Shown: positions 1-37,112 of the stretch, in pieces
Numbering within the stretch: the stretch's first letter is position 1
How the letters are laid out: each line of letters begins with the position of its first letter
Assembly (NCBI GenBank): GCA_964505115.1
Contig: CAZDHN010000002.1
Coordinates: forward strand, 1 to 37,112
Direction: 5' to 3'
Source: an uncultured Planctomycetaceae bacterium
GTDB lineage: Bacteria > Planctomycetota > Planctomycetia > Pirellulales > Thermoguttaceae
DNA: 37,112 nucleotides
Translations under genes and position numbers: made by a program
The notes under the pieces: generated by a model
Databases searched by the model: none
Seen by the model: the letters and a program-made list of their open reading frames with translations, nothing else
What the model was told of the DNA's origin: nothing

Positions 1-26
1 AGTGCGAAGTACAATCGCCGCCAAGA

Positions 27-56
27 CACTGCTGGGCAAGCCAGCAGTGGCACCCC
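27..56. repeat. Family C hairpin end (CACTGCTGG-GCAAG-CCAGCAGTG followed by GCACCCC); partner end presumably left of the window
   Basis: Same stem-loop plus GGCACCC tail as at 6850-6872 and 34892-34916. Confidence 0.45.
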
Positions 57-162
57 GCGCCTGAAGACTGCGTTTTCAGCCTATTTCGCGGTCGTGGCGG
101 AATCGCAATTTCAGACCGTGCGTGGCGTAACTCCACATATCATATGCCGAGCGGGGTGGGTG

Positions 163-642
163 TCAAGGCGACGGCGCGGAAACCGGCACACCTCCGCCAG
201 GCTGTAGCGGCCCCCTGCCGAGGGCGGGGTCCGCTGCGAGGATTGCCTGCCGGATGAGCAGGAAGTTGGCTCCACGGTACTCGGTAACGGTGCCGCTGAC
301 TTTCCAACGCAGTTGCCTCGGATCGTCGGCGATTGTCCGGGCAATGCGTTGCAGGTTGAGGTTCTCCAGCCCCACCAGCCGTCTCTTGCCGTCGGCGGAG
401 AAGAAACTCACCCGATCGCCGCTGACCCGGAAATGCCCGTCCAGATCGACGATCTCGCTGCCTTCGCGGATACGTTTTTCGGCCCCCGTATCGGCCGACT
501 TATCGGCCGAATTGTCGGCAACCTGTGCCCAGAGAAGAGTTCCGCCTGCCATCAGCAGGATCGTGGCCAGCAGAGTACGGCCGGGAAACCGCCCGGTTCC
601 GGTCGTCGTCGGCGGAAGTGGCGCAAAAACTCGCGGTTCCAT
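163..642 (-). CDS. Hypothetical protein with N-terminal hydrophobic anchor/signal
   Basis: ORF 163..1008 trimmed to the internal ATG at 640-642 (MEPRVF...). The upstream part of the ORF is read-through of repeat B1 (translates as ...EFLRIQL...). Hydrophobic segment LLATILLMAGGTLLW. No family recognised. Confidence 0.55.
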   Translation of the reverse strand: MEPRVFAPLPPTTTGTGRFPGRTLLATILLMAGGTLLWAQVADNSADKSADTGAEKRIREGSEIVDLDGHFRVSGDRVSFFSADGKRRLVGLENLNLQRIARTIADDPRQLRWKVSGTVTEYRGANFLLIRQAILAADPALGRGPLQPGGGVPVSAPSP

Positions 643-796
643 GGTCAATCCTTCCTGGCTCGTAATCAAGCTGCCCGACTGATCCATTTTCGGAGGTCCG
701 GGCGTGCCGACGTGACGCAATCCGCCGCCGGCCATACCACCCGAACAGAGACGCGAACGCCGGCTGCACGGATCCCGGGCCGGCTCGGGTTGGCTT

Positions 797-927
797 TTGC
801 AGGAACGGGCTTGCGGAACCTCAATGGATCGGTGACACGTTTGTAGCTGAATTCGCAAGAATTCAGACGGATTTACGCTCACGGGCTGAATTCTTGCGAA
901 TCCAGCTACAAACGTGTTCCTGCGCCC
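797..927. mobile_element. Family B nested-palindrome element, copy B1 (MITE-like)
   Basis: GCAGGAAC...GTTCCTGCGCCC ends. Core GTAGCTGAATTCGCAAGAATTCAG / CTGAATTCTTGCGAATCCAGCTAC inverted repeat. Flanked by direct repeat GGTTGGCTTTTG (788-799 and 928-939). Matches 15649-15781 in reverse orientation. Confidence 0.7.
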
Positions 928-1149
928 GGTTGGCTTTTGGCAACATGATGATTCAACGCAACCGGTCCGGCCGTCCAGTGCAACGGTCGGCGGCACGCGG
1001 GAATTCACCTAAGTGCTTAACTGGCTAGGGTTTCCGTTGCGACAGGCGGTTCCATTGAGATGCTGGGCACACGGTTTGCCTAATAGGCATCGCACGGATC
1101 ATCAAGCTTCCGCCTCTTCACAATGTGCTCTCTGGCACCCCGGTTACCG

Positions 1150-2094
1150 ATGAAAACGAAACTATCGATCATCCTTCTGTGCGGACTATTCACGGCCAGC
1201 CTGCCGAGCCAGTCGATCGGCCAGATGACGGCAGCCGAGCAGTCGGGCGAGCCGGTCACGGTTGAGTTGACCAGCGGCCGCGCGTACACCGCGCAACTCG
1301 ATCCCGAAACCGACCCAAAACGCCTCTGGCTGCGTTGGGGTAAGCCGACGGCTTCGCTACAGCGCCCGATTCGCTGGGAAGAGATAGCCGAGGTGCGGAT
1401 TGCCGAGCGAACATTCTCCGGCGCGGAATTCCGGGAAGCGGTCGGGCTGTTTAGGAAGCAGCACCCCAAGGAATCGAAGCCGGCGGGCGGTAGCATTGAA
1501 ATCGTGCTCAAGGGCCCTGCCGGTGCCGATGACGCCACGGAAGGGGACAGGTCCATGTTTTCGGCCAACGATCGTTCCAGAAATACACCAATTGGCCGAA
1601 AAATGGACCAGTCCCCTGCTGACGCCGGCCGCGTGCGGACGTTGGTGATCGAGGCCTGGGTGGCTAATTGGGATTCCGACGTGGCCAGCGACGGCCTGAT
1701 GTTGGAGGTCAGTGCGCTGGACGAAAATGGCCAAGCGGTGCCGGTCCGCGGCACGCTCCAGGTCCGGCTAATCGCCGAATCGCCCGGCCGTGCTCGCGGC
1801 GGGCAGTCGTTCTCCAGGATCGGTCGATGGACCGAGCGGGTTCGGCAGTCCGACTTTCAGCATGGTTTGGCCAGCTACCGCTTGCCGTTCCAAAACGTCC
1901 ATCCCGAATTCGACTCCGAGTGGTCGGCCCAGGGCACGGTCCACGCGCGGCTGAGCATACCGGGTCAAGGCGTGTTGGAAAGCAGCCAAAGCACGGTACG
2001 AATCCGCTCCTACAGCTCCGCCCGCGACCGCCTCGAACAAGTCACCGGCAGTCGCTTCTTCTCGTCCGAACGGACGTCGCTTCGGGGTTGGTAG
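1150..2094 (+). CDS. Hypothetical secreted protein
   Basis: ATG 1150 gives a canonical signal peptide MKTKLSIILLCGLFTASLPSQS (alternative ATG at 1123). Long ORF in the sense frame. No family recognised. Confidence 0.65.
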   Translation: MKTKLSIILLCGLFTASLPSQSIGQMTAAEQSGEPVTVELTSGRAYTAQLDPETDPKRLWLRWGKPTASLQRPIRWEEIAEVRIAERTFSGAEFREAVGLFRKQHPKESKPAGGSIEIVLKGPAGADDATEGDRSMFSANDRSRNTPIGRKMDQSPADAGRVRTLVIEAWVANWDSDVASDGLMLEVSALDENGQAVPVRGTLQVRLIAESPGRARGGQSFSRIGRWTERVRQSDFQHGLASYRLPFQNVHPEFDSEWSAQGTVHARLSIPGQGVLESSQSTVRIRSYSSARDRLEQVTGSRFFSSERTSLRGW

Positions 2095-2204
2095 TGCGGA
2101 GCAGTGGCGGGCGGACCAATCTCGATCCCTATTGCTAGCTGCGCCCGCAACCCAAGAAAACCCGGAAACATGTGCGCACGGCGCGCATGTAGCAACGCAA
2201 GGAA

Positions 2205-2495
2205 CTAGCTAGGCCTGGGCATGGCCAGGCTGTGCAGGACTAACACGGCGCCGAGGGAGAGCAGGGCCCAGCCGATCCATTCGGGCGGCTGGAAAGTCTT
2301 GCTGGCGAACTTCGTCTCGGCACCCAACAGGGTGTCCGTCGAATCGGCGGCCGCGGCCATCGGATGGCCGGACCTTTCGGCCAGTATCTTGGTGAATTCC
2401 GGCGTGAGCGTATAGGAGTAGACCATGCGGAGTTGGAGACCCAGCATTAGCAGCACCAGGCCCGCCATGAACCATTGGTTTCGCGTAATGTCCAT
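2205..2495 (-). CDS. Small membrane protein with two predicted TM segments (hypothetical)
   Basis: ORF 2205..2729. The credible part starts at ATG 2493-2495 (MDITRNQWFMAGLVLLMLGL...) and ends with a second hydrophobic segment WIGWALLSLGAVLVLHSL. The Arg-rich 5' extension is doubtful. Confidence 0.5.
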   Translation of the reverse strand: MDITRNQWFMAGLVLLMLGLQLRMVYSYTLTPEFTKILAERSGHPMAAAADSTDTLLGAETKFASKTFQPPEWIGWALLSLGAVLVLHSLAMPRPS

Positions 2496-2852
2496 TGGCC
2501 AATCTCTTATCAGGTCCGTCCGCTGATGGTAGGACTCGCGGCGCGGCCGAAGCCGACGCCTCAATCGTTTTATCGAGTTAATCGGGCGGCCGACTTCAGG
2601 TGGCGCGTGTTGATAACGGTTATTTCGCGGCGGACGGGCCAACTCTTCCGAATGTTGCGATTGCATCGGGCGGGAAGTCTCGCCTGTAGCGACTGTCGCG
2701 GCTGGTGGATATTCACCCCCGCCCCGCATTGCTTGCCAGGCGACCGCCTATCCATTAGGCTGTTGGGATATCGAGCCACGTAATCGCCAACAGGCCGTTT
2801 GGGACCGTGCCGCTGGACCGGCGCGGTAGTCCCGCCAACAGGAGCCACGAGC

Positions 2853-3899
2853 ATGAATTCACGGGAGCGCGTGATTGCCGCCTTGGAGCGGCGCCAGCCG
2901 GACCGGGTGCCCTACTTCGAATGCGTTATCGACGAGAAAGTGATGCAATCGCTGCTGCCCGGTTGCGACTACTTCCAGTTCAACGACTGGATCGGCCAGG
3001 ATACCGTCAGCCAGAACCGCAGTTCCTGGAGCCGGGAGAACGTCGATTTCATCGACGAGGAAAAAGGCCTGTTCCGCGACAAGTGGGGCGTGATTCGGGC
3101 CTTCGGCCTGGAGAGCACGCCGGCACCCATCGAAGGCCCCATCAAAACACCCGAGGATTTGAAAACCTATCAGCCACCCGACCCCGAGGCCGACGACGTG
3201 GTGGGCAGCATCCCCGAGGTGGTCGAGCGCTACAAGGGCAAGAAGGCGACGGCCACGATCTGCCGCGACGCCTTCTTCAACCCGGCCTTCCTCCGCGGCA
3301 CCACCCAGTTCCTCATGGACATGGTCGATAATCCCAAGCTGGTCCACGAACTGATCGAGATGACGCTCAGCCACGATATTCGGGCGATGCAGCGGATGGT
3401 GGCGTTGGGAATGGACATCGTGGTGTTCGGTGACGACTACGCCGACAAGAACTCCACGTTGATGTCGCCCAAGCATTTCCGAGAGTTCATCTTTCCCGGG
3501 CTGAAACGCTGCGTCAAGGCGGCACACGAGGCGGGTGCGTACGTGGTCAAGCATACCGATGGCAACGTCATGGGCATTATCGATATGCTGATCGAGACGG
3601 GCATCGACGCGCTGAACCCGATCGAACCGCCGGCCGGCATGGATATCGGACTGATCAAGGAGAAGTACGGCGACCGGATTGCCGTCGTCGGCAACATCGA
3701 TTGCGGATACATCTTGAGCCAGGCGCCCGTCGAGGAGGTCCGCCGCGTTACCCGCCAGACAATCCAAACGGCCGCGCCCGGCGGCGGCTATTGCCTCTCC
3801 AGCTCCAACAGCATCCATTCCTCGGTCAAGCCGGAGAACTTCATGGCAATGATTGAAACGTTGCGGGAGTGCGGCGAGTATCCGATTAGTACGTCCTAA
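2853..3899 (+). CDS. Uroporphyrinogen decarboxylase (URO-D) family protein, MtaA/CmuA-like
   Basis: Start at ATG 2853 (MNSRERVIAALERRQPDRVP). Family-typical stretches: FGDDYA, VKHTDGNV, IETGIDALNPIEP, VVGNID, GGGYCLSSSNSI. Confidence 0.85.
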   Translation: MNSRERVIAALERRQPDRVPYFECVIDEKVMQSLLPGCDYFQFNDWIGQDTVSQNRSSWSRENVDFIDEEKGLFRDKWGVIRAFGLESTPAPIEGPIKTPEDLKTYQPPDPEADDVVGSIPEVVERYKGKKATATICRDAFFNPAFLRGTTQFLMDMVDNPKLVHELIEMTLSHDIRAMQRMVALGMDIVVFGDDYADKNSTLMSPKHFREFIFPGLKRCVKAAHEAGAYVVKHTDGNVMGIIDMLIETGIDALNPIEPPAGMDIGLIKEKYGDRIAVVGNIDCGYILSQAPVEEVRRVTRQTIQTAAPGGGYCLSSSNSIHSSVKPENFMAMIETLRECGEYPISTS

Positions 3900-3924
3900 G
3901 CAAGGCCTTCACCATGATTTGCGG

Positions 3925-4152
3925 TTAAGGCCATTCATTCAGATCCACCTGTTCGCATCCCTCCGTGATCGCCGCACTAATACGTTCTAGCTCATCTGCC
4001 GGAATGGCGCTGGCAAAATCAGCGACCACGGTTCCACGTGTGTCGGCATCGCCCCGCTTCAGCGAGCGCACGTATTGAAGAACGCGACGCTGGGCGTCCG
4101 GTTCAAGATTCTTGATTTCGGCCTGGATTTCAGAATTGAAGTCAGTGCTCAT
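3925..4152 (-). CDS. VapB-like type II antitoxin-like small protein (orphan)
   Basis: 75 aa. N-terminal ...LEPDAQRRVLQYVRSL... and C-terminal ...IPADELERISAAITEGCEQVDLNEW resemble antitoxins that normally precede vapC genes. No toxin ORF lies downstream. Confidence 0.6.
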   Translation of the reverse strand: MSTDFNSEIQAEIKNLEPDAQRRVLQYVRSLKRGDADTRGTVVADFASAIPADELERISAAITEGCEQVDLNEWP

Positions 4153-4233
4153 GTCGCGTCCCCAATAGGATCATACTAGCTACTCGTCCTTGCACCATGG
4201 TCTCTTCATTGCCATCCCGGCGAACGCCCGGAT

Positions 4234-4449
4234 TCACTGGGTAGCCGGAGAAGGTTCGCCATCGGGAACCTCGCTTTCGGCGGCGCCAGTGCTATCGGTT
4301 GTTCGGCCTTTCGGGCTTACGAACTCTCGGTCCGATTGCCGCTCGTCCCGCTGCAATTGGGCGACCAAGCTGTCCAGGGTATCGCCGGATTCGGCGAGCA
4401 ATCTCTCGCGCGTTTTGCGCAAATTGTCAAGTATCGGATTTTTCGACAT
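4234..4449 (-). CDS. Small protein downstream of and overlapping the PIN gene (putative cognate antitoxin)
   Basis: ATG 4447-4449 (MSKNPILDNLRKTRERLLAESGDTL...) is preceded by AGGAG with a 9-nt spacer. Overlaps the PIN ORF by 23 nt. Confidence 0.55.
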   Translation of the reverse strand: MSKNPILDNLRKTRERLLAESGDTLDSLVAQLQRDERQSDREFVSPKGRTTDSTGAAESEVPDGEPSPATQ

Positions 4450-4924
4450 CGTGTGCATCTCCTAAGAACTCGGTTGGCGTACATACGAGTAAACCGCCGT
4501 ATCCCCGGTCGGCAAGAATTGCATACATCCGTGGCAGCGTATGTGCGTTGGCAATATGCCGACAATTCTGTGTCAGCAAGTATTCTACACCCGCGAACGC
4601 GGCAGCGGCAACATGCAACGCATCCGCGGCAGCCTTTGCGGGCATCAACGACGGTGACATCAATGCCCTGGCGATTTCCCGGACTTCTTCCGTAATTGGC
4701 ACCAAGGGGATACCGTGAAGCAGTTTCAGTCGCTCGACGGCGGCACTGGGATCCCCCGCTGACGCTTCGTTGACGACCAGTTGAGATGTCACCAGATCGA
4801 ATCCTGGACGTTCCATTCGCCACCAGTCGCGAGCTTGTATCTGTAACGTGGCGACATTGAGATCGGAACTTGGCCAAGCGGCTGCGTGGCTGACAATCGA
4901 CGTCTCAATATAAACGCTTGCCAT
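4427..4924 (-). CDS. PIN-domain protein (VapC-like ribonuclease toxin family)
   Basis: N-terminal VYIETSIVS acidic motif, central ...DALHVAAAAFAGVEYLLTQNCRHIANA..., C-terminal ...LVCTPTEF. 165 aa. Confidence 0.75.
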   Translation of the reverse strand: MASVYIETSIVSHAAAWPSSDLNVATLQIQARDWWRMERPGFDLVTSQLVVNEASAGDPSAAVERLKLLHGIPLVPITEEVREIARALMSPSLMPAKAAADALHVAAAAFAGVEYLLTQNCRHIANAHTLPRMYAILADRGYGGLLVCTPTEFLGDAHDVEKSDT

Positions 4925-5178
4925 GACGTCCTCCTAGCCGAACGTTCGGTGGGTCTATCACTTCATGTTCTCTAACACCCGACTATAATTCTACACAAAA
5001 CCTCCCTGCCTGGGGAGGTGACTCCTCGCGGGACGCGGCTAGGATGGCGGGGCAATGTGTGCGGAGTCAAGTACTTGCGACGATTTCGCGCGCGGGGGGG
5101 ATTCAATCGGGGTGTCGATCGGATTAACATGATGTCTGGATTGTCGTTATTCAGAGCAAGGTCCAGCGGAGCATCGCC

Positions 5179-6660
5179 ATGCAAGCGAGTTGCCTCAACC
5201 GAACCGGCCCGACCAGGGCAATCACATACACGGCTATGGCCGCGATTCTGATCGTGTTATCGAGCGGCCCAAGTGCCGTTGCCCAGAATACGACGCAAGC
5301 GACGACTCGCCCGCCAAATATTCTCTTCATTCTGCTGGATAATCTCGGCAAGGACTGGTTCCGTTGCTACGGCAGCCAGGAGGACGAGACGCCCAACATC
5401 GACCGGCTGGCACGCTCGGGCGTGAAGTTCCGCGACTTCTACGTTACGCCCGTTTGCAGCACGACGCGGGTGATGCTACTTACCGGGCGGTATCCGTTCA
5501 GCACGGGCTGGCATACGCATCACGACCCGGCAATTTACGGCGGCGGCTATTTCGACTGGCGTCGCGAGGTTTGCCTGGCCCGGGTGCTGCGTTCGGCCGG
5601 CTACGCCACCTGCATATCGGGCAAGTGGCAGATCAACGATCTGTTCGACCCGGCCCAGAAGGACGCCCTAAAGCAGCACGGTTTCGACGAATACTGCATC
5701 TTCCCGGAAGGCAAGAAGGGGCACCCGGCACACAAGAAACGATACTGGGACCCTTACGTAATCCAGAACGGTCGCCGGCTCGACACGGCCGGCCGCTTCG
5801 GCCCGGATATCTTCCGCGAGTACCTGATCGACTACATGCGGCGGCATCGGGATCGGCCGTTCTTCGCCTACTTCTCGACCATTCTGACGCACATCCCGGT
5901 CGTGCCCACGCCGCTGAACAAGGGACGTGAGCTTACGCCCCGCGAGCAGTTCGTGGGCATGATCCGCTACGCCGACCGGCAAATCGCGCTGTTGGTCAAG
6001 TCGCTCGACGAACTCGGGCTGAGGGACAATACGATCGTCTTCATCGTGGTCGATAACGGCACCGACAACGGTACCGACCAGGGCGACGCCCATAGTCTGG
6101 GCGGCCGGATCAATGGCATGATTTCCGGCGAGGGGATCTATTCGCTGACCGAACGGGGGATCAACGTCCCGCTGATCGTCAACTGCCCGGCCCTGGTGCC
6201 CGGCGGTCGAGAGAGCGACGACCTGCTAGACGCGACCGACATCCTACCGACGCTGGCCGAGTTGGCCGGCGCGAAGCTTCCCGACGCCATGTTACCCGAC
6301 GGGCCGACCATCGACGGCCGCTCCTTCGCACCGCAACTGCTGGGCAAACCGGCCGACGAACCGTGGCGGCCCTGGTGCCTGTCGCAGTACTACAAAACCC
6401 GCGTCGTCCGGGGCGAGCGGTTTAAGCTCTATTCGACGGGCCGGTTCCACGACCTGGCAGCGGATCCGCTAGAACAGCACGATTTGTCCACCCGGCCGCT
6501 AACCGACCGGCACGCCCGCGCGGCCCACGCCCGACTCAAGCAAGTACTCGACCAACTCCCGCCGAACGCGCAGCTTCCCTGGGAATTCCGCAGCATCTCC
6601 GCCCGCAAAATCCGCAAGCAGGAAGCGGAAGAGCGGGCCAAACTGAACCGTTCCCGTTGA
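5179..6660 (+). CDS. Sulfatase (alkaline-phosphatase superfamily, S1 type) with signal peptide
   Basis: NILFILLDNLG...TPNIDRLARSGVKFRDFYVTPVCSTTRVMLLTGRYP is the classic sulfatase N-terminal block. ATG at 5179, alternative ATG at 5236. Confidence 0.9.
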   Translation: MQASCLNRTGPTRAITYTAMAAILIVLSSGPSAVAQNTTQATTRPPNILFILLDNLGKDWFRCYGSQEDETPNIDRLARSGVKFRDFYVTPVCSTTRVMLLTGRYPFSTGWHTHHDPAIYGGGYFDWRREVCLARVLRSAGYATCISGKWQINDLFDPAQKDALKQHGFDEYCIFPEGKKGHPAHKKRYWDPYVIQNGRRLDTAGRFGPDIFREYLIDYMRRHRDRPFFAYFSTILTHIPVVPTPLNKGRELTPREQFVGMIRYADRQIALLVKSLDELGLRDNTIVFIVVDNGTDNGTDQGDAHSLGGRINGMISGEGIYSLTERGINVPLIVNCPALVPGGRESDDLLDATDILPTLAELAGAKLPDAMLPDGPTIDGRSFAPQLLGKPADEPWRPWCLSQYYKTRVVRGERFKLYSTGRFHDLAADPLEQHDLSTRPLTDRHARAAHARLKQVLDQLPPNAQLPWEFRSISARKIRKQEAEERAKLNRSR

Positions 6661-6687
6661 TGACAATGGGAGGGCGAGGCTACTTCG

Positions 6688-6872
6688 GGTGCCACTGGCG
6701 TCTCGCCAGTGCTGATTAGCCCGGAGCTTGTTCGTTCGCATTCCTGATGCTCGTTCCGCGTCTACCGATTTGTGGCCGCACAAGCGGGCATCCGCACTTG
6801 CGCAAAGCGACTTCCTGGCGCAACAACGAGCAAGCTCCGATCTGTATTTCACTGGCGGAGCCAGTGGCACCC
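6688..6872. repeat. Family C element C-I (inverted hairpin ends GGGTGCCACTGGCG.. / ..GCCAGTGGCACCC)
   Basis: Left end 6688-6712 and right end 6850-6872 are inverted copies of one another. The left end plus about 25 nt matches 34758-34797. Also has an internal inverted repeat CGGAGCTTG(T)TCG / CGAGCAAGCTCCG. Confidence 0.6.
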
Positions 6873-6980
6873 AACGCCATCATCCTACGTCAACCGCACC
6901 ACGCGGACCACGGTGTTGGTGCCTTGGGGGAAGCCGGTGCAAGTGACGGTCAATTGGTCGCCGTCTTGCTTGAACTTCGT

Positions 6981-7079
6981 GTTGGCCCCGTCGCCCGCGA
7001 CGGGTTTGGCTGATTCAAGCGTTTGCTCCGGCCGGTCGCAGGCGACCGGGCTAACTGTTACACGTCTTTGAACCATGCC
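6981..7079. mobile_element. Family A nested-palindrome element, copy A1 (short subfamily, left end degenerate)
   Basis: GTTGGCCCCGTCGCCCGCGACGGG ... CCGGTCGCAGGCGACCGGGCTAAC ... TTTGAACCATGC. Same architecture as 23381-23524 and 32632-32736. Confidence 0.65.
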
Positions 7080-7148
7080 AATTTCTGCAACCTATGATTC
7101 AGTATTCCTTCCAATTGCACGTAACGCCCCCCCACCTTACCCCCCGCA

Positions 7149-8489
7149 ATGCGTGGATTGCATCCGATGGTGTACCGCGGAACGTCCCAATTCGCCTTTT
7201 TATGTTTGGTCCTGTTGTCGGCCATCGGCTGTGACCGGTCGTCCCAGCCTGTCGAGGATCGAGCCGTTTCGGTTCGCGTGATGCGCCCCGTCGTGCGCGA
7301 GGTGACTGACTACGCCTACTTCACGGGCCGGACGGCGGCCGTCGAGTCGGTCAACGTGCAGTCGCGCGTGACCGGATACCTGGATTCCGTGGATTTCAAG
7401 TCCGGGGCGATGGTGAAGACGGGCACCCGGCTGTTCAAGATTGATCCCCGGCCCTACCAAGCGGCGTTGGATAGAGCCGACAGTCGAGTGCAACTGGCCG
7501 AGGCGCGGCTGGGTCTGGCCAAGGCCAACTACCAACGCGCCCTGGAGGTTGCCAAAACACCCGGCGCCATCAGCCGACAGGATATCGATCGCTATGCGGC
7601 CGCCCAAGCCGAAGCCCAAGCCTCGGTGGCGGCGGCACAAGCCGATTCGGAATCCTCCAGGCTGGACGTTGAGTTCACCGACATTCTCTCACCGATCAAC
7701 GGCATCGTCGGGCGTAATCTGCTGGACATCGGCAATCTGGTCAAACAGGACTTCAGCCTGCTAACGACCGTTGTCTCGCAGGACCCGATGTACGTCTACT
7801 TCGACGTTGACGAGCAGACCATGCTTCGCGTACAGCGGATGATGGGGCGCGACGGGGTGAACCCGCCCCAGAAAGGCGGCGTTTTCGAGGTGCATGTCGG
7901 GCTGGCCGACGAAGGCGACCGCTACCCACACAAAGGCCGAATCGACTTCGTCAACAACCAAATGGGCATCTCAACGGCGACCATTCAAGTTCGTGCCAAG
8001 ATCCCCAACCCGCCCATGCGGAAGGGATCCATCCCGCTGCTGACGCCCGGGCTGTTTGTGCGAGTCCGCCTGCCGGTCAGCCTTCCTCACAAGGCGTTGC
8101 TCGTGCCACAGTCGACCCTGTGTACCGACCAGGGAGACAAGTACCTGCTGGTAGTTGATCGGAACAACATCGTTCGGCGCCGCCCCGTTACGCCGGGCCC
8201 AGAGCAAGCGGACCAGCTACAGGTTGTCATTCCGGAGAAGATGGTCAGCACCAAAGACGGCCTGCGAGTTGCCAGCAACGGCGACAAGGGCAAGAAGACC
8301 GTCAACAGCATCACCAGTTCCGACCGGATTATCAAGGGCGGACTGCAACGGGTGCGACCCGGCACGCGGGTCGAGGCGCGAGGGGCGGCCACCGCCGCGA
8401 AGAAGCCGAGCCAGACCGGGCCGCGGCCGTCACCGAGCGAAGGGCGCGACTCGGCGAGCGAGAAACCGGCCCCGAAAAGCGGCAACTGA
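7149..8489 (+). CDS. Efflux RND transporter periplasmic adaptor subunit (HlyD/MFP family), lipoprotein-type signal
   Basis: LLSAIGC lipobox. Typical adaptor blocks: VTGYLDSVDFKSGAMVKTGTRLFKIDPRPYQAAL, coiled-coil region, SPINGIVGRN. Directly precedes the RND pump. Confidence 0.9.
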   Translation: MRGLHPMVYRGTSQFAFLCLVLLSAIGCDRSSQPVEDRAVSVRVMRPVVREVTDYAYFTGRTAAVESVNVQSRVTGYLDSVDFKSGAMVKTGTRLFKIDPRPYQAALDRADSRVQLAEARLGLAKANYQRALEVAKTPGAISRQDIDRYAAAQAEAQASVAAAQADSESSRLDVEFTDILSPINGIVGRNLLDIGNLVKQDFSLLTTVVSQDPMYVYFDVDEQTMLRVQRMMGRDGVNPPQKGGVFEVHVGLADEGDRYPHKGRIDFVNNQMGISTATIQVRAKIPNPPMRKGSIPLLTPGLFVRVRLPVSLPHKALLVPQSTLCTDQGDKYLLVVDRNNIVRRRPVTPGPEQADQLQVVIPEKMVSTKDGLRVASNGDKGKKTVNSITSSDRIIKGGLQRVRPGTRVEARGAATAAKKPSQTGPRPSPSEGRDSASEKPAPKSGN

Positions 8490-8502
8490 GGCGGAGGGGC
8501 CC

Positions 8503-11500
8503 ATGTTCGCGAAATTCTTTATCGAGCGTCCGATCTTCGCCTGGGTGGTGTCGATCGTGATTGTGCTGATCGGCGGCGTGGCGGCCTTTATGCTGCCGAT
8601 CGCACAGTATCCCGACATCACGCCGCCCACCGTACAAGTGACGGCCATGTATCCGGGCGCCAGCGCGAAGGTGATCGCCGACAGCGTGGCCGCCCCGATC
8701 GAACAGCAGGTCAACGGCGTCGAGCGGATGCTCTACATGTCGTCGCAGTGTACCAACGACGGCGCCTACAACCTGACGATCACCTTCGAGTTGGGTACCG
8801 ACCTGAACATGGCCCAGGTACTTGTGCAGAACCGCGTGGCCCTGGCCTTGCCGCAACTGCCCCAGCAGGTGCAGGTGCAGGGCGTGTCGACGAAGAAGAA
8901 GTCGCCCAGCATCCTGCTGGTCGTCAACCTGATCTCGCCCGACGGGCGTTACGACGGGCTGTACCTGTCGAACTATGCCACGATCCAATTGAAAGACGAG
9001 TTGGCGCGGATCTACGGCGTGGGCGACATAGCCTATCTCGGCCAGCGCGACTACAGCATGCGTGTCTGGCTGGATCCGCAAGAGATGGCCACCCGCAACG
9101 TCACCACCGCCGATGTCGTCCGAGCCGTCAAGGCGCAGAACATCCAGGTGGCCGCCGGGCAGATCGGCCAGCAACCCGTGCCCGACGGCCAACAGTTCCA
9201 GCTCACGATGAACGCGCTGGGCCGGCTGGTCAAGCCGGAACAGTTCGGCGAGATCATCATCAAGACCGACCAGGGCGACCGCGAGGAAGGGCACATCTCC
9301 AGCCAGGTGGTTCGGCTCCGCGACGTGGCCAAAATCACGCTGGGAGCCCAGCAGTACGACCAGATTTGCCAACTCGACGGCCAGCCTTCGGTCGGTCTGG
9401 CCATCTTTCAGTTGCCCGGCTCCAACGCGCTGGACGTGGCCAAGGCCATTAAGGCCAAGATGAAGGACCTCGAGAAGCGGTTCCCCGACGGCCTGCAGTA
9501 CAAAATCGTCTACGACACCACGCCGTTTATCGAGGAGTCGGTCGAGGAGGTCTTCGTCACGCTTCGCGACGCCGTGATTCTGGTGGCGATCGTGGTTCTT
9601 CTGTTCCTGCAAGACTGGCGGGCGATGATCCTGCCGATGATCGACGTGCCCGTCTCGCTGGTCGGTACGTTCGCCACGCTGGCCGTGTTTGGATTCAGCC
9701 TGAATACACTTACGCTCTTCGGCATGGTGCTGGCCATCGGCATCGTCGTCGACGACGCGATCGTGGTGTTGGAAAACGTCGAACGGCAGATGTCGCTCGG
9801 TCTGGATCCCAAGAGCGCTACGATCAAGGCCATGTCGGAAATTACCGGTCCGATTATTGCCATCACGCTGGTGCTCTGCTCGGTCTTCCTGCCGGCCGTG
9901 TTCATGCCGGGGGTGACAGGGCAGTTCTTCCGGCAGTTTGCCTTGACGATCGCCTCGGCGATGATCATTTCGGCGATAAACGCCATGACGCTCACGCCTT
10001 CGCGCGCCGTGGCGATCTTCAATCAGCAGAAGATGGACGAGCACGGCCACCCAATACACGAGGCCCTGCCCTGGTGGATATTCGTCGTGCTGGGCGGACT
10101 GCTCTCGGCCTGGCTCGCCGAGCCGTTCCTGCCCGCCGAACTCGTGCAGGGCGAGGGCATGTCCTGGGCGACCTATCTGGGCCTGACGGTGCCCGGCGGT
10201 CTGCTCGGAGGCTTGTTAGGCTGGTTCATCACCCCGTCGGTCAACGCAGTGCTGTCGCGATTCTTCAAAGGCTTCAATCGGATCTTCGACAGCATAGCCG
10301 ACGCCTACGGCCGCGGCGTGGCCAGGCTCATTCGCTACAGCGTGCTGGTGCTGGGGGTCTACGGCGCACTTGTTGGGCTAACCGGCTGGACGATGAACGC
10401 GGCGCCCAAGGGCTTCATCCCCATGCAGGACCAGGGCTACCTGCTGGTGAACGTGCAGTTACCCGACGCAGCCTCGGTGCAACGAACCCAACAGGTGGTA
10501 GAGCGCGTCGGCCGGATCGCGCTGGGTGATCCGTCAGACGACAAGCAACAGCGCATCCCCGGAGTTGCCCACACGCTTGGCGTGGCCGGCCAATCGTTCC
10601 TGCTCAATGCCAACGGCTCGAACTTCGGGTCATGCTTCGTGATCCTCGACGACTTTCCCAAGCGGCACGAGGCGGCACGCTACGACGAGGCAATCGCCGA
10701 AGAACTCCGTCGCCGGTTCGCCGTCCAAATCGACGAGGCCGAAGTGCAAGTGTTTCGGGCCCCGCCCATCCAGGGCTTGGGAAACGGGGGCGGTTTCAAG
10801 CTCCAGATCGAACAGCGTGGCTACGTCGATCTCAAGGCGCTTCAGCCGGAAACCGACGCGATGGTCGCCGAAGCCAACCAGGATCCCAGGTTGTCCGATG
10901 TCTTCACCATGTTCCGTGCCGACGTGCCGCAACTGTTCCTGGACGTCGATCGTACCAAGTGCGAGTCGGTAGGGGTCCCCATCGACGAAGTGTTCAACAC
11001 ATTGCAGGTCTACATGGGCGGGTATTTCGTCAACCTCTTTAATGCGTTCGGTCGCACCTGGCAGGTGAATCTGCTCGCCCAGCCCGAGGATCGCACCCGG
11101 GCGGAGGCGCTGCGGCAACTCAAGGTGCGAAATAAGTTCGGTGAGATGGTGCCGCTGGCCACGCTGGTCGACATCCAGGACACGGGTGGCCCGGTGATGG
11201 TCATGCGCTATAATATGTACTTCTCCGCGCCGGTCATCGGCAACCCGGCGCCGGGCACCAGTACCGGCGACGTGATCAACATCATGCAGGAGATTGCCGA
11301 CAGCAAGGACGCCAGCTACGAGTGGACCGAGATCATGTACCTGCAGATCCTGGCCGGCAACGCGGCGATCTATGTCTTCGCCGTCGGCTCGTCGCTGGTC
11401 TTCCTGGTACTGGCGGCCAAGTACGAAAGCTGGAAGCTGCCCATGGCCGTGATTCTCGTCGTGCCGATGTGCCTGCTCTGCGCCGTGACGGGCATGTTCA

Positions 11501-11859
11501 TCGCCCGACTGCCGGTCGATATCTTCGTGCAGATCGGTTTCCTGGTGCTGGTCGGTCTGGCCGCGAAGAACGCGATCCTGATCGTCGAGTTCGCCCAGCA
11601 GTTGCTCGACCAGGGCAAGCCGCTCGCCGAGGCCGCCGTGGAATCCGCCCGCCTGCGACTCAGGCCAATCGTGATGACCTCCTTCGCCTTCATTCTGGGC
11701 GTGGTGCCGCTGCTGCTGGGCACCGGAGCGGGCGCCGAGATGCGTCACTCGCTGGGCACCGCCGTCTTCAGCGGCATGATCGGCGTAACCGCCTTCGGCA
11801 TCGCCCTGACTCCCGTCTTCTTCTACGTTCTAATGCGCTACGGCCGCCGCCGCGGGTAA
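8503..11859 (+). CDS. RND multidrug efflux permease (AcrB/HAE1 family)
   Basis: Start at ATG 8503 (MFAKFFIERPIFAWVVSIVIVLIGG, typical AcrB N-terminus), 14 nt after the adaptor stop. 1118 aa with family-typical TM/porter blocks. The 5' extension of ORF 8155.. was rejected. Confidence 0.95.
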   Translation: MFAKFFIERPIFAWVVSIVIVLIGGVAAFMLPIAQYPDITPPTVQVTAMYPGASAKVIADSVAAPIEQQVNGVERMLYMSSQCTNDGAYNLTITFELGTDLNMAQVLVQNRVALALPQLPQQVQVQGVSTKKKSPSILLVVNLISPDGRYDGLYLSNYATIQLKDELARIYGVGDIAYLGQRDYSMRVWLDPQEMATRNVTTADVVRAVKAQNIQVAAGQIGQQPVPDGQQFQLTMNALGRLVKPEQFGEIIIKTDQGDREEGHISSQVVRLRDVAKITLGAQQYDQICQLDGQPSVGLAIFQLPGSNALDVAKAIKAKMKDLEKRFPDGLQYKIVYDTTPFIEESVEEVFVTLRDAVILVAIVVLLFLQDWRAMILPMIDVPVSLVGTFATLAVFGFSLNTLTLFGMVLAIGIVVDDAIVVLENVERQMSLGLDPKSATIKAMSEITGPIIAITLVLCSVFLPAVFMPGVTGQFFRQFALTIASAMIISAINAMTLTPSRAVAIFNQQKMDEHGHPIHEALPWWIFVVLGGLLSAWLAEPFLPAELVQGEGMSWATYLGLTVPGGLLGGLLGWFITPSVNAVLSRFFKGFNRIFDSIADAYGRGVARLIRYSVLVLGVYGALVGLTGWTMNAAPKGFIPMQDQGYLLVNVQLPDAASVQRTQQVVERVGRIALGDPSDDKQQRIPGVAHTLGVAGQSFLLNANGSNFGSCFVILDDFPKRHEAARYDEAIAEELRRRFAVQIDEAEVQVFRAPPIQGLGNGGGFKLQIEQRGYVDLKALQPETDAMVAEANQDPRLSDVFTMFRADVPQLFLDVDRTKCESVGVPIDEVFNTLQVYMGGYFVNLFNAFGRTWQVNLLAQPEDRTRAEALRQLKVRNKFGEMVPLATLVDIQDTGGPVMVMRYNMYFSAPVIGNPAPGTSTGDVINIMQEIADSKDASYEWTEIMYLQILAGNAAIYVFAVGSSLVFLVLAAKYESWKLPMAVILVVPMCLLCAVTGMFIARLPVDIFVQIGFLVLVGLAAKNAILIVEFAQQLLDQGKPLAEAAVESARLRLRPIVMTSFAFILGVVPLLLGTGAGAEMRHSLGTAVFSGMIGVTAFGIALTPVFFYVLMRYGRRRG

Positions 11860-11880
11860 GGGTTTCAGGGCCCAAGCAGG

Positions 11881-12029
11881 GGCCTGGTTCAAATGCGGGT
11901 AGCACTGACAGTTAGCCCGGTCGCCTGCGACCGGAAAGCGAAGCGGTTTCCGCTAGATTCCCGTCGCGGGCGACGGGGCTAACACGGATTGTCAGATGCT
12001 ACCCAAGAAACGGTCGATTTGAACCATGC
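11881..12029. mobile_element. Family A element, copy A2 (long subfamily) with perfect 9-bp target-site duplication
   Basis: Ends GGCCTGGTTCAAAT / ATTTGAACCATGC. Flanked by CCAAGCAGG at 11872-11880 and 12030-12038. Only 5 mismatches over the 124-bp core versus 36834-36957. Confidence 0.85.
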
Positions 12030-12059
12030 CCAAGCAGGAAGTCGTTTCCGCGGGACCGC

Positions 12060-12506
12060 TTAGCCATCGGTTTTCTGTTTTCCTTGCAGGGTTAGCACGA
12101 CTCGGCGTCGGCCACCGCGGATCCGGTGTTCGCAGAGCATGACCCCCTGCCAGGTGCCCAGGCAAAGCTGCCCGTTGCGGACGGGGATGGTTAGCGAACT
12201 GTCGGTTATCGAGGCCTTTACGTGGGCCGGCATGTCGTCGCGCCCCTCGATGGTGTGCCGATAGGGAAAATCGCCGGGGGCCAAGGTGTCCAGCACCCGA
12301 TCCAGATCGACCGGCACGTCGGGGTCGGCGTTCTCGTTGATCGTCAGCGAGGCGGAAGTGTGCTGGATAAATATGTGCAGCAGGCCCACCTCCATCCCGG
12401 CCAACTCGGGCATGGCGGTGACGATTTCCCGGCTGATGGGGTGACATCCCTTGGGAAACGGCGGCAGCAGGAGTTCTCTCTGAAACCAACTCACTCGACA
12501 CCTCAT
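12060..12506 (-). CDS. yjbQ: YjbQ family protein (UPF0047, secondary thiamine-phosphate synthase enzyme)
   Basis: GLLHIFIQHTSASLTINENADPDV, DDMPAHVKAS and GTWQGVMLCEHR..GGRRRVVLTLQG align closely with my recollection of E. coli YjbQ. ATG at 12504-12506, alternative GTG at 12494. Confidence 0.85.
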   Translation of the reverse strand: MRCRVSWFQRELLLPPFPKGCHPISREIVTAMPELAGMEVGLLHIFIQHTSASLTINENADPDVPVDLDRVLDTLAPGDFPYRHTIEGRDDMPAHVKASITDSSLTIPVRNGQLCLGTWQGVMLCEHRIRGGRRRVVLTLQGKQKTDG

Positions 12507-12789
12507 TTGGAGTTTTCAGTTATCAGTCCAAATACTCGCGAGAGCCGCTGTTTCCAATCACTGACTACTGACTACTGAAAACTACCGACTCCCGACCACT
12601 ACGTCGGGAAAACCATAATCCATGGCCGTGTCGAATATAGCCGCGGGACACTTTGCCCGCAAGGAGCCCGCCGCTTGCCCCGTTTGGTCATTCCGCACGA
12701 TCCGAAGTGTCTAGTGGCGGCAGCCGGCCGTTTTTTCGCCCGACGGGGGTAAATCTGCAAAATTTTCGCCATATTTTCCGCCCAAACAC

Positions 12790-12818
12790 TTGACTATCGA
12801 GGCGATATGTGGATAATA
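12790..12818 (+). promoter_or_regulatory. Sigma-70-like promoter (TTGACT - 17 nt - ATAATA with TGg extended -10)
   Basis: TTGACT at 12790-12795, TG at 12810-12811, ATAATA at 12813-12818. Sits in a locally ~40% GC stretch about 170 nt upstream of ORF 12992. Confidence 0.45.
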
Positions 12819-12991
12819 AAGTATTCGTAATTCATACCGTCACCCAGCCTGTATCGGATCTGAATCCCACCTCATCCGAGTTCTCATATAAGCGTTGACG
12901 GTTTGGGCCATCCAATTGTACAGAGAGTGTCGCTGTACGGTTCAATGGCGGTCGAGCTAAAATTCCTGTTGTTTTGACGGAGTTGTAACTG

Positions 12992-13207
12992 ATGCGGAAC
13001 GTTTTTGAAGCTATTTTGGAATGCGGGCACGACGAAGACTTTATTCCGATGGAAACGGAAGATTTCGGCGGCACCCAGGCGCCGGCCGGATCGCGGGCGA
13101 AACTCGACGTTATGGCCGAACGGGTCCGGCAAGGAATGCCCCTCTGGCATAACGAGGATCGGTCGGATTACAGCGGGCTAACCGGCGCGGTGCGGCCGCG
13201 CGACTAG
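12992..13207 (+). CDS. Small hypothetical protein (71 aa)
   Basis: ATG preceded by GGAG with a 9-nt spacer. Promoter-like element upstream and a strong hairpin terminator downstream. No family recognised. Confidence 0.5.
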   Translation: MRNVFEAILECGHDEDFIPMETEDFGGTQAPAGSRAKLDVMAERVRQGMPLWHNEDRSDYSGLTGAVRPRD

Positions 13208-13270
13208 TTCGTCGTCCCCCTCTCGGGTTTCCACAGCCTAGAAATCCGGCGCGAAAATCCGTGCGAATGC

Positions 13271-13312
13271 AAAAGAAAAGCCGCCGGCAAAAGCCGGCGG
13301 CTTGCGTTTCTT
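13271..13312. terminator. Bidirectional intrinsic terminator (10-bp GC stem AGCCGCCGGC/GCCGGCGGCT, loop AAAA)
   Basis: Stem 13279-13288 / 13293-13302. On the minus strand it is followed by UUUUCUUUUG (better U-tract, fits the csrA transcript). On the plus strand it is followed by UGCGUUUCUUGUU. Confidence 0.7.
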
Positions 13313-13407
13313 GTTAGTTGCTCCACCCGTTGGCGGGCCGTGTCGTCCACCGTACTCAGCACGCTGAAGCGTGATGTGACTGCCTCACGCTCCAGCGTGA
13401 GGAGTAC

Positions 13408-13466
13408 GGCCCTGTTCAGGCAACGGCCCTGTTCAGGCAACGGCCCTGTTCAGGCAACGGCCCTGT
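13408..13466. repeat. Tandem repeat, 17-bp unit GGCCCTGTTCAGGCAAC x 3.5
   Basis: Exact copies at 13408-13424, 13425-13441 and 13442-13458, plus 8 nt more. The csrA stop codon (13450-13452) lies inside a copy. Confidence 0.9.
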
Positions 13467-13656
13467 GATCCGACGGGCTTGGTGGCAGCAGTGGCGTGGC
13501 GGCTGGCCGCGGCTCTAGTTCCTCGCGCAAAACAACGACGTCCAGCGGCGCCTCGATGCCCAGTCGTACCTTGTCCCCGCCTACGCGGATCACTGTAATC
13601 ACGATCGAATCTCCGAGCTTGATTCGCTCGCTTTCTCGTCTGGACAAGACCAGCAT
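13450..13656 (-). CDS. csrA: Carbon storage regulator CsrA (RNA-binding global regulator)
   Basis: MLVLSRRESERIKLGDSIVITVIRVGGDKVRLGIEAPLDVVVLREE is a near-textbook CsrA core. GGAGG Shine-Dalgarno lies upstream. Confidence 0.9.
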   Translation of the reverse strand: MLVLSRRESERIKLGDSIVITVIRVGGDKVRLGIEAPLDVVVLREELEPRPAATPLLPPSPSDHRAVA

Positions 13657-13743
13657 GAGACAACCTCCATGTCGTTATAGATGTGCGTTTATGTAAATTT
13701 TTTGCCGGGCGACAGCCCCCGGCCACCAACTTGCCAACTCCGC

Positions 13744-14040
13744 TCAGGCGGCAACCCGTTCGAGACTGGGCGACTCAAGCAACTGCGTCTTCAGAAAGCG
13801 TTCCCCGCTGGACCCATAGAATAGAATCTGGTTATGGTCCGTTTCCCAAATTGCGGAAAACTTTACGGCTCGAGGGCCGTGCAGGCAGAAATAGATCCCG
13901 CAAGGCTTGCCGCCGCGTCGCAGGATCTTCTCGGTCATTTGAAAAGCACCGATTTGAAGCTGATAATGATCACAAAAGGTTTCGTTGACGTATTCACGGA
14001 GATCGTTCACATTGCCTAACTGTAGGATACTCATCAACAT
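13744..14040 (-). CDS. Hypothetical small protein directly upstream of and co-oriented with csrA
   Basis: ORF 13744..14067 starts on GTG. I prefer ATG 14038-14040 (MLMSILQLGN...), which is preceded by AGGAG. 87-nt gap to csrA. No family recognised. Confidence 0.55.
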   Translation of the reverse strand: MLMSILQLGNVNDLREYVNETFCDHYQLQIGAFQMTEKILRRGGKPCGIYFCLHGPRAVKFSAIWETDHNQILFYGSSGERFLKTQLLESPSLERVAA

Positions 14041-14503
14041 CGGGATTAAGTTCTCCTGACTGCGCACGGAGGGTGCGTAAGATACAATGCTCCATGCAGG
14101 TAAGAGAAAGTGGGGTGAGTGCCGACAAAGGAACCTATCGGCAATCTAGGCAGGAATGTTTTGCCCTAGAATCGGGTGTTCTGGGCAATATACGCATTAA
14201 GGGAATTTTTGCCCCGACGCTAATCCAATTCTCACAAGCAGATACGCTCTCCCAGGGCAACGCTAACGGCCGGAGTTTTTTTCTTCGCTAAAGATTCGGC
14301 AGGCCGAAAAAATCCGTTAGCACGGCACGTTTTGCCTATCCTGCAACAGCCGGAAAATCTGACCTTGAGACATCACGATCGAAGAGGGGGAAAGGTTAAC
14401 AAGGCTCCGGAGCCGCCTCGTCCTCGGGGCGGGTATTGGTAACGCGTCGGAACTCGCGGCGAGGACGCCACGGCTCAAACATGCGAACGAATCGCCCAAT
14501 TGC

Positions 14504-15478
14504 CTACTTCTTCTCCTTCGCGTAGACCTTGAAGGCCTCGGCAACCTTGCCGGCCTTTTCGTCACCTTTGTGGAAGAGGAACCGGTAACGTAGCTCAAGC
14601 GACTTGCCGGCCGGAATCGTGTAGGCGCCGTCCTGCTCGGAACCCTTGTTGAAGTTCTTCAGCCCGAAGGGATTGGCCGTGAACAGACCGTAGGTCCTTA
14701 CGTGCCAGTAGGTTGGGAAACGGAAGCTGCTGGGGTGGTTCAGGATGGCGATACCGACGGTCTCTCCGTCGACCGGTCCGTGGTAATCGACCCAGGCGGC
14801 CTGCTTACCCCATGCGTCGCTGCTGGTCTGGCCCTCGCTATTGACGATCTTGCCGCCCAGCTTGGCCGTCTCTTTCATCGTGCCGGCCACGCGGATGCCC
14901 ATCGTGCCTTCCTTCGTGTCGCCGAAGCGGACCGGGCCGTCGGTCGCCTTCATAACGATGTCGAAGTCGATAATTCGGGTGTCGCCGTCGACGAAGAAGG
15001 TGAGGGTTCGCTCGTCTTGGCAGACCCTTTTGCCCGGCTTGCCGTCCTTGCCCGGCGCCAGCCAGTCGTTAAGAGTGGCAACGACCACCTTGTTGTCCTT
15101 CTCGTCGACCTTGAGGTACTCGCGGTGCTTGACCCAGCCATGGTCGCCCTTCTGCTCGCACCAGAATCGCACGCCATTGATATCATCGTGCGTGAAGTAG
15201 AGGGAGCGGTGGTGGATATGGTCCTTGCGCTCGTGTGGGCCCGCCTCGGGCACCATGGGATAGGCCCTGGTCATCGGTTTGCCGGTGGGGCCAATTATCG
15301 GCCAGACAATCGGCTTGGGACCGTTATCGGTGAGGTACTTAGCGAACAGCTTGCCGTCGATCTTGATGACGACGTTTTTCTCGCACCGCTCGGCGGTGAG
15401 CTTGGCGGCATCCGCACTTTGGGCGAACAGGTACAAACCGGCGATACACAAGGCCGCCGCGGCAATTCTTCGCAACAT
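14504..15478 (-). CDS. PmoA-like / DUF6807 family protein with signal peptide
   Basis: Start ATG 15476-15478 (MLRRIAAAALCIAGLYLFAQSADA). KPIVWPIIGPTG..., HIHHRSLYFTHDDINGVRFW, GIAILNHPSSFRFPTYWHVRTYGLFTANPFG are typical of this family. The 5' ORF extension to 16198 was rejected. Confidence 0.85.
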   Translation of the reverse strand: MLRRIAAAALCIAGLYLFAQSADAAKLTAERCEKNVVIKIDGKLFAKYLTDNGPKPIVWPIIGPTGKPMTRAYPMVPEAGPHERKDHIHHRSLYFTHDDINGVRFWCEQKGDHGWVKHREYLKVDEKDNKVVVATLNDWLAPGKDGKPGKRVCQDERTLTFFVDGDTRIIDFDIVMKATDGPVRFGDTKEGTMGIRVAGTMKETAKLGGKIVNSEGQTSSDAWGKQAAWVDYHGPVDGETVGIAILNHPSSFRFPTYWHVRTYGLFTANPFGLKNFNKGSEQDGAYTIPAGKSLELRYRFLFHKGDEKAGKVAEAFKVYAKEKK

Positions 15479-15648
15479 TGAAGTGTCCTCCTTGGGACGA
15501 AAGGCGTGATCTTCTGGTAGGGCCCACCCGATCGGACGATGCAACCATCCGGTGCGTCGGGCAAACATCTTCCTCGAAGTATAACCAGCCGGCATCCGGC
15601 ACGCAACAAATTCCCCAAAAGAGGGTCCAGGAAACTTCGTGACGCCCC

Positions 15649-15781
15649 GGACGCAGGAACACGTTTGTAGCTGAATTCGCAAGAATTCAGCCCGCGAGCG
15701 TAAATCCGTCTGAATTCTTGCGAATTCAGCTACCAACGTGTCACCGATCCATTGAGGTTCCGCAAACCCGTTCCTGCGCCC
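15649..15781. mobile_element. Family B element, copy B2, with 9-bp target-site duplication
   Basis: Reverse orientation of B1. Flanked by TGACGCCCC at 15640-15648 and 15782-15790. Lies in the divergent gap between the PmoA-like gene and typA. Confidence 0.8.
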
Positions 15782-15828
15782 TGACGCCCCGAACCGCCCA
15801 ACCACGCCTCGGCTAACGGGCCTCGTCA

Positions 15829-15837
15829 TGGTATAAT
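15829..15837 (+). promoter_or_regulatory. Extended -10 promoter element (TGgTATAAT) upstream of typA
   Basis: TG at 15829-15830 and TATAAT at 15832-15837, 42 nt before the typA ATG. No good -35. Confidence 0.45.
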
Positions 15838-15878
15838 AAAAGGTTCTCATTCCCCCGCACTCACCTGCCCGTGTCTCC

Positions 15879-17693
15879 ATGCGTCGAAACGACATCCGAA
15901 ATATCGCCATTATCGCCCACGTCGACCACGGCAAGACGACGCTGGTCGACTGCCTGCTGCGACAGAGCGGCGAGTTCCGAGCTAGCCAATTGGTGGGGGA
16001 TTGCATCCTCGATTCCAACGATCTGGAGCGGGAGCGGGGCATCACGATCCTGGCGAAGAACATCGCCTTGCACCACCGGGGCGTGAAGATCAACCTCATC
16101 GACACGCCCGGCCACGCCGACTTCGGTGGCGAAGTGGAGCGAGTGCTGCGGATGGCCGACGGAGCCCTGCTGCTGGTCGACGCGGCCGAGGGGCCCATGC
16201 CGCAGACGCGGTTCGTACTGTCGAAGGCCCTGGAGTGCCGACTTCAGCCGGTCGTGGTGGTCAACAAGATTGATCGGCCCGACGCCCGACCGCACGAAGT
16301 CATCGACGAGACCCTCGAGCTACTGATGGACCTGGGCGCCGAGCACCTGCTGGGCGACTTCCCCCACATCTTCTCCAGCAGCAAGGAAGGTTACGCCACG
16401 CTCGATCCGGACCGGCGTAGCGACTCGATGCGGCCGCTGTTGGACATGATGCTCGACTCCATTCCCGGCCCGGAGATTGACCCCGATGCCCCCCTGCAGA
16501 TGCTGGTAACCACCTTGGATTGGTCCGACTATGTGGGCCGGATTGCCGTGGGGCGGATTTCCTCGGGCACGATCCGCCAGGGGCAGCAGGTGGCCGTAAT
16601 GCAGGCCGACGACCGGACGCTCACGGCCAAGGTGGCCGAGGTTCACATTTTCGACAAGCTCGGCCGCATCCAGGTCGAGGAGGCCACCGCCGGCGACGTG
16701 GCCGCGCTGGTCGGGCTGGAGGAGGTGACCATCGGCGACACGATCAGCGATCCGCTGGTCCGCCGGGCGATGCCCCGGCTCGAAGTCGACGAGCCGACCA
16801 TCCAGATGGTCTTCGGCATCAACACCTCGCCGCTGGCCGGTCGGGAGGGCAAGTACCTTACCACCCGGCACCTCCGCGAGCGGCTCGCCAAGGAGGTGGA
16901 GCGGAACGTGGCGCTTCGCGTCGAGGCGTTGGACGGCGCCGACTCGTTCCAGGTCGCCGGCCGCGGCGTGCTGCATCTCTCGGTGCTGATCGAGACGATG
17001 CGCCGCGAGGGCTACGAAATGTCGATCGGCAAGCCGCGCGTGATCGTGCACAACAACCGGGGCGTGCTGGAAGAACCGTTCGAGAGCCTGGTGGTCGAGG
17101 TCCCACCCGACCGGCTCGGCGCGGTCATGGAGTTGGTCGGCGCCCGACGCGGCCAACTCGTCGAAATGGCCAGTCACGACGAGTACACTTACGCGGCCTT
17201 CTCGATTCCCGCCCGGGGACTCATCGGCATAAGAACCCGCCTGCTAAACGCCACGCAGGGCACGGCCATCATCCACCATCGCTTCGAGCGCTACGGACCG
17301 GCCGAGGGCGAAATTCCAGGCCGGCCCACCGGCGTGCTGGTCTCGATGACTTCCGGCAAGGCGGTGGCCTTTGGTCTGGACGGGCTGCAGGCCCGGGCCG
17401 AAATGTTCGTCGCGCCCGGCGACGTGATCTACGAGGGGATGATCGTCGGCGAGAACAGCCGCTCCGACGATATGTCGGTCAACCCGACCAAGGAAAAGAA
17501 GCTCACCAACATTCGGGCGGCGGGTAGCGACCGCAATATCCTCTTGAAGCCACCCCGGGTGTTGTCGCTGGAGGCCGCGTTGGAGTACATCGAGGAGGAC
17601 GAGTTGGTCGAGGTGACACCCGGCCAGCTTCGGCTCCGCAAGATCATCCTCAAGGAAGTCGACCGCCGCCGGGCCTCGCGACAGCGGGCATAG
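15879..17693 (+). CDS. typA: Translational GTPase TypA/BipA
   Basis: IRNIAIIAHVDHGKTTLVDCLLRQSG, DTPGHADFGGEVER, NKIDR. 604 aa and collinear with BipA. Confidence 0.97.
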   Translation: MRRNDIRNIAIIAHVDHGKTTLVDCLLRQSGEFRASQLVGDCILDSNDLERERGITILAKNIALHHRGVKINLIDTPGHADFGGEVERVLRMADGALLLVDAAEGPMPQTRFVLSKALECRLQPVVVVNKIDRPDARPHEVIDETLELLMDLGAEHLLGDFPHIFSSSKEGYATLDPDRRSDSMRPLLDMMLDSIPGPEIDPDAPLQMLVTTLDWSDYVGRIAVGRISSGTIRQGQQVAVMQADDRTLTAKVAEVHIFDKLGRIQVEEATAGDVAALVGLEEVTIGDTISDPLVRRAMPRLEVDEPTIQMVFGINTSPLAGREGKYLTTRHLRERLAKEVERNVALRVEALDGADSFQVAGRGVLHLSVLIETMRREGYEMSIGKPRVIVHNNRGVLEEPFESLVVEVPPDRLGAVMELVGARRGQLVEMASHDEYTYAAFSIPARGLIGIRTRLLNATQGTAIIHHRFERYGPAEGEIPGRPTGVLVSMTSGKAVAFGLDGLQARAEMFVAPGDVIYEGMIVGENSRSDDMSVNPTKEKKLTNIRAAGSDRNILLKPPRVLSLEAALEYIEEDELVEVTPGQLRLRKIILKEVDRRRASRQRA

Positions 17694-17808
17694 GGCGGTA
17701 GGGCCGCCAACCAAACCGGTGCTGCCGCACCCAGGCAAGAACCCACCCGCCACGAATCGCTGAACTTTGTCAAAAACTTAACGATCTTTGAGGTTAGTGG
17801 CATAGGGC

Positions 17809-17912
17809 GTAGCTGAACTCGCAAGAGTTCAGGTGACTCGGGCTGAATTCTTGCGAATCCAGCTACGGAGAAGCTGGGCTGAATTCTTGCGAATCCAGCT
17901 ACGGAGAAGCTG
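17809..17912. repeat. Family B variant B3: core hairpin plus 36-bp tandem duplication of the right arm
   Basis: GTAGCTGAACTCGCAAGAGTTCAG ... then GGCTGAATTCTTGCGAATCCAGCTACGGAGAAGCTG twice (17841-17876 and 17877-17912). Confidence 0.75.
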
Positions 17913-17923
17913 TCAATCCAAAT

Positions 17924-19081
17924 TCAATAGCCCGTGCTTGGGTAGACGGGGATGGGGCTTTCGGGCAGACGGTTCGCGTAGGCGTCGGCCGGGATCGGAA
18001 TCTGTCGCTCAACTCTTGGCAGTCGGCGAACGCCGTTGGCCGTTGGCCGGCTGAAGGTCGAATCTGATCGGCTCGATACGCCCGGCGAGTTATCGCTCGA
18101 ATTGTCGTTCCAAGCGTACTCCGACTGTCGCTCGTTCCGATCATCCTCCGATCGGTTGATCGGTACCAGCGGCCTTTTCGGCCGGAAGTTGTCTACCGAA
18201 CCCGTATCTTCCACGATCGACCCGTACTTCTCGGCCGATTGTGCTTCAGCCGGCCATTTCCTCCCATACTGGCTCGGGCTTGACGAACCGTAGCCGTCCG
18301 TCGACTGCTCGCCGTACGGCATTGACGAAGAATCGGTATCGACCAGCCCCGGCGGATCTCGCAAGCTATCGTCGTCGGCCGTGCCGTACGCCGGCTGCTG
18401 GGACTGGTAGCCCGACGAACCGTATTCGGATGAACTGTAATCGGGCGACCGGTTATCAGGCGTCTCGTAGTTTGGCGCCTCGTAGTCGGGTGACTGATAG
18501 TCATGGGTATTGTTCGATTCCTCGTTGGTCGCGTAGCCATCCGACCGCGAGTTGGATTCGTCCTGATACGCTCCCGAGTCGTTCTGGTGGGAGTTGTCTC
18601 CGTACTCGCTGGAATCTTCAGATTCGCTCTGGCCGTGGGCCGACTCGGCGTCGTACGAGCCGGCGGAGTCCCCTGAGTAGGAAGAGCCGCCAGAATTCCC
18701 AGAATAGGGATCCGAGTAGGAATTGGAGTTATCCTGCCCGGAGTAGCCGCCGTACGCGTCGGTCTCGTCCTGGTTGGCGTACGAATGCGAAGATGATTCG
18801 GAGGGGTCGTTCTGATAGCTGTCGTAGTTGTTCCCGTAAGAATCAGAGGAGTAGTCTTGGCTCGATCCGGAGTTTATCGATGCCACGGGAGATTCGTATT
18901 GCGAGTAGCCGTAGGTATCTGACGCGGCATCCGCTTGCGCGTCGGAATCCGATTCGTCCGGTTGGGTAACCTGTTCGGGTACGGCAACCATTTTCCAGAC
19001 GACCGGGTAGCGTTGGATGTTCAGACCGATGGAACATACCACGGTCGCAACAACCACCATTGAGGCTGCAATCCTTGGCAT
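17924..19081 (-). CDS. Membrane-anchored, acidic Ser/Tyr/Asp/Asn/Gly-rich low-complexity protein (hypothetical)
   Basis: Start ATG 19079-19081 (MPRIAASMVVVATVVCSIGL, a TM anchor), followed by about 300 aa of SYG/DSY/SSY-type low complexity. Long uninterrupted frame in a region of lower GC. Confidence 0.7.
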   Translation of the reverse strand: MPRIAASMVVVATVVCSIGLNIQRYPVVWKMVAVPEQVTQPDESDSDAQADAASDTYGYSQYESPVASINSGSSQDYSSDSYGNNYDSYQNDPSESSSHSYANQDETDAYGGYSGQDNSNSYSDPYSGNSGGSSYSGDSAGSYDAESAHGQSESEDSSEYGDNSHQNDSGAYQDESNSRSDGYATNEESNNTHDYQSPDYEAPNYETPDNRSPDYSSSEYGSSGYQSQQPAYGTADDDSLRDPPGLVDTDSSSMPYGEQSTDGYGSSSPSQYGRKWPAEAQSAEKYGSIVEDTGSVDNFRPKRPLVPINRSEDDRNERQSEYAWNDNSSDNSPGVSSRSDSTFSRPTANGVRRLPRVERQIPIPADAYANRLPESPIPVYPSTGY

Positions 19082-19437
19082 GGTTTTCTCCTCGCACCTC
19101 GTGTGCGAAACTATTAGTCTTTGCAGAGTCAATACGTGGATCAAGAGGTTCCGCCAGGGGAACCGGGCTTCGCCCTCGATCATTGATTATGTAAGGGTCA
19201 ATTATCCGTCGGCAGGATTTATTCAGGCAGGCGACCGGCGCGAGCCCGAAGACCAAGGTCAATCGGAACGCCAATACGCGCCAGCCTAAAAACCATACAC
19301 CACGTGAAATGAAGAGCAAGGCCGCAAGCCGACAAATACCGCGCGACGACGGCGTATCGTTGATGCCCAGTTCGGTTGGGTAAAGTTTGGCGGCCTCGGA
19401 GTGGTGATTCGTATGTCGAAACCGTCAGGTTCATATG

Positions 19438-19517
19438 AAGCCGCGACCGTTGGTCGCGCAGAGAACCGCACAATTGGGCGTTTTCCCGTACTTCAGCGCG
19501 ACCGACGGTCGCGGCTT
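19438..19517. repeat. Family D nested palindrome (two 17-bp palindromes CGCGACC-NNN-GGTCGCG in inverted 22-bp arms)
   Basis: AAGCCGCGACCGTTGGTCGCGC (19438-19459) versus GCGCGACCGACGGTCGCGGCTT (19496-19517). Lies just downstream of the aldo/keto reductase stop. Confidence 0.55.
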
Positions 19518-19548
19518 TATGGAAACTTACCTAACCCGTACCGTTGAT

Positions 19549-20514
19549 TCATACGGGAGTTTCGATATCGGGTATACCTCGTTCGGCCAATACCCGATCG
19601 ACTTGGGCCATCTGATCGTCGGTAAGCTGCCAGCCGGCGCCGCCGGCCGTTTCGCGGAGTTGATCGGGACGCTTCGCGCCGCAAAGCGCGACAGTAACGC
19701 CCGGCTGGCTGATCGTCCAATTGATAACCAACTCGGCCGCGGTATGGCCGCTGGCATTGGCGATGGCGCGGAGTCGGTCGACCAGATCGAGGTTCTTCTC
19801 CCACTGCTCGCCTTGGAACATGGCATACTTTCGCCGGCTGTCGGTTTCGGCGAACACATGATCGCGCCGGAGCTTCCCGGCCAGAAGCCCCTTCAGCAAC
19901 GGCCAATAGACGAGTACCGACACTTCGTGTTCTCGGCACCAGGGCAGCGTGTCGGCTTCAATCTGGCGTTGAAGCATGTTGTAAGGTGGCTGAACGGCAG
20001 CCAGCGGGCATTCGGCTAGGAACGCATCGAGTTGCTCGACGGAGCAGTTCGAGGCTCCGATCGCTCGCGTCTTGCCCTCGTCGAGCAACCGCTTCAGGCA
20101 ACCGGCCGTTTCGGCAATCGGCACGTTCTCGTCCGGGGCATGCAGGTAGAACAGGTCGACGCGGTCGGTTCCAAGCCGCTGGAGACTCTGCTCGCACTCG
20201 CGGCGGAGCGTGGCGGGCGAAGCGTCGTGGTCCATGTCGCCGTCCGGCCCCCAATGCAGACCGCCCTTGGTGGCAATCACCATCTCGTCGCGTCGCGAGC
20301 CTAGCGCCCGGGCGATCAGCCGCTCGCTCTGGCCCTGGCGGCCGTACATGAAGGCCGTGTCGAGATGATTGATCCCCAAGTCGAAGCAAGCCCGAATCGT
20401 TGCCAGGCTATCCTCGTCGTTAGCGCCCGGGCTGGTCATGCCGGCAATCGGCCAGCATCCCAAGGCGACGGGTGAAACATGAATATCGGTCTTGCCGAGT
20501 GGACGCAACTCCAT
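19549..20514 (-). CDS. Aldo/keto reductase
   Basis: MELRPLGKTDIHVSPVALGCW..., INHLDTAFMYG, DLFYLHAPD, GASNCSVEQL. Start ATG at 20512-20514 (alternative 20526). Confidence 0.9.
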   Translation of the reverse strand: MELRPLGKTDIHVSPVALGCWPIAGMTSPGANDEDSLATIRACFDLGINHLDTAFMYGRQGQSERLIARALGSRRDEMVIATKGGLHWGPDGDMDHDASPATLRRECEQSLQRLGTDRVDLFYLHAPDENVPIAETAGCLKRLLDEGKTRAIGASNCSVEQLDAFLAECPLAAVQPPYNMLQRQIEADTLPWCREHEVSVLVYWPLLKGLLAGKLRRDHVFAETDSRRKYAMFQGEQWEKNLDLVDRLRAIANASGHTAAELVINWTISQPGVTVALCGAKRPDQLRETAGGAGWQLTDDQMAQVDRVLAERGIPDIETPV

Positions 20515-20634
20515 GGTTTGTCTCATATAGCATCGGTTGTGAAAATGATCGGCCAATCGAAACGGGCGACGGCCGAGAAGCAATCAGGATACCCAAACCT
20601 GGTCGCGGCCGCAACCAACCCGCGGGGCGTACGC

Positions 20635-22623
20635 TCAGCCGGCAAAATCGGCGGCTGCTCGATCGCAAAGAGTTGCCAATTCCGAAACGGCGGCTTGGGA
20701 CTGTTGCCAGTTGTTGCCTGCGCCCGCCTGCTCGTTGACTTCCCGAGCGGCATCGGCAATTTCAGGGAAGCCGTAGATGGCGGCCGAGCCCTTCAGTTGA
20801 TGAGTTAGATGCTCCAGCAGGTCGCGATCGCGTCGGTCGAATGCCTTGCGAATCATGTCAACCCGATCGGGCAGTTCGCCGAAAAAGGCCCCGAGAAGTT
20901 CGGCCAATTGACTCTTGCTGAGCAAATCGCTTCCCAACATTCCCGTCTGCCGCTTCGCGGTAGGCTCGGCTGACGCCCGACTGGCGGATTCGAGGGGTTG
21001 CCCCAGGTGGCGGGCAACGACGGTCAACAGTTCGAGTTGATCGGCCGGCTTGGCAATGTACTCATCGCATCCGGCATCAAGGCACTTCCGGCTGTCGCCC
21101 GGCATGGCGTGGGCGGTCAGCGCGACGACGGGTCCTTGCCAACCATCGCCGCGCAAGCGGCGGGTGGCTTCGAGTCCGTCGAGATCCTGCATTTCGACGT
21201 CCATCAGGATCAGATCGTACGGATTCTCTTCCTCGACCGATTTCCCGGCCATCTGGCAGGCCGCGCGGCCGTTGTCGACCGCGTCGACCTCCAGCCCCGC
21301 GTTTCGTAAGGTCAATACAATCAACCGTTGGCTGTCGGGCGTGTCTTCGGCCAACAAGACGCGACCGCGTAGCGTGCCGCCAAGGCTCGAGCCGACCGGC
21401 TCCACCGGCCGAGTCTCCGAGGTTGGAGGTGCCTCAAGCATCTCGGTCCGTTCCAACGGTCCCGGGTCGATGGAGACGGCAAAGGTGCTTCCCTTGCCGG
21501 GCCGGCTCTCGACTCGGATATCGCCGCCGAGCATTCGAGCTAGCCGCCTGGATATCGCCAGCCCCAGTCCGGTGCCGCCGAAGCGACGAGTGGTGGATGT
21601 GTCGGCCTGCGCAAAGGGCTCGAAAAGCTCACCCACCTGCTCGGGCGTCATGCCGATCCCGGTGTCGGAGACCACGAACTCCATCGGCGGAGCAGCCTCT
21701 GGCGAAGCGGCCAAGCGCAGCATAACTTGAACCCGGCCGCTCTCGGTGAATTTTATGGCATTGCCCACCAGGTTGACGAGTATCTGCCTGAGTCGGACCG
21801 GGTCGGACCGGATGGCTTTTGGAAGCGGGAACTCGCCGCGAACGTCCAGGTCGAGCCCCTTCTCTTCCGCCCTGACCCGCATCATCGAGACGGCATCCTG
21901 GGCAATCCGCCAGGGCGAGCAGCCGGTCCGTTCCAGCGTCATTTTGCCGGCTTCGATCTTCGATAGATCGAGCACGTCATTAATCAAAGCGAGCAGGAGC
22001 TTGCCGTTGCGGCGGATGGTCTCCAGGTAGTCGTGTTGTTCCTCGCGGGACAAGCGCGGTCTTGCCAGCAGATCGGCATAGCCCAGGATGGAGGTCATGG
22101 GCGTGCGGATTTCGTGGCTCATGTTCGCCAGGAACTCGCCTTTCGCCCTGCTGGCCGCTTCGGCTGTCTCCCTGGCCTTGGCTAGTTCCTCTTCCGCCCG
22201 CTTACGTTCGCTGACGTCGCGAATGAAAGCAATCATACAAGGCCGGCCGTGGTAACTGATCGGATTGGGGCGGGCGGCCACATCGGCGTGGAATACGCTG
22301 CCGTCCTTCCGCTGGAATGGAAGACCCTCGGCAACGGGTAATCGACCTTCAGTCTGAGCTTTGAAGCACTCGTGGACGTGCGGCAGCGAATCCTTGGGGT
22401 GGATGTCGTCAACCGACATTCTCAAGAGTTCATCCTCGGAGTACCCGAGCATCAGGCACACGGTCGGGTTCGCCCGAATGAACTGCCTCGTCTGGTGGTC
22501 GACAATCAACAGACCGTCCGGCATCGCGTCGAAAATGGCCTGGAATTCATTGAGGCGCTGCCGCAACGAGCCATCGTCGCGTGAGTCGCCAGATTCGGAA
22601 GAATTCTCCCTGTCGGCAGCCAT
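20635..22623 (-). CDS. Hybrid sensor histidine kinase / response regulator (PAS-HisKA-HATPase-REC-HPt)
   Basis: PAS-like N-terminus. H-box [15 protein letters not shown]-box [13 protein letters not shown]-boxes DTGIGM / [15 protein letters not shown]: [10 protein letters not shown]...[12 protein letters not shown]. HPt: [11 protein letters not shown]. Confidence 0.9.
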
Positions 22624-22912
22624 CGCACCCTCAGTCTCTGTTCTCCGTAACGTGAGGGCGATCGGTGGTTCGTCACGTGGGAGAATCTCTTGCCAGACTC
22701 CACCGACGGGATACCTTCAAACGGCTCCCATTTTCGGTGGCGCCACGCTAGCCCGGCCGTTTTCGGCGGGAAAAGGCCGAGAAGCCCATTCCACGGCAAC
22801 TCGGCCAGCAAACGGCGTGCGTCAACCAGTGATGGAAACTCTATCGTAGTTCGCCGGGGACCACAAGCCCCCCCGATCGGCGATGGTAGCGGGGTAGCGT
22901 GGGGCCGCCCGG

Positions 22913-23335
22913 TCACTTGTGCTTCTGCCTTAGCTGCTTGGCTTTGAGGAGGTCGGTCTTGGCCAGCGTGTTCTGATGGCTCTTGTGGTAGGCGACCGCC
23001 CGATTTTGATGGGCGTCGGCGTATTGTGGGTCGATCTCGATCGCCTTTGAGTAATCGGCGACGGCTTTTTCCAACTCGCCCAACGTGCGCCACGCGACAC
23101 CCCGGTTATTGTAAGCCCGAGCGTATTGGGGGTCGGCCTGGATGGCTGCGTCAAGATCGGCGATGGCCAGATCGAGCATGCCGTTTTCGCAATAGAGCGT
23201 ACCGCGATTGCAGTACGGTTTCGCGTAGCCGGGGTCAAGCTGGATGGCCTCGCCGAACAGTTCGATGGCCCGATCCGTGTTACCCTTCACCCAGCAAATA
23301 GTACCCCGTCGGCAAGCGTCCACGGCCTCTTGCAT
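22913..23335 (-). CDS. Tetratricopeptide (TPR) repeat protein
   Basis: Three or four consecutive 34-aa TPR units (..AIELFGEAIQLDPGYAKPYCNRG.., ..AIADLDAAIQADPQYARAYNNRG.., ..AVADYSKAIEIDPQYADAHQNRA..). Confidence 0.8.
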   Translation of the reverse strand: MQEAVDACRRGTICWVKGNTDRAIELFGEAIQLDPGYAKPYCNRGTLYCENGMLDLAIADLDAAIQADPQYARAYNNRGVAWRTLGELEKAVADYSKAIEIDPQYADAHQNRAVAYHKSHQNTLAKTDLLKAKQLRQKHK

Positions 23336-23380
23336 GTTTGCCCCCTGGGCGGCCGGCGTTCGTTGTCAAGTAGAACGTCA

Positions 23381-23524
23381 GGCGTGGTTCAAATCGACGT
23401 GTTTCCAGGCAACACGTGATAGTCCGTGTTAGCCCCGTCGCCTGCGACGGGAGAAGCAGCGCGGACCAACCCGGTTTCCGGTCGCAGGCGACCGGGCTAA
23501 CTATTGCCCACGTTTGAACCAGGC
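23381..23524. mobile_element. Family A element, copy A3 (short subfamily) with 9-bp target-site duplication
   Basis: Ends GGCGTGGTTCAAAT / GTTTGAACCAGGC. Flanked by AGAACGTCA at 23372-23380 and 23525-23533. The right copy contains the stop codon of the gene at 23531..24919. Confidence 0.85.
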
Positions 23525-23530
23525 AGAACG

Positions 23531-24919
23531 TCAATACTCTCGCTTCGTAACGATACCGGGCTGCGGTATCGGGTATTTACCGTCTTTGTCAAGTTTGAGC
23601 GGGGCCGGTCCGTCGGCCGTCAGTTTGTCGACCTCGGGCGCGAACTCGTGATCGCTGTTCAATATCTGGTCGAACGTAACAATTTGCCCCGTGTGCGCGG
23701 CCATCCGGCCCATCGACGTGACCAGGCTGGCCGTGGCGCCCCGCTCGACCTCGTTGTAAGGCTTGTCTTCCCGGATCGCCTCGATCAGGTCGTCCCACTC
23801 CATCTGGTACGGGCTGGGCTCAGGTTGCGGGAAGGCCCAGATCATTTGATCCTTACTGCAACTCTGGTCTTTGAACGTGCGGACCTTGCCCGGCGCGTGC
23901 GACGAAGTGGAGATGATGGCCGAGCCCTTCGAGCCATGCGCGAAACTGGAAAACTCGTTGTGGCAGCCGGCCTGCGTCCGGCCGTTGTAGAACAATTTGG
24001 TTCCGTCGGGATAAGTGTATTCGATCGCGTAGGTGTTGAAGTTCTGGTCTACGCAATCGCCCCGGTAGTGGCGGCCGCCCAGTGCATGCGCCTTGACGGG
24101 CCAGGCGTCCTTCATCCAGGAGCACTCGTCGATCTGGTGAATGTAGAAGTCGCTGTAGCAGCCGCCGCTGGCCCAAAGGAAGCTGTGGAACCGCTTAACT
24201 TGGTAGAGAACTTCACTCATGTCCTCCGTGTTGGGACCCGAAAAGGCGGAACCGATCGGGCCGCACATCCGGTAAGCCCGCATGGCAACGATTTCGCCGA
24301 TCTCGCCGCCGCGAATCCGATCGAACAGCTCGCGCCGGCCGCGGCAGTGACGGACCATCAGCCCGACGCCTACCTTGAGGTTCTTCTTCTTCGACTCTTC
24401 GCCCAACTTAAGCATACGTCGGGTGCTGGGGCCGTCGACCGTGACGGGCTTCTCCATGAAGACGTTGAGCCCCTTCGCCACCGCGTAGGTGAAGTGTACC
24501 CAGCGGAATCCAGGCGGGGTGGCGAAGATGGCAACATCGCCAGGCTTCAAGCAATCCATGGCTTTCTTGTAGGCGTCGAAGCCGACGAACTTCTTGTCGT
24601 CGGCCACGTCGACCTTGTCGCCGAACGCCTTCTTCAATCGCTTGCAGCTCCCATTGAGCCGGTTCTCGAAGACATCGGCCATGGCGACCAGCTTAATCGG
24701 GCCGTTCTTGACCGAAAGGGCGTTCCCCGCGGCGCCCGTGCCTCGACCGCCGCAGCCGATCAGAGCTACCTGGATCGTGTTGTTCTCGGCGGCATGTACG
24801 TGCGGCACGGCCGCGCCCACAATCGCCGCTCCAGCGGCTGCCCGACCCGTGTTCTTCATAAACTCGCGGCGTGTCGACTGGCTACTAGTGGTTTCGCTCA
24901 CGGCGGACTCTCCTCCCAT
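23531..24919 (-). CDS. Gfo/Idh/MocA family oxidoreductase with twin-arginine (Tat) signal
   Basis: STRREFMKNTGRAAAGAAIVGAAV Tat motif, then a Rossmann block VALIGCGGRGTGAA. 462 aa. Confidence 0.9.
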   Translation of the reverse strand: MGGESAVSETTSSQSTRREFMKNTGRAAAGAAIVGAAVPHVHAAENNTIQVALIGCGGRGTGAAGNALSVKNGPIKLVAMADVFENRLNGSCKRLKKAFGDKVDVADDKKFVGFDAYKKAMDCLKPGDVAIFATPPGFRWVHFTYAVAKGLNVFMEKPVTVDGPSTRRMLKLGEESKKKNLKVGVGLMVRHCRGRRELFDRIRGGEIGEIVAMRAYRMCGPIGSAFSGPNTEDMSEVLYQVKRFHSFLWASGGCYSDFYIHQIDECSWMKDAWPVKAHALGGRHYRGDCVDQNFNTYAIEYTYPDGTKLFYNGRTQAGCHNEFSSFAHGSKGSAIISTSSHAPGKVRTFKDQSCSKDQMIWAFPQPEPSPYQMEWDDLIEAIREDKPYNEVERGATASLVTSMGRMAAHTGQIVTFDQILNSDHEFAPEVDKLTADGPAPLKLDKDGKYPIPQPGIVTKREY

Positions 24920-25066
24920 GGACTATCGGATACTGTTATATCTTTCCAATTTGGCACCCGCCGCAAGCGGTCGGGCTACCTATCATTCTGAACCACGGAC
25001 CCGAACTTTGCAAGCGCCGGGCAGTCGGTCCCCTCTCCCAAAGGGAGAGGGGAGACTCTTTGCCCC

Positions 25067-26407
25067 TCACACCCGGTGAATCTCGAATCCCGGGCGTGGT
25101 TTTCGGGCGAAAAAGGCGGCTGCCTGATCATCGCCGACGATCTTCTCGGCCTTGGGATCCCAGCAGATCACACGGCCCAATCGGGCGGCTATCGCCGAAA
25201 GATGGCAGGTGTTCATCGCCTGCACGTGGCTGTAGACGTCCGAAAGCGGCAGCCCGCCCTCGCGGATGCAGCGGTAGAAGTTGTCCTTATGTCCCTCGGG
25301 CGGCTTGCCCTTGTAGAGTCGGGTGACGTCTTCGTCGGTGTATTTGCCTTCGTCCCACTTCTCCTCGATCGGCTTGCCCGTGATCTTCCTCCGGCTGACG
25401 AAGATTCGGCCCTTGCTGCCGTCGAAGAGGATGCCGTTGTCGCCCCGGCTGGTGACGATCAGCTCGATGCCGGAGGCGAACTTGCACTTCACGGCGTAAT
25501 CGTGGGCCGTGTTGTAGCAATCGTCGACGGTTGGATATCCGTCCTTGAAGGCGACCGGATGCTTGGCGTCGCTGCCGTCGATCTCGATCGGCCCCATGCC
25601 CTGCTTGTCTTCCCCAAGTGCCCAAGTGGAGATGTCCACGTGATGGGCGCCCCAGTCGGTGAACTTTCCGCCCGAGTACTCGTACCACCAGCGGAACTGG
25701 TAGTGGCAGCGCTTCTCGATGTAGTCGACCTTTGGCGCTTGGCCGAGCCAGAAGTCCCAGTCGATTTCCTTGGGCGGATCAACCTTGGGAAACGGCCCGC
25801 CGGTGGGCCCGCCGCCGATGCTGGCCGTAACCGTCTTAATGTCGCCCAACAGCCCCTTTTGCACCATGTTGATGGCGCGGAGGAATAGGCCACGGGAACT
25901 CCGCTGTTGGGTGCCGATGAAGAAGACCCGGTCCTTGTGCTTCTTGCAGGCGTTGCGGATCAGTTGGTTCTCTTCCAAGGTGAGCGTGAGCGGCTTCTGG
26001 CAGAAGACGTGCTTGCCCGCCTCGAGGGCCTCGACCGCGATCTTGATGTGCCAATGGTCGGGCGTGACCACGCTGACCACGTCGATGTCGTTCCGCTGGA
26101 GCACCTTGCGGTAGTCCTTGTATCCGTCGGCCTTGCCTCGGCCGATCTTTGGATCGTTCTTGGCCTTTTCCACGCGGCCGGAGTCGACGTCGCAAACGGC
26201 CACGATGTCGCCGAACCTTGAATGCCCCCGGGCGTCGCCGCTACCCATGCTACCCACGCCGATGCAGCCGATCTGCGGCCGATCGTTCGGCGACTCGGCG
26301 GCAAAAGCCTGCTGATTCCAACTAAAATACGGGACGGCACCGCCCGTAACGGCCGCGGCCACCGAGCCCTTCAGAAAGTCGCGTCGCGAGGCAGGAAGCT
26401 TTTTCAT
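25067..26407 (-). CDS. Gfo/Idh/MocA family oxidoreductase with twin-arginine (Tat) signal
   Basis: SRRDFLKGSVAAAV Tat motif, IGCIGVGSMGSGDA Rossmann block, ...VVTPDHWH..., EAGKHVFCQKPL. AGGAG lies 10 nt upstream of the ATG. Confidence 0.9.
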   Translation of the reverse strand: MKKLPASRRDFLKGSVAAAVTGGAVPYFSWNQQAFAAESPNDRPQIGCIGVGSMGSGDARGHSRFGDIVAVCDVDSGRVEKAKNDPKIGRGKADGYKDYRKVLQRNDIDVVSVVTPDHWHIKIAVEALEAGKHVFCQKPLTLTLEENQLIRNACKKHKDRVFFIGTQQRSSRGLFLRAINMVQKGLLGDIKTVTASIGGGPTGGPFPKVDPPKEIDWDFWLGQAPKVDYIEKRCHYQFRWWYEYSGGKFTDWGAHHVDISTWALGEDKQGMGPIEIDGSDAKHPVAFKDGYPTVDDCYNTAHDYAVKCKFASGIELIVTSRGDNGILFDGSKGRIFVSRRKITGKPIEEKWDEGKYTDEDVTRLYKGKPPEGHKDNFYRCIREGGLPLSDVYSHVQAMNTCHLSAIAARLGRVICWDPKAEKIVGDDQAAAFFARKPRPGFEIHRV

Positions 26408-26773
26408 AACGGAATTCTCCTAAGAAACGCTAGGCAGGTTGTGCGAGGCTGGGTATTGCCAATCCACGGCCCAAAGCCGCAGATGGCCCCAATATGATAG
26501 TCGATGCTCCGCCGGGAAGCCAGGACTTGCTGAAACAAGGGCAGAACATCCTTCTTTTCAGGCGGTTCCGAGAATTCCCCCGGGAGACCACATATCACGA
26601 TTGGGCCACAACCAGAGAAGGAGTATTCTCACGCAAAGACGCCAGAGAGCAAAGGGAAGATTCACCCTTTGCGTCTTGGCACCTTCACGTCTCTGCGCGA
26701 GACTACTTCCGCCTTCGCCAGGGCAAATGAGTGCCCGTCAATCCAGTGAGGTCAAGAAGATGGTCGATCCGTA

Positions 26774-26821
26774 GACAAAAAGAAAGCCCTCGCGGTGCAA
26801 ACACTTGCGCCGCAAGGGCTT
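26774..26821 (-). terminator. Intrinsic terminator downstream of the tRNA
   Basis: 17-bp imperfect stem (26784-26800 / 26805-26821), followed on the minus strand by UCUUUUUGUC. Confidence 0.55.
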
Positions 26822-26823
26822 AG

Positions 26824-26897
26824 TGGGGCTGCAGGGACTTGAACCCCGGACCAATCGATTATGAGTCGATTGCTCTAACCAACTGAGCTACAGCCCC
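26824..26897 (-). tRNA. tRNA with CAT anticodon (elongator Met or lysidine-modified Ile2); CCA not encoded
   Basis: Minus strand reads GGGGCTG-TA-GCTC-AGTTGGTTA-GAGC-A-ATCGA-CTCATAA-TCGAT-TGGTC-CGGGG-TTCAAGT-CCCTG-CAGCCCC-A. Full cloverleaf, 74 nt, G1-C72 pair (not initiator-like). Confidence 0.9.
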
Positions 26898-27101
26898 TTG
26901 TGGGGGTATCGTGGACCATGAGTCCGCTGCTCTAACCGCAGAGCCACTGGCCCGGGGAAATCGTTCGATTGACATCCGGAACATAATGTTAGTCGCTGGC
27001 GGGCGAATCGGCAACATGCCTATTGCGGTGGGCGAAGATGTCCGGTTAAGCTGGAGCCTTGCTTCATCACCGCATCGCTTCCCACCTCGAGGAGATATCT
27101 C

Positions 27102-30100
27102 ATGACAAATGGCCGCCGCCCGCTCGCATTCGTGTTCACTGTGATTCTGGCAAGTCTTTCTGGAGCAAGCCTGACACCGGCCGGCGACTGGCCCATGTAC
27201 AGGCACGACCTGGCACGAAGTGGGTCGACGCCCGATGCACTTCAGAATCCGCTCCATCGCGAATGGACCCATCAGCCGGTCCATCCGCCCATGCCCGCCT
27301 GGCCGGAGCCGTGTAGGGAACTGAACCGCGTGGCCTTCGACTATGCCCACGACACCGTAATAGCGGGCGGGTTGGCCTATTTCGGCTCCTCGGCCGACCA
27401 CAAGATATACGCCGTCGATCTGCAAACCGGGCGGCAGCGCTGGTGCTTCTTCACCGAGGGGCCCGTGCGGTTCGCGCCGGCCATCGAGGGCGGCCGTCTG
27501 TTCGCCGTATCCGACGACGGACGGCTCTATTGCCTCTCGGCCGACGAAGGCAAGTTGCTTTGGACCTTTTCGGGCGAGCCGCGACGTGAGAAGATCGTCG
27601 GCAACGAGCGGCTGATCTCGCGATGGCCCTTGCGCGGCGGAGTTGCCGTGGCCGACCGTGTCGTCTACTTCTCGGCCGGCATGTGGCCGAACGAAGGCGT
27701 CTATCTCTATGCAATCAGCGCCGAGACCGGCAAGGTCCTATGGACGAACGACACCTGTGGTCGCGACTACCGGCAACAGCCGCATCCACCCGCCTGCTCG
27801 GTTACGGGCGTGGCGCCGCAAGGGTATCTGCTGGGCAACGAGGGTCAATTGTTCGTACCCACCGGCCGAAACACGGCGGCCGCCTTCGATCGCGGTAACG
27901 GCAAGCTGCAATATTACCACAGCCGTCCGCGAAGCTGGGGTGATCGCTGGGGTGGTTGCTGGGGCATGGCCGCCGACGGGCTGCTGCTGAGTTGGCGGAC
28001 TCACTTCCAACCGGACGTGAACGTTCAACTGGGTGAATTCCCGCCCGACAAAGAAGACGGCACGGCCGCCTTCGATTCGGCGACGGGCACAATCCATCGC
28101 GATTTTCCCGGCAAGCTGAGGCTGGCGGTTAGCGGCAATACGCTCTACGCCAGCGGCAGCGGCAAACTGAGCGCCTACGACTGGAAAGCCTGGCGCGACG
28201 GCGCCCCGCTGGCGACTTGCACCAGGTGGGAAACCCCGCACGGCCGGGCCTATTCGCTGATCGTCGCCGGCAATACCGTTCTGGTCGGCGGGCGTGAAAC
28301 GGTCACGGCCTTCGACGGCGAGAAGGGTACACAGCTCTGGCAAGACAAAGTGTCGGGACAGGTCCGAAGTCTGGCCGCCGCCAACGGCCGCCTGCTGGCC
28401 AGCACCAGCGAAGGCCGGATCGTCTGCTACGGCCCAAAGCCCAGCGCCCGGCCGCCGCTTGTCTCCTCGCCAAAGGCCGCTTCGCCCTACCAGGCCGATT
28501 CGCCCGCCGTGGCTAATGCCAAGCGTATCATTGAACAGACGGGCAAGAGGGCCGGATACTGCGTGGTTCTGGGGGCGGGCGACGGCCGGCTACTGTACGA
28601 GTTGGCAAGTCACTCCGACCTGGAAGTCTACTGCATCGAACCCGACGCCCAGCGGGCGGACACCGTGCGTCAATCGCTGGACGCCGCCCGACTGTACGGC
28701 ACTCGTGTAACGATTCACCAGGGCACGCTCCGCACGTTGCGATATCCCGACTACCTGGCCGATCTGCTGATCGTTTCGCCAAGCGGCGCTGCCGATCTGA
28801 CCAACTGGCCGGCCGCCGAGGTGCGTCGCGTGCTGCGGCCTTGCGGGGGTATCGCCCAAGTCGTGGTTGCTGACGCGGGAGGAGCGGCGGCCGTCAAGCA
28901 GTGGCTTGCCGAGGGAAAAATCCCGCCGGAAGAGATCAAAAACGTCGATGGTGCCGTGCAAGTTGTCCGGGGTAACCTTCCGGGAGCCGCCAACTGGACT
29001 CACCAATACGCCACCGCCGCCCGACCAGGCGCTTCAACCGACACGCGTGTGAAGCTACCGGTCAAGCTGCTTTGGTTCGGCCCACCGGGACCCGAGCGAT
29101 TGATCGCCCGGCATTGGAAAGGGCCGGCCCCGCTCTGTGTCGATGGCCGGCTGTTCGTCATCGGGCAGTACAGCCTAATGGCCGTCGACGCCTATAACGG
29201 CCGGCGGCTCTGGCGTCGCGATCTACCCAGCGTGGGCCGATTTCCGGTCAGCTCGAAGGGAAGCAATGTAGCGGCCGACCAGCAGAGCGTCTACATCGCC
29301 ACCGGAAGGCAATGCTTGCGGCTCGACGCGGTCGACGGCCGGACAACGGCCACCTACCAGCTTCCGCCCGCGCCGGCCGGTCTGCCCGAAGCTGAAGCCA
29401 AGAAGCACGTCTGGAGCTATCTGGCAGTCGGCGAGATGGGCATCCTCGGCAGCGCGGGCACCGTGCAGGAAGGCAAGTACGTCTTCATGCTCGACAAGGA
29501 TGGCAAGCCGCTCTGGACCTACGCCGCCAAAGGCATCGTCGGCAACAACTCGCTGGCCATGGACTCCGGCCGCGTCTACCTGATCGACCGGACCAATCCG
29601 GCCGACGTGGCCAAGGCCAAGAAGCGGGGGGAAGACATATCGGCCGGCGCCACGCTTCTGGCACTCGACGCAGCCACCGGGAAAACCGCCTGGCAGACTA
29701 CCGAAGGCGTAGCCGGACGCGGTGAGTTGTGGTTGGCCCGGGGCGTGCTCCTGGCAACCGGAGGCGGCATGAGCGGCTACCAGGCCGAGTCGGGCAAAAT
29801 GCTTTACAATCGGGCCGTGAGGATGAGCCGCTTTCCCGTAATCGTGGGCGATACGATCTACGGCGAGCCGGCCGCTTACAACTTGCTAACCGGCGAACCG
29901 AAAACACGCCGCGATGCGTTTACAGACGAACCGGCGCCCTGGAACTTCGGGCGCTCGTACGGCTGCGGCTCGATATCGGGTGGAGCCAACCTCTTGATGT
30001 TCCGCTCCGGTACGCTGGGGATGTACGATCTGGCAAGCGACAGCGGCGTACACAACTTCGGCGGCGTTCGGGCCGGCTGTCACGTCAACGCCATCGCGGC

Positions 30101-32105
30101 CGGCGGGCTGATGCTGATGCCGCCCACCGACGCCAGTTGCACTTGCTCCTACTGCTACCAAACCACCGTGGCACTCATGCCGGCGGCCAGCCCGGAGAAT
30201 TGGTCGATCTTCTACAACCGGCTACCCAATACGACCCTCGACCGGGCCGCTCTCAACTTCGGCGCGCCGGCCGACCAGCGCGACGCCGACGGCCGGCTCT
30301 GGCTCGGAACGCCCCGACCCAACACGACGGCTCGCCGCCGCGACATCGCCGTACCGTTCCGCTTCACCTATGGTAGCAACGCGAACGAACAGGCATCCGG
30401 CCCCTATCGGCGCGACTCGGGCCTCCTGTCAATCGCCGGCACCGACCGGCCCTGGATCTACGCCAGCGGCCTGAAGGGATTGACCCGCGCCGAGTTGGAC
30501 CTCACCATCCTCGACCGGGGCATCGTCTCCTGGCCAATCGAGCAACCTCCGGCGGTCGACGGCAAGTTGGCCGACCCCTGCTGGAACGGATACAAGCGGG
30601 TAGCCCTCAACGGCGGCGGCTCGGTCACGTTGCGATACGACGATAAGAACCTCTACCTGGCCTACGAGAAGCCTGTTGCGACCGACGCCTTGGGCAAGGC
30701 CGTGCCCTGGAAGGCGGCCGCCTCGGGCGTCGACCCGGCCGTTTGGAAAGACGACTCGTTCGAGTTTTACCTGAGCAACGTGTCCGGCCGCGACCAGGCG
30801 AGCCAGAAGTACTTGCACGTGGGCGTGTCGGCTTCCGGCGCCCGCTACGACGCCATGTGGACCTACGTCACGCCCGCCCTGCCCGTCCAGGACATTCCCA
30901 AACTGGACGTCACCGTCGACGGCGACCCGGCCGATTGGGCCGGAAAGGGGCTCAGCGTGGTCTCACTACCGTGCCGGGACGGCAAACTCCGGCCGGCCGC
31001 CGACTTCGACCCCTGCTTCAAGCTCGGCTGGAACAACGACGGCCTGCTGATCTTGGCCGAAGTGAAGGACAACATACCACGCGAGTCGGCCGACGCCGCC
31101 CGGTTGACCCGGGGCGATTCGGTCGAGGTATTCTTAGCTCCCAAACGCGGCACGCCCGAAGGCTACAGCCTGGCTATCAGCCCGGGTTGCGATCCGAAGC
31201 ATGCCGAGTCCAGAAGCCTGCTGGCCGACCGTCGCAAGTCGACCGCCGGCGAAAAGCTCGAAAAGCTCACCGCCCGATTCGTGGCCAAGAAGGCGACCGG
31301 CGGTTACTTGGTCGAACTGCTGTTGCCCTGGAAGAACTTGAAGATTGCACCGGCCGCGGGCCGAGAGTTCGCCATGCAGTTGTTTGTCAACGACGACGAC
31401 GGGCGCGGCGACAAGTACCGATGCCAGGCGCTTTGGCATCCGGCCGGCAACCCTCGAAAGGACCCGCTTGCCTATCAGACGTTCCGTCTGGCCGACAAGC
31501 CGGCAGCGCCCATCGAATTCAAACGCGGCACGAAGCGCGACCGGCAGGGATTCTTCGCGGCAGCGACCCCCTATCCGATGCCGATCAAGCTGCCTCCGCT
31601 GGGCGCCCAGCCCGAGGACCCGAAGTACAACACTGCCTGGTTGAGCGCCGTGCGGGCCGACGGTCGAATGTTCAGCGCCGAGGTATCCATCCCCTGGACT
31701 GCGTTGGCCCAGTCCGGCTTGAACCGAAACTCGCTGATGATCGACCTGAACCACCGGGGCCCGCTGGGCGGTCCGCCGGTCATCGGCCGCGGGTTCGAGC
31801 GGCTGCTGGTGGTGTCGTCCGCGGTGGCAAGCCCCAAAAAGCTTTCCGTCCGGCTGCATTTCGCCGAGATCGAGGGGGCCAAGCCGGGCCAGCGGGTGTT
31901 CGACGTCAAATTGCAGGATAAGGTGGTCCTCAAAGACTTCGATATTGCGGCAACGGCCGGGAATAACTACGCTGTAGTGAAGCAATTCGACGGCATTGTC
32001 GCCGCCGGGGCGCTGGAAGTCGAGTTGGTTCCCAAATCGGCCGGGCCGGCGCCCCTTTCGGCGCCGATCATCAGCGGAATCGAAATCCACACGAATCGAA
32101 ATTGA
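27102..32105 (+). CDS. Giant secreted multidomain protein: PQQ-like beta-propeller, Rossmann (class I methyltransferase-like) insert, second propeller, two CBM9/DOMON-like modules, C-terminal malectin-like domain
   Basis: Signal peptide [38 protein letters not shown] and repeated propeller blades. [18 protein letters not shown]...VYCIEPD...[17 protein letters not shown] / [14 protein letters not shown] sugar-binding-type modules. C-terminal [32 protein letters not shown] malectin signature. Confidence 0.9.
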
Positions 32106-32119
32106 GGGAGATAATCAGC

Positions 32120-32605
32120 ATGTCCTCCGACCGAATCCCCATGACTCGCACCGGCTATAACAAGATCAAGGCCCAAGTGGAGCACATGAATACGGTCGAG
32201 ATGCCCGTGATACTCGAACGGCTCAAGCTCGCTCGGGCGGAAGGTGACCTGAGCGAGAACGCCGAGTATCACGGCGCCCGTGAGAGCCAGGGGATGCTGG
32301 AAGCCCGGATGGGCGTTCTTCGCGACAAGCTGGCCCGGGCCGCGATAATGGACCCATCGCAGTCGCCCAAGGGCGAGGTCTCCTTCGGCATGACGGTTGC
32401 CGTAAAGGACCTCGCTTTCGGCGATACCGAGGAGTTCACGCTCGTCGGCGCCGGCGAGGAAGACTACGACGCCGGCAAGATATTGGTCACCAGCCCGCTG
32501 GCCCAAGGCCTCATCGGCAAGAAGGTCGGCGAGAAGGCCGAAATCGAGGTCCCCAACGGCACGCTCAAGTTCGAGATACTGGAAATCCGCTTCGACGAAG
32601 AGTAA
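32120..32605 (+). CDS. greA: Transcription elongation factor GreA
   Basis: ATG 32120 ([19 protein letters not shown]...) with GAGGGAG 9 nt upstream. [17 protein letters not shown] and the C-terminal [16 protein letters not shown] blocks are GreA hallmarks. Confidence 0.92.
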
Positions 32606-32631
32606 GCGTTACGCCACACTGCCCACCTAGC

Positions 32632-32736
32632 GTTTAGCCCCGTCACCGTTAGCCCCGTCGCCTGCGACGGGAGAAGTAACGACAACCGGTCCACCAGCCG
32701 GTCGCGGGCGACCGGGCTAACAGTCACCCACGCTTG
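32632..32736. mobile_element. Family A element, copy A4 (short subfamily, ends decayed)
   Basis: GTTAGCCCCGTCGCCTGCGACGGG ... CCGGTCGCGGGCGACCGGGCTAAC ... CCCACGCTTGA. No clear flanking duplication. Confidence 0.6.
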
Positions 32737-32759
32737 ATTATCAACCGGAGGAATCAACC

Positions 32760-34751
32760 ATGCGCCGAACGTCCATTTGTGCGGGATTGTTGCTTGCCCT
32801 GCTTGTGGTTTCCGCACGGGCCGCGCCAAAACAGGACGAACTCCGCTCGCTCGATCCGAAAGAGATACTCTCGAAACTGGACCTCGACCGGCCGGGGCTC
32901 GAAGCGGTTAAGGCCAAGCATCTGGCGGGCGATCGGGCCGGCGCGCTCGAGGCGCTGCTTGAATACTATCGCAAGAAGTACCCGCTCCCCAAGCGTGGCG
33001 GGCAGGCCAGCCGGTCGGATGTCCAAACGGCCGACGACATCACCCGGCACGTATTCAAATGGGGCCCCTACGAAAAGGCCGATTACGGTCCGGAGATGAA
33101 CTGGCAATGGGACCCCGCCGGCGACATCGAGTGGGTGGCGGCCGTCTACCGGTTTTATTGGGCGAAGCCCCTGCAAAAGGCATACCTGGCAACCCGCGAC
33201 GAAAAGTACGCCGAGGCCTTCGTCGAACTGGCCTCCGATTGGATCGCCAAACATCCGCTCCAGGACCGCAAGAAGACACACTATGTTTACACGCGCTGGC
33301 GCGGCTTCGTCTGGCTCGACATCCAAACGGGCATCCGGGCCGATTGCATCTCGGGCGCCTTCCCGGCCATGGTCCATGCCAAAGCCTTTACGCCCGAGTT
33401 CCTCGGCGTTTTGCTGACCAGCCTGTACGACCATCAGGTGAAGACCGAGAAACTGCCGATGGGCCGGATTCACAACAAGGCGGTCTTCGAGCAGCGCGGG
33501 TTCGTCCACGTACTGGCGACCGTCCCCGAACTGGCCGATTCGCGCCGCTGGATGGAGCTTGCCCTAAAACGAACCCGGGAGAACTTCCTGGCCCAAACCA
33601 CGCCCGACGGCGTACAGCGCGAATGGTCGTTCGGCTACAACTGCGCGGTGCTGAGCGACGCGGTCGGCATCATGCGGCGGGCCGAAGCGATGGGTGTCGC
33701 CGTGCCGGCCGATTATCGCGATCGGGTTCGCAAAATGTACGACTATCTGTTCGCCATCGCCACGCCCGAGCTGGCTGGACCAATGTTCGGCGACGCCTCG
33801 CGATCGATCAACGTGCCCAAGGAGCGGAATCGCTTGAGGCTCTATCGCACGCTGCTTGAAGCTTCCACCCTGCTGGACGATCCGAAATATGCCGCCCGGG
33901 CGAAGCTCGACCGCGCGAATCTCCCCCAACAGAAGAGTTATGCGTTCCTGGACGCCGGCACGTACGTCATGCGCGACGATTGGGGGCCGGAGCAGATTTA
34001 CTTCGCCTTGCACTGCCCGCCGCCCGGCATCAGCGGACACGATCAGAACGATAACGGCACGTTCGAGCTTTGCGCTTACGGCCGCTGGCTGATGCCCGAC
34101 TCGGGCTTCTACACCTATGGGCACGATCCGGTGGGACGCGCCTGGCACCGGCAGACGCGGGTGCATCAGACGCTTACGCTGGAGGGAAAGAACGCCAAGA
34201 TCAACGGCAAGCAATTACTCTGGCACACTTCGCCGGAGTTGGACGCGCTGACCGTGTCGAACGAATCGTACAAGGGCCTCGTGCATCGGCGGACCGTCTG
34301 GTTCGTCGAGAAGAAGTTCTTCGTGCTCCTGGACGAGGCCATCGGACAAGTTCCCGGTAAGCTGGAACTACATTTTCAACTCGCGCCCGGCGAAGCGCGT
34401 ATCGACACCAAGGAGCACTGGGCCACCACAACCTTCGACGACGCCAACGTGCTGGTTTGGGCCGATCCGAAAGCGCCCCTTTCGATGCACGAAGCGGAGG
34501 GCTGGTTCGCCTGGGGATACGGCCACCGCAAACCCCGGCCCGCCTTCTGCTACCGGCACGACGGCCCGGCACCGGCCGCCTTCCTCACCGTGCTGTTCCC
34601 ATACCGGGGCACCGATCGCCCCAAAGTCTCCGCCACGTTGCCCGACGGATTCAAGCCGGGCAGCAGTCGGGTCGAACTCGAGGTGCAAGCCCTGGGCAAG
34701 AAATGGGCCGTCGGTCGCGATTTGGATCAGCAGGAAGCCTGGTGCAAGTAG
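32760..34751 (+). CDS. Heparinase II/III family polysaccharide lyase-like protein with signal peptide
   Basis: MRRTSICAGLLLALLVVSARA signal. N-terminal alginate-lyase-like helical region (DIEWVAAVYRFYW...). C-terminal GHDQNDNGTFELCAYGRWLMPDSG block typical of heparinase II/III. GGAGGA lies 8 nt upstream. Confidence 0.88.
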   Translation: MRRTSICAGLLLALLVVSARAAPKQDELRSLDPKEILSKLDLDRPGLEAVKAKHLAGDRAGALEALLEYYRKKYPLPKRGGQASRSDVQTADDITRHVFKWGPYEKADYGPEMNWQWDPAGDIEWVAAVYRFYWAKPLQKAYLATRDEKYAEAFVELASDWIAKHPLQDRKKTHYVYTRWRGFVWLDIQTGIRADCISGAFPAMVHAKAFTPEFLGVLLTSLYDHQVKTEKLPMGRIHNKAVFEQRGFVHVLATVPELADSRRWMELALKRTRENFLAQTTPDGVQREWSFGYNCAVLSDAVGIMRRAEAMGVAVPADYRDRVRKMYDYLFAIATPELAGPMFGDASRSINVPKERNRLRLYRTLLEASTLLDDPKYAARAKLDRANLPQQKSYAFLDAGTYVMRDDWGPEQIYFALHCPPPGISGHDQNDNGTFELCAYGRWLMPDSGFYTYGHDPVGRAWHRQTRVHQTLTLEGKNAKINGKQLLWHTSPELDALTVSNESYKGLVHRRTVWFVEKKFFVLLDEAIGQVPGKLELHFQLAPGEARIDTKEHWATTTFDDANVLVWADPKAPLSMHEAEGWFAWGYGHRKPRPAFCYRHDGPAPAAFLTVLFPYRGTDRPKVSATLPDGFKPGSSRVELEVQALGKKWAVGRDLDQQEAWCK

Positions 34752-34757
34752 CAGTTT

Positions 34758-34916
34758 GGTGCCACTGGCGTTTCGCCAGTGCTTTTCAGCCCCGGGCTTG
34801 CAAGCTCGGCTCCAAAAGGACGGCCAATCCGGCCGTTTTCCAGAAAAGAAACGAGTAGTCAAGTTCCACCAACAAGCCAAGAACGAAAAAACACTGGCAA
34901 GATGCCAGTGGCACCC
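34758..34916. repeat. Family C element C-II
   Basis: Left end GGTGCCACTGGCGTTTCGCCAGTG (34758-34781) and right end CACTGGCAAGATGCCAGTGGCACCC (34892-34916) are inverted. Lies between the convergent heparinase and glmS stops. Confidence 0.6.
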
Positions 34917-34944
34917 GACAAACGCTGTCATACCAAACGCAACC

Positions 34945-36813
34945 TCACTCCACCGTAACGCTCTTGGCCAGGTTACGCGGCTTGTCGACGTCGCAGCAGC
35001 GGGCGACGGCAATGTGGTAGGCCAGTAGTTGCAGGGGGATGATGCTGACGATCGGCTGCAAATACTCTTCGATGGCCGGCACCTCGATCACGTCGTCGGC
35101 CAGTTCGGCCACCGCCGTGTCGCCCTCGCAGACCACGGCTATCACCGGTCCGCCGCGTGCCTTAATCTCCTCGAGGTTGCCCATCACCTTGTCGTAAACC
35201 GGTCCGTGCGGCACGAGGAACACGCTGGGTGTCTTCTCGTCGACCAGCGCGATCGGGCCGTGCTTCATCTCGGCGGCCGGGTATCCTTCGGCGTGAATGT
35301 AGCTGATCTCCTTCAGCTTCAACGCGCCTTCCAACGCGGTGGGGAAATTGAACTGCCGCCCCAAGTAGAGGAAGTTGTCGCAAGGCGCGTACTTCTCGGC
35401 GATGCGGCGGACCTTGTCGCTGGTGGCCAGCGCTTTGCGAACCTTGTCCGGCAGGGCCTGCAATTCCTCGATTATCCGCATGCCCACGTCGAACCCCAAA
35501 TGTCGCAAGCGGCCGAAATACAGCGCCAGAAGCGCCGTCACCACGCACTGCGAAGTGAAGGCCTTCGTCGACGCCACGCCTATCTCGGGGCCCGCGTGCA
35601 AGTAGACGCCGCCGTCGGCCTCGTTCGCTATGGAACTGCCCACCACGTTGCAGATGGCCAAGGTCGGATACCCCTTGCGCTTCATCTCCAGAAGCGCGGC
35701 CAGCGTGTCGGCCGTCTCGCCGCTCTGAGTGATGGCGAAAACCAGCGTGTTGTTCTCCAGCGGCGGGTTGCGGTAGCGTAACTCGCTGGCATACTGCACC
35801 TCGACGGGCATTCGGGCAAGCGCCTCGAGTTGATACTCGGCCACCAAGGCCGCGTGCCAACTGGTGCCGCAGGCGGTCAGCAGAATCCGCTCGGCCGAAC
35901 GAAGCTGCACCGGCGTCAGACGCAACCCGTCCAGCCGGGCCGTGGCCGCGTCGAAATCGAGCCGGCCGCGAAGCGCGTTCTCGATCGACTCGGGCTGCTC
36001 GAATATCTCTTTGAGCATGTAGTGGTCGTAGTGGCCCAGGTCGACATCGTTCGATTCCAGGTCGAGCACGCACACATCGTGATGCACGTTACCCGAATCG
36101 CGATGCACCACCCTGAGCGCGTCGGGTGTAATCACGGCCAGTTCGTTGTCGGCCAGGTAGACGATCTTCTCGGTTAGCCCAACCAGGGGCGAGGCGTCGC
36201 TGGCCACGAAGTGCTCGCCGGCTCCAACACCCACGATCAGCGGGCTGCCGCGCCGGGCGGCAATCAACAGGTCCGGGTAATCGCGAAAGAGAATCACCAG
36301 CCCGTAGGTGCCGCGAAGTTGAGCAAGCGCCGCCTGAACGGCCAACACGAGCGGCTGATAGTTGTCGGCGGTCGGGTCGTCGCAGGGCGGCTGCCGCTTG
36401 AGGCAGTCGGCCACCAGATGGGCGATTACTTCCGTGTCGGTCGACGACTTGAAAACGTACCCCTCGCTTTCCAGCCGCTGCTTCAGAGGCCGGAAGTTCT
36501 CGATCACCCCGTTATGGACGATCGCCAGTTGCGCGTTGCCGCCGAGGTGCGGGTGGGCGTTGTCGTTGCTTGGCGGGCCGTGCGTGGCCCAACGGGTGTG
36601 GCCGATACCCAGGTTGCCCGGGGCGGGCAGCTCGGCCAGTCGAGTTTCGAGTTGTTGGAGCCGGCCGGCCGTCTTGGTCACGCGAATCGTGCCGTTGGAA
36701 TTGATCGTGGCCACGCCCGAACTGTCGTAGCCCCGATATTCCAGCCGACGCAAACCGCTCACCAGGAACTCGGCCGCCTCGCCCGGTCCAACGTATCCCA
36801 CAATTCCACACAT
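34945..36813 (-). CDS. glmS: Glutamine--fructose-6-phosphate aminotransferase (isomerising)
   Basis: MCGIVGYVG... N-terminal catalytic Cys, two SIS domains, C-terminal ...RNLAKSVTVE. 622 aa. Confidence 0.97.
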   Translation of the reverse strand: MCGIVGYVGPGEAAEFLVSGLRRLEYRGYDSSGVATINSNGTIRVTKTAGRLQQLETRLAELPAPGNLGIGHTRWATHGPPSNDNAHPHLGGNAQLAIVHNGVIENFRPLKQRLESEGYVFKSSTDTEVIAHLVADCLKRQPPCDDPTADNYQPLVLAVQAALAQLRGTYGLVILFRDYPDLLIAARRGSPLIVGVGAGEHFVASDASPLVGLTEKIVYLADNELAVITPDALRVVHRDSGNVHHDVCVLDLESNDVDLGHYDHYMLKEIFEQPESIENALRGRLDFDAATARLDGLRLTPVQLRSAERILLTACGTSWHAALVAEYQLEALARMPVEVQYASELRYRNPPLENNTLVFAITQSGETADTLAALLEMKRKGYPTLAICNVVGSSIANEADGGVYLHAGPEIGVASTKAFTSQCVVTALLALYFGRLRHLGFDVGMRIIEELQALPDKVRKALATSDKVRRIAEKYAPCDNFLYLGRQFNFPTALEGALKLKEISYIHAEGYPAAEMKHGPIALVDEKTPSVFLVPHGPVYDKVMGNLEEIKARGGPVIAVVCEGDTAVAELADDVIEVPAIEEYLQPIVSIIPLQLLAYHIAVARCCDVDKPRNLAKSVTVE

Positions 36814-36961
36814 GGTTCCTTACCCCTTATTGGGCACTAACAGTTAGCCCGGTCGCCTGCGACCGGAAAGCGGGGCGGTTTCCGCTAGATTCCCGTCGCG
36901 GGCGACGGGGCTAACACGGACTGTCACATGCTACCCAAGAAACGGTCGATTTGAACCAGAT
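36812..36961. mobile_element. Family A element, copy A5 (long subfamily), abutting the glmS start codon
   Basis: 124-bp core with 5 mismatches versus A2. Left end ATGGTTCC starts inside the glmS ATG. 10-nt direct repeat AATTCCACAC at 36802-36811 and 36966-36975. Confidence 0.8.
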
Positions 36962-37058
36962 CAATAATTCCACACCAGAGCAGGGTGCAATACAGCGGCA
37001 AGTCTAGCACAAGGCGGCCTAATCCCGCAGCGCGAATTCTGCCTGGCCCGAATCTTTT

Positions 37059-37112
37059 GGCGCAGGAACGGGTTTGCGGAACCTCAATGGATCGGTGACA
37101 CGTTGGTAGCTG
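37059..37112. mobile_element. Family B element, copy B4 (truncated by window end)
   Basis: GGCGCAGGAACGGGTTTGCGGAACCTCAATGGATCGGTGACACGTTGGTAGCTG matches the left part of B1 (799-849) and the reverse complement of B2's right part. Confidence 0.7.

Follow-up and report, generated by a model that had tools for sequence, protein, structure and literature searches.

A copy of a REPIN-like repeat lies upstream of glmS in the 37,112-nt stretch of DNA analysed here (the window). It extends to some 20 nt from the start codon and would form part of the glmS 5' UTR. Two readings of its arrival were weighed. In the one that we tentatively and slightly favour, the element inserted into the glmS leader, and the native ribosome-binding site and ATG were retained. 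In the other, put forward in a preliminary description of this DNA, a full-length element entered the first glmS codons and duplicated G TGT GGA ATT, and its end (...GAACCAT) restored the ATG. We regard this second course of events as possible but doubtful.

The start of glmS at an MCGIVG N-terminus was borne out. The product contained GATase_6/7 and two SIS domains (Pfam), homologues at 74-82% identity all shared the Met-Cys start, and the start is fixed by an in-frame TAA three codons 5' of the ATG (Table 1). In enzymes of this class, Cys2 serves as the N-terminal nucleophile. The plus-strand sequence CAATTCCACAC was found at 36801-36811, GGTTCC at 36814-36819, and TTTGAACC at 36950-36957.

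Table 1. Features of glmS and of the repeat copy upstream of it (window coordinates).
Feature	Position	Strand	Description
glmS (glutamine--fructose-6-phosphate aminotransferase)	34945..36813	-	ORF, 622 aa, N-terminus MCGIVG (MCGIVGYVG)
Direct-repeat copy 1, AATTCCACAC	36802..36811	+	G of ATG and glmS codons 2-4
glmS start codon ATG	36811..36813	-	CAT on plus strand; from ORF and homologue starts
Proximal leader CCAATAAGGGGTAAGGAACC	36814..36833	-	Shine-Dalgarno stretch AAGGGG / TAAGGA at 36817-36828
Repeat-copy body	36834..36958	+	96% identical to copy A2 (11902-12026)
REP unit 1	36843..36866	+	GTTAGCC tag and palindrome CGGTCGC-CT-GCGACCG
REP unit 2, inverted	36892..36915	+	CCCGTCGC-GG-GCGACGGG and GCTAAC
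Promoter-distal long arm	36916..36962	+	Ends in terminal repeat TTTGAACCA (36950-36958)
Direct-repeat copy 2, AATTCCACAC	36966..36975	+	Begins 3 nt past the 13-nt distal TIR
Extended -10 box TGCTAGACT	37001..37009	-	196 nt upstream of ATG; sole TGCTANANT match in window

The extended -10 box is likely a glmS promoter. The same motif precedes glmS in 13 of 43 related loci, all of the closest ones included; its background frequency is 0.003 per 250 nt. Because the element sits between this conserved box and the ATG, its placement within the 5' UTR can be inferred from the sequence. A promoter scan of 36700-37112, element included, returned no sigma-70-type promoter; the scan consensus needs a -35 hexamer, and the extended -10 box was therefore missed. 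Deletion of 36834-36962 in silico brought the box to 67 nt from the ATG, a spacing like that in the closest relatives (58-92 nt), which argues for insertion into the leader. The deletion implied by the preliminary description left 42 nt, and leaders in glmS relatives span 16-159 nt. As transcribed, glmS mRNA would contain a 130-150-nt hairpin of very high stability, the base of which pairs with the ribosome-binding site. Opening the initiation region was predicted to cost 11.9 kcal/mol, within the 8.9-13.5 kcal/mol of relatives without the element, which again fits insertion into the leader. Because this cost is no higher than in element-free relatives, the effect of the element on glmS expression is probably mild; an exceptional block on translation initiation was considered and rejected on the same values.

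The repeat family itself exists, with ends as previously described, but its nature is not that of a plain MITE. Two REP-type palindromes of 24 nt each make up its core. They are inverted relative to each other (GTTAGCC-hairpin ... hairpin-GGCTAAC), and the core is thus REPIN-like. The 24-nt unit was conserved in all 30 aligned copies, which share the inverted doublet architecture, and is almost invariant across species; at least 50 stretches with the exact core were found in at least 8 Pirellulales/Planctomycetota MAGs. The hairpin of REP unit 2 occurs as a compensated variant (CCGG...CCGG) in 6 of the 30. Five doublets are present in the window, all intergenic, two of them with one arm lost. 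In this genome the core is enclosed by arms of 30-45 nt ending in a 12-13-nt terminal inverted repeat (TIR), (G)GCNTGGTTCAAA; GGCNTGGTTCAAA stands at both ends of copies A2 and c23, and exact matches to TGGTTCAAA occur at six places in the window, each of them an element end. Copy A2 lies between convergent genes, and other copies lie beside unrelated genes. No transposase gene was found within the 37-kb window. A contig of another MAG (L086) contains an ORF (2532-3116, 194 aa) resembling RAYT (REP-associated tyrosine transposase) genes, which matched NF047646 REP_Tyr_transpos (E = 2.6e-15, at 56.6 bits under the curated cutoff of 80), PF01797 (Y1_Tnp, E = 3e-4) and, weakly, TnpArep of PDB 4er8. 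GTTAGCC-hairpin (2449-2472) stands on one side of this ORF and hairpin-GGCTAAC (3133-3155) on the other. Because the core is an inverted REP pair and the same REPs flank the RAYT-like gene, we describe the element as REPIN-like within a TIR shell. The JAUWJC copies all lie inside one larger repeated unit and were therefore counted as a single insertion; those on L228 and L229 are partial. In two further MAGs (L118 and L129), REP cores were located 25-45 nt 5' of gene starts, and a ribosome-binding site lay in between, an arrangement that likewise supports insertion into the leader.

At glmS, nhmmer aligned 36838-36959 to positions 20-142 of the 147-position family model (E = 9e-37). Homology to A2 halts sharply at 36834, and nothing aligns to the left of it, which favours insertion into the leader. 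By alignment, the gene-proximal terminus is absent from this copy, family homology ending at about 36830-36834, and the promoter-distal end is a recognisable family end. The outer 4 nt of the distal arm read GATC where the canonical sequence is NGCC, and neither of the outer TIR ends is canonical. Of the 13 positions of the left 13-mer, 7 agreed with the distal TIR, with the match confined to contiguous TGGTTC; this is the pattern of a chance k-mer rather than of a decayed repeat and points to insertion into the leader. The preliminary description had derived the whole proximal leader from the element. The element does appear to lie in the 5' UTR, but the 20 nt before the ATG are unique within 1.37 Mb of fetched repeat-family and glmS loci, and no variant arm bearing a Shine-Dalgarno sequence was found in these loci. 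Alignment of the 20 nt to the family arms was not significant (p = 0.75); the 11-12 nt with the ribosome-binding site matched no family arm, TGGTTC being the sole family match at the proximal end. GGAACC (36814-36819) resembles the family end, and the 20 nt showed weak collinear complementarity to the distal arm (p about 0.04-0.05). The stretch 36814-36833 may be native or element-derived. The ribosome-binding site is placed as in the relatives, 6-12 nt 5' of the ATG, consistent with insertion into the leader.

The 10-mer AATTCCACAC occurred exactly twice in the window, once on each side of the repeat copy, confirming that an exact copy lies on the far side. Its interpretation as a target duplication is supported only in part: a 10-nt direct repeat flanks the element, as direct repeats do at intact copies, but it is offset by 3 nt and the empty site that it implies has no ATG. 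At A2 and c23, 8-bp duplications (8-9-bp direct repeats) adjoin the 13-nt TIRs (CAAGCAGG and GAACGTCA, respectively), whereas the glmS copy in this canonical register has CAATTCCA against AATAATTC, with 1 of 8 positions matching, and its 10-mer is displaced from this register by 3 nt at either junction. A target duplication keeps the native flank; therefore, the upstream copy would be expected as ATG-TGTGGAATT. The gene-strand sequence 5' of copy 2 is CTCTG, without a preceding ATG, and once the element and one repeat copy are removed, TGT is preceded by TGG instead of ATG (CTC TGG TGT GGA ATT), so that no start codon remains in the reconstructed empty site. Both the poor match of the canonical flanks and this reconstruction argue for insertion into the leader. 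Insertion with an end-restored ATG is thus not supported in the form first proposed, given also the insignificant match of the proximal arm.

The chance level of such repeats was assessed with 61-nt windows, 145 nt apart, placed at random anywhere in the window. Direct repeats of at least 9, 10, and 11 nt were obtained in 3.7%, 1.6%, and 0.8% of placements, respectively. Each full-length copy (n = 3) had one flanking repeat of 9-11 nt and otherwise none longer than 5 nt; at the two truncated copies none exceeded 6 nt. A 10-mer common to the CDS start and the 240 nt upstream is expected at about 1 in 146 glmS loci and was seen at one, which is compatible with insertion into the leader. A search across glmS loci for conserved copies of the CDS start farther upstream gave match lengths that fitted chance, and resemblances in L133 (TAAGGGG and GCGGAATTGT) were not significant.

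An empty site was sought in genome contigs, the protein collection, and metagenome contigs and by exact look-up, and none was found; the nearest non-self glmS relative had 82% protein identity. In all of about 45 related glmS loci, the 90 nt preceding the ATG were free of the element, and it was also absent from the longer leaders of six loci (L132, L133, and L232-L235). The relatives' leaders aligned with neither half of the window's glmS leader. An independent contig of the same strain across glmS (L131) ends exactly at 36833, another observation in favour of insertion into the leader. Its other end falls in a strain-variable spot, and the same assembly reads straight through A2 and c23.

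Under insertion into the leader, the element would have entered about 20 nt 5' of the ATG, and the proximal terminus of the glmS copy would then have been lost. The ribosome-binding site (AAGGGG/TAAGGA), GGAACC, and ATG would be the initiation region of glmS itself, and the ATGGTTC match and the 10-nt repeat would be chance resemblances. An element-free allele would run from the promoter TGCTAGACT... directly into TAAGGGGTAAGGAACCATG, 5' of ATGTGTGGAATTGTGGGATACGTTGG, and haplotypes would diverge at 36834, not at 36812. Several observations weigh against this reading. It needs two mutually fitting coincidences, GAACC immediately 5' of the ATG and a 10-mer from the first codons that recurs a few nt past the distal end while its CDS copy adjoins TGGTTC, for which a rough joint estimate is well below 1e-3 with five copies allowed for. 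All three GAACCATG sites in the window (7070-7077, 12021-12028, and 36811-36818) are element ends. Long flanking repeats were present at 3 of 3 full-length-looking copies and at none of the truncated ones. The distal GATC in place of NGCC is left unexplained here too, and no close relative has a native leader alignable to the proximal 20 nt.

Insertion into the first codons is favoured by the exact 10-nt repeat flanking the element, with one copy adjoining (A)TGGTTC. The other two full-length copies also have single long flanking repeats, and the random-placement frequencies give a joint chance of about 5e-6. The element end was said to be shared with copies A1 and A2; GAACCATG is indeed present at both (in A1 at 7070-7077, one position from the 7071-7078 first given), and it is a genuine family-end variant (A1, and the right end of A2) found nowhere else in the window. 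The collinear pairing of the proximal 20 nt with the distal arm points the same way, as does the match of CCCAATAAGGGGT to long-arm CCCAAGAAACGGT at 10 of 13 positions, anchored by eye. On this account the leader and ribosome-binding site would be element-derived and reshaped by selection, and the upstream AATTCCACAC would be a relic of the original start, which we likewise consider rather unlikely; measured from the -10 box, the relic sits 25 nt downstream, a distance that the relatives' leader lengths also cover. However, TG and not AT precedes the relic, leaving the pre-insertion gene without a start codon. Two substitutions or an extra deletion beside the intact 10-mer would have to be supposed, and this is an added assumption because the insertion looks recent, the glmS copy being 96% identical to A2. 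The register offset relative to A2 and c23, the non-canonical outer TIR ends, and homology that stops abruptly with no gradual decay also speak against it. In addition, a canonical arm has no ribosome-binding site, and such an insertion would therefore at once cripple the essential glmS. If insertion into the first codons were true, the original allele would run ...ATGTGTGGAATT, without TAAGGGGTAAGGAACC before the ATG, and other copies might carry a CTTACCCCTTAT patch or a ...GGTTCC end. The fuller proposition, that a RAYT-associated REP doublet of Pirellulales gained TIRs and moves with 8-10-bp target duplications, with its GAACCATG end now the glmS start codon and a ribosome-binding site evolved in its arm, can be offered only as a conjecture that we think will probably fail.

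It is improbable that gene conversion from a copy like A2 recently homogenised the interior of an old insertion at or beside the start codon. The sharp limits of the 96% tract (36834 and 36958), with non-canonical sequence beyond both, would be accounted for, and the same-strain contig break at 36833 would fit a polymorphic end of the conversion tract. The ends, junctions, and ribosome-binding site would have long been diverging or adapting while the middle looks young, a combination to which we give equally little credence. However, an old duplication is hard to reconcile with a perfect 10/10 repeat beside which the adjacent AT was lost, since relatives vary freely at the third positions of the codons TGT GGA ATT, and no direct sign of conversion was seen.

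It is very improbable that the sequence is not a generic repeat but a cis-regulatory RNA dedicated to glmS, such as a riboswitch, a ribozyme, or an attenuator. glmS is under leader-RNA control in other phyla, and the element lies within the 5' UTR and forms a stable predicted structure that pairs with the ribosome-binding site. However, no Rfam family, the glmS ribozyme included, matched the leader: a tRNA was the sole hit at the gathering threshold, and with E relaxed to 10 the region gave nothing but chance miRNA-hairpin matches. The multi-copy, context-independent distribution of the element, between convergent genes at A2 and beside unrelated genes elsewhere, its absence within 90 nt of the ATG at the related glmS loci, and the ordinary opening cost of the initiation region argue against such a function. 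A wrong join inside the repeat, by which 36959-37112 would not be the true glmS upstream region and the repeat would mean nothing, is just as improbable: the window does end inside another repeat family (37059-37112), and the sole independent contig across glmS stops at 36833, leaving the distal junction without independent support, but the window's only TGCTANANT box lies in this segment in glmS orientation and matches the relatives' promoter box, which a chimeric join would produce only by a remarkable accident.

As in REPs and REPINs, the core is a short palindrome, rich in GC, that bears a conserved unpaired tag at its 5' side and is arranged in inverted doublets around a spacer of variable length; copies are numerous and extragenic, and in one MAG the same REPs flank a RAYT-like gene. 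The element differs in its tag, which is GTTAGCC (GTTAG) in the planctomycete family and GTAG in REPs, in the arms with 12-13-nt TIRs that enclose the doublet, and in the 8-9-bp direct repeats at intact copies. IS200/IS605-type insertion leaves no target-site duplication, unlike what was found at A2 and c23, a difference that concerns the shell and not necessarily the REP core. To our knowledge, target duplication and a TIR shell have not been described for REPINs or for IS200/IS605-type transposition, and a literature search found no REPIN/RAYT paper tied to target duplications. REP/REPIN elements are mobilised by RAYTs (Bertels & Rainey 2011, PMC3116915; PMC3337134; PMC3733652), and REP dimers embedded in longer palindromes have been reported (Di Nocera et al. 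2013, PMC3733652).

Like MITEs, the element is small and non-coding, has TIRs (at both ends in A2 and c23) and flanking direct repeats, is predicted to form a long transcript hairpin, is probably co-transcribed with a neighbouring gene, and could in principle supply or mask expression signals. Bacterial MITEs in 5' UTRs that alter expression include the Correia elements of Neisseria and the enterobacterial ERIC/IRU elements. The pneumococcal BOX and RUP elements are further MITEs of this kind (PMC3049150). Unlike these, the present element has a REP-doublet core, the 37-kb window yielded no related autonomous IS that shares its TIRs, and any promoter, processing site, or start codon supplied by the element here is putative. 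The fixed-length duplication abutting the TIRs by which MITEs are recognised was found at A2 and c23 but not at the glmS copy. With the glmS ribozyme (RF00234) the element shares only that it is a structured RNA in a glmS 5' UTR; it is a generic multi-copy repeat, has no Rfam match, and is absent from the relatives examined.

If the element lies only in the leader, it would be an ordinary REP/REPIN-type repeat co-transcribed with a housekeeping gene, and the analysis would serve mainly for annotation: of the repeat family and its RAYT, and of the promoter box conserved before glmS in this clade of planctomycetes. Had the start codon truly been struck, glmS would be a clean case in nature of an essential gene that takes its translation start from a miniature mobile element, and a REP doublet moving with target duplications would bear on how REPINs are mobilised. 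Under either reading, the family breaks short-read assemblies of these genomes and is found across several Pirellulales lineages, a spread worth recording.

A heparinase gene (32760) adjoining copy c32 likewise begins ...TCAACC ATG, an observation that counts against insertion into the glmS leader; if an element end did become the glmS start codon, this start (...GGAGGAATCAACC ATG) may be a second such case. A second repeat family in the window, GTAGCTGAATTCGCAAGAATTCAG, carries the classical GTAG tag.

The glmS product carries a glutamine amidotransferase domain and two SIS domains, and GlmS requires Cys as its first residue once Met is removed. All homologues at 74-82% identity share its Met-Cys start, and an in-frame TAA lies three codons 5' of the ATG; therefore, the start codon at 36811-36813 is secure, in agreement with the preliminary description. 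On the plus strand, the start side reads ...CCCAC AATTCCACAC AT GGTTCC TTACCCCTTATTGGGCACTAACA GTTAGCC..., and the far side of the repeat copy in the glmS leader (the glmS copy) reads ...GGTCGATTTGAACC AGATCAAT AATTCCACAC CAGAGC.... As had been reported, the 10-mer AATTCCACAC flanks this copy on both sides and occurs exactly twice in the window. GAACCATG was also correctly taken as a variant of the family end; its three occurrences in the window all lie at ends of family copies.

Coordinates of the features analyzed (window positions unless a locus is named)
Feature	Position	Strand	Remarks
glmS ORF	34945..36813	minus	622 aa, begins MCGIVGYVG
glmS copy, body	36834-36958		in glmS leader
Copy A2	11881-12030		full-length, between convergent genes
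Copy c23	23381-23525		full-length
Copy A1	about 6974-7078		truncated
Copy c32	about 32647-32744		truncated
Extended -10 box TGCTAGACT	37001-37009	minus	sole TGCTANANT match in window
Second repeat family	799-929, 15647-15780, 17801-17911, 37059-37112		inverted doublets, classical GTAG-tagged REP GTAGCTGAATTCGCAAGAATTCAG
Third small repeat	6685-6735, 34758-34800, 34868-34918		hairpin CACTGGCG...CGCCAGTG
17-nt tandem repeat TTCAGGCAACGGCCCTG	13398-13478		one unit more than in otherwise identical L236 (another sample)
RAYT-like ORF with flanking REPs	L086 2408-3155		JADFKK010000323.1, Planctomycetota MAG; additional upstream REP at 2408-2430

All five copies of the family in the window are intergenic. 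The family core consists of GTTAGCC-CGGTCGCCTGCGACCGG, a variable spacer, and CCCGTCGC(A/G)GGCGACGGG-GCTAAC. An exact 24-mer of the core was found in at least 50 stretches, with eight MAGs (Pirellulales, Thermoguttaceae, Planctomycetota) among the matches listed. In an alignment of 30 copies, both palindromes were almost invariant, the spacers measured 20-60 nt, and the second hairpin carried a compensated CCGG...CCGG variant in six copies. In L086, a 194-aa ORF with HVH and Y..NP motifs is flanked by a GTTAGCC-hairpin and a hairpin-GGCTAAC; it matched NCBIfam REP_Tyr_transpos (NF047646; E = 2.6e-15, under the curated cutoff), Pfam Y1_Tnp (E = 3e-4) and, weakly, PDB 4er8 TnpArep. On these grounds, the core is classed as a REPIN/RAYT-type REP doublet (PMC3116915, PMC3337134, PMC3733652). 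REP dimers inside longer palindromes have already been described (PMC3733652). Two MAGs and the genome of the window have the doublet with extra arms ending (G)GCNTGGTTCAAA; TGGTTCAAA has six exact matches in the window, and each of them marks an element end. The family is a REP/REPIN family with a RAYT and a MITE-like shell, both kinds being already known. The REP doublet, TIRs and flanking duplications together merit a genome-wide look; taken singly, the glmS case holds modest interest, short of an empty allele that demonstrates insertion at the start codon.

Copies A2 (CAAGCAGG / GGCCTGGTTCAAA ... TTTGAACCATGCC / CAAGCAGG) and c23 (plus strand, GAACGTCA / GGCGTGGTTCAAA ... TTTGAACCAGGCA / GAACGTCA) possess 13-nt TIRs directly adjoined by 8-bp direct repeats, or a 9-bp duplication when one TIR is taken as 12 nt. 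Each full-length copy has one flanking repeat of 9-11 nt, and the truncated copies have none longer than 6 nt; random placements in the window gave repeats of at least 9, 10, and 11 nt in 3.7%, 1.6%, and 0.8% of cases. Flanking repeats are a real property of the family. L238, a contig from another sample, terminates precisely at c23's outer edge, consistent with a second site in that population being occupied by an identical copy.

The glmS copy is 96% identical to A2 over its body (36834-36958), and the family alignment by nhmmer spans 36838-36959. Its distal end is the canonical TTTGAACCA, with GATC rather than NGCC as the outer four bases, and is separated from the 10-mer by AAT. At the proximal end, the family match is limited to TGGTTC; the proximal 13-mer CACATGGTTCCTT is identical to the distal TIR at 7/13 positions, which include a contiguous stretch of six. 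Between GGTTC and TGGG, where other copies have AAACG or AAATGC, lie 11-12 nt (CTTACCCCTTAT) that are the complement of the ribosome-binding site. The proposed target duplication stands insofar as an exact 10-nt repeat flanks the copy, but at each junction the 10-mer sits 3 nt off the canonical register, in which the expected duplications CAATTCCA and AATAATTC match at 1/8 positions. When the bases outside the TGGTTC cores are added to the length of the repeat, the sum is 16 in A2, 16 in c23, and 18 in the glmS copy. Any target-duplication model keeps the outer flanks native. After deletion of 36812-36965, the gene strand reads ...GCACC CTG CTC TGG TGT GGA ATT GTG GGA, in which TGG precedes the Cys codon and no ATG, GTG, or TTG is correctly placed. 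Insertion into the first codons, with the ATG restored by the element, therefore needs an additional event.

We tentatively prefer, at somewhat less than an even chance, that the element inserted into the leader and was truncated once afterwards, the native ribosome-binding site and ATG being retained. Truncation is common in the family (2/5 copies). Two mutually fitting coincidences would be needed, namely GAACC at the ATG and a 10-mer that adjoins TGGTTC and recurs near the distal end. The distance from the extended -10 box to the ATG is 196 nt now, 67 nt without 36834-36962, and 42 nt without 36812-36965, compared with 16 to 159 nt in relatives and 58 to 92 nt in the closest ones; this spacing weakly favors leader insertion. 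No element was found within 90 nt 5' of the glmS ATG in about 45 related loci or in the longer leaders of six, and the relatives' leaders could not be aligned with that of the window.

The claim that the whole proximal leader came from the element found mixed support. In its favor are GAACC directly 5' of the ATG, the status of GAACCATG as a genuine family-end variant, collinear base pairing, predicted by folding, between the proximal 20 nt and the distal arm, a 10/13 match, anchored by eye, between CCCAATAAGGGGT and long-arm CCCAAGAAACGGT, and the start codon adjoining c32, where TCAACC precedes the ATG. In contrast, local alignment of the proximal leader to ten family arms was no better than that of shuffled sequence (p = 0.75) or of natural glmS leaders from 155 loci, the complementarity to the distal arm reached only p of about 0.04-0.05, and the segment had no second occurrence in 1.37 Mb of fetched loci. 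Homology to A2 stops abruptly without decay. A/C-rich spacers 5' of ATG are usual here, and L118 and L129 show a REP core, ribosome-binding site, and AACC-ATG in MAGs whose copies lack the TIR shell.

Insertion at the start codon with target duplication is possible but rather unlikely. It would require a viable hit in an essential gene's start codon, made by an arm lacking a ribosome-binding site. The relic AT would also have been lost, through two substitutions or a deletion taking the old ribosome-binding site with it, and this event would adjoin a perfectly kept 10-mer in a recent-looking element. Further demands are the 3-nt shift at each junction and replacement of about 12 nt, and all of this in a copy 96% identical to its sister. 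An old insertion followed by recent gene conversion would ease the last of these demands but conflicts with the perfect 10/10 repeat, and we consider it improbable. Same-strain contigs of ENA assembly ERZ27315495 run unbroken across A2 and c23 and are identical to the window but for one 17-nt tandem-repeat unit. L131 (k141_34967 of this assembly) corresponds to window 33397-36833 and ends exactly where A2 homology begins; of its three SNPs, two fall no more than 26 nt from the opposite end. This suggests that its contigs tend to end at strain-variable sites, and together these features hint at haplotypes diverging from 36834, not 36812, which would fit leader insertion or a conversion tract better than an empty/filled polymorphism arising from start-codon insertion.

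The extended -10 box was also found 5' of glmS in 13/43 related loci, including all the closest (background, 0.003 per 250 nt); in this clade of planctomycetes, TGCTAnAnT is conserved 16-159 nt from the ATG (L132-L138, L141, L142, L160, and L232-L235). Since this conserved box lies upstream of the element, the latter is very probably transcribed within the glmS leader. A promoter scan of 36700-37112 returned no sigma-70-type promoter, its consensus demanding a -35 hexamer and so leaving the extended -10 box unreported. The 215-nt leader is predicted to form a long hairpin (MFE -89.7 kcal/mol, z = -3.8; A2 alone, -99.4 kcal/mol, z = -9.0) in which no base of the ribosome-binding site has a probability above 0.15 of being unpaired. 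Opening -18..+10 would cost 11.9 kcal/mol, inside the range of six element-free relatives (8.9-13.5), so any influence on translation is expected to be modest at most. An Rfam search of the leader matched no family, and a dedicated regulatory RNA is very improbable.

An assembly chimera is equally improbable. The window's right end lies inside a second-family repeat, and the contig therefore probably broke there, some 50 nt 5' of the glmS -10 box. At 36970-36990 (minus), a small hairpin, TTGCACC...GGTGTGG, has the upstream 10-mer copy as its 3' half and is followed by AATTATTGAT; a simple scan flagged it as terminator-like (1 found, 0.4 expected, not significant). The heparinase gene and glmS are convergent, and two inverted third-repeat copies fill the interval between their stops. 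Truncated copy c32 adjoins the start of this heparinase II/III gene (32760; region 32715-32762), ...CTTGATTATCAACC GGAGGA ATCAACC ATG, with two occurrences of the 7-mer ATCAACC around the ribosome-binding site; TCAACC, which is TIR-like and directly precedes the ATG, parallels glmS. In L133, a 78%-identical relative, another hairpin repeat (GTTGGAGTTCAGCCTTCAGGC...GCTGAAGCTCGAACTCCAAC, about 1960-2100) lies between promoter box and ATG, indicating that repeat insertions in glmS leaders recur in this clade. In JAUWJC01 (Pirellulales MAG CSMAG_2310; L087, L107, L110, L119, L214-L223), the shelled element is always part of a single larger repeat unit, with CAGTTATCAGTAGT-type tandem repeats and ...CTCCATCCCAAAACCGCAGTTTGTGACC at its flanks; these copies are mostly at contig ends, and thus the composite unit breaks the assembly.
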